The position numbers and the translations under genes are program-made. From Alphaproteobacteria bacterium (GTDB taxonomy: Bacteria; Pseudomonadota; Alphaproteobacteria; JAVJRE01): a stretch of 64,000 nt of DNA. The stretch is taken from NCBI GenBank assembly GCA_040218575.1, contig JAVJRE010000005.1, forward strand, positions 113,214-177,213, given 5' to 3'. The notes beneath the pieces are model-generated. The model did not search any database and was not told where the DNA came from. It worked only from the letters and a program-made list of their open reading frames with translations. Of this stretch, positions 1 to 64,000 are shown one piece after another (the stretch's first letter is position 1; each line of letters starts with the position of its first letter).

Positions 1-39
1 CGCTGGCCATAGCCGGCCGGCGCCTGTAGCGGGTTCGTT

Positions 40-273
40 TTGCCGCATGCCGAACCGGGGAGGTTCATCCACGTGCAAGTCGTCGTCCGTGATAACAATG
101 TCGATCAGGCCCTGAAGGCGCTGAAAAAGAAGATGCAGCGCGAAGGCGTATTCCGCGAAATGAAGCTGCGCCGCAGCTATGAAAAGCCGTCCGAGCGTCG
201 GGCGCGGGAAAAGGCCGAAGCCATCCGGCGTGCCCGCAAGCTGGCCCGCAAGCGCGCCGAGCGCGAAAGCTAG
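40..273 (+). CDS. rpsU: 30S ribosomal protein S21
   Basis: 77 aa; sequence [32 protein letters not shown] is the characteristic S21 fold, with a basic C-terminus. Confidence 0.9.
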
Positions 274-330
274 ACCGCCGCGGCGCCGATCAGGCGCCGA
301 CCGATCCTCTTGTTCTGCCAGCTCTGACAT

Positions 331-357
331 ACCGCGCCCTCCGGCGCGGTTTTGTTC
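331..357 (+). terminator. Rho-independent terminator downstream of rpsU
   Basis: GC stem ACCGCGCC / GGCGCGGT with CTCC loop, followed by TTTGTT run. Confidence 0.55.
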
Positions 358-426
358 GTGAGGCTCACCCTGACCGCGCAAGCCGTCGCGACCGGGCCCG
401 CTATCCCTCACTCCAGGCCGGGCCTA

Positions 427-1818
427 CTAGCCCAGGGCCTTGACGATGTCCTCGCACATCTTCTTGGCGTCGCCGAACAGCATCATGGTGTTGTCACGGA
501 AGAACAACTCGTTCTCCACACCGGCATAGCCCGATGCCATGGACCGTTTGACAAAGAGCACCTGCTGCGCCTCCCACACGTGAAGGACGGGCATGCCATA
601 GATGGCGCTGGCCTCGTCATGCAGCGCCGCCGGGTTCGTCACATCATTGGCGCCGATGACAAAGACAACCTCGGTCTTGGCGAAGTCGCGATTGATTTCG
701 TCCAGCTCCAGCACTTCGTCATAGGGCACATTGGCTTCCGCCAGCAGGACATTCATATGTCCGGGCATCCGGCCGGCCACCGGATGAATGGCGTAGCGCA
801 CCTCTACCCCCTTCTCCTTGAGGATATCGGCCATCTCGCGTAAGGCGTGCTGGGCCTGAGCGACGGCCATGCCATAGCCCGGAACGACAATGACGGAAGC
901 GGCATTGGACAGGACGAAGGCGGCATCATCCGCCGCGCCCTGGTTGACGCTGCGGTCCTCACCGCCGGCGCTGGCCGCCGCCGCGGTCTCACCACCAAAG
1001 CCGCCAAGAATGACGCTGAGAAACGGCCGGTTCATGCCGCGGCACATGATGTAGCTTAGGATGGCGCCGGCCGAGCCGACCAGCGACCCGGTGATGATCA
1101 GCAGATCATTGCCAAGCGTAAAGCCGATGCCGGCGGCGGCCCAGCCGGAGTAGCTGTTCAGCATGGATATCACCACCGGCATGTCCGCGCCGCCGATGCG
1201 CACGATCATGGTGACGCCCAGCACCCCGGCAACGCCGACGATGGACCAGAAGGTCCAGCTTTCCCCGGCCATCACCAGCCACGCCACCATCGCGATAAGG
1301 CCGAGGCCGAGCAGGGCGTTCAGGGCATGCTGTGCCGGAAAAACCAGCGGCCGGCCACTGAGGATGCCTTGCAGCTTGCCGAAGGCGATGATCGAGCCGG
1401 TGAAGGTCATGGCGCCGATGGCGGTGCCGATGCTCATTTCAATCAGGCTGATGGTGTGAATATCGCCCACCACACCGATGTCAAAGCGCTGCGGCGCCAG
1501 GAAGGCCGCGGCGGCGACGAAGACGGCGGCAAGACCGACCAGGCTGTGGAACGCCGCCACCAGTTGCGGCAAGGCCGTCATCTTGATGCGCAGCGCGATC
1601 ACCGCCCCTATGGCGCCACCGATGGCAATGCCGAGGATGATCTCCACCAGGCTGACCACACCGGGCAGGGCCAGCGTCACGGCTATGGCAATGGCCATGC
1701 CAGAGATGCCGAGGACATTGCCGCGCCGGGCGGATTCCGGATGGGACAGCCCGCGCAGCGCGCCGATGAACAGCACGCCGGAGATGAGATAGCCAATGGC
1801 CGCGAGTTCGGGGGTCAT
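427..1818 (-). CDS. pntB: NAD(P) transhydrogenase subunit beta
   Basis: Polytopic membrane N-terminal half plus C-terminal NADP(H)-binding domain (GYGMAVAQAQH...VIGANDV). Start trimmed to the ATG at 1816-1818 (MTPELAAIGY), giving 464 aa. Confidence 0.9.
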   Translation of the reverse strand: MTPELAAIGYLISGVLFIGALRGLSHPESARRGNVLGISGMAIAIAVTLALPGVVSLVEIILGIAIGGAIGAVIALRIKMTALPQLVAAFHSLVGLAAVFVAAAAFLAPQRFDIGVVGDIHTISLIEMSIGTAIGAMTFTGSIIAFGKLQGILSGRPLVFPAQHALNALLGLGLIAMVAWLVMAGESWTFWSIVGVAGVLGVTMIVRIGGADMPVVISMLNSYSGWAAAGIGFTLGNDLLIITGSLVGSAGAILSYIMCRGMNRPFLSVILGGFGGETAAAASAGGEDRSVNQGAADDAAFVLSNAASVIVVPGYGMAVAQAQHALREMADILKEKGVEVRYAIHPVAGRMPGHMNVLLAEANVPYDEVLELDEINRDFAKTEVVFVIGANDVTNPAALHDEASAIYGMPVLHVWEAQQVLFVKRSMASGYAGVENELFFRDNTMMLFGDAKKMCEDIVKALG

Positions 1819-1823
1819 GGCCG

Positions 1824-2219
1824 TCAGTCGCGCTTGCGGCGACGGAACATGGCCAGCATGCGCTGGGTGACGATAAATCCGCCGAATATATTGACCGAAG
1901 CAAGAACCACCGCGGCCAAACCAAACCCTTTGGACAGGCCGAACTCCGCCGGGCCGGCGGCGATCAGGGCGCCAACGATGATGACGCTGGAGACGGCGTT
2001 GGTGACGCCCATCAGCGGCGAATGCAGCGCCGGCGTGACGCTCCACACCACGTAGTAGCCAACGATCACGGCCAGAACCAGAACGGTCAGACCGAAAAGC
2101 AGCGGATCACGGCCCGCCGCCTCGCCATGACCGCCCACCTGGGCCAGGAGCAACGTGGCCTCCGCCGGCAGTCGTGACAGCGTGTCGGCAACGCCGCCAA
2201 CCAGGATCGGATCAGCCAT
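1824..2219 (-). CDS. pntAB: NAD(P) transhydrogenase subunit alpha part 2 (membrane segment)
   Basis: Small hydrophobic protein ([20 protein letters not shown]) between pntAA and pntB. True start may lie internal to the ORF. Confidence 0.75.
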
Positions 2220-3390
2220 TGTGCGTCTCCTCGGATGGCGCCTTGGGCAGATAGTTGGGATGGACCACCTGACCGTCGCGGGTCAGCGCCGTGCCGGCGA
2301 CGATGGCATCGTCGGGATTGATCTTGAGCGCACCCGATTCGCGATCAATCAGCGAGGTCAGGAAATTGACCAGATTGCGGGCATAGAGCGCCGACGCATC
2401 CGCCGGCAACCGGCCCGGCACATTGCGGTGACCAATGATGGTGACGCCGTGCCGCTCCACCACAGCGCCGGCCTCGCTCAGCGCGCAGTTGCCGCCGGTC
2501 TCCACCGCCAGATCGACAATGACCGACCCCGGGCGCATAGAGCGCACCATGTCCTCGCTGACCAGCTTTGGCGCTGGCCGGCCGGGGATCGCCGCCGTGG
2601 TAATGACCACGTCCTGATCGCTGATGGTCTCGGCAATCAGGGCCTGCTGCTGCGCCTGATACTCGGCGCTCATTTCCCGGGCATAGCCGCCCGATGTTTC
2701 GGCCGCACGGGTCTCTTCCGACTCGACCATGACGAACGTGGCGCCAAGGCTTTCCACCTGCTCTTTGGCTACCGGCCGGACGTCCGTCGCCGAGACTACA
2801 GCGCCAAGACGCCGGGCCGTGGCGATGGCCTGCAGACCGGCGACGCCGGCCCCCATGACAAAGGCCTTTGCCGGATTGATCCGGCCCGCCGCCGTCATCA
2901 TCAGCGGAAAGGCCCGGCCAAAGGCGTGGGCTGCGTCGATAACCGCGCGATAGCCCGCCAGATTGGCTTGTGACGACAGGACGTCCATGGACTGCGCCCG
3001 GCTGATGCGCGGCATCCACTCCATGGCATAGGCGTCAATGCCGGCGGCGGCATAGGCTTTGGCCGGTTCGGCGCCGTCATAGGGGGACAGCAAGGCTACC
3101 AGCATGGCGCCGCGCTTCATCATGGCCAGTTCGTCGGGCGCACCCTCGTTCGCGGTCAGCGGTCGCTGCACCTTGAAGACGATATCGCCGGCGGCAAAAA
3201 GCTGTGCCGCATCCGCCACGACGGTGGCGCCGGCCTCTGCGTAGCTTTCGTCCGAAAATCCCGCGGAGGCGCCAGCGCCGGCCTCTACAGCGACCTCAAG
3301 GCCCAGGGAAATCAGGCGTCGCGCGGCATCGGGCACAATCGCGACCCGTGTTTCCCCGTCCCGTCGTTCTTTGGGAGCAACGACCTTCAT
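2212..3390 (-). CDS. pntAA: NAD(P) transhydrogenase subunit alpha part 1 (NAD(H)-binding, alanine dehydrogenase-like)
   Basis: [21 protein letters not shown] start at 3388-3390. Rossmann motif [12 protein letters not shown]. Overlaps pntAB by 8 bp. Confidence 0.9.
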
Positions 3391-3521
3391 GCTGCGTGTG
3401 CACCAACGGTTTGTAGCCGGACCGACAGGGTAGAGGCGCCAACCGATGGGCCGTGACCTGCCTGTTTGACATACACGATCACGCCTTTGTTTCAAAGGCA
3501 GGCCGGCGCGTAACGGCGCCG

Positions 3522-4919
3522 TCAGAGAGGAGCGTCGACACCAGCAGATTTCATGGCCCGGGCCTGACGACGGGTCATGGATACCTCGGTATAGCCTTCG
3601 ATAAGGGACTCGAACAAAGCATGCCAGTTGAGCCGCGCACCCAGCCGCATGAACACCGACCCGAGACCAATTGCCGCACGATCCATGAAGACGAACTCCC
3701 GGGGCGGAGTCACCCCACCCTGCTGACGCAGGTCCCGATGGACTTGATTGGCGACGCGGGCGCCATAGACCCCCCGCTCGGCCTCGTCGCCTTCATTGAT
3801 GGTGCGCGGCCGGTCTTCCAGCAGCGGGCCATAGATGAAGTTGGCCCACAGATTGAGTGTGGCGATGGTCTGGCGCGACAGGCCGGTGAATCCCCAGGCC
3901 TCGTAGGCACTGACCGCTTTGGCTTCATCCCCATCGCGGATGGCCTCGTACAAGGCGATGACACCGCCGATGAACTTGCTCTCAAAGATGCGGATACAGC
4001 CAAAATCGAGCAGGTTGACGGAGCCATCGTCGCGCACGGTGTAGTTGCCGAGATGGGGGTCGCCATGCAGCACACCGAAGCGATAGAGCGGCACATACCA
4101 GCAGTGGAACAGGTTGTGGGCGATGGCGTTGCGTTTTGCCTGGCTGAGATCCACTGCATCCAGCAGTCGTCCGCCGTCCAGCCATGTCATGGTCAGCAGG
4201 CGACGGGTGGACAGCGCACCCACCACTTCCGGTACATGGACGCCGGCGACGTCCTTGAGCATCAGGCGATAGAGGTGGACGTGCGCCGCCTCCAGCTCAT
4301 AGTCCAGCTCTTCACGCAGGCGGGCGGCCAGTTCCTCCTGGATGTGGCTCATGTTCACGGCGCCGTCGGAGCGCTGATAGAGCGACAGGGCCAGACGCAA
4401 CTGATCGAGGTCCGCCTCCACAGCCGAACGCATATCGGGATATTGCAGCTTACAGGCCAGCAGCCGGCCATCGGGATGCACCGCTTTGTGGACCTGGCCC
4501 AGCGATGCCGCATGGGCCGCCTCATGGGAAAAAGACGCGAAACGTGATTGCCAGTCGCTACCGAGCTCCGCCGCCATGCGGCGGCGGACGAACGGCCAGC
4601 CCATGGGTGGCGCGTTGGACTGCAGCTCGGCGAACTGCACCGCATAGGAATCCGGCACCGCATTGGGAATTGTGGCGAGAAGCTGGGCCGCCTTCATGAG
4701 AGGACCCTTGAGGCCGCCCAATGCCGCGCGCAGGTCGCTGGCGTGACGATCCTGGTCGAGGCCGACGCCGAGATAGCGACTGGCCGCCAGCCGAGCCGCC
4801 AGACCGCCAACCGTGGTGCCGACCCGGGCATAGCGCATCAGACGACCACCCAGGCGGCTCTCATCCTCACGGTCGGGCGGCGGCGTCTCGCCCGAGCCGG
4901 CGCGTTTGCGCCCGCTCAT
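3522..4919 (-). CDS. ABC1/UbiB-family atypical protein kinase (AarF domain)
   Basis: Motifs HEAAHAASLGQVHKA, HGDPHLGNY and LDFGCI are typical of ABC1/ADCK kinases. 465 aa. Confidence 0.8.
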   Translation of the reverse strand: MSGRKRAGSGETPPPDREDESRLGGRLMRYARVGTTVGGLAARLAASRYLGVGLDQDRHASDLRAALGGLKGPLMKAAQLLATIPNAVPDSYAVQFAELQSNAPPMGWPFVRRRMAAELGSDWQSRFASFSHEAAHAASLGQVHKAVHPDGRLLACKLQYPDMRSAVEADLDQLRLALSLYQRSDGAVNMSHIQEELAARLREELDYELEAAHVHLYRLMLKDVAGVHVPEVVGALSTRRLLTMTWLDGGRLLDAVDLSQAKRNAIAHNLFHCWYVPLYRFGVLHGDPHLGNYTVRDDGSVNLLDFGCIRIFESKFIGGVIALYEAIRDGDEAKAVSAYEAWGFTGLSRQTIATLNLWANFIYGPLLEDRPRTINEGDEAERGVYGARVANQVHRDLRQQGGVTPPREFVFMDRAAIGLGSVFMRLGARLNWHALFESLIEGYTEVSMTRRQARAMKSAGVDAPL

Positions 4920-5437
4920 CTCTCGTCCCCGCTATGGCGCACGCGGTCAAACAGCAACAGGGTCTGCAGGCAGGCGGCTACATCGGCCCTGGGCTCGGCA
5001 TTTTTCTGCAACAGCTTCATGGCCCGCATACGCTGCACCAGGTCGCGCGCCGCCCGAACGTCGGGGTCCTTGTCGAACTGCCTGCCGCCCATGGCGACGG
5101 TCATCACCTTTTCAGCATTGCGCCGCCCTTCAGCGAAGGCCGCATCGGCCGCGCCGTGGAGCGCTTCGGCGCGGCCGGCCAGCCAGTCCCGGTCGCGGCC
5201 GGCGCATTCCTCAAGCACACTCAGCACCACTTCGCCCAGCGTCTCTTCGTCCAGCGAGCCGCCGGCCGCCAGCCGCGCGGCCATGGCCGCGGTGCCGCCC
5301 ATATAGCCGAAGACATAGGCATCGTCCCAGAATCCGTCCGGCAGGCCACCGGTACGGCGAAACGTATCGACCAGTGGCGCGACCGCCTGACGGGCGGCAG
5401 CGGCGGCATGTCCGCCGTCCGGGCCGGCAACCGCCAT
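4916..5437 (-). CDS. hypothetical protein (Ala/Asp/Glu-rich, 173 aa)
   Basis: High-GC3 ORF in native codon usage. Start overlaps the pepF stop (TGATG) and its stop overlaps the ABC1 kinase start (ATGA), indicating translational coupling. Confidence 0.55.
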   Translation of the reverse strand: MAVAGPDGGHAAAAARQAVAPLVDTFRRTGGLPDGFWDDAYVFGYMGGTAAMAARLAAGGSLDEETLGEVVLSVLEECAGRDRDWLAGRAEALHGAADAAFAEGRRNAEKVMTVAMGGRQFDKDPDVRAARDLVQRMRAMKLLQKNAEPRADVAACLQTLLLFDRVRHSGDER

Positions 5438-7224
5438 CAGTCAACCACCGTGGCGAACTCGTCGATCAGCCGGCTGACCGCGCCCAAGCCACCGCGCCAG
5501 AAGGCCGGATCCGCCGCGTCCAGGCCGAAAGGCGCCAGTAGCTCGCCATGACGCATGGACCCGCCGGCGCGCAGCAGATCGAGATATTTCGCGGCAAAGC
5601 CGTCGGGGGCGTCCTGATAGCGCTGATACAGCGCATTCACCAGACAGTCGCCGAAAGCATAGGCATAGACGTAGAAGGGCGTGTGCAGGAAGTGGGGAAT
5701 ATAGGCCCACATAGTGCGGTAGTCGTCATCAAGCCGGATGGCCGGACCCAGGCTCTCGCTCTGGGTTTCCATCCAAAGGGCGTCGATATCGTCAGCCGTC
5801 AGCTCACCGCTACGGCGGCGCTCATGCAGGCCTGTCTCGAACTGATGGAAAGCGATCTGGCGGACCACGGTGTTGAGCATGTCCTCGATCTTACCGGCCA
5901 GAAGGACGCGCCGACGCGCCGGGTCATCCTCTGCCGCCAGCAGCCGACGGAACACCAGCATTTCGCCGAAAACGCTGGCGGTTTCCGCCAGGGTCAGCGG
6001 TGTCTGGGAAAGGAAATAGCCCTGCCCTGCGGCCAGCACCTGATGACAGCCATGACCCAGTTCGTGGGCCAGGGTCATCAGGCTGCGCGGTTTGCCCTGA
6101 TAGCTCAACAGAACATAGGGGTGCACAGCCGGCACCGTGGGATGGGCAAAGGCACCACCGGCCTTGCCCGCTCGCACCTGGGCATCGATCCATCCGCCAT
6201 CAAAGAACCGCCCGGCGATATCCGCCAGCTCCGGTGCGAAAGCGCCATAGGCCTCCAGCACAAAGCGCCGCGCCTCGGGCCACGGGATCTGTCGCTCGCC
6301 GCCGGGCAGCGGGGCATTGCGATCCCACCAGGCGAGACGGTCCACACCGAACAGCGTCGCCTTCAGGCGGTAGTAGCGGTGGCTCAGTGCCTCGTAGGAA
6401 CCGGTCACCGCGCTGACCAGCGCATCCACCACCGGGTCTTCCACCTGATTGGCCAGATTGCGCGGCGATACCGGCCGCCCATAGTGGCGCCAGCCGTCTT
6501 CAATGGCCTTGTCCTTGGCCAGGGTATTGGTGATCAGGGCGAACAACCGGCGGCGCTCGCGCAGGGCCCCGGCGAAGGCCTGGCCGGCGGCCTGACGCCG
6601 TTCGGGGGCCGTATCGCTCAACCGTTCCAACACTTCGGTCTCAGGCAGACTCTCACCGTCCACCACCACCCGCATATCGGCCATCGTCTCGTCGAACAGA
6701 CGCGCCCAGGCGCTGCTGCCGGTGACCTGTTTGTCGTGCAGCAGACGTTCGAGATCATCCGCCAGGCTGTGCGGACGAAAGGTGCGCACCTGATCGAGCC
6801 ATGGCCGCCAGCGCGCCAGCGCGGGGTCGGCGACCATCCGCGTGAAGACCGCATCGTCAAGACGGTTGATTTCCAGCCGGAAGAAAACGAGACCCGCGGC
6901 TATGTCGGAGACCTGCTCGCGCAGGCGCTGTACCAAACGACCGGTCGCGGCGTCGCTGACATCGCCGGCAAAGGTCAGATCCGCATAAGCGCTTATGCGG
7001 CCGAGGCCTTCCTCGACCGCCTGCAGCGCGCCAATGGCCGATGCCAGACCGGCCGCGGACAGCCCGCCGAGACGACCGGCATAGCGATCCGCCAGCGCCT
7101 TTGCCCCGCTGGCCGCGGCCGTCAGAGCCGCCGCCAGGTCCGGCGATTCGGGGCCAGGAAACAGATCATCCAGACGCCACCGTGGCAGGTCGGTGCAAGG
7201 GGGTTTGTCTTTGCTGTCAGGCAT
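5437..7224 (-). CDS. pepF: M3-family oligoendopeptidase (PepF-like)
   Basis: HELGH zinc motif with downstream E. Start placed at MPDSKDK (ATG 7222-7224), giving ~596 aa. The rest of the 777-aa ORF is upstream read-through. Confidence 0.8.
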   Translation of the reverse strand: MPDSKDKPPCTDLPRWRLDDLFPGPESPDLAAALTAAASGAKALADRYAGRLGGLSAAGLASAIGALQAVEEGLGRISAYADLTFAGDVSDAATGRLVQRLREQVSDIAAGLVFFRLEINRLDDAVFTRMVADPALARWRPWLDQVRTFRPHSLADDLERLLHDKQVTGSSAWARLFDETMADMRVVVDGESLPETEVLERLSDTAPERRQAAGQAFAGALRERRRLFALITNTLAKDKAIEDGWRHYGRPVSPRNLANQVEDPVVDALVSAVTGSYEALSHRYYRLKATLFGVDRLAWWDRNAPLPGGERQIPWPEARRFVLEAYGAFAPELADIAGRFFDGGWIDAQVRAGKAGGAFAHPTVPAVHPYVLLSYQGKPRSLMTLAHELGHGCHQVLAAGQGYFLSQTPLTLAETASVFGEMLVFRRLLAAEDDPARRRVLLAGKIEDMLNTVVRQIAFHQFETGLHERRRSGELTADDIDALWMETQSESLGPAIRLDDDYRTMWAYIPHFLHTPFYVYAYAFGDCLVNALYQRYQDAPDGFAAKYLDLLRAGGSMRHGELLAPFGLDAADPAFWRGGLGAVSRLIDEFATVVD

Positions 7225-7302
7225 CAGGCTATATTCTGGCTGCGGACCACGGGACGCTGGACGGCCAGCGACGGTGCCGGGAGGACCGGGAATGGTGCCA
7301 TC

Positions 7303-9063
7303 GTGAAAGTAGAGGATTACGACGGCTGGACAAGCCTGCCGGCCATGTTCTTCGATCGCGCCGGCGCCATGGGCGATGCGCCGTTCGTGTGGCGCAAAAC
7401 GCAGGGTCGCTGGCAATCGCTGAGCTGGGCCGAGACGGCCGATCAGGTGCGCCGCCTGGCAGCGGGGCTTCGCCGCCTGGGAGTCGCGGCCGGCGACCGC
7501 GTGGTTCTGGTGGCGGAGAACCGGCCGGAGTGGCTGATAGCCGACCTGGCCATCATGAGCATCGGCGCCATTACCACACCGGCCTATACCACCAACACGT
7601 CCGACGACCACCGCCACATCCTGCAGGACAGTGGCGCCAGCGCGGCCATCGTCTCTTCGGCGCGCCTGGCCCACCGGTTGCTGCCCGCAGCCATCGCCGC
7701 GCCGGCGCTGGGCCACGTCATCGCCATGGAGGCGCCGGGACTGAAGCAGACCACCGGCGTCACCATCCATGACTGGGACCGGATTGTGGCCGATGGCGCG
7801 GCCGACGCCGACACCATTGCCGACGGTGTCCGGCAGATCAGCCGCGGTGACACCGCCTGCATCATCTACACATCAGGCACCGGCGGCGTGCCGAAGGGCG
7901 TGATGCTGAGCCATGGGGCGATTGTGTCCAATTGCAGCGGCGCCTTCGACCTGCTGCTGGCCCTGGGCCTGGACGATGAGGTCTTCCTCAGCTTTCTGCC
8001 GCTGAGCCATTCCTATGAGCACACCGCCGGCCAGTTCTTTCCCATCAGCATCTGTGCGCAGATCTATTATGCGGAAGGCATTGATGCCCTGAGCGCCAAT
8101 ATGGTGGAGGCGCGTCCGACCATCATGACGGCGGTACCGCGTCTCTATGAGACCATGCACCGGCGGATCAATGCGGCCATGGACCGCCAGGGCGGACTGA
8201 AAAAGAGACTGTTCGACCGGGCGCTGGCGCTGGGCCGGAAAAAGTTTCTCGATCCACGCTCACTGAGCCTCAGTGAACGGCTTACCAATCTGGTGCTGGA
8301 TCGCCTGGTGCGCCGCAAGGTGCAGCAGCGCTTCGGTGGCCGCCTCAAGGCCCTGGTGAGCGGCGGTGCGCCGCTCAATACGGAGATCGGCCTGTTCTTC
8401 TCGGCGCTGGGCCTGCGCCTGTTGCAAGGCTATGGCCAGACGGAGACGGCGCCGGTGGTGAGCTGCAACCGGCCCGACAGTGTCCGTATGGAATCGGTCG
8501 GCCCGCCGATTCAAGGGGCGGAGGTGCGCATTGCCGACGACGGCGAAATCCTGGTCCGCGGCGAACTGACCATGCAGGGTTATTGGAACAATCCGCAGGC
8601 GACGGCCGAAGTGTTGCGCGATGGCTGGATTCATACCGGCGACATTGGCCGACTGGATGACAGGGGCCGGATCGAAATCACCGACCGCAAGAAGGACATT
8701 ATCGTCAATTCCGGTGGCGACAACGTCTCGCCGCAGCGCATCGAGGGCATGCTTACCCTGCAGCCGGAGATCGCCCAGGCCATGGTCTATGGTGACCGTC
8801 GGCCGCATCTGGTGGCTTTGCTGGTGCCGGACGAAGAGTTCGTGGCGGGCCATGGCGACGGTGACCTGAAAGCGGCGCTGATGGAGGTGGTGGGCCGGGT
8901 CAATCGCGAACTGTCACCGGTCGAGCGGGTACGCGCTATCGCCGTCACCACCGATCCCTTCACCACTGAAAACGGTATGATGACGCCGTCACTGAAGATT
9001 CGGCGCCACGCCATTCGACAGGCCTATGGAGACCGTCTGGAGGCGCTGTACCGCCAGAGCTAA
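7303..9063 (+). CDS. long-chain acyl-CoA synthetase (AMP-dependent synthetase/ligase)
   Basis: AMP-binding motif IYTSGTGGVPKGVMLSH and the C-terminal ligase domain. It is the 3' part of an artefactual 1171-aa ORF. Start GTG 7303 (or ATG 7345), preceded by GGGAGGA. Confidence 0.8.
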   Translation: MKVEDYDGWTSLPAMFFDRAGAMGDAPFVWRKTQGRWQSLSWAETADQVRRLAAGLRRLGVAAGDRVVLVAENRPEWLIADLAIMSIGAITTPAYTTNTSDDHRHILQDSGASAAIVSSARLAHRLLPAAIAAPALGHVIAMEAPGLKQTTGVTIHDWDRIVADGAADADTIADGVRQISRGDTACIIYTSGTGGVPKGVMLSHGAIVSNCSGAFDLLLALGLDDEVFLSFLPLSHSYEHTAGQFFPISICAQIYYAEGIDALSANMVEARPTIMTAVPRLYETMHRRINAAMDRQGGLKKRLFDRALALGRKKFLDPRSLSLSERLTNLVLDRLVRRKVQQRFGGRLKALVSGGAPLNTEIGLFFSALGLRLLQGYGQTETAPVVSCNRPDSVRMESVGPPIQGAEVRIADDGEILVRGELTMQGYWNNPQATAEVLRDGWIHTGDIGRLDDRGRIEITDRKKDIIVNSGGDNVSPQRIEGMLTLQPEIAQAMVYGDRRPHLVALLVPDEEFVAGHGDGDLKAALMEVVGRVNRELSPVERVRAIAVTTDPFTTENGMMTPSLKIRRHAIRQAYGDRLEALYRQS

Positions 9064-10049
9064 GGCTGGCCGCCGTGATACTCGCGATACCAGGCGACAA
9101 AGCGCGGTATGCCGTCTTCGATAGAGGTGGTGGGGCGAAAGCCCACATCCCGGCTGATGGCGTCGATATCAGCATAGGTCTCGGCCACGTCGCCTGGCTG
9201 CATGGGTTTCATCTCCAGCTTTGCCGGGCGGCCGCAGGCACGCGCTATCAGATCAATGAAATGCAGCAGGTCTTCCGGCCGGTTGTTGCCGATGTTGTAG
9301 ACACGATGCGGCGCATCCCCGCCGGCCGGCCCGCCGCCGGCCGGAGGTGAATCGAGGCAGGCCAGAACCCCGGCAACGATGTCGTCGATATAGGTGAAGT
9401 CCCGCTTCATGCGGCCGTGGTTAAAGACCGCCAGAGGCTCGCCGGCGAGAATCCGCCGGGTGAAGATATAGGCGCTCATATCGGGGCGGCCCCACGGACC
9501 ATAGACCGTAAAGAAGCGCAGTCCCGTCATGGGAATTGCGAACAGATGGCTGTAGCTGTGGCTCATCAGCTCGTCCGCCCGCTTGGTGGCGGCATAAAGC
9601 GATACCGGACTGTCCACCCGGTCCTCCACGCTGAACGGTTGTTTGGTGTTACCACCATAGACCGATGACGAGCTGGCATAGACCATGTGCCGAAAGCCGG
9701 GCAGACGACGGGCCAGTTCCATGACCGTCAGATGGCCCAGCAGGTTGGCCTGGACATAGGCGTAGGGGTCTATGAGGGAGTGGCGCACACCGGCCTGTGC
9801 CGCCAGATGGACGATGCGGTCGACGCCGGCGGCCTCCAGACTCTCCATGGCCGCGCGATCGGCGATATCCAGCCGCTGAAAGCGAAAGCGCTCGTGATTG
9901 TGCAGCAGGGCAAGGCGCGACTCCTTAAGCCGCACATCGTAATAGGCGTTGAGATTGTCGAGACCGAGCACCGATTCGCCACGCTGCAGCAATGCCTCGG
10001 CCACATGAAAACCGATGAATCCGGCAGCGCCGGTGACGAGTATGGTCAT
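9060..10049 (-). CDS. NAD-dependent epimerase/dehydratase (UDP-glucuronate 4-epimerase-like)
   Basis: MTILVTGAAGFIGFH Rossmann start at 10047-10049. YASSSSVYG and YAATK catalytic motifs. Confidence 0.85.
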   Translation of the reverse strand: MTILVTGAAGFIGFHVAEALLQRGESVLGLDNLNAYYDVRLKESRLALLHNHERFRFQRLDIADRAAMESLEAAGVDRIVHLAAQAGVRHSLIDPYAYVQANLLGHLTVMELARRLPGFRHMVYASSSSVYGGNTKQPFSVEDRVDSPVSLYAATKRADELMSHSYSHLFAIPMTGLRFFTVYGPWGRPDMSAYIFTRRILAGEPLAVFNHGRMKRDFTYIDDIVAGVLACLDSPPAGGGPAGGDAPHRVYNIGNNRPEDLLHFIDLIARACGRPAKLEMKPMQPGDVAETYADIDAISRDVGFRPTTSIEDGIPRFVAWYREYHGGQP

Positions 10050-10220
10050 GATCTCTAGCCCCGTCTGATGGCCCGCCTGATGGCCCGGCTGCTCGCGACT
10101 GCTATAGCGTGTCAGCGCCTCCCGTTCATCCACCGGCGGCCGGTTTTCCAAAGACGATGGCGGAGGTTAGGCTGATTGCAGGATTGCACGAATCCAATGG
10201 CACAAACGGGAGGACAACTC

Positions 10221-10937
10221 ATGGCGAACCAGGAAGTCTCTGAAGTCGCTATTGTAGTGGGCGTGGGGCCGGGACTGGGCAGCGCCTGTGTCCGGCGCTT
10301 TGCCGCCGAGGGTATGGCCGTGGCGGCGGTGGCGCGCTCACCAGACAAGCTGCAAGCGCTCTGCCAGGAAAGTGGCGCGCGCGCCTATGGCTGCGACAGT
10401 GGTGATCCTGCCGCCCTCGCCGCCCTGTTCGCGGCGGTGGACAAGGACCTGGGATCGCCAACCCTGGTGGTCTTTAATGTGGGCGCCGGCGTTCGCGGCA
10501 GCGCCCTGGACATCGAGCCTGAAGCCATAGCCCAGGCCTGGCGGGCCGGCGCTCTGGGCGCCTTCGTCACTGGCCAGGAAGCGGCACGCCGCATGGTCCC
10601 GGCCGGTGCGGGCACAATCATTTATACCGGCGCCACCGCCGGCATGCGCGGCGGCGCCAACTTCGCCGGCTTTGCCGCCGTCAAGTTCAGCCTGCGCGCC
10701 ATCGCCCAGAGTCTGGCCCGTGAACTGGGTCCAAGGGGGGTGCATGTGGCGCACGTCAATATCGACGGCGGCATCCGCCCGCCCGAGGGTCGCAGCCACC
10801 CGCGCATGGGCGACCAGCCAGAGGATTCGTTTCTCGATCCACAGGCCATCGCCGACGCTTATGTGCACCTGCACCGCCAGCCCCGCAGCGCCTGGACTCA
10901 GGAACTGGATCTCCGGCCGTGGGTGGAGAAGTTCTAG
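10221..10937 (+). CDS. SDR-family oxidoreductase
   Basis: GGGAGGA ribosome-binding site before ATG 10221. Gly-rich N-terminal dinucleotide-binding region. Confidence 0.6.
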   Translation: MANQEVSEVAIVVGVGPGLGSACVRRFAAEGMAVAAVARSPDKLQALCQESGARAYGCDSGDPAALAALFAAVDKDLGSPTLVVFNVGAGVRGSALDIEPEAIAQAWRAGALGAFVTGQEAARRMVPAGAGTIIYTGATAGMRGGANFAGFAAVKFSLRAIAQSLARELGPRGVHVAHVNIDGGIRPPEGRSHPRMGDQPEDSFLDPQAIADAYVHLHRQPRSAWTQELDLRPWVEKF

Positions 10938-11512
10938 GGGTCGGTCCGTACGACCAACACCAGCCCGCTGGCCCAGGCCAGGCGAACGACCCGCGCATCG
11001 GCGCGCCCATCCAGCGCTACCAGCAGAGCGGCCACCCGCTGCCCATGACCATCCGGCCAGTTGGTCTGCGGCAACATATCGTCCGCCACATAAAGCCCGC
11101 CGATCCGCAGCAGGCGGAAGGCCTCATCGAACCGTTCATACTTGCCGACCAGTGCGTCGGCGAAGATGAGATCAAATGATCCAGGGGAGGCTCGCGGCAA
11201 CCAGTCCTCGGCCGGCCCGGTCACCAGGTTGAGCCGTGGATCGTCACCCAGATGGCGACGGGCAATGGCCTGCACCGCCGCATCGGGATCGACGCTGGTG
11301 AGGTGTGCGGCGCGGTCCATACCGTCCAGCAGCCAGGCCGTGCCAAGCCCCGTACCTGTGCCCAGCTCCAGCATGCGGCCGCCCGGCCGGCTGGCCGCCA
11401 GCAGACGCAGCAGGGCGCCCGTGCGATGCTCCGATGGCATGGCGAAGCCGGCTGCATTTGTGTCCCGCTCGATCACCGCCAGACACGCCGGCGGCAGCGG
11501 CAGATCATCCAT
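10934..11512 (-). CDS. class I SAM-dependent methyltransferase (O-methyltransferase-like)
   Basis: LELGTGTGLGTAWLL SAM-binding motif I. ~190 aa. Confidence 0.7.
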   Translation of the reverse strand: MDDLPLPPACLAVIERDTNAAGFAMPSEHRTGALLRLLAASRPGGRMLELGTGTGLGTAWLLDGMDRAAHLTSVDPDAAVQAIARRHLGDDPRLNLVTGPAEDWLPRASPGSFDLIFADALVGKYERFDEAFRLLRIGGLYVADDMLPQTNWPDGHGQRVAALLVALDGRADARVVRLAWASGLVLVVRTDP

Positions 11513-11520
11513 GAAAGGGC

Positions 11521-11763
11521 CTACAAACCAAGTGCGCTGCGGTAGGTGTCGAGAAGGGCCTCCTGCTCCGCCCGCTGAGCAGAGTCCATGCGGCGCAGGC
11601 GAACGATCTGGCGCATGATTTTGACGTCGAAGCCGGAGGACTTGGCCTCGCCATAGATTTCCCGGATGTCGGCCGCCAGCGCCGCCTTCTCGTCCTCCAG
11701 CCGTTCAATACGCTCGATGAAACTGCGCAGCCGCTCTGCCGCACTGCCCTGCAGGTCATTCAT
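11521..11763 (-). CDS. gapR: DUF2312 / GapR-like nucleoid-associated protein
   Basis: 80 aa: AERLRSFIERIERLEDEKAALAADIREIYGEAKSSGFDVKIMRQIVRLRRMD matches the GapR/DUF2312 family closely. Start ATG at 11761-11763. Confidence 0.8.
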   Translation of the reverse strand: MNDLQGSAAERLRSFIERIERLEDEKAALAADIREIYGEAKSSGFDVKIMRQIVRLRRMDSAQRAEQEALLDTYRSALGL

Positions 11764-11978
11764 GTCTGGCTCCTGGCGTGAAATGCGCGACCAACCGCAC
11801 TGCGGCCGCGAGGGGCGCACGATAGGAAGCGGGCCGGGCCGGTGCAACCATGCCCCCGAGAGAGGGGCAATGCCTGGCACGCCGGGCGCGACGGCGCGCA
11901 CAATGGTGCCGTCGCGTTCGGCCGGTTTAGCTGGCCAGCCCGATGGACCGGCGAAGCAGGCCGGCCAGGGGGATCGGC

Positions 11979-12272
11979 CTAGTGAGAATGGCTGTCGGCG
12001 AACTTCGCCTTCTGCTCGGCGGTGGCCTCGCGCTGGTACTTCGCCTTCCATTCGCTGTAGGGCATGCCATAGACGATCTCCCGCGCCGCCTCATAATCCA
12101 TGGCGAGGCCGTGCTCCTCCGCCGCTGCCCGATACCATTTGGACAGGCAGTTGCGGCAGAAACCGGACAGATTCATGAGGTCAATATTCTGGACGTCGGT
12201 GCGTTCGCGCAGATGCGCCACAAGCTGGCGAAAGGCCGCCGCTTCCAGTTCCGTCCGGGTCTTGTCGTCCAT
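11979..12272 (-). CDS. DUF1244 family protein
   Basis: 97 aa: FRQLVAHLRERTDVQNIDLMNLSGFCRNCLSKWY resembles DUF1244 proteins. Confidence 0.6.
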   Translation of the reverse strand: MDDKTRTELEAAAFRQLVAHLRERTDVQNIDLMNLSGFCRNCLSKWYRAAAEEHGLAMDYEAAREIVYGMPYSEWKAKYQREATAEQKAKFADSHSH

Positions 12273-12347
12273 GGTCGGGTCCCTCTCTGTCGGATGGCCG
12301 GTGGGGCTAGAGCTAGGTCGCCGGCGGCGCGCTGTCCAGCATTGCCG

Positions 12348-13166
12348 TCAAGCCATGTGGTCCGGCTGCCAGGCCGGAGTACGACGGTGCATCTGGCGCT
12401 TGTACAGCGTCCCGTCGGCGAGGATCGGCCGCAGGGCGCCAAGCAACACATGGGCCCAGTGCGCCACGCCGGCCGGGTCGCTCAACAGATCCTGCCGCAC
12501 TTCGATCATGACATGGGGCCGGCCGGCCGGCTGGGCGTGGGTAGCGGCGGTATAGCCGGTCTCGTTGCGGGCTGAATAGGGCAGATTGTCGCCGACCGTA
12601 AGAGCCGGATCGGCCGCCAGCGCCTCCATCAGGGGCACCGCCATACGCGGGTCATAGTCCCACAGGACGCCGAGCTGCCACGGCCGCACCTGGCCGTCGA
12701 AGACCGGCGTGAAACTGTGAATGGAGATCAAGGCCGGCGCTTCACAGGCGGCAGACAAGCGGTCCAGTTCCATGGCGATGGCGTGGTGGTACGGGACGAA
12801 CAGCGCATCGTGCCGCGCCTGTCTGGCGGTCCGGGACAGGCCCTGGTTGCCCGGAATAGTCGTACCATCGCTCACCTGGGGGATGGCGGTGGGATGGCCG
12901 GGCGGCCGATTGACGTCCAGCACCAGCCGCGAATAGCCGGCGAGAATGGCCGGCACCCGCAGCGCCGCCGCCAGACGGCGAGTCAGCGCCGCAGCACCGA
13001 TATCCACCGCAATATGACGGCGCAAATCAGCCGCGCTCAGGCCCAGCCCCTTGAGCGAGGCCGGAATCCGCGCACTGGCATGATCGCAGACCAGCAACAC
13101 ACGCGCGTCCGCCGGGCCGGCCAGGCGGTCAAAACACGGTGGATCATCGGGACCGATCAATGGCAT
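12348..13166 (-). CDS. N-formylglutamate amidohydrolase family protein
   Basis: LLVCDHASARIP ... SIHSFTP motifs resemble FGase (HutG-like). Start ATG at 13164-13166. Confidence 0.65.
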   Translation of the reverse strand: MPLIGPDDPPCFDRLAGPADARVLLVCDHASARIPASLKGLGLSAADLRRHIAVDIGAAALTRRLAAALRVPAILAGYSRLVLDVNRPPGHPTAIPQVSDGTTIPGNQGLSRTARQARHDALFVPYHHAIAMELDRLSAACEAPALISIHSFTPVFDGQVRPWQLGVLWDYDPRMAVPLMEALAADPALTVGDNLPYSARNETGYTAATHAQPAGRPHVMIEVRQDLLSDPAGVAHWAHVLLGALRPILADGTLYKRQMHRRTPAWQPDHMA

Positions 13167-13319
13167 GGGACACCTCCGGCACACGCGGGGACGGGCAGTC
13201 TAACGGCGGCCAGGGCTATGCAGAACCGCCACCCGCACACGGCCGGATGAAATCCCGGCTGGCCGCCGGGCCAGCAGCGGCAATTCCATCCGGCCCGCGA
13301 CTGCTCTAGAACAGGCGCC

Positions 13320-14246
13320 ATGTCCGCCACATCGCTTGATATTGTTCAGCTTGCCCGACGCGAACGTCTGGCTCTCGCCGCGCTGGCCTGTGGCGCGCTG
13401 GCCATCGCCTTCGCGCCGATCTTCGTGCGGCTGAGCGAAATCGGCCCGCTTGGCACGGCCTTCTGGCGACCGCTGCTGGCGATGCCCATGCTGTGGCTGT
13501 GGCTGGCGGCGACGCCGGTGGAGACACCCGCCCATCGGCCCATGACCCGGCGCGACCTGGCGCTGTTCGCCCTGGCCGGACTGTGCTTCGCCGGTGACCT
13601 CGGCTTCTGGCACTTCTCCATCGCCCTGACATCAGTCGCCAATGCCACTCTGTTACCCAACACTGCGCCCATTTTTGTCACGCTAGTGGCGTGGCTGATT
13701 TTCCGCGAGCGGGTGACGCGCCTGTTTCTGGCCGGCATGGCCGTCGCATTTGCCGGCATGGCCGTATTGATGGGCGACAGCATTTCCGTCAGTGCATCCA
13801 CCCTTGTGGGTGACGGGCTATCCATCGTTACGGCCTTCTTCTATGGCTGCTATTTCCTGGTGGTGGAGCGCCTGCGCCGCCAGCACGGACCGGGCCGCAT
13901 CATTTTCTGGTCGAGCCTGTTCACCGCTCTCATCATGCTGCCGGCCCTGCTGGTGGCGGGCGAACCCCTGCTGGCGACAACCCTGTCCGGCTGGCTGGTG
14001 CTGCTTGGCCTGGCGGCGGTATCCCATGCGGGCGGTCAGGGCCTGATCGCCTATGCGCTGGCCCATCTGCCGGCGACATTCGTCTCCGTCGGTCTGCTGT
14101 TGCAGCCAGTGGCGGCGGCGATTCTCGCCTGGCTGCTGCTGGCGGAGGCTTTAGGGCCGCTGCAGGCCATAGGCGGCGTGATCGTTCTGGGTGGCGTGTT
14201 CATCGCCCGCAAAGGCCGGCGGCGGCCGGTGATGGCAACGCCGTGA
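13320..14246 (+). CDS. DMT-superfamily (EamA) transporter
   Basis: About 10 predicted TM helices with a duplicated EamA-like architecture. 308 aa. Confidence 0.7.
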   Translation: MSATSLDIVQLARRERLALAALACGALAIAFAPIFVRLSEIGPLGTAFWRPLLAMPMLWLWLAATPVETPAHRPMTRRDLALFALAGLCFAGDLGFWHFSIALTSVANATLLPNTAPIFVTLVAWLIFRERVTRLFLAGMAVAFAGMAVLMGDSISVSASTLVGDGLSIVTAFFYGCYFLVVERLRRQHGPGRIIFWSSLFTALIMLPALLVAGEPLLATTLSGWLVLLGLAAVSHAGGQGLIAYALAHLPATFVSVGLLLQPVAAAILAWLLLAEALGPLQAIGGVIVLGGVFIARKGRRRPVMATP

Positions 14247-15550
14247 GCCGGCCGTTGGACGACCCCCGCGCCTTTCTGGAAGACCTGTTCAGGGCGGCCA
14301 TCGCCAGCGCCGATCCGCTCAATTGCGTACCGCCATTCCTGCCGCCCGCGCCGGCCGGCCGCACCCTGGTGATCGGCGCCGGCAAGGCCTCCGCGCGCAT
14401 GGCCCAGGCGGTGGAGCAGGCATGGGCGGCCGACGGCCGTCGTGGCGCCCTGTCCGGTCTGGTGGTGACACGCTATGGCCATGGCGCGCCGTGCAAGAAC
14501 ATTGAGATTGTCGAAGCGGCCCATCCGGTGCCAGATGCGGCCGGCGAAGCGGCGGCGCGGCGCATACTGAAACTGGTACGCGGGCTCACTCGTGATGACC
14601 TGGTGCTGTGCCTCATCTCTGGCGGCGGCTCGGCCCTGCTGGCGGCGCCGGCCGACGGCCTGACCCTGGCTGACAAGCAGGACATCAATCGCCAGTTACT
14701 GCGGGCGGGGGCGTCCATCAGTGAGATGAACGCGGTGCGCAAGCACCTGTCGGCCATCAAGGGCGGCCGGCTGGCCGCCGCCGCGGCACCTGCCCGGGTC
14801 GTCACCCTGGCCATATCGGATGTGCCGGGCGACGACCCGTCGGTCATCGCCTCGGGCCCCACCGTCGCCGACCCGTCCACCTATGGCGAGGCCCGCACCA
14901 TCGTCGCCCGCTATGGCCTGGACCTGCCGCCGGCCGCCAGCCGCATCCTGCGCGAAGCCGGCGACGAGACGCCGAAGCCGGGCGATCCCCGGCTGGCCGG
15001 CCACGCCTATCATATGATTGCCTCGCCGGCGGCGGCGCTGGCGGCGGCGGCGGCGCTGGCCGAAAAAGCCGGCGTGGGCGTTGAAAATCTGGGCGATGCC
15101 ATAGAAGGGCACGCCCGCACGGTCGGCCAGGACCATGCCGCCCTCGCCTTGCGCCGTCAGGCGGCGCTGGCCGCCGGCCAGTCACTGGTCCTGTTGAGTG
15201 GCGGCGAAACCACGGTGGTGGTGCGCGGCACCGGCAAAGGCGGGCGTAATGCGGAATATGCACTGGCCCAGGCGGTGGCGCTGAACGGCGCCGCCGGCAT
15301 TGCCGGGCTCGCCGGCGACACCGACGGCATCGACGGCATCACCGACGCCGCCGGCGTCGTCTTCGACCCGGCGACGCTGGAGCGCGCCCGTCGTGGCGGG
15401 CTGGACCCGGCGGCCCGACTGGACGACAACGATGCCTACAGCCTGTTTTCCGCCACCGGCGGCCTGATTGTCACGGGCCCGACACTGACGAATGTTAATG
15501 ATTTCAGGGCCACACTGATTTGCCACCCGTCCGACCCTCAGGCGTCATGA
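14243..15550 (+). CDS. glycerate 2-kinase (MOFRL family)
   Basis: LVIGAGKASARMA and GGETTVVVRG..GKGGRNAEYALA motifs typical of MOFRL glycerate kinases. 4-bp overlap with upstream gene. Confidence 0.75.
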   Translation: MSRPLDDPRAFLEDLFRAAIASADPLNCVPPFLPPAPAGRTLVIGAGKASARMAQAVEQAWAADGRRGALSGLVVTRYGHGAPCKNIEIVEAAHPVPDAAGEAAARRILKLVRGLTRDDLVLCLISGGGSALLAAPADGLTLADKQDINRQLLRAGASISEMNAVRKHLSAIKGGRLAAAAAPARVVTLAISDVPGDDPSVIASGPTVADPSTYGEARTIVARYGLDLPPAASRILREAGDETPKPGDPRLAGHAYHMIASPAAALAAAAALAEKAGVGVENLGDAIEGHARTVGQDHAALALRRQAALAAGQSLVLLSGGETTVVVRGTGKGGRNAEYALAQAVALNGAAGIAGLAGDTDGIDGITDAAGVVFDPATLERARRGGLDPAARLDDNDAYSLFSATGGLIVTGPTLTNVNDFRATLICHPSDPQAS

Positions 15551-15611
15551 CCGCGACTATGATGACTCGCCATAACCCAACCGAACCCTGCGCCGCCCGC
15601 AGGGCCAAGCC

Positions 15612-17075
15612 ATGATGCGGCGCAACCGGGCGGCAAAGATCCTCGCCACCCTGGGCCCGTCGTCCAGTGATCCGGTGGTGATTGCGGATCTGTTTTTCGC
15701 CGGCGTTGATATCTTTCGCCTCAACTTCAGTCACGGCACCGCGGACGACCACCGGGCGCGCGCCGCCACCATCCGCATGCTGGAAGACGAGAGCGACCGG
15801 CCTATAGCCATCCTGGCCGACCTGCAGGGCCCCAAGCTGCGGCTGGGCGTATTCACGGGGGAATCGGCGACATTGAAGGCCGGGGAGCCCTTCCGCCTCG
15901 ATCTCGATCCGGCGCCAGGCGACAATCGCCGCGTCTGTTTCCCCCATAGCGAGGTCTATGGCGCCCTGGGACCGGACAGCGAACTGCTGCTGGACGACGG
16001 ACGGTTGCGCCTGCGCGTGGTGAGTGCCGGGGCCGATGCTCTGGATACGGAAGTCATGACCGGCGGCACCGTTCGCGACCGCAAGGGTGTCAACGTGCCC
16101 GGTGTGTTGCTGCCCCTGTCACCGATGACCGACAAGGATCGCAAGGACCTGAAAACAGCGCTGAAGATCGGCGTGGACTGGGTGGCGCTGTCTTTCGTTC
16201 AGCGTCCGGAGGATGTGGCGGAAGCCCGTGCCCTGATCGGTGACAAGGCGGCCATCATGGTCAAGCTGGAAAAGCCCGCCGCCATTCAGCAGCTTGATGA
16301 AATCATCGCGCTGGCCGACGCGGTCATGGTGGCCCGCGGCGATCTGGGGGTCGAACTGCCGCCGGAAGATGTGCCCAGCCTGCAGAAACGTATCGTCCGC
16401 GCCTGCCGCCAGGCCGGCAAGCCGGTGGTGATCGCCACCCAGATGCTGGAATCCATGATCAACAGTCCGGCGCCGACGCGGGCGGAGGCCTCCGATGTGG
16501 CGACCGCGGTCTATGACGGGGCCGATGCGGTGATGCTGTCGGCCGAAACCGCGGCCGGCGCCCATCCGGTCGAGTCCGTTACCATGATGAGCCGGATCAT
16601 CCGCCGGGTGGAGGGCGACACCCACTACCGCATGGTGATTGATTCGGTTCATGCGCGGCCCGAAACCAATGTCGCCGGCGCCATCACCGCGGCAGCCGGC
16701 CAGGTGGCGGAGACCATCAACGCCGCCTGCATCATCACCTATTCGCTGACCGGTAAAACAACCATGCGGGCGGCGCGGGAGCGGCCGCAGGTGCCGATCC
16801 TGGGCCTGACTCCCAGCGCGGTGACCGCGCGGCGCATGAGTCTGGTGTGGGGCGTCCATTGCGTGCGCACGGAAGACGCCCGCGATGCCGATGACATGGT
16901 GGACAAGGCGATCAGTGTGGCCCGTCGTGAAGGCTTTGCCGGGGACGATGACTGGCTGGTGATCACCGCTGGCGTACCCTTCGGCACAGCCGGGTCCACC
17001 AACCTGCTGCGCGTCGCCAATGTGGCCACGGTCCGCCAGGACGATGCTTCTGAATCCCTGAACAGCCTGCTTTAG
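15612..17075 (+). CDS. pyk: pyruvate kinase
   Basis: AKILATLGPSS, FRLNFSHG and MVARGDLGVE motifs. 487 aa. Confidence 0.9.
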   Translation: MMRRNRAAKILATLGPSSSDPVVIADLFFAGVDIFRLNFSHGTADDHRARAATIRMLEDESDRPIAILADLQGPKLRLGVFTGESATLKAGEPFRLDLDPAPGDNRRVCFPHSEVYGALGPDSELLLDDGRLRLRVVSAGADALDTEVMTGGTVRDRKGVNVPGVLLPLSPMTDKDRKDLKTALKIGVDWVALSFVQRPEDVAEARALIGDKAAIMVKLEKPAAIQQLDEIIALADAVMVARGDLGVELPPEDVPSLQKRIVRACRQAGKPVVIATQMLESMINSPAPTRAEASDVATAVYDGADAVMLSAETAAGAHPVESVTMMSRIIRRVEGDTHYRMVIDSVHARPETNVAGAITAAAGQVAETINAACIITYSLTGKTTMRAARERPQVPILGLTPSAVTARRMSLVWGVHCVRTEDARDADDMVDKAISVARREGFAGDDDWLVITAGVPFGTAGSTNLLRVANVATVRQDDASESLNSLL

Positions 17076-17081
17076 TCCGGA

Positions 17082-17345
17082 CTAATGGTCCGCCGTCGCC
17101 GCAGCCCTCTGGCGCAGGCGCTGGCGCGCCCGGTGTTCGCGTACCGCCAGCGCCGCCTCGCCGCCACCCAGACACCAGGCCAGCGCCGCGACCCACACCA
17201 CGGATGCCAGGGCGATGCCGAGGACCGCTGCCGCGTGATGAGCAGTGGACAGGACATCGCCGGCCCAGGCCCACGCCAGCAACCCGGCCGGTCCGGCAAC
17301 CGCCAGGACAAGGGCCAGCGGCAGGGGTATCTGCTTGCGGGACAT
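17082..17345 (-). CDS. small two-TM membrane protein (hypothetical)
   Basis: 87 aa with two hydrophobic helices. Located between pyk and the aminotransferase. Confidence 0.4.
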   Translation of the reverse strand: MSRKQIPLPLALVLAVAGPAGLLAWAWAGDVLSTAHHAAAVLGIALASVVWVAALAWCLGGGEAALAVREHRARQRLRQRAAATADH

Positions 17346-17371
17346 CAGGGGCCCTGCCGGCTCTGCCAGCC

Positions 17372-18640
<1,269 letters not shown>

Positions 18641-18688
18641 TCAAGCGAGGGCCGGACGGACCGGCGGCGCGACGGCGCGACGGGGCGT

Positions 18689-19609
18689 TCAACCAGCCTT
18701 GCGCGGCGGCGCCACCGTATAGCCATAGTCGTTGCGGGCGGTGCGGCTTTCCTTCCAGTCCCGGGAGCGCTTGCCCCACAGATTGGCGGGATCCACCCCC
18801 GGCCGATAGGTGCCGGAGAGGATCGTGTCGTCGTCCAACACCTGCAGCGGCACATACTTGTGGCCATCGAAACCGCGAAACGGTGCGTTGCGCACGGTGT
18901 TGTATGACAGGTGCAACACGGTGCGGTTGCGGTCGCTGGTATTGGCGCCGGAGGCGTGCAGGGTATTGCCGTGAAAGAACACCGCGTCGCCCGGCGCCAG
19001 ATCGCATTCCACCAGCTCCATATCGCCCAGCGCCTTCTCGACAAACTCCGGGTCGGTGCCGACCGACTGGCCGATGGGGACATGATCCACCCGGCCCATG
19101 AGGTGCGAGCCGCGGACCAGATTGACGCAGCCATTGTCCCGGTCGGTGGCGTCAATGGCGATCATGCAGGTAAGCATTTCCGGCCTGAGGCAGCCTTCGC
19201 GGTACCAGCTTCCATAATCCTGATGCCAGTCCCACGCGCCTTCGCTGTGCGGCTCCTTGAATGATATCTTGGAGTGCCAGTGATAGATGTCCTCGCCGCC
19301 CAGCAGATCAGTGGTCATATCCACCACCCGGCGAATACGGGTCATGGTGCCGAGAAGATCTTCGGAATGGCCGCTCCAACCAAACAGCTCCGCCGGCTTG
19401 CCGGCGGCGTTGATGACGCCCACACGGCCGTCGCGGAACTCTGTCTCGGTGGTAATGAAGCGATGAAAGATGTCGATCTCCGCCTGGCTGAACAGCGCCG
19501 GGATCCGCAGAAAGCCATCGGCCCGCCACGTCGCCATCTGATCCGCCGACAGGCGACGCAGCGGCGGCGGCGACAGGTCGGCAGGAGCCATTTCGGATAG
19601 CAAGGTCAT
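18689..19609 (-). CDS. phytanoyl-CoA dioxygenase (PhyH) family Fe(II)/2-oxoglutarate dioxygenase
   Basis: HWHSK...D and HGNTLHASGAN motifs (His-X-Asp...His facial triad). Start taken at ATG 19607-19609. Confidence 0.7.
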   Translation of the reverse strand: MTLLSEMAPADLSPPPLRRLSADQMATWRADGFLRIPALFSQAEIDIFHRFITTETEFRDGRVGVINAAGKPAELFGWSGHSEDLLGTMTRIRRVVDMTTDLLGGEDIYHWHSKISFKEPHSEGAWDWHQDYGSWYREGCLRPEMLTCMIAIDATDRDNGCVNLVRGSHLMGRVDHVPIGQSVGTDPEFVEKALGDMELVECDLAPGDAVFFHGNTLHASGANTSDRNRTVLHLSYNTVRNAPFRGFDGHKYVPLQVLDDDTILSGTYRPGVDPANLWGKRSRDWKESRTARNDYGYTVAPPRKAG

Positions 19610-19746
19610 GGCGGATCTCCACGGTGTTACGGGCCAGACAGGCGACGGCTCATTAGACCGCCCGGCTAGCCAGTCGGGCAAGGGCAGACGATGTCTTTGT
19701 GCCAGCATGTCTGGCCTTTGACGCGCCGCCAACCCACTATACCCCC

Positions 19747-21927
<2,181 letters not shown>

Positions 21928-22038
21928 GCCCGCCACGAACAGAGCAGCGTTTCCCGCAGGCACGGCGCATGGTAGGACCTTCCACCGAAATCACCATCCA
22001 ATCGCTCCCCTGTCGCTCTACTGGCAAAGGCCGTCCTG

Positions 22039-22986
22039 ATGTTCGCCCTGCAAATCCTTCTTGGTTTTGTCCTGCTGATCGGCAGCGCGGAAATCCTTGT
22101 GCGCGGCGCCGTGGCCCTGGCCCATCGTATCCACGTATCGCCGATGATCATCGGTCTGACCATCGTCGCCTATGGCACCACCATGCCGGAACTGGTGGTC
22201 AGCCTGGAGGCGGCGCGAAACGGCGCCGTCGGCGTCGCCATCGGCAATGTGGTGGGCAGCAACATCGCCAACATCCTGCTGATTCTGGGCATTGCCGCGG
22301 TTATCGCGCCGATCCCCTGCGAGGGCCGGACCATGCGCCGCGAAGGCGTTGTGGCCATCTTCGCGGCCTTCCTGCTGGCCGCGCTAGCGTTGGACGGAAA
22401 GCTGGCCCCCTGGCACGGGATCGGCATGATCGCTCTGCTGGTCGGCCTGACCTTTTGGTCGGTGCGGCGCGACCGCCGACAGCGGCGGCTGGCGGCGGAG
22501 ATTTCCAAAGAGGAACTGCCCAAGGGACCGAGCTCGCTGCCGGCCGCCGGCGGCCTGTTGCTGGGCGGCTTGGTCGGCATCCTGATCGGCGCGCCGCTGC
22601 TGGTGGATGGCGCCGTCACCATGGCGCAGATCCTGGGCGTTTCGGACGCGGTCATCGGTCTGACGGTAGTCGCCGTCGGAACCTCCCTGCCCGAACTGGC
22701 GACGGCCGTGGTGGCGGCGCGACGGGGTGACCCGGAAGTAGCGCTGGGCAATATCCTGGGCGCCAATACCTACAACATCATGTTCATCCTGGGTCTGGTA
22801 GCGATCATCGCGCCGGTAACGATCCCACCCTCGATTGCCGGGCTGGACATCTGGCTGATGCTCATAGTGACTCTGGTATTTGCCGGCAGCGCCCTGCTGA
22901 CCGGGCGTACTTCACGGGGCCTGGGCATCGGGTTCCTGCTGGCCTATGGCGCCTACACCACCTACCAGTACACCGGCGCGGCATAA
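22039..22986 (+). CDS. Ca2+/Na+ antiporter (CaCA family, YrbG-like)
   Basis: Duplicated alpha-repeats GTTMPELVVS / GTSLPELATA. 315 aa polytopic. Confidence 0.85.
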   Translation: MFALQILLGFVLLIGSAEILVRGAVALAHRIHVSPMIIGLTIVAYGTTMPELVVSLEAARNGAVGVAIGNVVGSNIANILLILGIAAVIAPIPCEGRTMRREGVVAIFAAFLLAALALDGKLAPWHGIGMIALLVGLTFWSVRRDRRQRRLAAEISKEELPKGPSSLPAAGGLLLGGLVGILIGAPLLVDGAVTMAQILGVSDAVIGLTVVAVGTSLPELATAVVAARRGDPEVALGNILGANTYNIMFILGLVAIIAPVTIPPSIAGLDIWLMLIVTLVFAGSALLTGRTSRGLGIGFLLAYGAYTTYQYTGAA

Positions 22987-23022
22987 GACTGGCCGCGAAA
23001 CATTCACGGCGAGGGACATGAC

Positions 23023-23799
23023 GTGGCGGCAGACCTGAACCAACCATCCCCCGTCGCTCTGGTCACCGGCGCGGCCAGACGGATCGGCCGCGAGATTGCG
23101 TTGGGCCTGGCCGAGGCCGGATGGACAGTGGCCGTCCACTATCACAGCTCCGCCGCCGAGGCAGAAGAAACGGTTGTGCAGATCAAGACCGCCGGCGGCC
23201 GGGCGCGGGCCTATGCCGCCGACCTCGCCCGCGAGGATCAGGTGCAGACCCTGGCGCGTCGGGTGCAGGACGAGCTGGGGGCCTATACCTGCCTGGTCAA
23301 CAATGCGTCGCGTTTCGACTATGACTCGGTCGCCAGCACCACCCGCGAAAGCTGGGACGCCCATATGGAGCCCAATCTGCGGGCGCCCTTCGTCCTCAGC
23401 CAGTCACTCTATGCCGGGCTGCCAGATGGCGCGGACGGCCATATCGTCAACCTGCTGGACCAGCGTGTCTGGAACCTGACGCCTCATTTCCTGTCCTACA
23501 CCGTTTCCAAGGCGGGTCTTTGGGCCCTGACCCAATCGCTGGCGCTGGCCATGGCGCCACGAGTGCGGGTCAACGGCATCGGGCCGGGGCCGACCCTGCC
23601 CTCCCCCCACCAGAGCGACGAGCAGTTCGCCGCCTATGCCGCCCGTCAGCCGCTGCAACGCCCGGCGTCACCGGAGGAAATCCGCCGTGCGGTCCTGTTC
23701 ATCCTGTCCAGCCCGTCGCTGACCGGCCAGATGCTGGCGCTGGATGGCGGCCAGCACCTGAACTGGGCGCCCGGCAAGGCCGCACCACTGGACCAGTGA
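23023..23799 (+). CDS. SDR-family oxidoreductase (pteridine reductase / FolM-like)
   Basis: TGAARRIGREIA cofactor motif and YTVSKAG catalytic YxxxK. Confidence 0.7.
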   Translation: MAADLNQPSPVALVTGAARRIGREIALGLAEAGWTVAVHYHSSAAEAEETVVQIKTAGGRARAYAADLAREDQVQTLARRVQDELGAYTCLVNNASRFDYDSVASTTRESWDAHMEPNLRAPFVLSQSLYAGLPDGADGHIVNLLDQRVWNLTPHFLSYTVSKAGLWALTQSLALAMAPRVRVNGIGPGPTLPSPHQSDEQFAAYAARQPLQRPASPEEIRRAVLFILSSPSLTGQMLALDGGQHLNWAPGKAAPLDQ

Positions 23800-24068
23800 C
23801 ATGACCTGGCCCGGCCCGCGGTACCGGAGCCCGCGCCCGCACGATAAAACCATGGTCCAAGTGGCCGGTTTCCGCCCCGAAACGGGCTCCCGCCCTTTAT
23901 AGTTGTGCACAGACGCCCGTTCCTCCCGCCCGGACCGCGACGGTTCCGTGTATCAGGCTGGGTGGCGCCGGACATACCGTCTTTCGTGGCAGGAAATACG
24001 TTATATATCAGCAACTTATTATTTCTGCCCCTTTTTTGTGCAGATCGCACTTCAAGGCGGTTTTGGGC

Positions 24069-24097
24069 GGCCTCACGACTTGGCGAGAGGTTTTTTC
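24069..24097 (+). terminator. terminator-like hairpin plus T6 inside the uvrC upstream intergenic region
   Basis: CCTCACG-ACTTGG-CGAGAGG stem-loop followed by TTTTTT. ~140 nt upstream of the uvrC start. Confidence 0.35.
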
Positions 24098-24235
24098 GAC
24101 ATACTTGTCCACAATATCCGTGGATATCGCGGCGCACGGCCGCGCCTGTGGCGGAGCGCGGTGCGGGGGGCGTCACAGGTCCCCCGGCTTCACCGCACCG
24201 GACCCCGGCCCTGCCATTGCGTCGCCGCGGCGAGT

Positions 24236-26323
24236 ATGACTGTCTTGGCGCCACCGCCCCGCCGTCGCATTGCCCCCACCCCGATCATGCCGAGCAAAGC
24301 CCAACGCCCGCCATCACCACCCGCCATCGCCGACGATCTGCCGACCGGGCTGGCCGAAAACGCCGCCCCGCTGCTGACGCCGCCGGATGAAACCGCAGCC
24401 GATGATGCGGCGACCGACGACGTCGGGCCACAGGAAGACGGGCCGGAAACCACGCATGATACCGGCCTGACCGAGGCCGGCGGTCTGGCCGCCGGGGTCG
24501 AGGCGTTGCTGCGCCGGGTCCGCACCCTGCCCGACGGGCCGGGGGTCTATCGTATGCTCGATGCCGCCGGCGAGGTTCTCTATGTCGGCAAGGCGCGCAA
24601 CCTGCGGCGACGGGTGACCAGCTACACCCAGCCCGTCCGCCAGCCGGCCCGGTTGCAACGGATGATCGCCCGGACGGCGGACCTTGAAGTGGTGACCACC
24701 CACACCGAAGCAGAGGCGCTGTTGCTGGAAAGCAACCTGATCAAGCGCCTGAAACCGCGCTTCAACGTCCTGCTGCGGGATGACAAGTCTTTTCCCTACA
24801 TCTTGATCGCCGGTGGTCACCGCTTCGCGCGCCTTGCCAAGTACCGCGGCGCGCGCAGCGCCAGCGGGGACTATTTCGGACCCTTTGCGTCCGCCGGTGC
24901 GGTCAACCGCACCCTCAATGCGTTGGAACGCGCCTTTCTGCTGCGCACATGCTCCGATGCCATGTTCGCCAACCGCACCCGCCCCTGCCTGAAATACCAA
25001 CTCAAGCGCTGCAGCGCGCCGTGCGTCGGTCATGTGGACGAGGCCGCCTATGGCCGTCTGGTGGATCAGGCCCGTGCCTTCCTTGGCGGCCGCAGCGCCA
25101 CCGTGCAGGGCGAACTGGCGCGTGACATGGAGACCGCCAGTCAGCAGATGGACTTCGAGACAGCGGCGCTGTGCCGTGACCGCATCCGGGCGTTGAGCCA
25201 GGTGCAGGCCCGCCAGGACATCAATCTCGACCTGCTGGGTGAGGCGGACGTCGTTGCAGCGGCGGCCGAAGGCGGCCAGATCTGTATTCAGATATTCTTC
25301 TTCCGCGGCGGCAGCAATTACGGCAACAGGGCCTATTTCCCGCGACATGACCGGAGCATGGCGACGGCCGATGTCATGGCCGCCTTCATCGCCCAGTTCT
25401 ATGACAACAAAACGCCGCCGGCCGAGATTCTGGTCAGCGAGCCCTTGCCAGAGGGCGCCCTGCTGGCGGAGGCGCTGTCGGTGCGCGCCGGCCGCCGGGT
25501 CCGTCTGACGGCGCCACAACGCGGCGCCCGCCGCAAGGCCGTCGACCACGCCCTGGACAATGCCCGCGAAGCGGCCGGCCGCAGGATGTCCGATTCCGCC
25601 AGCCAGACGGCGCTGCTGGGCCAGCTGGCCGAACGCTTCTCCCTGGCCGGTCCGCCACAGCGGATCGAGGTCTATGACAACAGCCACGTCTCCGGCACTA
25701 ATCCGGTGGGCGGCATGGTGGTTGCCGGACCCGACGGACCGATCAAGGCGGCCTATCGCCGTTTCAACATCCGCCAGGCGGCGGCGAGCGACGATTTCGC
25801 CATGATGCGCGAGGTTCTGACCCGCCGTTTCAGCCGCGCCCTTAAGGAGGACCCGGAGCGCACGTCCGGTCAGTGGCCGGACCTGGTGCTGATTGACGGT
25901 GGGGCGGGGCATCTGTCCGCGGCGCTGTCCGTATTGAGCGATCTGGGCATTACCGGCATCGCGCTGATGGCCATTGCCAAGGGGCCGGACCGTGATGCCG
26001 GCCGCGAAGTCTTTCATCTGCCGGGGCAGTCGCCGCGACGGCTGCCGCCAAACGATCCGGTCTTGTATTACCTGCAACGTCTGCGCGATGAAGCCCATCG
26101 CTTCGCCATCGGCGGCCACCGGGCACGCCGCAGCCGGGCCTTGTCACGCTCTCCGCTGGACGATGTGCCGGGCATCGGCCCCGCTCGCAAACGGGCGCTT
26201 CTGCATCGCTTCGGCTCTGCCCAGGCGGTCAGCCGCGCCGGCATTGCGGATCTGCAGACAGTACCCGGAATCAGCCGGGCCGCCGCGGAGAAACTCTATG
26301 GCTATTTTCGCGCCGAAGGTTAG
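24236..26323 (+). CDS. uvrC: excinuclease ABC subunit C
   Basis: GIY-YIG motif (GVYRMLDAAGEVLYVGKARNLRRR), UVR domain, RNase H-like and C-terminal HhH2 (GIGPARKRALL). Start ambiguous: ATG 24236 or 24287. Confidence 0.9.
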   Translation: MTVLAPPPRRRIAPTPIMPSKAQRPPSPPAIADDLPTGLAENAAPLLTPPDETAADDAATDDVGPQEDGPETTHDTGLTEAGGLAAGVEALLRRVRTLPDGPGVYRMLDAAGEVLYVGKARNLRRRVTSYTQPVRQPARLQRMIARTADLEVVTTHTEAEALLLESNLIKRLKPRFNVLLRDDKSFPYILIAGGHRFARLAKYRGARSASGDYFGPFASAGAVNRTLNALERAFLLRTCSDAMFANRTRPCLKYQLKRCSAPCVGHVDEAAYGRLVDQARAFLGGRSATVQGELARDMETASQQMDFETAALCRDRIRALSQVQARQDINLDLLGEADVVAAAAEGGQICIQIFFFRGGSNYGNRAYFPRHDRSMATADVMAAFIAQFYDNKTPPAEILVSEPLPEGALLAEALSVRAGRRVRLTAPQRGARRKAVDHALDNAREAAGRRMSDSASQTALLGQLAERFSLAGPPQRIEVYDNSHVSGTNPVGGMVVAGPDGPIKAAYRRFNIRQAAASDDFAMMREVLTRRFSRALKEDPERTSGQWPDLVLIDGGAGHLSAALSVLSDLGITGIALMAIAKGPDRDAGREVFHLPGQSPRRLPPNDPVLYYLQRLRDEAHRFAIGGHRARRSRALSRSPLDDVPGIGPARKRALLHRFGSAQAVSRAGIADLQTVPGISRAAAEKLYGYFRAEG

Positions 26324-26353
26324 ACTGCCGATCCTTTTCGCGGCCCGTTTGCG

Positions 26354-26950
26354 ATGCCTCTGAACCTTCCCAACATTCTGACCTGGTCACGGCTGTTCGC
26401 CGTGCCAGTGGTAATGGTCGCCCTGTTCCTGCCGGGATCAAGCGCATCATGGACCGCGCTGACAGTTTTTATTCTGGCCGCACTGACGGATTATCTCGAT
26501 GGTCATCTGGCACGCAGCCGAGGCCAGCTTTCCCCCTTTGGCACTTTCCTCGATCCGGTTGCCGACAAGATTCTGGTGGCCAGCGTCATCCTCGCTTTGG
26601 TGGCGCTTGATCGCATCGACGGCTGGACGCTTATCGCCGCGTTCGTCATCACCCTGCGTGAGATTGTCATCTCCGGCCTGCGGGAGTTCCTGGCCGGGGC
26701 CCGGCGAGCGCTGCCGGTGAGCCGCCTGGCCAAGTGGAAAACCGCCGTGCAGATGGTGGCTCTGGGCCTGTTGATTCTGGGCGGTCACGGCGACCCCCTG
26801 CCCAATACCCAGTGGCTGGGGGAGGCCAGCCTGTGGCTGGCGGCGATCCTCTCGGTGATAACCGGTCTCGACTATTTCCGGGCGCATCTTGGCGATGTGC
26901 TGAACGGGCCGGCGGCACATCCGACCAAACAGGACACGGCGGCGGAATGA
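26354..26950 (+). CDS. pgsA: CDP-diacylglycerol--glycerol-3-phosphate 3-phosphatidyltransferase
   Basis: CDP-alcohol phosphatidyltransferase motif DYLDGHLAR...G...D.VAD. Conserved position after uvrC. Confidence 0.85.
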   Translation: MPLNLPNILTWSRLFAVPVVMVALFLPGSSASWTALTVFILAALTDYLDGHLARSRGQLSPFGTFLDPVADKILVASVILALVALDRIDGWTLIAAFVITLREIVISGLREFLAGARRALPVSRLAKWKTAVQMVALGLLILGGHGDPLPNTQWLGEASLWLAAILSVITGLDYFRAHLGDVLNGPAAHPTKQDTAAE

Positions 26951-27450
26951 AGGTTTTTGGCATCGCCGGCTGGAGCGGCAGCGGCAAGACCACCCTTCTG
27001 GTGCGGCTGATTCCAGAGCTGACCCGCCGTGGCCTGACGGTGTCCACCTGCAAACATGCCCATCACAACTTTGACGTGGATACGCCAGGCAAGGACTCCT
27101 ATGAACACCGTGTCGCCGGCGCGCGGCAGGTGATGATCGTATCTGGCAAACGCTGGGCCCTGATGCATGAACTGCGTGACGAGCCCGAGCCCGACTTCGA
27201 TCAGGCCCTGAAACAGATGGCGGAGGTGGACCTGGTGCTGGTGGAGGGGTTCAAGAAGCATCCCCACGACAAGCTGGAAGTGCACCGCAAGGACAATGGA
27301 AGTGCGTGTCTGTGGCCGGACGACCCGCATGTTGTCGCCGTCGCCAGCGACGTGCCCTTGCCGGACCTGGACCGGCCGCGGCTGGACGTGAACAACATTG
27401 CGGCCATCGCCGATTTCATCGTGGCCCACTGCCATCTGAAGCCGGACTAA
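26947..27450 (+). CDS. mobB: molybdopterin-guanine dinucleotide biosynthesis adapter protein MobB
   Basis: MKVFGIAGWSGSGKTTL P-loop. 4-bp overlap with pgsA. Confidence 0.85.
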   Translation: MKVFGIAGWSGSGKTTLLVRLIPELTRRGLTVSTCKHAHHNFDVDTPGKDSYEHRVAGARQVMIVSGKRWALMHELRDEPEPDFDQALKQMAEVDLVLVEGFKKHPHDKLEVHRKDNGSACLWPDDPHVVAVASDVPLPDLDRPRLDVNNIAAIADFIVAHCHLKPD

Positions 27451-27459
27451 GCCCGGTCC

Positions 27460-28761
27460 ATGGCGCAACTGAGCGACGATTGCTTTGATCCCGGCACGGC
27501 ACTGCTGTCCCTGGACCAGGCGCTGACCATTCTGCACCAACGGCTCAAGCCAGTGGTACCCGACGAACCTTGCGCCCTGTCCCGAGCGGCCGGCCGCATT
27601 CTGGCCAATGATGTAATGGCCACACGCAGTGTGCCGCCAACCGACAATTCGGCGGTTGACGGCTATGCCGTGCGCCATGCGGATCTGCGCACCGATACCG
27701 CCAGCACACTGACCGTGGTCGGCCGCGCCACTGCCGGCCACCCCTGGCCCGGTCATCTCCAGGCAGGGCAGGCGGTGCGTATCTTCACCGGCGCCGTGAT
27801 GCCGGCCGGCGCCGACACCATCCTGATGCAGGAAGATTGTGTGCAAACCAACGACACGGTCACCGTCAGCCCGGGCATTCGCGTCGGCGCCAACCGGCGA
27901 CAGGCCGGCGAGGACGTTATGGCCGGGCAGGTGCTGATCACCGCCGGACGACGTTTGCGGCCCGCCGATATCGGCCTGTTGGCGGCCCAGGGGCTGGCCG
28001 AGGTTGCGGTCCGCCGCCGCCTGCGCGTCGCGGTCCTGTCCACCGGTGATGAAGTCCATGAGCCCGGCGCTGTTGCGCCGCATGACGCCATCTATGATGC
28101 CAACCGATACATGCTTGTGGCCCTGCTGGACGGGCTTGCCATGGACACTCTCGACCTTGGAATCCTGCCCGACACCACCGCAGCGATCAGCGAGGCCCTG
28201 GCCCGGGCGGCGCACGGCCCGGACGCCGCCGATGTGGTGATCACCTCCGGCGGTATGAGCGTCGGCGAGGAAGACCATATGCGCGCCGCCGTGGCGGCGG
28301 TGGGGCGTCTGGATTTCTGGCGCCTGGCCATAAAGCCCGGGCGGCCCGTGGCGATGGGCGCGGTTGATCGGCACAAGGCCAATCCGGCAGCGGCGGCCGG
28401 CGGCGAACCCCTTGTATTCATTGGCCTTCCGGGAAATCCGGTGGCGGTCGGCGTGACCTTCATGCGGCTGGCGCGGCCGGCCTTGCTGCGGCTGGCCGGG
28501 GCAACCGACACCATCCCCAACCCGCAAGGCGTCAGTGCCGGATTTGCCATGGCCAAGAAAGCGGGACGGCGGGAGTGGGTTCGCGTCCGTCTGGTGAAAG
28601 GTCCCGGCGACCAGATGGCGGCCGAGCGATTCGCCAGCGACGGCGCTGGTATTCTATCGTCCCTGGCGGCAGCCGACGGTCTGGTTGAATTGCCGGAGGA
28701 CACCACCCAAGTAACGCCGGGCGACCTGGTCACCTTTTATTCTTATGGCGAGCTCACATGA
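27460..28761 (+). CDS. moeA: molybdopterin molybdotransferase MoeA
   Basis: SAVDGYAV, TGA..P.GAD and TSGGMSVGEED motifs. 433 aa. Confidence 0.9.
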   Translation: MAQLSDDCFDPGTALLSLDQALTILHQRLKPVVPDEPCALSRAAGRILANDVMATRSVPPTDNSAVDGYAVRHADLRTDTASTLTVVGRATAGHPWPGHLQAGQAVRIFTGAVMPAGADTILMQEDCVQTNDTVTVSPGIRVGANRRQAGEDVMAGQVLITAGRRLRPADIGLLAAQGLAEVAVRRRLRVAVLSTGDEVHEPGAVAPHDAIYDANRYMLVALLDGLAMDTLDLGILPDTTAAISEALARAAHGPDAADVVITSGGMSVGEEDHMRAAVAAVGRLDFWRLAIKPGRPVAMGAVDRHKANPAAAAGGEPLVFIGLPGNPVAVGVTFMRLARPALLRLAGATDTIPNPQGVSAGFAMAKKAGRREWVRVRLVKGPGDQMAAERFASDGAGILSSLAAADGLVELPEDTTQVTPGDLVTFYSYGELT

Positions 28762-29012
28762 TTACAGTTTTGTATTTTGCCTGGCTGCGCGACCGCATTG
28801 GCCAGGCTGAGGAATCCATCGAGCTGCCGGACGGTGTTGTGACCGTAGAGGCGCTGATTGACAGCCTTTGTCAACGCAGCCCCGGCCATGCTGCCGCCTT
28901 TGCCCAGCGGGACGCCATTCGCGCCGCCGTCAACCAGGTCTTTGCCGCACCCGAGGACAAACTGTCAGCCGGCGACGAGGTCGCGTTCTTTCCGCCCATG
29001 ACCGGCGGCTGA
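28758..29012 (+). CDS. moaD: molybdopterin synthase sulfur-carrier subunit MoaD
   Basis: 84 aa ubiquitin-like protein ending in Gly-Gly. 4-bp overlap with moeA. Confidence 0.85.
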   Translation: MITVLYFAWLRDRIGQAEESIELPDGVVTVEALIDSLCQRSPGHAAAFAQRDAIRAAVNQVFAAPEDKLSAGDEVAFFPPMTGG

Positions 29013-29015
29013 TCC

Positions 29016-29492
29016 ATGATCCGCGTGCAGAGCGAGGACTTCGACGTCGGTGCGGAAATTGACCGCGTCGGCGCCACATCAGGCCGCACCGGCGGTATCG
29101 TCAGTTTCGTCGGTGTGGTCCGCGCGGCGGATAAGGGCGACCCCCAGGCCATTCGCGCCCTGACCCTACAACACTATCCGGGCATGACCGAACGGCTGCT
29201 GAACGCCATCGAAGCGGAAGCGCGGCGGCGCTGGCCATTGGATGAGGTTCTGATCATCCACCGGGTTGGCCGTCTCACGCCCGGTGAACGGATCGTGATC
29301 GTCGTCACCGCATCGGCCCATCGACAAGCGGCATTTGAGTCGTGCAGCTTTTTGATGGACTGGCTCAAAACCCGGGCGCCGTTCTGGAAAGCGGAAGAGA
29401 CCGCCTCCGGTACACGCTGGGTCGAAGCCCGCCAGGATGATGAAGACGCCGCCGCCCGCTGGCAGAAGGAAGCAACGACCGGGGCCGTCTGA
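29016..29492 (+). CDS. moaE: molybdopterin synthase catalytic subunit MoaE
   Basis: GGIVSFVG and IVIVVTASAHRQAAFESCSFLMDWLKTRAPFWK motifs. Confidence 0.9.
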   Translation: MIRVQSEDFDVGAEIDRVGATSGRTGGIVSFVGVVRAADKGDPQAIRALTLQHYPGMTERLLNAIEAEARRRWPLDEVLIIHRVGRLTPGERIVIVVTASAHRQAAFESCSFLMDWLKTRAPFWKAEETASGTRWVEARQDDEDAAARWQKEATTGAV

Positions 29493-29510
29493 GGCGGGCC
29501 AGCACAGGAG

Positions 29511-29738
29511 ATGTGTCCCATGGGCCGTCGCCGGCTCGCACTCGCATTCGCGCTGACCGCCGTGACCCTTGCCGCCTGCACGACCGGTGATCGCTTCCAT
29601 GAAGCCTGCGCCGCCCGCGGCATAACCCCGGAAACGCCGGCCTTCAACAAATGCCTCAACGATGAAATCCGCACCTTTGAACGGACCTATGGCCTGCGTG
29701 GTGAAGACGGCCCGCGCGGCTATGGCCTGCAGCCATAA
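29511..29738 (+). CDS. small putative lipoprotein
   Basis: Signal peptide with lipobox LAAC. 75 aa. Confidence 0.45.
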   Translation: MCPMGRRRLALAFALTAVTLAACTTGDRFHEACAARGITPETPAFNKCLNDEIRTFERTYGLRGEDGPRGYGLQP

Positions 29739-29762
29739 CCGGCCGGCCACGGCGGCGGAGGC

Positions 29763-30665
29763 TTATTCGGCGGCGTTGGCAGCCCCGCCGCGATGGGCCA
29801 CAACCAGGGCGTCATAGGCCGCCACCAGGGCACGGGTGACGGGACCGACCGCATAGGCACGATCATCGATTCCCGCGATGGGCGTCACTTCCACCGCCGT
29901 ACCGGTGACGAATACCTCGTCAAAATCCGCCAGCTCATCCGGCATGATGGCGCGCTCGACAATGGTCATGCCCTGCGCCCGCGCCAGTTCGATGGCGGTG
30001 CGACGGGTGATGCCGTCAAGAAAGCAATCCGGTTCGGGCGTGTGGATCACACCATCCTTGACAAAAAAGATGTTGGCGCCGGTCAGTTCGGCAATGCGTC
30101 CGCGCCAGTCCAGCATCAGCGCATCCTGGAAACCGTTGCGCTCTGCCTCGTGTTTGGACAGGGTGCAGATCATATAGAGGCCGGCCGCCTTACTGTTGGT
30201 CGGCGCCGTGTCGGGGGCCGGCCGCCGCCACTTCGCGGTCTGTACGCGGATGCCCTTCAGGCGCGCTTCGGGGCTGAAGTATGATGGCCATTCCCAGGCG
30301 GCGATGGCTACGTGAATGCGCGTCTGCTGGGCCGAAACCGCCATCATCTCGCTGCCACGCCAGGCGACCGGCCGGACATAACCGTCGGCGATCCCCATCT
30401 CCTGCAACACCTGATACTTGGCCGCAGTGATCACCGATTTGTCGTACGGAATATCGAAGCCCAGCACACTGGCCGAATGAAACAGGCGGTCAGTGTGCTC
30501 GTCGCATTTGAAGATGCGTCCACCGTAGGAGCGCTCACCCTCAAAGACACAACTGGCATAGTGCAGACCGTGGCTGAGCACATGGACCCTGGCCTCACGC
30601 CAGGGGCGCAGCTCGCCATCGAACCAGATGACCCCATCGCGGTCGTCAAAAGGAATAATCGCCAT
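29763..30665 (-). CDS. ilvE: branched-chain amino acid aminotransferase
   Basis: Class IV PLP aminotransferase. AAKAAGLYM and GANIFFV motifs. 300 aa. Confidence 0.85.
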   Translation of the reverse strand: MAIIPFDDRDGVIWFDGELRPWREARVHVLSHGLHYASCVFEGERSYGGRIFKCDEHTDRLFHSASVLGFDIPYDKSVITAAKYQVLQEMGIADGYVRPVAWRGSEMMAVSAQQTRIHVAIAAWEWPSYFSPEARLKGIRVQTAKWRRPAPDTAPTNSKAAGLYMICTLSKHEAERNGFQDALMLDWRGRIAELTGANIFFVKDGVIHTPEPDCFLDGITRRTAIELARAQGMTIVERAIMPDELADFDEVFVTGTAVEVTPIAGIDDRAYAVGPVTRALVAAYDALVVAHRGGAANAAE

Positions 30666-30847
30666 GATGCTCCGTCTCCGCCGCCTGCAGCCGTATCAGC
30701 GCCATTGCGGGATATAAGTCCCTGTTTTCCGCCGCCTGCCAAGCGTATGATTCACCGCAAGCTAGCAATTTCCCGCACAAACCGGAAACCCTGGCCACGG
30801 CCGGCAGACCCGGCCCCGGACCATACAGCCAGCGGAGGCGTGGAGCC

Positions 30848-31558
30848 ATGACCAGACCACCGGCAACCGCGCCGCAGAAGCCGGCCCAGTCGCATATTCT
30901 GGTGGTGGATGATGATGCCCGCCTGCGCGACTTGCTGCGTCAGTATCTGAGCGACAATGGCTTTCGTGTGTCGGTGGCGGCCGACGCCGAGGAGGCACGG
31001 GCGGCCATCGGCAATATGGAGTTCGATCTGATCGTTCTGGACCTCATGCTGCCGGGCGAGTCCGGACTCGACCTGGCCAGGGGCCTGCGCACCGAGTCGG
31101 CCATACCGATCCTCATGCTAACCGCCATGGGCGAACCGTCTGATCGCATCCAGGGATTGGAGTTCGGCGCCGACGACTATCTGACCAAGCCGTTCGAGCC
31201 ACGCGAACTCATCCTGCGTTTGCGCACAATCCTGCGCCGCGCCGGGCCGCCCAGTGAGCCGCGCCGGCTTATCCGCCTGGGCGCCATGGTGTTCGATCCT
31301 GACCGTCGCGAATTGCGGCAGGGCGATTCTCTGATTGGCCTGACCGAAACCGAGGCTGTTATGCTGGCGGTCCTGGCGGCGCATCCGGGACAGACCGTGG
31401 ATCGCGAGCGGCTGCAGCACGACTGCGGCATCGGCGGCAGTGACCGCGCGGTGGATGTGCAGGTCACCCGCCTGCGGCGCAAGATCGAACGCGATCCCCG
31501 ACTACCGCGCTATCTGAAGACGGTTCGCGGTCATGGTTATGTCCTGTGGACGGACTGA
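30848..31558 (+). CDS. OmpR-family two-component response regulator
   Basis: Receiver domain (VVDDD...DLIVLDLMLPG) plus winged-helix (RLRRKIE...LKTVRGHGY). Confidence 0.9.
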   Translation: MTRPPATAPQKPAQSHILVVDDDARLRDLLRQYLSDNGFRVSVAADAEEARAAIGNMEFDLIVLDLMLPGESGLDLARGLRTESAIPILMLTAMGEPSDRIQGLEFGADDYLTKPFEPRELILRLRTILRRAGPPSEPRRLIRLGAMVFDPDRRELRQGDSLIGLTETEAVMLAVLAAHPGQTVDRERLQHDCGIGGSDRAVDVQVTRLRRKIERDPRLPRYLKTVRGHGYVLWTD

Positions 31559-32916
31559 ACCGCGACCGGCAACCGTCAGCGGCGGGGGCCGAGACCCGGC
31601 GGCCCTGGTCGCTGAAAGCCGTATTACCGAACAGCCTGCTCGGCCGTTCGCTGCTGATCCTGGTGATTCCCCTGATTCTGCTGCAGGTGGTATCGGCCTT
31701 TATTTTCTTCGACCGGCCGTGGGACACCGTCACCCGCCGCCTGGCCGACGGTCTGGCCGGCGAGATCGCCTTGCTGGTGGCCATGGCGGAAGACGACTCT
31801 TCCGCCGCCGCTATGGCCGAAATCGCCAGCCGGGCCGGGCATTTGCGCATGACGGTGGGCCTGCAACGCGATGCCATTCTGCCTAATGCGGCGGCCGATC
31901 CACCGTCGGCACGCTTCGCCCAGTTGTTTGACGACGCGCTGGCCAACCGGGTCCGGCGGCCGGTGCGCTTTCAGGTGCTGGCCGAAAGCAATGAGATTCA
32001 TATTCAGGTGCAGTTGACCGCCGGGATCCTGGAAATCGACACCACCCGCGAACGCCTGTTCAGCGGTACCACCACGGTCTTTCTTTTGTGGATGGTGGGC
32101 ACCTCGCTGGTGCTGTTCGCCATCGCCACCGTATTCATGCGCAACCAGGTGCGGCCGATCCGTCGGTTGGCGCTGGCCGCCGACGCGTTCGGCAAGGGGC
32201 GGGACAGCGGACCGTTCCATGTTGCCGGCGCGCAGGAGGTGCGCCAGGCGGCAACCGCCTTTGTCCGCATGCGGGAACGCATCGCCCGCCAACTCCATCA
32301 GCGCACAGACATGTTGACCGGCGTATCGCACGACATGCGCACACCGCTGACACGCATGCGGCTGCAACTGGCTATGCTGCCGGATAAGGAGGTCGCCCAC
32401 GGCCTTGAGGCCGATGTGGCGGAAATGGAAACCATGCTGCAGAGCTATCTGGATTTTGCCAGGGGCGAAGGCGGCGAGGCCACTCGCGAGGTCGACCTGC
32501 GCCAGCACCTGGAAGAGGTGGTGGCCGGATTCCGCCGGGCGGGTGAGGCCCGGATCCGGATCGATGCGCCGGACGATCTGCGGCTGCCGGTGCGGCCACA
32601 GGCACTGGCCCGCTGCCTTGGCAATCTGGTGGGCAATGCCGTGCGGCATGCCGACCAGGTGCTGATTACCGCGCGCCGCGTCGCCAACGGCGTGGAGATC
32701 CGCATCGATGACGATGGCCCGGGGATTCCGCCCGACAAGCGGGAACTGGCCTTTCGGCCGTTCCTGCGGTTCGATCCTTCCCGCAACGTGGATACCGGCG
32801 GCGCCGGGCTGGGCCTGGCCATTGCCCGTGATATTGCGCGCGGCCACGGTGGCGACGTGCATCTGGAGGACAGCCCGCTGGGCGGGCTGGGCGCCGTGGT
32901 GCAGTTACCCGAATAA
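31546..32916 (+). CDS. EnvZ-like sensor histidine kinase (2 TM, HAMP, HisKA, HATPase_c)
   Basis: H-box VSHDMRTPLTRM, N/G boxes NLVGNAVRHA and GGAGLGLAI. 13-bp overlap with the regulator. Confidence 0.85.
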   Translation: MDGLNRDRQPSAAGAETRRPWSLKAVLPNSLLGRSLLILVIPLILLQVVSAFIFFDRPWDTVTRRLADGLAGEIALLVAMAEDDSSAAAMAEIASRAGHLRMTVGLQRDAILPNAAADPPSARFAQLFDDALANRVRRPVRFQVLAESNEIHIQVQLTAGILEIDTTRERLFSGTTTVFLLWMVGTSLVLFAIATVFMRNQVRPIRRLALAADAFGKGRDSGPFHVAGAQEVRQAATAFVRMRERIARQLHQRTDMLTGVSHDMRTPLTRMRLQLAMLPDKEVAHGLEADVAEMETMLQSYLDFARGEGGEATREVDLRQHLEEVVAGFRRAGEARIRIDAPDDLRLPVRPQALARCLGNLVGNAVRHADQVLITARRVANGVEIRIDDDGPGIPPDKRELAFRPFLRFDPSRNVDTGGAGLGLAIARDIARGHGGDVHLEDSPLGGLGAVVQLPE

Positions 32917-32942
32917 AACCCCGTGCCCGCTGTCGCCCGGCA

Positions 32943-33341
32943 TCAGTACAGTCGACCGCCATCAGGCACGGGCCGCTCCGGGCTAATCAGGACCACGCGG
33001 CCCCCGTCATCGGGAAAGCCCAGCACCAGAACCTCACTGTCAAAAGGGCCGATACGGCGTGGCGGCAGATTCACCACGGCCGCCACCTGACGGTCCAGCA
33101 GATCCTCGCGCCCGTAAAGCGCCGTCAGCCGGGCGGACGAGCGGCGGCGGCCGATGGCCGGTCCGAAATCAATCTCCAGCCGCCACGCCGGTTGCCGCGC
33201 CTGGGGAAACGGATCCACCGCCACAATCGTACCGACACGGATATCCAGACGCAGAAAATCGTCGATAGTGACCGGCGCGGGCCGGAGAGTTGGCTTAACC
33301 GGAGCGCCCGCTGCATCCGGTGCGTCTGGCGTATCCGTCAT
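32943..33341 (-). CDS. csaA: tRNA-binding protein (CsaA/EMAP-like OB fold)
   Basis: IDDFLRLDIRVGTIVAVDPFPQARQPAWRLEIDFG is the typical CsaA motif. Confidence 0.75.
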   Translation of the reverse strand: MTDTPDAPDAAGAPVKPTLRPAPVTIDDFLRLDIRVGTIVAVDPFPQARQPAWRLEIDFGPAIGRRRSSARLTALYGREDLLDRQVAAVVNLPPRRIGPFDSEVLVLGFPDDGGRVVLISPERPVPDGGRLY

Positions 33342-34003
33342 GAGCCACGAATCTGGTCGCGAAAACGCCCGACAGCGGCCCTCGGATCAGCGATGGCGGT
33401 CCGCAAGCCATAGGCCCGGTCCAGGGCCCGGTCCAACGCCGCCATGGTGGCTGGCATGTCGGGCGAGTCCTCGTCCTTCCAGGCACGCAAGCCAGCCAGC
33501 CACACACCGGCGATCACCCGCGCGCCGAGGCCATCGCATACACCGGCACACGGCCGGGCCTGGCCAGCGTGACCGTCGGGCTCCGCCGGTGCTGCCGCCC
33601 GCAGAATACGACGCGCGGCATCCACCAGACGGCGCCAACCCCAGGCCAGCCGGGCCGGATCGCGCCGCATGGCGGCCAGGACGTCCAGCGCGCCGGCGCG
33701 ATGTGCCGCCAGCAGATCGAAGGATGCCATGATCATGGCAAAGAGACGGTCACGCGCTGACTCGTCGCCACCCAGCGCCTCATTATCCTGCAGCGCGCGC
33801 CGCACCAGAGCGTCAGCGAGCGCGGTGTAGACCGCCTGCCGACCCGTCAGGTCCGGCGACAGGTCGACCAGCGGAACGCCGCATTGACGGGCGATCATGC
33901 CCAGGGTCACGTTGCGCCAGCCGTGCCGCGCCGCCAGATCCAGCGCCGCGCCGGCGATGGATTCGGTCCGGGTTGTGTCAGCCGTGTCACTCATGTCACT
34001 CAT
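33338..34003 (-). CDS. COQ9-family protein (alphaproteobacterial 'rpsU-divergently transcribed' homologue)
   Basis: TetR-like N-terminal helix (ALDLAARHGWRNVTLGMIARQCGV) followed by an all-helical region. Family call made from memory. Confidence 0.5.
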   Translation of the reverse strand: MSDMSDTADTTRTESIAGAALDLAARHGWRNVTLGMIARQCGVPLVDLSPDLTGRQAVYTALADALVRRALQDNEALGGDESARDRLFAMIMASFDLLAAHRAGALDVLAAMRRDPARLAWGWRRLVDAARRILRAAAPAEPDGHAGQARPCAGVCDGLGARVIAGVWLAGLRAWKDEDSPDMPATMAALDRALDRAYGLRTAIADPRAAVGRFRDQIRGS

Positions 34004-34063
34004 GGTGACATCCTAGCACGCAGCCGGGCGCCGGGGAGCCGGGCGGAGGGACGGGTCAGAAGG

Positions 34064-34900
34064 TCAGCCGGCCAACTGCCGCGACCGCTGGGTCGCCGCC
34101 GCCACCGCCCGGGTCAGCGCGTCCTGCCAGCCATCAGGTCCCATCAACACCTGCAGCGCCGCCGCCGTGGTGCCGCCGGGGCTGGTCACCGCGGCGCGCA
34201 GGTCGGCCGGCGTCTCTTCAGCCCGATACATCAGCTCTCCCGCCCCGGTGACGGTCTGCCGCGCCAGCCGGCGGGCCAGGTCCGCATCCAGGCCGGCGGC
34301 GATGCCGGCTTCGGCCAGCGCCTCCGCCAGTAGAAAAACATAGGCCGGTCCACTGCCGCTGACGGCGGTCACCGCATCCATCAGGGATTCGTCCGCCACC
34401 CAGGCGGTATCCCCCACCGCCGCCATCAGCCCCGTCGCCAGGTCACGGCCGGCCGTATCCAGCCCGGCGCCGGCGCACAGCACGGTCATGCCGCGACCTA
34501 CCGCGGCGGGCGTGTTGGGCATGGCCCGCACCAGGCGCAGCGGCGCATCGGCCGGCGCCAGAAGCGCAGTGAGACCACCCAGCGTGCGGCCGGCGGCGAT
34601 GGACAGGAACAAGGTGTCCGGCCCGACAAAGCGTCGGTAGTCAGGCACCACCGCATCCATGGTCTGTGGCTTGATCGCGAACAGGACGACCGCCGGCGGG
34701 CGGGCGTCGGGCCACGCCGACACCTCCCTGATGCGACGGACCGACAGGCGGGCAACCAGCGCCGCGGCAACCTTGTCGTCGGGTTCGATGATGCTGACCT
34801 CGGCTGGCGCCATGCCGCGGGCCAGCCAGCCAGCGGCCAGCGCCCCACCCATGCGGCCGCCACCCACCAGCAGCACGGCGCCGTCGGGCGACAAGGACAT
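34064..34900 (-). CDS. proC: pyrroline-5-carboxylate reductase
   Basis: VLLVGGGRMGGALAAGW Rossmann motif and C-terminal SPGGTTAAALQVL. Confidence 0.9.
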   Translation of the reverse strand: MSLSPDGAVLLVGGGRMGGALAAGWLARGMAPAEVSIIEPDDKVAAALVARLSVRRIREVSAWPDARPPAVVLFAIKPQTMDAVVPDYRRFVGPDTLFLSIAAGRTLGGLTALLAPADAPLRLVRAMPNTPAAVGRGMTVLCAGAGLDTAGRDLATGLMAAVGDTAWVADESLMDAVTAVSGSGPAYVFLLAEALAEAGIAAGLDADLARRLARQTVTGAGELMYRAEETPADLRAAVTSPGGTTAAALQVLMGPDGWQDALTRAVAAATQRSRQLAG

Positions 34901-34908
34901 GACCGGGT

Positions 34909-35415
34909 TCAGGCCTCGCCTACGGTCTCCAGGACAGCGGCGGCGATAGACTCCTCAGCGCCATGGCCACCCCAGATCACGTATTGAAAGGCGGGGTAGA
35001 ACCGCTCGCTGGTCGTGACGGCGATGTCCACCAGATCCTCGAGCTGTTCGACGCGCGGGCCGGACATGCCACGCAGCAGAATGGCGTGACGAAAGGCCGG
35101 CACACCATCGTCGGAATCCACCTCGAAATGGCCGAGCCAGAGTCGTTCGTTGGCCAGGGCCAGCAGGCTGTTGACCTCTGTACGGCGCGTCGCCGGCACC
35201 TTCATATCGAAGGTGCAGGCAACGTGCAGAACATGCATTTCAGCGGTCCAGGTGAAGCACAGACGATAGCCGCACCAGTCACCGGTCATCTCCGCATACA
35301 GTTCCTGCGACGTGGCGCGATCAAAGGGCCAGCCATTGGCGCTGACGATCTCTTCCACCACATCCAGGGGGTTGGCAGCGGACTCCACGAATTCCATGCC
35401 GGTCGCCATGAACAT
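34909..35415 (-). CDS. YbjN-domain protein
   Basis: WCGYRLCFTW...LHVACTFDMKVP...LLALANERLWLGHFEV pattern typical of the YbjN family. Confidence 0.6.
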   Translation of the reverse strand: MFMATGMEFVESAANPLDVVEEIVSANGWPFDRATSQELYAEMTGDWCGYRLCFTWTAEMHVLHVACTFDMKVPATRRTEVNSLLALANERLWLGHFEVDSDDGVPAFRHAILLRGMSGPRVEQLEDLVDIAVTTSERFYPAFQYVIWGGHGAEESIAAAVLETVGEA

Positions 35416-35575
35416 CCCCCACCCGTTTGGTTGTTGGCCGAACCAAACCCCAATATGTGGCGGTCACCACATCATCTGGTGTTCACGTCCGCCCCGTATA
35501 CGACCCGTAGGGTGACAGATGCGGAATCCGCTCGCAAGAGTCCATGCAGAGACCAATGCACCCCGGCCCGTCGCG

Positions 35576-35623
35576 ATTGGCCGGTGGATTGGCCGATGGA
35601 CTGGCCGATGGACTGGCCGGTGG
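35576..35623. repeat. 4 x 12-bp tandem repeat A(T/C)TGGCCG(G/A)TGG
   Basis: attggccggtgg attggccgatgg actggccgatgg actggccggtgg. Lies between the ubiK stop and the ybjN start. Confidence 0.8.
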
Positions 35624-35625
35624 CG

Positions 35626-36120
35626 TTAACCGCGCCCTGCGGTGCGTCGTCCGGCGCGCGGCGCGGTCTTTGACGCGGCCTTGCGGGTGGACTTGGCCGC
35701 CGCCGACCGACTGCCCGTTTTCGACCCGGCTTTGACCTTGGTCTTGCTTTTTCGCGCGGTCTTCCGCTTCGCCGTGGGGGCCTTTGCCGGGCTCCTCTGC
35801 GCCGTGGCCCTCTTGCCTTTGGTCACGGCCGCGCCAGCGCTGCGGGCCGGAGCCTTGCTGACCGCCATGCCGGCAGCCTTCATGGCGGCTTCCAGCGCGG
35901 CAATGCGGGCGGCCAGGGCCTCGTTCTCGGTGCGGGCGCGGGCCGCCATGTCACGGGCGGCATCGAACTCGTCACGCGGCACCAGATCAAGCTCGGTGAG
36001 GACGCGTTCTATGCGCTGGCGAATCTGTACGCTCAATTCTTCGCGCGCGCCCATGACCGTGCCCAACACGGCATTGGCCATTCGGGCCAGGTCATCCAGG
36101 ATTTTCTTCTCGCTCTGCAT
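35626..36120 (-). CDS. ubiK: UbiK/BMFP (YqiC) family accessory factor with Lys/Ala-rich histone H1-like tail
   Basis: N-terminal ~85 aa (KKILDDLARMANAVLGT...LVPRDEFDA...ALEA) matches UbiK. C-terminal ~75 aa is an AKxK-rich basic tail. Confidence 0.7.
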   Translation of the reverse strand: MQSEKKILDDLARMANAVLGTVMGAREELSVQIRQRIERVLTELDLVPRDEFDAARDMAARARTENEALAARIAALEAAMKAAGMAVSKAPARSAGAAVTKGKRATAQRSPAKAPTAKRKTARKSKTKVKAGSKTGSRSAAAKSTRKAASKTAPRAGRRTAGRG

Positions 36121-36269
36121 GGCGTTTCCCCGTCGGCCGGTGAGACCTGATTATGCCGTCGCTGCCGACCAGCAGCAACGCCGTGCCGCCGGCAGGCAAT
36201 GGAGCCTTCGCTAAAACACCGCTAGACTGGCTGGCTCCGACCCCGCCATCACCCACCGTCAGGGCAAGC

Positions 36270-37091
36270 ATGCTCGCCATCGCATTTCCGGCCATTGATC
36301 CTGTCCTGGTGGAGTTCGGCCCCTTCGCCATCCGTTGGTATGCCCTGGCCTATGTTGCGGGCCTGTTGCTGGGATGGCGCTATGCGCGCTGGATGCTGCG
36401 CGAAGCCCGTCACGCCATAACGCCCGTCCAGGTCGACGATTTCCTGATGTGGGCCCTGATCGGCGTGGTGCTGGGCGGTCGGCTCGGCTATGTCCTGTTC
36501 TATCAGCCAGGGTTCTACCTGGCCGAGCCACTGCGGATCCTGTTCGTCTGGCAAGGTGGCATGTCGTTCCATGGGGGCGCCGTCGGGGTTGTGGTGGCGC
36601 TGTGGCTGTTCGCCCGTAAACGACACATTCCCGTGCTGCCTCTGGCCGATGCCATCGCCGCCGCCGCCCCCATCGGTCTGTTCTTCGGACGCATCGCCAA
36701 TTTCGTCAATGGCGAATTGTTCGGCCGACTGAGCGATGCGCCATGGGCCGTGGTTTTTCCCGGTGGCGGACCATGGCCACGCCATCCGAGCCAGATCTAC
36801 GAGGCGCTGCTGGAAGGCGCGTTTCTGTTCGCTGTGCTCTATGTGCTTCTTCGCCACACCCCGCTGGGCCGCCGCCCGGGCGCGGTGACCGGCGTGTTTG
36901 TTGCCGGCTATGGCGTGACGCGGTTTGTCGCCGAGATGTTCCGCGAGCCGGACGCCCATATCGGCTTCCTCGCCGCTGGCGCCACCATGGGTCAGGTGCT
37001 GTCTCTGCCGATGATTGTGGGCGGCGTCGCGCTGATCGCCTGGGCCGTGCGACGGCGACAGACCCCGGCCGGCACAACCGGCCGGTCCTGA
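36270..37091 (+). CDS. lgt: prolipoprotein diacylglyceryl transferase
   Basis: GPFAIRWYALAYVAG, signature GGRLGY and FGRIANFVNGELFGR. Start ATG 36270. Confidence 0.9.
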   Translation: MLAIAFPAIDPVLVEFGPFAIRWYALAYVAGLLLGWRYARWMLREARHAITPVQVDDFLMWALIGVVLGGRLGYVLFYQPGFYLAEPLRILFVWQGGMSFHGGAVGVVVALWLFARKRHIPVLPLADAIAAAAPIGLFFGRIANFVNGELFGRLSDAPWAVVFPGGGPWPRHPSQIYEALLEGAFLFAVLYVLLRHTPLGRRPGAVTGVFVAGYGVTRFVAEMFREPDAHIGFLAAGATMGQVLSLPMIVGGVALIAWAVRRRQTPAGTTGRS

Positions 37092-38264
37092 GTGTCCGCC
37101 ACCGCGCCGCCCGTGCCGGACGACGAGCCGATCAGTAGGGCGCCGACGCCGCTTGCCGCTATCCTGGCGCGGCGCATAGCCCGCGACGGGCCCATGACCC
37201 TGGCCGACTATATGGCGGTGTGTCTGGGCCATTCCGAGTACGGCTATTACCGCCGCAACGAACCCTTCGGGGCGGCCGGCGACTTCATCACGGCGCCGGA
37301 CATAAGCCAGATGTTCGGCGAGCTGATCGGTCTTTGGTGTCTTGAGATGTGGAACCGCATGGGCCGGCCCGACCCGGTCCTGCTGGTGGAGCTGGGCCCC
37401 GGCCGCGCCACCCTGTTGGTGGACGCGTTGCGCGCCACACGCCGGGCGCGGCACTGGCACGCGGCCCTTCGTCTCCATCTGGTGGAAAGCAGCCAGTCCC
37501 TGCGGGCCCGCCAGGCTGACGCCTTGGCCGACGGGACGCCGGTCTGGCACAGCGATGTTTCCACACTGCCTGACGGGCCGATGATCCTCCTGGCCAATGA
37601 GTTCTTCGACGCCCTGCCGGTTCGCCAACTGGTCCGTCGCGACGATGGCGGGTCGGGCTGGTCGGAGATGCTGGTGGCGCTCGATGGCGCCGGCCGGCTG
37701 GTCTGTGCCCCGGCGGCGCGCGAATCCCTTCTTGCCGGCACCCTAACAGAGCGGCAGCGGGCATTGCCGGTCGGCAGTATTGTTGAGGTGCCGGTGGCCG
37801 GCAGCGCCCTGGTGGCGCATATCGCCCAGCGTCTGACCGACCCTGCTGGCGGCGGCGTAGCGCTGCTTGTCGACTACGGCTATGGCGAAGATGAACGGGA
37901 CGGCGAATCATCCGGCGCCGCCTTGGGCGCCACCTTGTCGGCCATACGCCGGCACCGTCATGAGCCGATTCTGGCCCGACCTGGCGAAGCCGATCTGTCG
38001 GCGCATGTGGATTTTTCGGCGCTGGCCCGTGCCGCCGCGGCGGCCGGCGCGCAGACCTGGGGACCACAGAGCCAGGGCCGCTTCCTCAACCAGCTCGGCA
38101 TTGAAGAGCGGGCCCGCCAACTGGCGCAGGCGGCACCGGCGCAGGTCGCGGCCACTATCGGCGCCGCGGCACGCTTGACCGCCGCCGGCCAAATGGGCGA
38201 CCTGTTCAAAGTCCTGGCAATAGCCGGACCGGGCCTGGCGGTGCCGCCCGGCTTCGACACCTGA
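37092..38264 (+). CDS. class I SAM-dependent methyltransferase, MidA/NDUFAF7 (DUF185) family
   Basis: FITAPDISQMFGELIG and LVELGPGRATL motifs. GTG start overlapping the lgt stop. Confidence 0.75.
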   Translation: MSATAPPVPDDEPISRAPTPLAAILARRIARDGPMTLADYMAVCLGHSEYGYYRRNEPFGAAGDFITAPDISQMFGELIGLWCLEMWNRMGRPDPVLLVELGPGRATLLVDALRATRRARHWHAALRLHLVESSQSLRARQADALADGTPVWHSDVSTLPDGPMILLANEFFDALPVRQLVRRDDGGSGWSEMLVALDGAGRLVCAPAARESLLAGTLTERQRALPVGSIVEVPVAGSALVAHIAQRLTDPAGGGVALLVDYGYGEDERDGESSGAALGATLSAIRRHRHEPILARPGEADLSAHVDFSALARAAAAAGAQTWGPQSQGRFLNQLGIEERARQLAQAAPAQVAATIGAAARLTAAGQMGDLFKVLAIAGPGLAVPPGFDT

Positions 38265-38287
38265 AAACACGGCAGACGGATCCAACC

Positions 38288-39079
38288 GTGAGCGAAACCG
38301 GCCCCACCCCCCTGACCGCACCGGCCCTGGCGCGCGTGGCCGGGGTGCGTCATGGCTTCTTCACGCGGCACGGCGGCGCCTCGCGCGGTCTTTATGCCTC
38401 GCTCAACTGCGGGCCGGGATCACGGGACGCGCCCGATGATGTGCAGGAGAACCGCCGCCGCGTCGCCCATAGTCTTGCCGTCGCCCCGGACCATCTTCTG
38501 ACCCTCTACCAGATACACAGCTGCGAGGTGATTAGCGTCGACCGGCCATGGCCCGCGGCCGGCCCGCCACGCGCCGACGGCCTGGTCACCCGGCAGCCCG
38601 GCCTGGCGCTGGGTGTGCTGGCCGCCGACTGCGGACCGATCCTTCTGGCGGATGGAGACGCCCGGGTCATCGGCGCCTGCCATGCCGGCTGGCGGGGCGC
38701 TCTTGGCGGCATCGCCGAAGCGACCGTCGCCGCCATGGTCCGCGCCGGCGCCCGCCACGAGCGCATTATCGCTGTGGTCGGCCCGTGCATCGGCCCTGAC
38801 AGTTACGAAGTCGGCCCGGAATTCCCCGCGCCCTTCCTCGCCCGCCAGGCCGATGCGGCGGCTTTCTTCCGCCCGGCCCGACGGGCGGGTCACTGGCTGT
38901 TCGATCTGCCGGGCTATCTCTGCCAGCGCCTGTCGGCACTCGGCCTGGCGGCGGTCAGCGCAACCGGCAACGACACCTGCGCCGACGAGCATCGGTTTTT
39001 CAGCTACCGGCGCGGCAGGCTGGCCGGCGAGCCGGACTATGGCCGCCTGCTGTCGGCCATCGCCCTCGCCGACGAATGA
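38288..39079 (+). CDS. pgeF: peptidoglycan editing factor PgeF (YfiH/DUF152, laccase-like)
   Basis: GVRHGFFTRHGGAS, QIHS..V, ADCGPILL and CHAGWRG motifs. Confidence 0.85.
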   Translation: MSETGPTPLTAPALARVAGVRHGFFTRHGGASRGLYASLNCGPGSRDAPDDVQENRRRVAHSLAVAPDHLLTLYQIHSCEVISVDRPWPAAGPPRADGLVTRQPGLALGVLAADCGPILLADGDARVIGACHAGWRGALGGIAEATVAAMVRAGARHERIIAVVGPCIGPDSYEVGPEFPAPFLARQADAAAFFRPARRAGHWLFDLPGYLCQRLSALGLAAVSATGNDTCADEHRFFSYRRGRLAGEPDYGRLLSAIALADE

Positions 39080-39951
39080 CAACCCGGCGCCGGCGACGGA
39101 CCTGGCCCTGTGGTCTGGTGATGGCGGCACTGCTGGCCGGGCTGGCGGCGTGCCAGCCCCTGCCGCAGCCCTTCGCCCATCGCTCGGCCAATCCGGCGGC
39201 AAGCAATCCGCTGCTGACAGTGGAGGACGCCGCCGGGGTTATCGTGCTGCCGGTGGAGGCGGCCCCGGACGCCCTGCGGCGGGCAGTCATCGCCGCCCTG
39301 CAGGACGCCAATATTCCGGCCGCGGCCGGTTCCGGCAACAGCCAGAGCCTGTTTCTCAGTGGTAGCGCCATGGCCGTGGCGAGTGGCGAGGGATTGGTCA
39401 CACTGCACCTGGAGTGGGACCTGCTGGCGGCTGACGGGCACACGCGGGCCGCCTTCGCCCAGGTCCAGGAGCAGCCAGCCACCGCATGGCGGCAGGGCGA
39501 CCCGTCCCTCATGCAACGGCTGGCGCAGGACGTGGTGGCAGCGTTGGACAGCGCCCTTCGGCCGGCCGAACCGACAGCGCCCACCATCCACCATATCTGG
39601 ATCGACGGCGGCGACAGTGCCAGCAGCCTGGCGCTGGCCCGGGCGCTGCGCGCCGCAGTGGCCGGCGCGCCGGCCGAGGACACCGGCCTGCGTCTGGCAG
39701 CCAACCCGTTGCAAGCCAGCCTGACCATCACGCCGCTGGCCGGCATCACGACCACCGACAGCGGGGACCTGATCACCATCGAATGGGTCGTGGTCGGTGC
39801 GAGCGGCGAGGTCGGACGCATTCGCCAGGCCAATACCGTTGCGGCCGGCCAGACGGCGGCCGTGTGGGCGGAAATTGCGCCGCTGGTGGCCAGCGCCGCG
39901 ATCACCGGCCTGGCGGATCTGGCGCGCCGCACCGCGCAATCGGATTCCTGA
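39076..39951 (+). CDS. hypothetical lipoprotein (Ala-rich)
   Basis: Signal peptide plus lipobox LAAC. ATGA overlap with pgeF. 291 aa. Confidence 0.5.
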   Translation: MTTRRRRRTWPCGLVMAALLAGLAACQPLPQPFAHRSANPAASNPLLTVEDAAGVIVLPVEAAPDALRRAVIAALQDANIPAAAGSGNSQSLFLSGSAMAVASGEGLVTLHLEWDLLAADGHTRAAFAQVQEQPATAWRQGDPSLMQRLAQDVVAALDSALRPAEPTAPTIHHIWIDGGDSASSLALARALRAAVAGAPAEDTGLRLAANPLQASLTITPLAGITTTDSGDLITIEWVVVGASGEVGRIRQANTVAAGQTAAVWAEIAPLVASAAITGLADLARRTAQSDS

Positions 39952-40080
39952 AGTATAGCGCGGAAATCCGCCATTTCTTGAGAAAAAGCCACGTTGCGGC
40001 CGGGCCAGCCTGCTGGTAAAGTCCGGCCTCCCAAAATGCTGGCGGCGGCACGGCCGCGCCGGCCCCAAGTCCGGCGCCCC

Positions 40081-41013
40081 ATGAAGATCCTGACCTGTAA
40101 CAGCAACCGGCCCCTTGCCGAGGCGATTGCGGCTTATCTCGGTGTCCCGCTGACCAAGGCAAGCGTGCGCCGGTTTTCCGACCTCGAGGTGTTTGTCGAG
40201 GTGCAGGAAAATGTGCGGGGACAGGATATGTTCACCATGCAATCCACGTCGTTCCCGGCCAACGACCATCTGATGGAGCTGTTGGTCACCATCGACGCCC
40301 TCAAGCGCGGTTCGGCGCGCCGCATCACGGCCGTCCTGCCCTATTACGGCTATGGCCGCCAGGATCGGAAAACCGGTCCGCGCACCCCCATATCCGCCAA
40401 ACTGGTGGCCAATCTGCTGACTGTTGCCGGGGCCCATCGGGTGCTGACCCTCGACCTTCATGCCGGCCAGATTCAAGGCTTTTTTGATATCCCGGTGGAC
40501 AACCTCTATGCCCAGCCAGTCTTCCTGAAAGACATCCACGACCGCCACAATGGTGACAATCTGGTCATCGTTTCGCCCGACGTCGGCGGTGTAGTGCGCG
40601 CCCGGGGCATGGCAGAACGGCTTGACGCCGACCTCGCCATCATCGACAAGCGTCGCCCGCAGGCCGGTGAAAGCCAGGTCATGAACATCATCGGTGATGT
40701 CGCGGGCCGCCGCTGTATTCTGGTGGATGATATTGTCGATTCCGCCGGCACCCTGTGCAATGCCGCCGTAGCGCTGCATAGCGCAGGCGCCACGGCGGTT
40801 TCCGCCTATATCACCCATGGCGTCCTGAGCGGGGACGCGGTAAGTCGTGTCACGGGCTCGCCCCTGGAAGAGCTGGTGATTACCGACAGCATCATGGCCT
40901 CGCCGGCGGTGCGGGATGTTTCGAAGATCCGTCAGTTGACGGTCGCCCCCCTGCTGGGCGAGGCGATCCAGCGGATCAGTGATGAGAGCTCGGTGTCGAG
41001 CCTGTTTGACTAA
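40081..41013 (+). CDS. prs: ribose-phosphate pyrophosphokinase
   Basis: MKILTCNSN start. PRPP-binding loop [10 protein letters not shown]. 310 aa. Confidence 0.95.
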
Positions 41014-41042
41014 GGCCATCGGGGCCAGAGGGAGTAAGAGGA

Positions 41043-41708
41043 ATGGCAGAACTAGTGGGTCTCGCGGCAGAGCCGCGTGAGCGCACCGGAAAGGGCGGCG
41101 CCAGAGCCGTCCGTAGAGGCGGACGCGTGCCAGCCATCGTCTATGGTGACAACAAGCTGGTAGAGAATATCTCCCTGGACTCGGTTGCGCTGTTCAAGGC
41201 GATGCATCAGCCGGGATTCTTCTCGACCCTGTTCGAGATCAGCCTGGGCGCCCAGAAGGTGCAGGTTGTGCCGCGCGATGTGCAACTTGATCCGGTCAAT
41301 GATCAGCCCATTCATGCGGATTTCCTGCGGGTCGGCGCGAACACCCGGATTACCGTCCAGGTGCCGGTCCACTTCATCAATGAAGATGAGTCCATTGGCC
41401 TGACCCGTGGTGGCGTTCTCAACATTGTCCGGCACGAGGTCGCCATTGTGGCGTCGGCCGGCAATCTGCCGCACGAGCTGGTCATAGATCTGGCCGGCCT
41501 AGACATCGGCGACAGCGTCCATATCAGCAGCGTCACCTTGCCGGAAGGCGCGCGGCCGGAGATCACCGACCGCGATTTCACCATCGCCACCATTGCCGCC
41601 CCGACCGTGATGCGCGAAGAGGCGGAAGAGGGTGAAGGCGCGGACGAGGGTGAAGACGCCGAGGACAAGACCGACGGTGACGACAAGGACTCCGAATCCG
41701 ACGACTAG
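41043..41708 (+). CDS. rplY: 50S ribosomal protein L25 / general stress protein Ctc
   Basis: L25 beta-barrel N-terminal domain plus acidic C-terminal tail. prs-rplY-pth-ychF synteny. Confidence 0.9.
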   Translation: MAELVGLAAEPRERTGKGGARAVRRGGRVPAIVYGDNKLVENISLDSVALFKAMHQPGFFSTLFEISLGAQKVQVVPRDVQLDPVNDQPIHADFLRVGANTRITVQVPVHFINEDESIGLTRGGVLNIVRHEVAIVASAGNLPHELVIDLAGLDIGDSVHISSVTLPEGARPEITDRDFTIATIAAPTVMREEAEEGEGADEGEDAEDKTDGDDKDSESDD

Positions 41709-41803
41709 CCAGCCGGCTGCGGCACCTGGCGTCCGTCGCCCGTTGGTGGCGGATACCTGCGGCGGCAACCCGACACGGTGGCCAGCGAGACAGAGAGGCC
41801 GTC

Positions 41804-42418
41804 ATGCGTCTTATCGTCGGACTGGGTAACCCCGGGCCCGAGCACGCCGGCGACCGCCACAACATCGGCTTCATGGCTGTGGACGTCATTGCCCGGCGGC
41901 ATGGCCTGGGGCCATTTCGCAAGCGCTTCGACGGAGAGACGGCGGAAGGTCGCATCGGCGACCATCGCATCCTTCTTCTCAAGCCAACAACCTACATGAA
42001 CCTGTCCGGCAACGCCGTGGTGAAGGCCCTCGCCTTCTACAGGCTGGAGGCGACAGACGTGATCGTCATTCATGACGAGCTGGACCTGCGGCCGGGCAAG
42101 GTACGGGTCAAACGCAACGGCGGCGCGGCCGGCCACAACGGACTGCGCAATATCGATTCCCACATCGGCCGCGACTATCTGCGGGTTCGCCTGGGGATCG
42201 GGCATCCGGGCGAGAGGGAGGCGGTTCTGTCATATGTGTTGCGCTCTTTCTCCCGTGCCGACCTGGACTGGCTGGCGCCGCTGCTGGACGAGGCAGCGGA
42301 CGCCCTGCCCTTGCTGCTGGACGGCGATGAGAACGCCTACATGACGCGGCTGGCCCAGAACGCGCCGCCGCCAGCGCCGCTGGCCGGCAACGGCGAGGAT
42401 CCGAACGATGGGATTTAA
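41804..42418 (+). CDS. pth: peptidyl-tRNA hydrolase
   Basis: MRLIVGLGNPG..Y..TRHNIGF and GHNGLR motifs. Confidence 0.95.
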   Translation: MRLIVGLGNPGPEHAGDRHNIGFMAVDVIARRHGLGPFRKRFDGETAEGRIGDHRILLLKPTTYMNLSGNAVVKALAFYRLEATDVIVIHDELDLRPGKVRVKRNGGAAGHNGLRNIDSHIGRDYLRVRLGIGHPGEREAVLSYVLRSFSRADLDWLAPLLDEAADALPLLLDGDENAYMTRLAQNAPPPAPLAGNGEDPNDGI

Positions 42419-43508
42419 TTGCGGCATTGTCGGGCTGCCCAATGTGGGCAAGTCAACGCTGTTCAATGCGCTGACCGAAACGGCGCGGGCGGAAGCGGCC
42501 AACTATCCCTTCTGCACGGTGGAGCCCAATACCGGCCGCGTCACCGTGCCCGAGCCGCGGCTCGAAAAAATCGCCGCTCTCGCAAAATCGGCGCGGATCG
42601 TGCCCACGTTTCTGGAGTTCGTCGATATTGCCGGACTGGTGCGTGGCGCCAGCCGCGGTGAGGGCCTCGGCAATCAGTTCCTCGGGCATATCCGCGAGGT
42701 GGATGCCATCGCTCATGTGCTGCGCTGTTTCGACGACGATAATGTCACCCATGTGGAGGGCGGCGTTGACCCGGTGCGCGATGCGGAGATCGTCAATACC
42801 GAACTGATGCTGGCCGATCTGGCCAGCCTGGAACGACGGCGCGACGGGCTCGTGCGGCGGGTGCGCAGCGGGGAGCGGGAGGCGCGTGAGGAGATGGCCA
42901 TGTGCGATGCGGCCATGGCGTTGTTGCAGGACGGCCGCCCGGCCCGCGCGCTTGATCTGGACGAGGATGGCCGCGCCGTGCTGGCCAGATTGCAGTTGGT
43001 GACCGCCAAACCGGTTCTCTATGTCTGCAATGTAGACGAGGCGTCAGCCGCCGACGGCAATGCCCTGTCGACCAGAGTCGCAGAGTATGCGGCAACGGAG
43101 GGTGCCGCCTCCGTGGTCGTCTCGGCGGCCATTGAAGCGGAGATCGCGCAGCTTGCCGACAGCGAGGAACGCGCCGCCTTCCTGGCCGAACTGGGCCTTA
43201 CGGAAACCGGACTCGCCCGGGTTGTCCGTGCCGGCTATGACCTGCTGGACCTGATTACTTTCTTTACCGCCGGCCCTAAAGAGTCCCGCGCCTGGACCAT
43301 CCACCGCGGCGCCCGCGCACCGCAAGCGGCCGGCGCCATACACAACGATTTCGAGCGCGGCTTTATCCGGGCCGAAACCATCGCCTTTGATGACTATATC
43401 GCCTGCGGTGGCGAGCAGGGCGCGCGCGATGCTGGCAAACTGCGGCAGGAAGGCAAGGACTATGTAGTGAGCGACGGCGATGTCATGCTGTTCCGCTTCA
43501 ATGTCTGA
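42408..43508 (+). CDS. ychF: redox-regulated ATPase YchF (Obg family)
   Basis: GIVGLPNVGKST G1 motif and NYPFCTVEPN. C-terminal TGS domain. 366 aa. Confidence 0.95.
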   Translation: MGFNCGIVGLPNVGKSTLFNALTETARAEAANYPFCTVEPNTGRVTVPEPRLEKIAALAKSARIVPTFLEFVDIAGLVRGASRGEGLGNQFLGHIREVDAIAHVLRCFDDDNVTHVEGGVDPVRDAEIVNTELMLADLASLERRRDGLVRRVRSGEREAREEMAMCDAAMALLQDGRPARALDLDEDGRAVLARLQLVTAKPVLYVCNVDEASAADGNALSTRVAEYAATEGAASVVVSAAIEAEIAQLADSEERAAFLAELGLTETGLARVVRAGYDLLDLITFFTAGPKESRAWTIHRGARAPQAAGAIHNDFERGFIRAETIAFDDYIACGGEQGARDAGKLRQEGKDYVVSDGDVMLFRFNV

Positions 43509-43567
43509 AGGATGGTCGGCCAGTTCTGGCCCGGCCCGTCGGGCGACAACCATGCGGGAGTCTCATC

Positions 43568-44242
43568 ATGGGTGAGTGGATCGAGCTGAAAGCGGCCGAC
43601 GGCCACACTTTTGCAGCATGGCGCGCCAAGCCAACCGGTGCGCCCAAAGGCGCGATCGTGGTGGTGCAGGAGGTCTTCGGCGTTAACAGCCATATCCGCG
43701 AAGTGGCGGACGGCTTTGCCGCCGACGGTTATCTGGCCATAGCACCCGCCCTGTTCGACCGGGCCGAGCGCGGCGTCGAGCTTGGCTATGACGGTGCCGA
43801 CATGGACAAGGCGCGCAGCCTGATGCGAGCGGTGCCGACTGACCAGGCCCTGGCCGACACTCAGGCCGCCGTCAACGAAGCGGCGGCCGGCGGCAAAGTG
43901 GGCGTTGTCGGCTATTGCTGGGGTGGAACGCTTGCCTGGCTGGCGGCGACCCGCCTGTCAGGGGTGGCTGCGGCGGTCGGCTACTACGGTGGCGGGGTCG
44001 CCGATGCCAGAGACGAACAGCCCGGCTGCCCGGTCATGCTGCATTTCGGCGCTCTGGACAGCGGCATCCCGCTGGAGGGCGTCCGTCAGGTCGCCGCCGC
44101 CCATCCGCACGTGCCGGTCCATATTTACGACAAAGCCGGCCACGGCTTCGGTTGTGACCACCGGGCCAGCTATCATGCGGAGTCGGCGGCGTTGGCCCGC
44201 CAGCGCACGGTCGCGTTTTTCGACGAGACGCTCTCCGTCTAA
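43568..44242 (+). CDS. dienelactone hydrolase family protein
   Basis: GYCWGG nucleophile elbow and a His near the C-terminus. 224 aa. Confidence 0.75.
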   Translation: MGEWIELKAADGHTFAAWRAKPTGAPKGAIVVVQEVFGVNSHIREVADGFAADGYLAIAPALFDRAERGVELGYDGADMDKARSLMRAVPTDQALADTQAAVNEAAAGGKVGVVGYCWGGTLAWLAATRLSGVAAAVGYYGGGVADARDEQPGCPVMLHFGALDSGIPLEGVRQVAAAHPHVPVHIYDKAGHGFGCDHRASYHAESAALARQRTVAFFDETLSV

Positions 44243-44320
44243 GCTCGCCATGGGCCTGGGCGCGCTATGGGACCGGGCCACACAGGCGGCCCGCCTCATA
44301 TGCAGGTTGCAGCCGGGCCG

Positions 44321-45130
44321 TCAGCCGCGGGCGAAATACAACAGAACGCCGGAGGCGTCCTCCGGTGCGACCCGGACACTGCCATCGGCCTCGCGCGTAT
44401 AGTCGATTCCCCGTCCGGCCAGCACCTTGGCGGTCACACCAGGATCGCTGACGGTAAAGGTGATGGCGGCCATGCGCGGCAGCTTTTGCCGGCGGCTGAT
44501 TTCCACATCCGGATGCAGGTTGCGGAACGAATTGGGCGTGGCGAAGACCAGCAGGCCGTCGCCGGTGTTGACGGTCACCATGGAATCGGAACGGGTTGCC
44601 GCGCCTTCGCCAAACAACCGGTCATAGGCGCCCATGAGGTCTTCGGGATCCTGCACCAGGGTGGTGATGGACTGGATGGCCGCGGCGCCGTTGGGATGGG
44701 ATAGCCAATCGGCCCTGCGTTGCGCTTCATCGGACAGACGCTGGACGAACTGCGCCACCAGGCCGGGCATCACATTGTCGCCGACCCGCCCCATGCACAG
44801 GCGCGTCTCAGCCGGACCCTCCGGCAACTCGGTGATGCGAACCACCTCATAGGACTCCTCGACCTCCACCGGCAACGCCGCCATGTCGGTGGTACCGATA
44901 GCCACCAGAGCCAGGCCCTCGGGCTGATCCTTGCGCCCGGCCTCTGGCGCGATCAGGGCGATGTGGTTGCGCTGAAACATGATGCCGCGGCCTTCGGTGC
45001 CTAGCCGTGTGCCGGACAGGCGACCGGCCGGCGATACCGTAAAGCCCAGCCGCGTAAATGCCTCCGCCGCGCCGGCGGCGTCGGTGACGCTGATCACCAC
45101 ATGATCGATGCCTTTGATAGGGTCGGCCAT
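44321..45130 (-). CDS. VOC-family (glyoxalase/bleomycin-resistance/dioxygenase fold) protein, two-domain
   Basis: GIDHVVISVTD start motif with duplicated beta-alpha-beta-beta-beta modules. Start ATG 45128-45130. Confidence 0.6.
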   Translation of the reverse strand: MADPIKGIDHVVISVTDAAGAAEAFTRLGFTVSPAGRLSGTRLGTEGRGIMFQRNHIALIAPEAGRKDQPEGLALVAIGTTDMAALPVEVEESYEVVRITELPEGPAETRLCMGRVGDNVMPGLVAQFVQRLSDEAQRRADWLSHPNGAAAIQSITTLVQDPEDLMGAYDRLFGEGAATRSDSMVTVNTGDGLLVFATPNSFRNLHPDVEISRRQKLPRMAAITFTVSDPGVTAKVLAGRGIDYTREADGSVRVAPEDASGVLLYFARG

Positions 45131-45299
45131 GACCTCAGTCCCTTCCTGCGCGGCCGCAAAACCAGCCGCGGCCGCCAACGCGCCAGAGTATCGCAGCGGA
45201 TCGGGGCGTTTGTCCGCCCCCAACATATTTTTGGCGGAATCGCTCGCCTGACAACGGCCCGGACGGGGGCCCGGCAAAGACCCAAACGCATGGCCGACT

Positions 45300-46064
45300 C
45301 TAGTGGATCTGTCGCCAGACCTTGCGTTTTGTCGCGTAGACCAGGGCCGACAGCACCAGCAGGAAGAGAATGACCTTGAGCCCCATGGACTTGCGAGCTT
45401 CCAGTTCCGGATGTGAGGCCCAGGTCAGGAAGGTGGAGACGTCGCTGGCCATCTGCTCGACGGTTGCTTGCGTACCGTCGGCATAGTCCACCATGCCCTC
45501 AAACAGCGGCGGCGCCATGGCGATCTGGCCGCCCGCGAAATAGCTGTTGTAGTTCATGCCCGCCTGCATGGTGAGGTCGGCCGGCGGATCCTCATATCCG
45601 GTCAGAAGGGCGTACAGATAGTCGGCCCCGCCATGACGCGCCTTAACGATGGTGGAGAGATTCGGTGGCGCCGCCCCGCCATTGGCGAAGCGCGCCGCTT
45701 CCTCATTGGCGAAAGGCTGAAAAAAGGCGTCGGACGGACGGCCCGGCCGCTGGAACATCTCACCGGTTTCGTCCGGCCCGTCGGTGATGAATCGGGCCGC
45801 CGCGATCTCGCGCACCTGATCCTCGCTGAAACCGATCTCCTGCAGGCTGCGATAGTGCACATACTGCAGCGCGTGACAGGCGGCGCACACCTGATCATAG
45901 ACCAGAAAACCGCGCTGGGCGGCGGCCCGGTCGTAGGCGCCAAAGATCCCCTCGAATGACCATTCCCGGGCCGGCGGCGAATGGGCCTCTTCCGCGGCCA
46001 GCGCCGGAACTGCCATCGCGGCCACCACCAGACCAATGAAGAGAGAACGCATGGCCGTCATCAT
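45300..46064 (-). CDS. petC: cytochrome c1
   Basis: Signal peptide, CAACH haem-binding motif, C-terminal TM anchor. Confidence 0.9.
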
Positions 46065-47311
46065 CGCACCTTATCCATCGTCGCCGGCCGACCAACCGCG
46101 CCGCCGCCAAGGACCGGCGTTCGGATACTGTCGGGCAGAGGCTTCGGTCGCTCGATCTTGCCCACCAGCGGCAGCAGAATCAGGAAATGGAAGAAATACC
46201 AGAAGGTGGCGATCCGGCTGATGATCAGCGCCGGGCCCGACGGCGGGTTGCCGCCCGCCCACAGCAGTACCAGCACATCCACCAGCAGCAGCACGAAGAG
46301 CCAGCGGTAGATCGGCCGGAAACGGGCGCTGCGCACCCGCGATGTGTCGAGCCACGGCACGACGAACAGCACCAGGATGCTGCCGAACATGAGGATGACA
46401 CCGCCCAGCTTGTCCGGCACCGAGCGCAGAATGGCGTAGAACGGCATCAGGTACCATTCGGGCACGATCTCCGCCGGTGTCACCAGCGGGTTTGCCGGAA
46501 TGTAGTTGTCCGGATGCAGGAAGGTGTTCGGCCCGTAGAAGACAAACCCGGCAAAGACCAGCAACATCACCATCACGGCAACGCTGTCCTTGGAGGTGAA
46601 GAACGGGTGGAAGGACACGGTGTCCTGTGGTCCGCGCGTATCAATGCCGACCGGGTTGTTGGAGCCGTGCACGTGCAGGGCCACCACATGCAGCGCCACC
46701 ACGGCGACGATGACAAACGGCAGCACGTAGTGCAGGGCGAAGAATCGGGTCAGGGTCGGATTATCCACCGAGAAGCCGCCCCACAGCCAGGTGGTGATGG
46801 ATTCGCCGACCAGCGGTATGGCGGAGAACAGGTTGGTGATCACCGTCGCCGCCCAGAAACTCTGCTGGCCCCACGGCAGGACATAGCCCATGAACGCCGT
46901 CGCCATCATCAGCAGCAGGATGACGACGCCCAGAATCCACAGCAGCTCACGAGGCTCCTTGTAGGACCCGTAGTAAAGCCCGCGGAAAATATGGACATAG
47001 ACCACGAGGAAGAACATGGAGGCGCCGTTGGAATGGAGATAGCGCAGCAGCCAGCCATAGTTTACCTCACGCATGATGCGCTCAACGCTGCCGAAGGCCA
47101 GGTCCACATTGGCCGTGTAGTGCATCGCCAGGACGATGCCGGTGACCAGCATGATCAACAGCATGATCGTCGCCAGCGCCCCGAAGCTCCACAGATAGGT
47201 GAGATTCCGGGGCATCGGAAACTCGTGATACTCGTGGTGGATATAGGTAAAGACCGGCAGGCGACGGTCAATCCAGCGAACGAGCGAGGACTTGAACTGA
47301 GGTGCGGCCAT
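46061..47311 (-). CDS. petB: cytochrome b
   Basis: Eight-TM protein with conserved haem-ligand His and PEWY motif ([10 protein letters not shown]). Confidence 0.95.
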
Positions 47312-47321
47312 CGGAGCTTCC

Positions 47322-47891
47322 CTAACCGATTCTGATGCTGGTGTCGGTCATGAACGCATAGTCCGGGACCAGAAGATTGCGCGGCGCGGGTCCGCGGCGG
47401 ATGCGCCCCGACGTGTCGTAGTGTGAGCCATGACAGGGGCAGAACCAGCCGCCGAAATCGCCCTTGGGGTCGGTCTGCTTCTGGCCAAGGGGAACACAGC
47501 CAAGATGTGTGCACACCCCGACCATGACCAGCCATTGGGCCCGTTGCACACGGTCCGCGTCGGACTGCGGATCCGGCAGAGCGTCCAGATCAACGCTTTG
47601 GGCGGCGGCGATTTCCGCCTCCGTGCGGTAGCGAATGAAAACCGGCTTGCCGCGCCATTTGACGGTGATCGCCTGGCCGGCGACCAGCAGCGACAGATCC
47701 ACCTCGGTACTCGACAAAGCAAGAACGTCCGCTGCCGGATTCATCTGCTGAACCAGCGGCCAGACCACCGCAGCCGCACCAACCGCGCCTACCGCGAGAG
47801 TTGTCAGATAGAGGAAATCGCGCCGCGTACCGTCGCCGTGGCCATCATCACCGTGACCGGCCGTGTCCGCCACCGACTCACTATGGGCCAT
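47322..47891 (-). CDS. petA: ubiquinol-cytochrome c reductase Rieske iron-sulfur subunit
   Basis: CTHLGC and CPCHGS Rieske boxes. Tat-like N-terminus with RRDFL. Confidence 0.95.
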
Positions 47892-48264
47892 GCTGCCCCT
47901 CCCTGTCGTCCCCTCGCCCGGTCGGCTTTCCGCCGCAGGCAGGATGCTGATTCATGCCCGACCGGTGCTGCGCATCATCGGAAATTGACACCGGGCCGCT
48001 GGCGACCCGTGCCCGCGCCTACCGATGCCTGACGATGACCCGCGGCGCAAGCCCACTGCCGCACCGGACACCCCGTCCGAACGGCAACACCCCAGCCTTC
48101 GCGCCACTTGCCGCCGGCGTGCTAACCGTTGTCGTATCAAATACCGTCCCGCAGGCCATGTGACAACCTGACGCATGAGCGGTAGAAGTGTCGCAATTCC
48201 GCCAGTATTGGCAACCTGATCGCCACCAAAGGTGGCCAACGCCTTCTGCCGCCAGGAACGCCCG

Positions 48265-49260
48265 ATGACACCACAGACCCCAACCCGACCGATGGCTGCG
48301 CCAGCACCGGAAGACGCGCCGGTCGATGAGCGTACGCCGGCCGCCATGGTGGAGGAATCCCCGCCCGCCGACGCCGCCACGCTGGACAGCCGGAAGACCG
48401 CCGCCAGTACCTGGTTCGCCAGCTTGCGCGACTCCATCTGCCAGACCTTTGAGGCGCTGGAAGACGAGCTGACTGGCGGCAACACCGCCGACCAGCCGGC
48501 CGGGCGGTTCTCCCGCCGCACCTGGACACGCGATACCGGCGGTACGGACCATAGCGACCCGTCAACGGCCGGCGGCGGTGGTGGCACCATAGCAATCATG
48601 CACGGCCGCGTCTTCGAGAAGGTCGGCGTCAATATCTCCACCGTCCATGGCACCTTCTCGGAGGAGTTCCGCCAGCGGATCCCGGGCGCCGCCGACGACG
48701 GCCGCTTCTGGGCCAGCGGCATATCTCTTGTCGCCCACATGCAATCGCCGTTCGTCCCGGCCGTCCACATGAACACGCGGTTCCTGGTGACTCGCAAGAG
48801 CTGGTTCGGCGGCGGCGCCGACCTGACGCCGATGACGCCTGACGATGAAGACACCGCCGCCTTTCATCAGGCGCTTGAGACGGCCTGTGCGCGCCATGAT
48901 TCGGCCTATTATCCGCGCTATAAAGCATGGTGTGATGACTATTTCTTTCTCAAACACCGCAACGAGACGCGTGGCGTCGGCGGTATTTTTTATGACTATC
49001 TGGCCAGCGGCGACTGGGCTGCCGACATGGCCTTTACCCGCGATGTGGGCAGCGCCTTCCACCAGGTCTACCCGACCATCATCCGCCGCCACATGAACCG
49101 GCCATGGACAGAAGAAGACCGGGAACACCAGCTCCGCCGACGCGGTCGCTATGTGGAGTTCAATCTGCTCTATGATCGCGGCACGGTCTTCGGTCTGAAG
49201 ACCGGCGGCAATGTCGACGCCATTCTGATGAGCCTGCCGCCAATGGCGAGCTGGCCCTGA
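48265..49260 (+). CDS. hemF: oxygen-dependent coproporphyrinogen III oxidase
   Basis: Conserved HemF core ([25 protein letters not shown]). N-terminal ~55 aa Pro/Ala-rich extension. Start ambiguous: ATG 48232, 48265 or 48292. Confidence 0.85.
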
Positions 49261-49285
49261 TCCCGACCACAGACAGGAGACCCGC

Positions 49286-49861
49286 ATGACCGGCACCTAT
49301 GGCGTCACAACGCTCCACCGTCTGGCCGGAGTGGTGGCGGGGCTGACCATGATCGTGGCGGTGTTCGCCACATCCGTGCGGGCCCAGGATCTGACGCTGG
49401 ACGCCTTCTTCGGGACATTCGAGGGATCCGCCGTCGCTGAATCCGCCGACAGCCTGTTCTTCGCCGTCAGGGTCCGTGACCTGGACGTGGAGATTCGACC
49501 CACCGGCGATGGCGGATTTACGGTCCGCTGGAAAACTGTGATGCGCACCGACGGGGATGACGACAATGACGACGCTGCCCGACGGACGGCACAACTGACC
49601 TTCCGTCCAAGCGAACGGTCCGGCGTCTGGCTGGCGGAGGAAGCAAACGATGCCCTGTCCCCAGCGGGATTCGGCTGGGCAACCATCGACGGCGCCACGC
49701 TTGCGGTCAGCATCATCACCATCGGCGACACCGGCCGTTACAATATTCAGGTCTACAACCGCAGCCTGAACAGCAAGGGCATGGCGCTGGAGTTCCGTCG
49801 CATGGTGGATGGCGTCAAGGGTCGCACCGTGCGCGGCAATCTGGTGCGTGTCGCGGAATAA
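49286..49861 (+). CDS. secreted hypothetical protein
   Basis: N-terminal signal peptide (AVFATSVRA|QD), acidic Asp-rich patch, no recognised catalytic motif. 191 aa. Confidence 0.5.
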   Translation: MTGTYGVTTLHRLAGVVAGLTMIVAVFATSVRAQDLTLDAFFGTFEGSAVAESADSLFFAVRVRDLDVEIRPTGDGGFTVRWKTVMRTDGDDDNDDAARRTAQLTFRPSERSGVWLAEEANDALSPAGFGWATIDGATLAVSIITIGDTGRYNIQVYNRSLNSKGMALEFRRMVDGVKGRTVRGNLVRVAE

Positions 49862-49893
49862 TCGGAGCGTCAGCGCGCACTATCGGACCCGCT

Positions 49894-51174
49894 TCACTGT
49901 GGCGTGTCAGGGTCCGAACCGGCTTCGCCGGTCGCTCCGCCGCCAATCAGAGCGTCGAGACGGACAAGAACGGCGTCCCGTTCCGGCGCAAAGTCGCTAT
50001 CGGCCCACCACCGCTCCAGCGCGGCCAGAAGAGCGCCGACCTGCGGGCCCGACGGAATGCCGCGGGCGATGACATCGGCCCCGCCGACCGGCAGATCCGG
50101 TCGCTTCCACCGGCGGGCCAGGCGCCACAGATCGATCCAGGCAGGGGCCCCCACCTCGCCGTAACGTGCCCAACCCAGCATGATCCGGTCCGCCGCATGA
50201 TCTCCCAGGGCAAAGACCAGCCGCCGGCCATCTGCCGCATCTGTCGGTGGCTGCCGCACCTCGCCCCCCGGACTGGTCAGGGCGACCAGCCGCTCACGCT
50301 CCGCATTGGCCAGGCGCAAGCGTGAAGCGACGTCACGCACGGCGGCCGGCTGCGGCCGCATGATCGCCGCCAACCGGCGCAGGGCATCCGGACCATCATG
50401 TGCCCGTTCTATGGCGAACAGGCGACCGGTAGCCGGGGTCACCTCCGCAGCCAGCGGCAGGTGGCGGAAAACGCCTATGTCCGCCATCAGGGTGAGCGCC
50501 GGTAATGGATCGCCGGCCAGCAGCAGACGGAGCAGTTCCGCCCGCACCCGCTCGCCCGACAGGGCCGGCAGGCGGTCGACCATGGCGCGACAGGCCTCCA
50601 CCGCCTGGCCGTCCGGCGCCCCCCGACCATAGTGGCTGTGAAACCGGAAGAAACGCAGCAGACGCAGAACGTCTTCGTCTATGCGCCGCCTGGCGTCGCC
50701 AACGAACCGCACCAGGCCCCGGTGCAGGTCGGGCAGGCCATCGGTCGGGTCATAGAGCGATCCGTCTGAATCGAGGTACATGGCGTTCATGGTGAAGTCG
50801 CGCCGCCGGGCATCACCCGACCAATCATCGGAGAAGGCGACTGTGGCGTGCCGGCCATGGCTCTCCACATCGACCCTGAGGGTCGTGATCTCGTAGGGGC
50901 GGCGCGCCACTACAGCCGTTACGGTGCCATGGGCGATACCGGTCGGCACCACATGAACACCGGCCGCGGCAAGGCGGGAGATGACCTCCTGCGGCCGCCA
51001 TTCGGTGGCGATATCAATATCGTGCACAGGCCGACCGATGACCGCATCACGCACGCAGCCGCCGACGAATCGGGCGGCCCGTCCCTCCCCCTGCAACGGG
51101 GCCAACACCGACAGGGTGTGGGGGTCCTGCATCCAAGGCTGGACGTCAATGCGGGTGACGGGGGCGAGAGTCAT
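49894..51174 (-). CDS. cca: CCA tRNA nucleotidyltransferase (poly(A) polymerase head-domain family)
   Basis: GG.VRD..(G)...D.D nucleotidyltransferase motif and RRD.TMNA. Confidence 0.85.
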   Translation of the reverse strand: MTLAPVTRIDVQPWMQDPHTLSVLAPLQGEGRAARFVGGCVRDAVIGRPVHDIDIATEWRPQEVISRLAAAGVHVVPTGIAHGTVTAVVARRPYEITTLRVDVESHGRHATVAFSDDWSGDARRRDFTMNAMYLDSDGSLYDPTDGLPDLHRGLVRFVGDARRRIDEDVLRLLRFFRFHSHYGRGAPDGQAVEACRAMVDRLPALSGERVRAELLRLLLAGDPLPALTLMADIGVFRHLPLAAEVTPATGRLFAIERAHDGPDALRRLAAIMRPQPAAVRDVASRLRLANAERERLVALTSPGGEVRQPPTDAADGRRLVFALGDHAADRIMLGWARYGEVGAPAWIDLWRLARRWKRPDLPVGGADVIARGIPSGPQVGALLAALERWWADSDFAPERDAVLVRLDALIGGGATGEAGSDPDTPQ

Positions 51175-51923
51175 GCGCGGCTGTCCGCGAGGAGGGACTC
51201 GTCGGGGCGATCCAGGGCCGCCTTCAGGGACAGCAGCATGCCGGCCGTAGCGCCCCAGATTTCAAATCCCTGCCATGTGCCGGAGTAGAAGTGGCGTTCA
51301 CGACCGGCGATATGCCGCCGTTGCAGCCGCAGGGAGTCAGCCGCCAGCACCCAGTCCAGCGGCGCCTCGAACACCGCCGCCACCTCCACCGGGTCCGGCC
51401 GCCACCGGGCCGGCGGGTCGAGAATCGCCACGACCGGCACGACCCGAAACCCGGTGCCTGTAAGATAGGGCGGCAGATGACCGACGATCTCGGCCCGGTC
51501 CGGCGCCAGACCGACTTCTTCCCATGCCTCGCGCCGCGCCGCCGCCACCGCATCCTCGTCGCCAGCCTCGATACGACCGCCAGGCAAGCACACCTCACCC
51601 GCATGATCCGCCAGAGTTGCCGTACGCTGGGTCAACAGGATCGCCACACCATGCGGGCGGGCAATCAGACCAACAAGGACAGCGGCGGCAATAACGCCGG
51701 CCACGCCGTCGCCGTCCGGCCTCTGGCCCAATCCGCCGGCGGCCGACGCTTCGATGGCGGAATCGCCCCACGGACCGCCCAACGGGCGGCCCGGCGGGCC
51801 GGCCAGGCAGCGCCGGATGCGGACAAACGGATCGGCGCCGACCGGATCGGCAGCGGCCGGCGCGCCAACCTGTATCCTGCCTGTGGCCCCGGTTGTTGTT
51901 ATGATCCGTCCTTCCTTGGCCAC
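51171..51923 (-). CDS. CoA pyrophosphatase (NUDIX hydrolase)
   Basis: Nudix box GEVCLPGGRIEAGDEDAVAAARREAWEEVGL. 4-bp overlap with cca. Start may be internal to the ORF. Confidence 0.8.
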   Translation of the reverse strand: MAKEGRIITTTGATGRIQVGAPAAADPVGADPFVRIRRCLAGPPGRPLGGPWGDSAIEASAAGGLGQRPDGDGVAGVIAAAVLVGLIARPHGVAILLTQRTATLADHAGEVCLPGGRIEAGDEDAVAAARREAWEEVGLAPDRAEIVGHLPPYLTGTGFRVVPVVAILDPPARWRPDPVEVAAVFEAPLDWVLAADSLRLQRRHIAGRERHFYSGTWQGFEIWGATAGMLLSLKAALDRPDESLLADSRA

Positions 51924-52067
51924 ACCGCCTCCTGAGTCTGCCTATTGGCCGTTCGCCCTGGCCGGCTGGCGATTGCGACCAGCCCTTCAACTGTCCGTGC
52001 GCGGACTCGGTATTCCCATGGTCCCGCTGGTATCCTACCCCATCATGCCCCGGACACGCCTCAGGAG

Positions 52068-53105
52068 ATGATGATGAGCGCCAGTGACACAGCCGTGGAT
52101 CCGATCCGCACACCGACCGGCGGCAGTGGCGGCAATCCGGTGGCCGAGATTGAGGCCCTGGCAGGACAGATCCTGCGCGCGCGCGACCATATCGGCCGGG
52201 TGATTTTCGGTCAGGAAGAAACCATCGAGCAAACCCTGGTCGCCCTGCTGGCCGGCGGCCACGTGCTGATTGTCGGCGTTCCCGGCCTCGGTAAGACGAA
52301 GCTGGTGGACACCCTCGGCGCGGTCATGGGTCTCGACAACCGCCGCATCCAGTGTACGCCGGACCTGATGCCGGCGGATATTCTGGGCAGCGAAGTGCTG
52401 GACGAGGATGCCGCCGCCGCCCGCCATTTCCGCTTCATACCCGGACCCGTTTTTACCCAGCTTCTGATGGCGGATGAAATCAACCGGGCCAGTCCGCGCA
52501 CCCAGTCCGCCCTGTTGCAAGCGATGCAGGAGCGGGAAGTGACCGTCGCCGGCGAGACCCACCGCCTGCCCCGCCCGTTTCACGTTCTCGCGACACAGAA
52601 TCCGATTGAGCAGGAAGGCACTTATCCTCTGCCGGAAGCCCAGCTTGACCGGTTTCTGCTGGAGATCGACATCGGCTTTCCCGACCGTGACGCCGAACGG
52701 ACCATCCTGCTGGCGACCACCGGCGCAGAAGAAGCGCCGCCCGAACCGGCCATGTCGCCGGAGGACCTTATACGAGCGCAGCAATTGCTGCGTCGCATTC
52801 CGGTCGGCGAGCAGGTGGTCGACGCCATTCTTACCCTGGTGCGGTCGGGCCGGCCCGAGGAGTCGGACCTGCCCGAGGTCAGCCGCAACGTCGCCTGGGG
52901 GCCGGGGCCGCGGGCCAGTCAGGCCCTGATGCTGGCATGCCGTGCCCGCGCCCTGCTGCAGGGCCGGCTCAGCCCGTCGGTCGACGATGTGGTGGCGCTG
53001 GCCGGGCCGGTCCTGCGCCACCGTATGGCGCTCAACTTCGCGGCCCGGGCGGAAGGAATCACCCTGGCAGACATTGTCGAGCGTCTGTGCGCCAGGATCG
53101 CCTGA
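52068..53105 (+). CDS. MoxR-family AAA+ ATPase
   Basis: Walker A GVPGLGKT and Walker B LLADEINRA. GGAG upstream of an ATG triplet. Confidence 0.9.
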   Translation: MMMSASDTAVDPIRTPTGGSGGNPVAEIEALAGQILRARDHIGRVIFGQEETIEQTLVALLAGGHVLIVGVPGLGKTKLVDTLGAVMGLDNRRIQCTPDLMPADILGSEVLDEDAAAARHFRFIPGPVFTQLLMADEINRASPRTQSALLQAMQEREVTVAGETHRLPRPFHVLATQNPIEQEGTYPLPEAQLDRFLLEIDIGFPDRDAERTILLATTGAEEAPPEPAMSPEDLIRAQQLLRRIPVGEQVVDAILTLVRSGRPEESDLPEVSRNVAWGPGPRASQALMLACRARALLQGRLSPSVDDVVALAGPVLRHRMALNFAARAEGITLADIVERLCARIA

Positions 53106-53133
53106 CACCGCCGGCCGGAAGGCGGAGCCAGCC

Positions 53134-54042
53134 ATGAGCAGCGGGGCGGCGCGCACCGTTCTGGACGCTCAGGCCCTGGGTGACACCCTGCCCGGGCTGG
53201 TGATTGCCGCCCGGCGCATCGCCGCCAATGTGGCGTTTGGCGTGCACGGCCGGCGGCGGCCCGGCAGCGGTGAGTCTTTCTGGCAGTTTCGCCGATACGG
53301 GCCGGGGGATCCGGCGCGCGCCATCGACTGGCGGCGCTCGGCCCGCACCCGCACACTCTATGTGCGCGAACGGGAATGGGCGGTCGCCGCCACCGTTCGC
53401 CTGTGGCGCGACACGTCACCGTCCATGGATTATGCCTCCGGCGACGACCTGCCGAGCAAGGCGCGGCGCGCGGAAGTCCTGCTTCTGGCGCTGGCCAGCC
53501 TGCTGCTTCGCGGCGGCGAGCGGGTCGCTCTATTGGGTCGCAGCGGCCCGGCGCTGGCCGGCCAGTTCGCCATGCCCCGTCTGGCCGAACATCTGACAGC
53601 GTCCGCCGTCGCACCATCAACGACGGACAATGGCGCGCAGACTTCCGCACTCGCCGGCCTGCCGGTGGCGACACCGCTTCCGGCCGGTTGCGATGTACTG
53701 CTGATCGGCGATTTCCTCGATGACCTGTCCGCCATAGAGGATCGTCTGGGACAGTTCGCCGCCATGGGCGCGCGCTGTCATCTGGTGCACATCCTTGACC
53801 CGGCTGAAGAGTTGCTGCCGTTCAGCGGGCGGACGCGGTTTCAGGGCCTGGAGAATGAGGGCGCCTTGCTGGTCGGCCGGGCCGAATCTCTGCAGGAGCC
53901 TTATCGCCGCACCATGGCGGCGCGCATGGACAGCCTTGTGGCCATGGCCCGCCACCATGGCTGGACCTACACCCGCCACCGCACCGACCATCGTCCGGAA
54001 CCGGCATTGCTTGCGCTGAGCATGGCGCTGGCAGGCGACTGA
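53134..54042 (+). CDS. DUF58 domain protein (vWA-like partner of MoxR)
   Basis: FRRYGPGDPARAIDWRRSART is the DUF58 signature. Immediately downstream of moxR. Confidence 0.8.
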   Translation: MSSGAARTVLDAQALGDTLPGLVIAARRIAANVAFGVHGRRRPGSGESFWQFRRYGPGDPARAIDWRRSARTRTLYVREREWAVAATVRLWRDTSPSMDYASGDDLPSKARRAEVLLLALASLLLRGGERVALLGRSGPALAGQFAMPRLAEHLTASAVAPSTTDNGAQTSALAGLPVATPLPAGCDVLLIGDFLDDLSAIEDRLGQFAAMGARCHLVHILDPAEELLPFSGRTRFQGLENEGALLVGRAESLQEPYRRTMAARMDSLVAMARHHGWTYTRHRTDHRPEPALLALSMALAGD

Positions 54043-54046
54043 CGCG

Positions 54047-56797
54047 ATGGCGCTGCTCGACGCGCTGGCCTTTACCTCGCCGTGGGTGCTGACCGCGCTG
54101 GTCGCCTTGCCGGCGCTCTGGTGGTTGATACGGCTTGTCCCGCCGGCGCCGCGGCGGCGGCCCTTTCCGGCCCTGCGTATTCTTCAGGGTCTTATGCGCA
54201 CCGAAGATCAGGCGGCGCGTTCGCCGTGGTGGCTTCTGTTGCTGCGTTTCGCCGCCGCCGCCGCCGTAATCATCGGCCTGGCCGGGCCGGTCCTGAACCC
54301 GCCACCGCCCTTGCCCGGCAATGGTCCGCTGATCCTGATCGTGGACAATGGCTGGGCCGCGGCGGGCGACTGGGCAGCCCGCCTGAGGACGATGGATCGA
54401 CTGCTGACCGCGGCCGAAGGTGACGAGCGCGCGGTCCTCCTGCTGGAAACGGCACCACCACCCGGTGGCGTCGGGACGGTAGCCGGGTTCGTGCCGGCAG
54501 AAGAGGCACGACGGCGCGCCCAGGCCATTGTGCCACGGCCTTGGGACAGTGACCTGGCCGCCTTTGAACGCCAGCTTGATGGCGCGACGGAAGCCGGCCG
54601 GCTGCTGGCCGGCAGCGCTATTGTCTGGTTGAGCGATGGGCTGGAACGGGCTGACATGGCTGGCCTGGCCACCCGCCTGCGGCGAATCGGCAGCTTCCGC
54701 ATGGTTCTGCCGGAGGCCGATTCGGCGGCCATGCTGATGCGGCCGCCGCAGGCACGGGGCAACGCCCTCCAGGCGGTTGTCGAACGCGCCAACGCCGATG
54801 GTCCCGTCGCCATTTCGGCAATCGCCCAGATGCCTGACGGCCGCATTGTCGCGGAAGCGCCGATCACCTTTGCCACAGGCGAGCAGATTGCCAGTGCCGA
54901 GTTTCTTCTGCCGCTGGAGTTGCGAAACCGGCTGGAAAGAATCGCCATCGCCGGTCGTGCCGGCGCCGGCGCGGTTCACCTGTTGGACGAACAGTGGCGG
55001 CGGCGACCGGTCGGGCTGGTCGCCAGCGAGTCAGTGGAGCGCGACCAGCCGCTTCTTGCCGAAACCTTCTATCTTGGGCGGGCCCTGGAGCCGTTCAGTG
55101 ACATCCGGCGCGGTGAGCTGGGCGACCTGACCGAGGATTCCCTGTCGGTTATCGTCCTGCCCGACATCGGCACATTGACGCCGGATGAATCGCGCCGGGC
55201 CGCGGCATGGATCGAACAGGGCGGAGTATTGCTTCGCTTCGCCGGCGAACGGCTGACCGAGGGCAGCGATGACCTGCTGCCGGTGCGCCTGCGCCGTGGC
55301 GGCCGCTTTCTGGGTGGCGCCCTCAATTGGGATCAACCGCAACCTCTGGCACCGTTTGCCGGGGATTCGCCGTTCAGCGGCCTGTCCGTGCCGGCCGACG
55401 TCACCGTGCGCCGCCAGGTCCTGGCCGAGCCCGACCCGGCGCTGAGCGAGCGGACCTGGGCGCGGCTGGCCGACGGAACACCGCTCGTCACCGGTGAGCA
55501 GAGGGGTCAGGGCTGGCTGGTGCTGGTTCACACCACGGCCAATACGGATTGGTCCAACCTGGCCCTGTCGGGTCTGTTCGTGGACATGCTGCGCCGTGTT
55601 ATCGGGCTTAGCGCCGGGGTTGCCGGGCTGGGTCAGACGGACCGCGTCCTGCAGCCGATTGTCACCCTGGACGGTCTCGGCCGGCTCGGCCCGCCGCCGA
55701 CCGGCAGCAACGGCATTGCGACCAGCGAGTTTGACGGCGCTGTGCCGGGAGCGACCCGCCCGCCGGGCTATTATGGCGCCGCAGACACGCGGTTTGCCCT
55801 TAACCTCAATCGCGCGGTTGAACCGCTGGCAACCCTGTCCTCACTGCCGCCGGGACTGGCCGTCGAGGGCTATAGCCTGGCCCGATCCATCCGGCTGATG
55901 CCCTGGCTGCTGACCGCCGCCTTTGTGCTTCTGCTGGCTGACCTGGCCATATCCCTCCACGCCCGTGGCCTGCTGAGCCCGGCCGGTGGCGGCGTGCGAC
56001 GTAGCGCCGGGCTGGCAATGGCGCTGTGGCTGGCCGCCGCCCTGACACCGGACTCCGCCGTCAGCCAGACCCTGAGCGACGATGATTTTGCCCTGGCCGC
56101 CACACTCGATACCCGGCTGGCCTATGTCCTGACCGGTGACGATGCGGTGGACGCCATCAGCCGGGCCGGCCTTTACGGCCTCAGTCTGGTGCTGGCGCGA
56201 CGCACCGGGGTGGAGCCTCTGGACCCGCTGGCGGTTGATCTGGAGCACCACGACCTGTCTTTCTTTCCGCTGCTCTACTGGCCGGTCACTGAGCGCCAGG
56301 CCATCCTGTCCGCCGCCGCCATTGGCCGCATCAACGCCTATATGCGAAACGGCGGAACCATCCTGTTCGACACCCGCGACCAGAATCTGGCAACGACGGC
56401 AAATGTGACGCCCGGCGTGGCGCGCCTCAGGAAGATGGCGGACGGGCTGGACGTACCGCCCTTAATGGCGCTGCCGGAAGAGCATGTCCTGACGCGGTCC
56501 TTCTATCTGCTGCAGCACTTTCCCGGCCGCTATGAGGGCGGTGCGCTGTGGGTCGAGCGGACCAGCGAACAGATCAATGACGGGGTGTCCGGCGTCATCA
56601 TTGGCTTCAACGATTATGCAGCAGCCTGGGCGACGGACCTGAACGGCAATCCGCTGCTACCGGTTAATCCGGGCGGCGAGCGCCAACGGGAAATGGCCTA
56701 TCGTTTCGGCGTCAACCTGGTGATGTATGCCCTGACCGGCAACTACAAGTCCGATCAGGTGCATGTGCCGGCCATTCTTGAACGGCTGGGTCAATAG
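54047..56797 (+). CDS. membrane protein with N-terminal double-TM (BatA-like) region and C-terminal DUF4159
   Basis: N-terminus LDALAFTSPWVLTALVALPALWWLIRL is the typical BatA-like double-TM start. C-terminus ...NDYAAAWA...LPV...YRFGVNLVMYALTGNYK is DUF4159-like. 916 aa. Confidence 0.7.
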   Translation: MALLDALAFTSPWVLTALVALPALWWLIRLVPPAPRRRPFPALRILQGLMRTEDQAARSPWWLLLLRFAAAAAVIIGLAGPVLNPPPPLPGNGPLILIVDNGWAAAGDWAARLRTMDRLLTAAEGDERAVLLLETAPPPGGVGTVAGFVPAEEARRRAQAIVPRPWDSDLAAFERQLDGATEAGRLLAGSAIVWLSDGLERADMAGLATRLRRIGSFRMVLPEADSAAMLMRPPQARGNALQAVVERANADGPVAISAIAQMPDGRIVAEAPITFATGEQIASAEFLLPLELRNRLERIAIAGRAGAGAVHLLDEQWRRRPVGLVASESVERDQPLLAETFYLGRALEPFSDIRRGELGDLTEDSLSVIVLPDIGTLTPDESRRAAAWIEQGGVLLRFAGERLTEGSDDLLPVRLRRGGRFLGGALNWDQPQPLAPFAGDSPFSGLSVPADVTVRRQVLAEPDPALSERTWARLADGTPLVTGEQRGQGWLVLVHTTANTDWSNLALSGLFVDMLRRVIGLSAGVAGLGQTDRVLQPIVTLDGLGRLGPPPTGSNGIATSEFDGAVPGATRPPGYYGAADTRFALNLNRAVEPLATLSSLPPGLAVEGYSLARSIRLMPWLLTAAFVLLLADLAISLHARGLLSPAGGGVRRSAGLAMALWLAAALTPDSAVSQTLSDDDFALAATLDTRLAYVLTGDDAVDAISRAGLYGLSLVLARRTGVEPLDPLAVDLEHHDLSFFPLLYWPVTERQAILSAAAIGRINAYMRNGGTILFDTRDQNLATTANVTPGVARLRKMADGLDVPPLMALPEEHVLTRSFYLLQHFPGRYEGGALWVERTSEQINDGVSGVIIGFNDYAAAWATDLNGNPLLPVNPGGERQREMAYRFGVNLVMYALTGNYKSDQVHVPAILERLGQ

Positions 56798-56799
56798 CC

Positions 56800-58881
56800 A
56801 TGGCCCCCGGCACACTCACCCTGGCGCCGCTGTTGCCGTGGCCGGTTCTGGTCGCGCTGGCGGTCATGGCCGGCGCCCTGCTGGCGCTGGCCATGATGCG
56901 CCGGGCGCGCGGTGCCGGATGGCGCCTGCTGGCCATGGCCGGGCTGCTGGCGGCACTGCTTAATCCGGCGTGGGTGCAGGAGGAGCGGACCGCGCTACCC
57001 GATGTGGCGCTGGTGGTGGTGGACGATTCCGCCAGCCAGGGCATTGGCCAGCGACGCGCCCGCAGCGAGCGGGCACTGGCCGCCCTGCAGGCGCAGGCCG
57101 TGGACGACACAACGCTTGAGCTGCGGGTGGTCAGGGTCGGCGGTCGGGCAGAGGAACATGCCCGCGATGACGGCACACGGTTGTTCGATGCGGTGGCCGA
57201 GAGCCTGGCGGACGTGGCGCCGACCCGGCGCGCCGGCATCGTCCTGCTGAGCGATGGTCAGGTGCATGACGCCCCGCAGTCAGCAGCGCAGGCAGAGCGC
57301 CTGGGCGCGCCGGTCCATGTACTGCTGAGCGGCGAGCGCGACGAGAATGATCGTCGCCTGGTTGTGGTGGAAGCACCGGGCTACGGCCTGGTCGACCGGC
57401 CCGTCACTGTGGTGGTGCGGGTGGAAGACGATACGGTGCCAGACGGCACACCGGTGCGACTGACGCTGCGTCAGGATGATCGTCTGTTGCCGGCACTGTT
57501 GACGGAGACCGGTCGCGATCGGGCCATTGAAATCACCCCCGACCATGCGGGCGCGACAATTGTCGAGCTGGCGGTCGATGGGCGGGACGGTCAGCTAACC
57601 GCGCGCAACGATCAGGCGGTGTTTGTCATCAACGGCGTGCGTGATCGTCTGCGTGTCCTGCTGGTGTCCGGCCAGCCGCATCCGGGCGAACGCACCTGGC
57701 GCAGCCTGCTGAAGGCCGATCCATCGGTCGACCTTGTTCACTTCACCATCCTGCGTCCGCCGGAAAAGGAGGCCAACACGCCGGTCGAGGAACTTTCGCT
57801 GATAGCCTTTCCCACACGTGAATTGTTTCAGGACCGACTGGACGAATTCGATCTTATAATCTTCGACCGCTATCGTCGGCGTGGCGTCCTGCCATCAACC
57901 TATATCGAGAACGTGGCCCGCTATGTGCGTGACGGTGGCGCCGTTCTGGTGGCCACTGACGAAAGCTTTGCCACGCCGCTCAGCCTGTACCGTACGCCGC
58001 TCGACTCGATTCTGCCGGTGACGCCAACCGGCGACGTCCTGGAGGGTGGATTTCGGGCAACCCTGAGCGCGGTGGGCCGGCGGCACCCGGTGACCGCCGG
58101 GCTGGAAGGGGCGGGCACAGTCGAAAGTGGACCCCTGTGGGGCCGTTGGTTCCGCCAGGTCAGTGTGCGGGTGCGCGATGGCGAAACGCTGATGACCGGC
58201 GCTGAAGAGGCGCCATTACTGGTGGTCAGCCGCCAGGGCAATGGGCGCGTCGCCCTGCTCAACAGCGACCATTTCTGGCTTTGGAGTCGCGGCTTCGAAG
58301 GCGGCGGCCCGGCCAGCGAATTGCTGCGCCGCATGGCCCACTGGCTGATGAAGGAGCCGGCGCTGGAAGAGGAAGATCTACGGGCCACCGCCGATGGCAA
58401 CCGTCTGACCGTGGAACGGCGCAGCCTGTCGCCGGATCCGGCCCGGGTTCGGCTGACCTCGCCGGCCGGCGCGGTCACCGATCTGCGGCTGGAACCCGGT
58501 GAAGACGGCAGGGCAACGACCGAACTGGCGGTGGTCGAGACCGGTGTCTTCAGGGTGGAAGACGGCACCCGCTCTACCCTGGTAGCGGTTGGCGCCCTCA
58601 ACCCGCTGGAGTTTCAGGACGCCCGCACCACGCCGGAACCGCTGGCCACGGTGATGAATGCCAGCGGCGGCGGCGCCCTCTGGCTCGCCGAAACCGCCGA
58701 ACCCGCCATCCGCCGCGTTGGCCGCGGACGCACCGCCGCCGGCGGCACGTGGCTGGGCCTGGTCGCCAATCGCGACTTTGTGGTCACCGGCCTGACCCGT
58801 GTGCCGCTGGCGCCGCCCTGGCTGGTGCTGGCTCTCATCATGGGTGGCATTGTTTTCGCCTGGCGACGGGAGTCAGCATAG
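56800..58881 (+). CDS. membrane-anchored vWA-domain protein (BatB-like) with C-terminal class-I glutamine amidotransferase-like region
   Basis: N-terminal TM helices, then MIDAS motif VVVDDSAS...T...SDG. C-terminal region with LLVSGQP...DLIIFD fold. 693 aa. Confidence 0.6.
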   Translation: MAPGTLTLAPLLPWPVLVALAVMAGALLALAMMRRARGAGWRLLAMAGLLAALLNPAWVQEERTALPDVALVVVDDSASQGIGQRRARSERALAALQAQAVDDTTLELRVVRVGGRAEEHARDDGTRLFDAVAESLADVAPTRRAGIVLLSDGQVHDAPQSAAQAERLGAPVHVLLSGERDENDRRLVVVEAPGYGLVDRPVTVVVRVEDDTVPDGTPVRLTLRQDDRLLPALLTETGRDRAIEITPDHAGATIVELAVDGRDGQLTARNDQAVFVINGVRDRLRVLLVSGQPHPGERTWRSLLKADPSVDLVHFTILRPPEKEANTPVEELSLIAFPTRELFQDRLDEFDLIIFDRYRRRGVLPSTYIENVARYVRDGGAVLVATDESFATPLSLYRTPLDSILPVTPTGDVLEGGFRATLSAVGRRHPVTAGLEGAGTVESGPLWGRWFRQVSVRVRDGETLMTGAEEAPLLVVSRQGNGRVALLNSDHFWLWSRGFEGGGPASELLRRMAHWLMKEPALEEEDLRATADGNRLTVERRSLSPDPARVRLTSPAGAVTDLRLEPGEDGRATTELAVVETGVFRVEDGTRSTLVAVGALNPLEFQDARTTPEPLATVMNASGGGALWLAETAEPAIRRVGRGRTAAGGTWLGLVANRDFVVTGLTRVPLAPPWLVLALIMGGIVFAWRRESA

Positions 58882-58916
58882 TGAGCGCGAAAACGGCTGA
58901 CGAAACGGAGCATCCC

Positions 58917-60167
58917 ATGGGGGGCGAAGAGCAACAGCGCGAAGCCGCCGCCAGCCTGATCGGCTGGATCCTGGAGGCGGCCTTGCAGCAGGGCCCGATC
59001 CAGTCGCTACTGGCAGAGTTGTGTGTCCGCATCCGGGCCCAGGGTCTGCCTCTGATCCGAGGCAGTATCGGCCTCAATACACTGCATCCCAGCATCGGCA
59101 GCCGCAGCTACGCCTGGTGGCACAACCGCGATTCCGTGGCGATGGACTTCCCACGGGAAGGAGGCAACGGCCCGGGGTTTGAGGAAAGCCCTTTCGCCCG
59201 CATGCTCTACTCGTCCACGCCGACGTTGCGGCGACGGCTGGAGAGCGAAGAAGAGATCGCCGAGTTTCCGATCTTCCGCGATCTGCACGCCGCCGGCGGC
59301 ACCGGTTATTACGCCATGGCCACCGCCTTCGGCCTGGCGCCGAATGATCTCAGTCAGGCCAACGGCATGGTATCCAGTTGGCTGACTGATCGCCCGGGCG
59401 GTTTCGCCGATGGCCATATCCAGACTCTGACGGATCTGATGCCGGCCCTGGCCCTTGCCGTGCAGGCGGCCAAGAACGCCGAAATCGCCCGCAATATCGC
59501 CACCACCTATCTGGGCGCCGACGCCGGCGGCCGGGTTCTGGCCGGGCAGATCACCGTGGGCGGCGCCCATAGCCTGACCGCCGTGCTGGTCTTTACGGAT
59601 TTGCGGGGCTTCACGGCCATCGCCGACCGTATTCCACGCGACGAGACGGTGCGCGTCCTCAACGCCTATTTCAAACCCATGGTGGAACCCATCAGCCGGC
59701 ACGGCGGCCAGGTTCTGAAGTTCATGGGCGACGGGCTTCTAGCCATTTTCCCGCTCGACGATACGGCGTCGGCGGAGACCGTTTGCGGCAGCGCCCTGAC
59801 GGCCATGGAGGAGATGCGCCGCGAGGTCCACGCCTTGAACCAGACCCGCGCCGCCGCCGGCGAGCCGGTCATGGAACTGGATACGTCGGTGCACCTGGGT
59901 GAGGTTCAGTACGGCAATGTTGGCAGCGCCGACCGCATGGACTTCACGGTCATAGGGCCCGCTGTCAATGAGGCCAGTCGCATCGAAGGCATGTGCCGCG
60001 CGCTCGATCGCGACATCCTGATTTCCAACGTCTTTGCCGACGCCTGTGGCCGCCACCGGGCGCGTCTTCTGCCGCTCGGCCGCTATGGCCTGCGTGGCGT
60101 CAAGGCGCCACAGGCGCTTTTTACGCTGTATGGCGAGGCGGCCGACAGCAACAACCGGTCGCCATAG
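58917..60167 (+). CDS. class III adenylate/guanylate cyclase with N-terminal sensor region
   Basis: C-terminal CHD: FTDLRGFT, FMGDGLLAIF and VIGPAVNEASRIE. Alternative GTG start at 58881 overlaps the upstream stop. Confidence 0.85.
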   Translation: MGGEEQQREAAASLIGWILEAALQQGPIQSLLAELCVRIRAQGLPLIRGSIGLNTLHPSIGSRSYAWWHNRDSVAMDFPREGGNGPGFEESPFARMLYSSTPTLRRRLESEEEIAEFPIFRDLHAAGGTGYYAMATAFGLAPNDLSQANGMVSSWLTDRPGGFADGHIQTLTDLMPALALAVQAAKNAEIARNIATTYLGADAGGRVLAGQITVGGAHSLTAVLVFTDLRGFTAIADRIPRDETVRVLNAYFKPMVEPISRHGGQVLKFMGDGLLAIFPLDDTASAETVCGSALTAMEEMRREVHALNQTRAAAGEPVMELDTSVHLGEVQYGNVGSADRMDFTVIGPAVNEASRIEGMCRALDRDILISNVFADACGRHRARLLPLGRYGLRGVKAPQALFTLYGEAADSNNRSP

Positions 60168-60179
60168 ACCCGCTGGCGG

Positions 60180-60905
60180 TCAGGCCGACCGCCCCTGCCG
60201 GTGACGACGCGCCAGTATGTTGAGCGCCTCCACACCGGATGAAAAAGCGATGGCGAAGTAGAGATAGCCACGGGGAATGTGGAAGCCGAGGCCATCGGCC
60301 ACCAGCGCCATGCCGACAATCAGCAGAAAACTCATGGCCAGCATCTTGGCTGTCGGGTGGCGTTCGATGAAGGCGCCCAGTGGCTCTGACAGAAACAGCA
60401 TGACCAGAATGCCGACGACCACCGCTGCGATCATGACCGGCAGGTGGTCCACCATGCCGATGGCGGTGATGATGGAATCCAGCGAGAAAACCATGTCGAG
60501 GACAATGATCTGGGCCACCGCCATGGCGAAGGTGGTGGTCGCGGCGGCAGCCGCGACAGACCCCTTTGGCGGGCTCTCCACTTCGCTATGAATTTCCATG
60601 GTGGCCTTGACCAGCAGGAACAGGCCACCGCCGATCAGCACCAGGTCACGCCATGAAAAGGTCAGGTCCAACAGGCTGAACAGAGGCCGCGTCAGGCCCA
60701 CCAGCCAGGCTATGGCCGCCAGCAACCCAAGCCGCATGCCCAGTGCCAGGCTGAGACCGATAACCCGGGCCTGCCGCCGCCTTTCCTGCGGCAGGCGCAG
60801 GGCGATGAGCGAAATGAAAATCAGGTTGTCGATGCCAAGGACAATCTCCAGCGCCGACAGCGTAAGAAACGCGATGATAATCTCGGGTTCAAACAGCCAT
60901 GCCAT
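60180..60905 (-). CDS. TerC-family integral membrane protein
   Basis: LSALEIVLGIDNLIFISL and VVLDMVFSLDSIITAIGM (DN/DS TerC motifs). 241 aa. Confidence 0.85.
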   Translation of the reverse strand: MAWLFEPEIIIAFLTLSALEIVLGIDNLIFISLIALRLPQERRRQARVIGLSLALGMRLGLLAAIAWLVGLTRPLFSLLDLTFSWRDLVLIGGGLFLLVKATMEIHSEVESPPKGSVAAAAATTTFAMAVAQIIVLDMVFSLDSIITAIGMVDHLPVMIAAVVVGILVMLFLSEPLGAFIERHPTAKMLAMSFLLIVGMALVADGLGFHIPRGYLYFAIAFSSGVEALNILARRHRQGRSA

Positions 60906-60988
60906 CCGGGGCGACTCCTAAAAGAGGATAGCAGGAAACGGGATGGCGGTCGAAGCGGCGCAGCACTGAGATCAGCACCCTTTGTGGC

Positions 60989-61063
60989 TGGTTGGGGCGG
61001 CAGGGATCGAACCTGCGAATCGCGGTACCAAAAACCGCTGCCTTACCACTTGGCTACGCCCCA
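60989..61063 (-). tRNA. tRNA-Gln (anticodon UUG)
   Basis: Reverse complement folds as a cloverleaf: acceptor TGGGGCG/CGCCCCA, anticodon stem GCGGT/ACCGC with loop TTTTGGT (anticodon TTG), T-arm GCAGG-TTCGATC-CCTGC, encoded CCA. Confidence 0.85.
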
Positions 61064-61095
61064 CTCGCTGCCGTCGTCCGCTTGCGCGGTGGCGG

Positions 61096-62109
61096 CTATT
61101 GATACGCCCGGCCGGCCGCCGCGGGCAAGTGATCGGGGTGGTCAAGCAGCCATGCGTACATCTGGCGCAGCCCGTCCTCCAGGCCGATGCGGGCGGTCCA
61201 GCCCAGCCTGTTGAGGTGGCTCACATCCAGTAGCTTGCGCGGCGTGCCGTCAGGCCGCGACCCATCGAATGTGAAATCCCCGTCGAATCCGGTGACCCTG
61301 GCGATGATCGCTGCCAGCTCGGCAATGGTGACATCGTGGCCGGTTCCGATATTGACCGGTCCGGGCCCGGAATATGTTCGCGTCACATGGACAATGGCAT
61401 CGGCAGCATCATCCACATGCATCAGCTCACGACGCGGCCGCCCGCTGCCCCAGATGGTGACCACTCTGTCACCGGCCAGCCGGGCCATGTGCATGCGGAC
61501 CATCAGGGCCGCGGCCACATGGCTCTTCTCCAGGTCGAAATTGTCACCCGGGCCATACAGATTGGTCGGCATCACAGAGATAAAGTCGGCGCCATGCTGG
61601 CGGCGATAGGCATCGCACATCATGACCCCGGCGATCTTGGCGATGGCATACCACTGGTTGGTCGGCTCCAGCGGGCCGGTCAGCAGGGAGGCCTCGGCAA
61701 TCGGCTGGTCCGCCAGCCGCGGGTAGATGCAGGACGAGCCCAGCATGACCAGCTTGGCAACGCCGGCCTGCCATGCCGCATGGATGACGTTGGTTTCGAT
61801 GGCCAGGTTGTCATACAGGAAATCGGCGGGCGCCCGATCATTGGCCAGGATGCCGCCAACCCGGGCCGCCGCGAGAAAAACCACGTCGGGCCGCAGCCGG
61901 CCGATCAGCGCCTCCGTCTCCGCCTGACGGGTCAGGTCCGCGTCCTGGCGTCCGGCCGTGACAATGTGGCAGTCTTCACTGGCCAGCCGCCGACAGAGAG
62001 CCGCGCCGACCATGCCCCCATGACCGGCAACCCAGACGCGTTTGCCGGCGAGGGAGAAGGACGCCGTGCCGGCGCCGCCGGTCATGGGTGTACCGGCGCT
62101 ACCGGTCAT
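61096..62109 (-). CDS. fcl: GDP-L-fucose synthase (GDP-4-keto-6-deoxy-D-mannose 3,5-epimerase/4-reductase)
   Basis: [22 protein letters not shown] and YAIAK motifs. Start ATG at 62109 (ATGA overlap with the gmd stop) or 62085. Confidence 0.85.
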
Positions 62110-63176
62110 TCGACGGCATTGCGCACACCGTTGCGCCGCATGGCCTCAATGTCCGCCGCGACCATCTCACGGACCAGTTGATCGAAGCCGATTCTGGGCG
62201 CCCAGCCCAGAGCCTGACGGGCCTTGGCCGCATTACCCTCCAGCACCGGCACTTCGGTTGGCCGGAAATAGCGCGCATCAATACGCACCCGTGGTGTTTC
62301 GCTATCCGCGTCAAAGCCTATTTCGTCGCGCCCTTCGCCGCGCCAGACGATGGTCTGGCCTATCTCGGCAAAGGCCAGTTCGACGAATTCCCGCACCGTG
62401 TGGGACTCGCCGGTCGCCAGGACGAAGTCATCGGCAGTGTCATGCTGCAGAATTTTCCACATGCCCTCCACATAGTCGCGGGCATGACCCCAGTCGCGGC
62501 GGGCGTCCAGATTGCCGAGATAGACCACGTCCTGCAGCCCGAGAGAGATGGCGGCGACCGCCCGCGTAATCTTGCGGGTGACAAATGTCTCGCCGCGGGT
62601 CGGACCTTCGTGGTTGAACAGAATGCCGTTGGAGGCGTGGAAACCATAGGCTTCGCGATAATTGACCACGGTCCAGTAGGCATAGAGCTTCGCCACCGCA
62701 TAGGGACTGCGCGGGCGAAAGGGCGTGGTCTCGTCCTGTGGTACCACAGGCGTGTCGCCATAGAGCTCCGAGGTGGACGCCTGATAGAAGCGCGTTCTGT
62801 GGCCAAGATCGAGAATACGCATGGCCTCCAGCAAACGCAGGGCCCCCAGGCCGTCCGCATTGGCGGTGTATTCCGGCGTCTCGAAGCTGACCTGCACATG
62901 GCTCTGGGCCGCCAGATTGTATATTTCGTCCGGTCGTGTCTCCTGCACCAGGCGGATCAGGTTGGTGGCATCGGTCATGTCGCCATAGTGCAGGCGAAAA
63001 CGCACATGGGATTCGTGAGGGTCCACATAGAGATGGTCCAGCCGGCCGGTGTTGAACGACGAGGATCGGCGCTTGACCCCATGCACCTCATAGTCCCTGG
63101 CCAGCAGGAATTCCGCCAAGTAAGCGCCATCCTGCCCGGTGACACCGGTAATCAGTGCGACTTTCCGCTGCGCCAT
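62106..63176 (-). CDS. gmd: GDP-mannose 4,6-dehydratase
   Basis: [21 protein letters not shown], Thr/Glu/YxxxK catalytic residues and [10 protein letters not shown]. Start ATG 63174-63176. Confidence 0.9.
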
Positions 63177-63434
63177 CGTGCCCCTCTTCCCTGTTCCGCG
63201 GCTATCAATAGGCATTTCCCGCCGGCCGAACAACGTCCCTGACCTGTCCGGGGCGGCCCCGGGGAGCCCCAGACAGCCCCAGACAGCAGAGAAGCAGAAT
63301 CCTTGCCCTGCCCAGGTTTTTCCCTATACTCCGCGCCGGTATTACCAACGGGCCTACCGGTATTGCTGCTGGGCCTACCGGGTTCACACGGCAGACGGAA
63401 CAGTCGGGCCAAACCACAGGACGGAGAAAGCACG

Positions 63435-63617
63435 GTGGCGGCGGAACCTCCCTGGAGCATCAAGGGCATCAGTGACGAGGCCCGCCTGGCTTTGCGCAGT
63501 GAAGCGCGACGTCGCGGACGCACGACCGGCGATCTCCTTAGCGAGATAATCCGTCGCGAGGCGGCCGATGCTGGCCCTGCGGACAATCGTGCGGCCCAGG
63601 CCGGGTCGGACCGATGA
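63435..63617 (+). CDS. small ORF encoding a PodJ-N-terminus-like motif (PWSIKGI...ARRRG.T.GDLL)
   Basis: GGAGAAAG ribosome-binding site 8 nt before GTG 63435. 60 aa. Stop overlaps the next ATG (ATGA). Confidence 0.4.
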   Translation: MAAEPPWSIKGISDEARLALRSEARRRGRTTGDLLSEIIRREAADAGPADNRAAQAGSDR

Positions 63618-64000
63618 GCGCCGCCAGCAACCGCCGTCAGACCGCGACGGCACAAAATCCCGACCATAGTAGCGCACCGGGCAGCAGTGATCCGTGGCCA
63701 GCCGGCGGGGTCGACCCGGAAGCACGTGAGGCCGCGAAGATCGCCGCCCGCCGGGCCAACCTCACACTCGACCAGTGGCTCAGCCAGTCGATCCTGAGCG
63801 CCGCTGCCCGCGAACTGTCGCGCGGCGGTCGTGGCGACCAGGCGCCGAACCGGTCCTGGTCGGCGCCACGCCATACGACCAGCCGTGGGCGCGCGCCGGC
63901 CCTGACCATGGATGCGGTGCTGGACAGCATTCAGCGCCTTGCCAACCGCATAGAAGACAGCGAGGCCCGTACCGCCGACGCCCTGCGCCCGCTTGCCGAC
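63616..64000 (+). CDS. PodJ-like polar localisation factor, N-terminal part (runs off the window)
   Basis: DPWPAGGVDPEAREAAKIAARRANLTLDQWLSQSIL resembles the conserved N-terminal PodJ motif PWSVKGI..AR..AK.AARR.GMTLGEWL. ORF open to the window end. Confidence 0.5.

Follow-up and report, generated by a model that had tools for sequence, protein, structure and literature searches.

Cmd and related MoxR operons

The four-gene operon RL3499-RL3502 (cmdA-cmdD) of Rhizobium leguminosarum bv. viciae was reportedly described by Vanderlinde et al. in 2011 (J Bacteriol 193:2684). Papers citing that work (PMC3893208, PMC5700661, bioRxiv 10.1101/551135) report defects in envelope integrity and cell shape in mutants of these genes. 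In Rhizobium the operon is ChvG-dependent and induced in stationary phase, and bab1_1573-1576 constitute a predicted cmd operon in Brucella abortus; operons of this type are conserved across the Alphaproteobacteria, including Brucella and the rhizobia, and affect envelope integrity. Comparable associations are seen in the Bat operons, e.g., BatI of Bacteroides fragilis and those of the spirochaetes (Borrelia bb0170-bb0176 and Leptospira), where genes for a MoxR ATPase and a DUF58 protein precede those for membrane proteins bearing vWA domains and the N-terminal double-TM domain of BatA, and in the RavA-ViaA, NorQ-NorD, CoxD-CoxE and CbbQ-CbbO pairs, where a MoxR AAA+ ATPase is genetically paired with a vWA protein bearing a MIDAS. 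These likenesses are shared by a locus that we analyzed in a window of 64,000 nucleotides from an alphaproteobacterial contig (JAVJRE010000005.1, positions 113,214 to 177,213; assembly GCA_040218575.1).

The locus comprises five genes (g1-g5). We consider it likely that g1-g4 represent an alphaproteobacterial orthologue of cmdABCD, i.e., a MoxR(MRP)-DUF58 pair with two large inner-membrane proteins serving envelope integrity and shape, and that g5, which codes for an adenylate cyclase, is a lineage-specific, non-conserved neighbour. The finding is thus largely ordinary, a known operon type joined by a neighbour peculiar to one lineage.

Domain architectures of the four-gene module

The first two genes, both assigned from their ORFs and domain matches, bear out the initial MoxR and DUF58 calls. 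The product of g1 (52068-53105, plus strand) is a CmdA-like MoxR-family AAA+ ATPase, predicted to be cytoplasmic, that is recovered by the AAA_3 (2e-60) and AAA_lid_2 (5e-15) models of Pfam/NCBIfam and whose translation carries the Walker A (GVPGLGKT) and Walker B (LLMADEINR) motifs. That of g2 (53134-54042, plus strand) is a CmdB-like DUF58 protein (6e-30 in the same searches), in which a hydrophobicity check found no hydrophobic or membrane segment.

The third gene, g3 (54047-56797, plus strand; ORF and domain matches), codes for a CmdC-like membrane protein of 916 aa. Its earlier description as a double-TM/DUF4159 protein is upheld by HMM searches, which place an N-terminal double-TM BatA_N/TIGR02226 region at residues 8-81 (BatA, 2e-18; TIGR02226, 5e-18) and a C-terminal DUF4159 domain at residues 690-896 (5e-48); between them lies a large central region with a vWA-like start lacking a MIDAS. 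A profile of g3 also matches PDB 4i66 (Hoch_4089) with an E-value of 8e-27. Hydrophobicity places TM segments at residues 3-21, 62-80 and 617-635, the first two of which enclose an Arg-rich loop (22-61). Whether one or two segments lie near residue 617 depends on a further, weakly hydrophobic stretch at ~652-668, which also determines the side of the membrane on which the DUF4159 domain lies.

The fourth gene, g4 (56800-58881, plus strand), assigned from its ORF and a structure model, codes for a CmdD-like membrane protein of 693 aa in which an N-terminal TM hairpin precedes a vWA domain whose MIDAS is complete; beta-sandwich domains and a GATase1-like/GIFT-like domain come next, and a TM segment anchors the C-terminus. 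The MIDAS motif is intact and invariant among the homologues compared, and the best structural match of the vWA domain is BatB of B. thetaiotaomicron. Both the vWA and GATase1-like folds are visible in the structure model only: a Pfam/NCBIfam search with g4 returned no vWA match and just weak ones to DUF7408 (4e-6) and GATase1_like (1e-3). The membrane vWA protein with an amidotransferase-like C-terminus proposed in the initial annotation stands as regards the MIDAS and the folds, the vWA domain being one that Pfam does not recognize. In fold, the C-terminal region comes close to non-catalytic proteins such as GATase1-like, ThuA and IFT52 (GIFT); g4 lacks the Cys-His-Glu triad of class I glutamine amidotransferases, and no invariant or near-invariant Cys occurs anywhere in it among 18 homologues. 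We also considered g3 and g4 as possible paralogues; the hhalign match of the post-TM region of g3 to the g4 vWA domain was weak (E 0.008, probability 5%) and insufficient for such a claim.

The window copy adds little on how cmd modules work; what it provides is a clean anatomical description, in which MoxR and DUF58 are the predicted cytoplasmic pair and the other two proteins are anchored by TM segments, g4 combining an invariant MIDAS vWA domain with a Cys-less GATase1/GIFT-like domain. In the mechanism that we propose, MoxR would form a cytoplasmic hexamer, take the DUF58 protein as its putative adaptor and drive the ATP-dependent assembly or remodelling of a complex of the CmdC-like g3 and CmdD-like g4 proteins. 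The bulky domains of the latter two (MIDAS vWA, non-catalytic GATase1/GIFT-like and DUF4159) are probably periplasmic, a topology read only from hydrophobicity and from the Arg-rich loops, which by the positive-inside rule would be cytoplasmic. In the periplasm, they might bind envelope components, with a predicted role for the MIDAS in such binding, and loss of the complex would upset envelope integrity and cell shape.

The same anatomy could instead be read as that of a dedicated metal- or cofactor-insertion chaperone comparable to CoxD/CoxE, NorQ/NorD and CbbQ/CbbO, or of a Bat-type aerotolerance or oxidative-stress system, given that g1 belongs to the MoxR family, that its MIDAS vWA partner g4 finds its best fold match in a Bacteroides BatB and that g3 has a BatA N-terminal domain. 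We hold this to be highly improbable. No candidate target enzyme is linked to the module in the window or in 80 related loci, whereas the vWA partner in the canonical MoxR-vWA pairs is a soluble adaptor for a defined target enzyme; here, the MIDAS vWA domain belongs to a TM-anchored, probably periplasmic protein, with a DUF58 protein interposed, and both membrane partners of the ATPase are large, their bulk probably lying in the periplasm. Unlike the Bat operons, the module has no genes for BatC (TPR), BatD and BatE (SH3/TPR), its flanking genes being those for the NUDIX, CCA and TerC proteins. The products of g3 and g4 are two to three times larger than their Bat counterparts and carry the additional DUF4159 and GATase1-like domains; on the BatA/BatB pattern itself the picture is mixed, with BatA_N present in g3 and a MIDAS vWA fold in the g4 structure model, and no Pfam VWA hit in either protein. 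Finally, the sole genetic data on an orthologous operon, in the sources cited above, point to envelope and morphology defects. We accordingly favour the cmd-type envelope module over a chaperone or Bat system.

Genomic context and orthology of the module

The genes of the module are tightly packed, with spacers of 28, 4 and 2 nt for g1/g2, g2/g3 and g3/g4, respectively, as measured from the sequence; together with g5 they are co-directional, in agreement with the initial report of five plus-strand genes with 2-30 bp spacers. On the opposite strand, a NUDIX hydrolase gene (51171-51923; NUDIX, 3e-14), annotated in Rhizobium as a CoA pyrophosphatase, and a CCA tRNA nucleotidyltransferase gene (49894-51174; PolyA_pol, 4e-29, along with PolyA_pol_RNAbd) are separated from g1 by a divergent intergenic region of 144 bp (51924-52067, from sequence), which presumably houses the operon promoter. 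The five-gene unit is also flanked by a TerC gene, just past which lies a tRNA-Gln gene.

We compared the locus with 80 species-level related loci, 72 of which have sequence downstream of g4. The order g1-g4 is kept in every locus of sufficient length, and the CCA and NUDIX genes usually lie upstream of it in divergent orientation. For the CCA gene, this position and orientation hold in most of the 80 loci and also in Rhizobium and Sinorhizobium, and the synteny of the NUDIX gene is likewise conserved in the relatives and in Rhizobium; the CCA gene is a conserved divergent neighbour that lies outside the function of the module. Between the NUDIX and MoxR genes, Rhizobium and 58 other relatives have a DUF1285 gene that is missing in the window; a tblastn match to DUF1285 at 20902-21152 of the window is weak, falls inside uvrB and was dismissed as spurious. 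The conserved unit is the four genes along with their divergent DUF1285, NUDIX and CCA neighbours.

For a link to the genetics of Rhizobium we used an annotated record of R. leguminosarum bv. viciae BIHB 1148, a chromosome-like entry from a plasmid collection. Here, genes for CCA, CoA pyrophosphatase and DUF1285 proteins occupy one strand, and those for MoxR (336 aa), DUF58 (306 aa), DUF4159 (937 aa) and hypothetical (689 aa) proteins the other. The products of g1, g2, g3 and g4 align with the latter four over their full length and collinearly, at 61, 48, 41 and 47% identity, respectively. This cluster, which belongs to a different strain, probably corresponds to RL3499-RL3502, with which it agrees in description, gene sizes and TA-site counts: its MoxR, DUF58 and DUF4159 genes have 13, 20 and 42 TA sites, and the published Tn-seq counts are 14 for RL3499, 18 for RL3500 and 42 for RL3501. 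A protein search with the g4 homologue of one Rhizobiaceae-labelled MAG recovered just Hyphomicrobiales MAGs and Aestuariivirga, with no named Rhizobium or Brucella.

The window shares with this probable cmdA-cmdD cluster of R. leguminosarum the same four genes, their order and tight spacing, and the divergent CCA and NUDIX context, and differs in what lies behind the fourth gene, namely a GAF-adenylate cyclase in the window and a convergent N-acetyltransferase in Rhizobium. The module had initially been taken as uncharacterised and devoid of an assigned function; that view gives way to orthology with the R. leguminosarum cluster at 41-61% identity and, through it, probably with RL3499-RL3502, mutants of which are reported to have envelope and morphology defects. 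Judged by its sequence, g1-g4 is a copy of a four-gene MoxR operon that is widespread in the Alphaproteobacteria and already tied to envelope integrity in Rhizobium.

The adjoining adenylate cyclase

The fifth gene, g5 (58881-60167 or 58917-60167, plus strand), codes for a GAF-like domain, a signalling helix and a class IIIb adenylate cyclase domain. The latter is detected by the Pfam Guanylate_cyc model (1e-10, residues 235-413), and its active site is complete, with the two metal-binding Asp residues, the Lys and Thr specificity pair and the transition-state Asn and Arg; the class IIIb adenylate cyclase assignment is a prediction from these catalytic residues. The N-terminal sensor region, left unassigned in the first description of what was rightly called a class III cyclase, adopts a GAF fold that is joined to the catalytic domain by a long helix. 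In these respects, g5 resembles the cyanobacterial GAF-regulated cyclases CyaB1 and CyaB2, and it shares the homodimer-type class III domain, with its Lys/Thr pair and metal and transition-state residues, with them, P. aeruginosa CyaB and S. platensis CyaC; it differs in its single GAF-like domain, whose sequence is strongly divergent and unmatched by any Pfam or NCBIfam model. No membrane or periplasmic segment was found in g5. It is, hence, soluble, and its anatomy gives no tie to the envelope. It belongs to a family of proteobacterial cyclases of ~400 aa with >5,900 matches.

The start of g5 can be placed at two sites. One is a GTG whose first base, at 58881, is also the last of the g4 stop codon TAG (58879-58881). 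The other, an in-frame ATG at 58917 preceded 6 nt upstream by GGAG, is at least as plausible, and the gene callers differ accordingly (428 versus 416 aa). The TAG/GTG overlap initially reported for this junction is, therefore, possible as a 1-nt overlap and not established, given the competing ATG. With either start, g4 and g5 are no more than 35 nt apart. Such tight spacing makes the co-transcription of g1-g5 likely, and on sequence grounds it is plausible that g5 is co-transcribed with g1-g4, probably by read-through from the operon promoter. Consensus scans found no promoter-like or terminator-like site at the g4-g5 junction; such sites were no more numerous than in shuffled sequence, and the scans argue neither for nor against an internal promoter. 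The sigma-70 scan, to which alphaproteobacterial and alternative-sigma promoters are invisible, had no match in the 144-bp intergenic region or upstream of g5.

The initial annotation had taken the tight linkage of the cyclase to suggest a membrane-stress or envelope-sensing signalling unit. If the five genes formed one unit, a MoxR/vWA membrane complex would sense envelope or membrane stress and control cAMP synthesis by g5. This accords with the co-directional genes, the 1-nt overlap or 35-nt gap at a junction devoid of terminator-like or promoter-like sites, the native-like codon usage of g5 (its GC3 and codon usage are like those of its neighbours, with no compositional sign of recent transfer) and the recurrence of the arrangement on five contigs with an identical g4 (two NCBI MAG assemblies and three Logan run assemblies). 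However, those contigs all come from one species, which is carried by the samples SRR26209547, SRR26209234 and SRR26209069, and are not independent. A cyclase adjoins g4 in 0 of the 72 alphaproteobacterial loci with downstream sequence, and the cyclase is, thus, not syntenic with the MoxR cluster in relatives. This comparison spans relatives at up to ~57% (g4) and ~50% (g5) identity, the databases having nothing closer outside the species itself. The sole cyclase-like match among the 80 loci, at 25% identity, lies ~6 kb downstream of g4 in its locus. The closest g5 homologues examined (46-50% identity) are, in five of five cases, elsewhere, in unrelated neighbourhoods with no MoxR genes nearby. 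Furthermore, g5 is a soluble protein with a cytoplasmic GAF-type small-ligand domain rather than a membrane or periplasmic sensor. We, hence, regard a five-gene sensing unit as quite improbable: g5 is, as far as its sequence and those of its relatives indicate, a neighbour of the module in this lineage only and not a conserved component.

That g5 is instead an independent gene, driven from a promoter of its own located within the 3′ end of g4 and adjacent to the module by position only, is possible though doubtful. The region behind cmdD is a synteny breakpoint with other genes in nearly every relative: 141 ORFs downstream of g4 fall into 104 clusters, of which the commonest are a convergent GNAT gene and GST, LysR and TspO genes. 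The tRNA-Gln gene past TerC and the GGAG Shine-Dalgarno of the ATG at 58917 also fit such independence. Against it, no sigma-70-like promoter was detected upstream of g5 by a scan that omits alphaproteobacterial and alternative-sigma types, and transcription of the operon would be expected to run on into g5 even if an internal promoter existed, since the two genes are at most 35 nt apart with no terminator between them.

A cmd-type module with g5 as a lineage-specific neighbour remains our preferred reading, and a junction this short (at most 35 nt) would also agree with a genuine functional coupling in this lineage. The adjacency would matter only if such coupling were demonstrated, and comparative genomics lends it no support. 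It is conceivable, if rather improbable, that this lineage recruited a GAF-regulated adenylate cyclase as a fifth cmd gene, transcriptionally coupling cAMP synthesis to the envelope module; in a stronger version, the GAF domain would sense a cytoplasmic metabolite linked to the module. In such a case, a MoxR envelope system would be naturally linked to cyclic-nucleotide signalling.

The cmd-type MoxR operon

We confirmed that the region 52068-60167 is occupied by five co-directional, tightly spaced plus-strand ORFs, as the initial annotation had it: g1 (MoxR; 52068-53105, 345 aa), g2 (DUF58; 53134-54042, 302 aa), g3 (BatA_N/DUF4159; 54047-56797, 916 aa), g4 (a vWA membrane protein; 56800-58881, 693 aa) and g5 (a class III cyclase ending at 60167), the first three spacers being 28, 4 and 2 nt. 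This unit is bounded at both ends, upstream by divergent minus-strand genes for a NUDIX protein (51171-51923) and a CCA-adding enzyme (49894-51174), and downstream by a convergent TerC gene (60180-60905).

The first four genes had been described as a module without an assigned function, a view that did not survive comparison with Rhizobiaceae, for which we used chromosome-like records from a plasmid collection. In a Rhizobium leguminosarum bv. viciae record, genes for a CCA tRNA nucleotidyltransferase, a CoA pyrophosphatase and a DUF1285 protein lie on one strand, and those for MoxR (336 aa), DUF58 (306 aa), DUF4159 (937 aa) and a hypothetical protein (689 aa) on the other, followed by convergent N-acetyltransferase and GST genes; Sinorhizobium meliloti has the same arrangement. 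The products of g1-g4 match those of the R. leguminosarum four over essentially their full length at 61, 48, 41 and 47% identity, respectively. The cmdABCD operon of this species (RL3499-RL3502) reportedly codes for a moxR-like ATPase, a protein with DUF58 and a pair of transmembrane proteins, and its expression is said to peak in stationary phase and to drop in a chvG mutant. The first three genes of the record contain 13, 20 and 42 TA dinucleotides, against 14, 18 and 42 potential sites listed for RL3499, RL3500 and RL3501 in mariner Tn-seq tables. The case for equating the record cluster with RL3499-RL3502 is strong, if not a formal proof, the comparison strain (BIHB 1148) being other than 3841. 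Published accounts (PMC3893208, PMC5700661, bioRxiv 10.1101/551135) describe mutants of RL3499-RL3502 as defective in envelope integrity and cell shape. The literature also calls it a "broadly conserved operon" and mentions its genetic interaction with TtpA, a periplasmic TPR protein, as well as a predicted, uncharacterised Brucella counterpart, bab1_1573-1576. CenR, an essential envelope and cell-division regulator, has a ChIP-seq binding site at RSP_1024 of Rhodobacter sphaeroides, which is described as a "putative MoxR family protein" and is perhaps a cmdA counterpart (PMC9275681). The window module passed all sequence-level membership tests for the cmdABCD family; on these grounds g1-g4 is a further member of this already known family. 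Orthology thus supports its reading as a cmd-type MoxR (MRP) module, on which normal envelope integrity and cell shape are predicted to depend.

Two of the records, NZ_CP022567.1 (R. leguminosarum 'plasmid pSK03', 408 kb) and CP090106.1 (S. meliloti 'pSymB', 3.7 Mb), are labelled as plasmids and carry genes of core housekeeping type, namely those for the CCA-adding enzyme, leuA and the cmd operon; they look like mislabelled or misassembled chromosomal sequence.

Conservation of the gene neighborhood

Homologs of g4 number more than 8,000, with named representatives at 53-57% identity in Azospirillum, Oleisolibacter, Oceanibacterium, Indioceanicola and Stellaceae. A locus scan with one genome per species yielded at least 594 confirmed loci, of which the best 80, from 80 species, range over Rhodospirillales, Kiloniellales, Parvibaculales, Rhodobacterales and Hyphomicrobiales. 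In tblastn searches with the window proteins, each sufficiently long locus of these 80 displayed the order MoxR-DUF58-DUF4159-g4, and most had the divergent NUDIX and CCA genes upstream. The adjacency of this CCA tRNA nucleotidyltransferase-NUDIX (CoA pyrophosphatase) pair to the MoxR operon extends from Rhodospirillales to Rhizobiaceae (including comparison loci L015-L085), an unusually deep synteny for which the functional reason is not obvious.

Directly upstream of MoxR, and divergent from it, a DUF1285 gene, whose product may be a conserved partner of cmd, is found in 58 related loci as well as R. leguminosarum and S. meliloti (comparison loci L013-L087; L090, 2103-2726). Unlike these relatives, the window copy lacks the gene at this position, where only a 144-bp NUDIX-MoxR gap (51924-52067) is seen, and none was found elsewhere within the 64 kb; it may have been lost or moved in this lineage. 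Four Sinorhizobium records show the g4 (cmdD-like) match split into two or three pieces (locus L091, 7698-9514, from S. meliloti Ak57, CP090106.1; H8-H10). Those of L091 (7698-8246 and 8252-9514) lie in different reading frames with no annotated CDS, and the split could stem from a frameshift in a pseudogene, an error in sequencing or gaps in the PLSDB gene table.

Domain architecture and a proposed mode of action

Pfam/NCBIfam searches recovered most of the domains initially assigned: AAA_3 (2e-60) and AAA_lid_2 in g1, DUF58 (6e-30) in g2, BatA_N/TIGR02226 (residues 8-81) and DUF4159 (690-896) in g3, and Guanylate_cyc (235-413) in g5. The exception was g4, which matched no Pfam vWA model and gave only weak matches to DUF7408 and GATase1_like. 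Its MIDAS residues D75, S77, S79, T126 and D152 are nevertheless invariant across the alignment. As no position of the same alignment holds a conserved cysteine, the GATase1-like domain cannot be a Cys-dependent amidotransferase. The g3 protein matches the solved DUF4159 structure 4i66 (profile match 8e-27) and, past its second TM segment, contains a vWA-like stretch devoid of the DxSxS motif that aligns weakly to g4.

Hydrophobicity analysis predicts three TM segments in g3 (residues 3-21, 62-80 and 617-635), two in g4 (15-33 and 668-686) and none in g2 or g5. The loop joining the first two segments of g3 carries seven Arg/Lys residues, those of g4 are flanked by RRARG and WRRE, and the AF2 model of g4 has an extra helix at 39-53. 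The positive-inside rule makes a periplasmic location probable for the large bodies of g3 and g4, in agreement with the orientation reported for the Borrelia BatA-like protein BB0173. We propose that a MoxR hexamer in the cytoplasm, using DUF58 as an adaptor in the same compartment, would target short, Arg-rich loops or tails that g3 and g4 expose on that side, while their periplasmic vWA-MIDAS, GATase1/GIFT-like and DUF4159 domains would mediate metal-dependent binding of envelope partners. A dedicated cofactor-insertion or Bat-type aerotolerance system, as the BatA_N domain might suggest, is very unlikely: the module is only related to the Bat operons of Bacteroides and spirochaetes, lacking genes for BatC, BatD and BatE and possessing much larger membrane proteins with additional domains.

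The downstream adenylate cyclase

The cyclase g5 belongs to a family of ~400-aa proteins homologous from end to end (over 5,900 matches; best non-self match 50% identical). A 26-member alignment shows no variation at the six canonical class III positions: the metal-binding D240 and D284, the substrate-specifying K280 and T356, and the transition-state N363 and R367, with T356 aligning to the position that sets specificity in the Cya2-derived cyclase of 6fht. The Lys/Thr pair indicates a class IIIb adenylate cyclase, and the protein is best read as a predicted cytoplasmic GAF-adenylate cyclase under small-ligand regulation.

The TAG/GTG overlap proposed for the last junction is possible, in that the g4 stop and a candidate GTG start (58881) share one base; however, an in-frame ATG (58917), with GGAG 6 nt before it, is as good. 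Two gene callers are split between them (428 versus 416 aa), and the 12 additional N-terminal residues of the longer form have a pLDDT below 50 in the structure model. Under either start the gap after g4 is at most 35 nt, and a consensus scan, itself weak evidence, detected no promoter-like or terminator-like site in the junction. Read-through of operon transcripts probably accounts for expression of the cyclase; that it is a fully independent gene with an internal promoter, a reading concerning transcription only, is rather unlikely.

The comparative evidence says that the cyclase is not part of the conserved unit. Consistent linkage to the module was not borne out by the neighborhoods: among the 72 of the best 80 loci (from at least 594) with at least 1.2 kb past g4, none has a cyclase adjoining it, the sole cyclase-like tblastn match in the 80 being 6 kb away at 25% identity (locus L036). 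The first two ORFs past g4 comprise 141 proteins in 104 clusters, the commonest being a convergent GNAT acetyltransferase (12 loci), GST (6), a LysR regulator (5) and TspO (3). Because these neighbors vary and are never cyclases in the 72, the conserved unit stops where g4 does, and synteny breaks at the same point. Conversely, none of the five closest cyclase homologs examined (46-50% identity) has a MoxR gene nearby; their neighborhoods are unrelated to the module, two lying between a divergent upstream gene and a downstream short-chain dehydrogenase gene, and a third likewise followed by a dehydrogenase gene.

The five-gene arrangement does recur, only on contigs with an identical g4 (MAGs GCA_040221855.1 and GCA_040222535.1, and three Logan assemblies of sequencing runs); as these represent one species, they are not independent evidence. 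The g4 relatives compared are either identical or at most 57% identical, with none in between. The cyclase gene bears no compositional trace of recent transfer. The initially proposed five-gene membrane-stress or envelope-sensing signalling unit appears quite improbable, and the genome comparisons lend no support to functional integration of the cyclase. The GAF-cyclase directly downstream nonetheless distinguishes the window copy from its cmd relatives, and there is a slim chance that cAMP signalling was recruited into the operon in this lineage.

Synteny with relatives stops in the cyclase-TerC-tRNA segment. The minus-strand tRNA-Gln gene (anticodon TTG; 60989-61063), ~0.8 kb past the cyclase and between the TerC and GDP-sugar epimerase/dehydratase genes, is the sole RNA gene found in the window. 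Beyond the 3′ end of the window, ~5-8 kb after the cyclase, the same-species contig L001 codes for a 557-aa protein with Sel1 and PG_binding_1 domains (17459-19132) and a 566-aa TPR protein (20069-21769), the gene for which adjoins a GHMP-kinase-family gene (possibly ispE, from the Pfam family alone). This TPR protein could be an envelope protein comparable to TtpA, the genetic interactor of cmd in R. leguminosarum.
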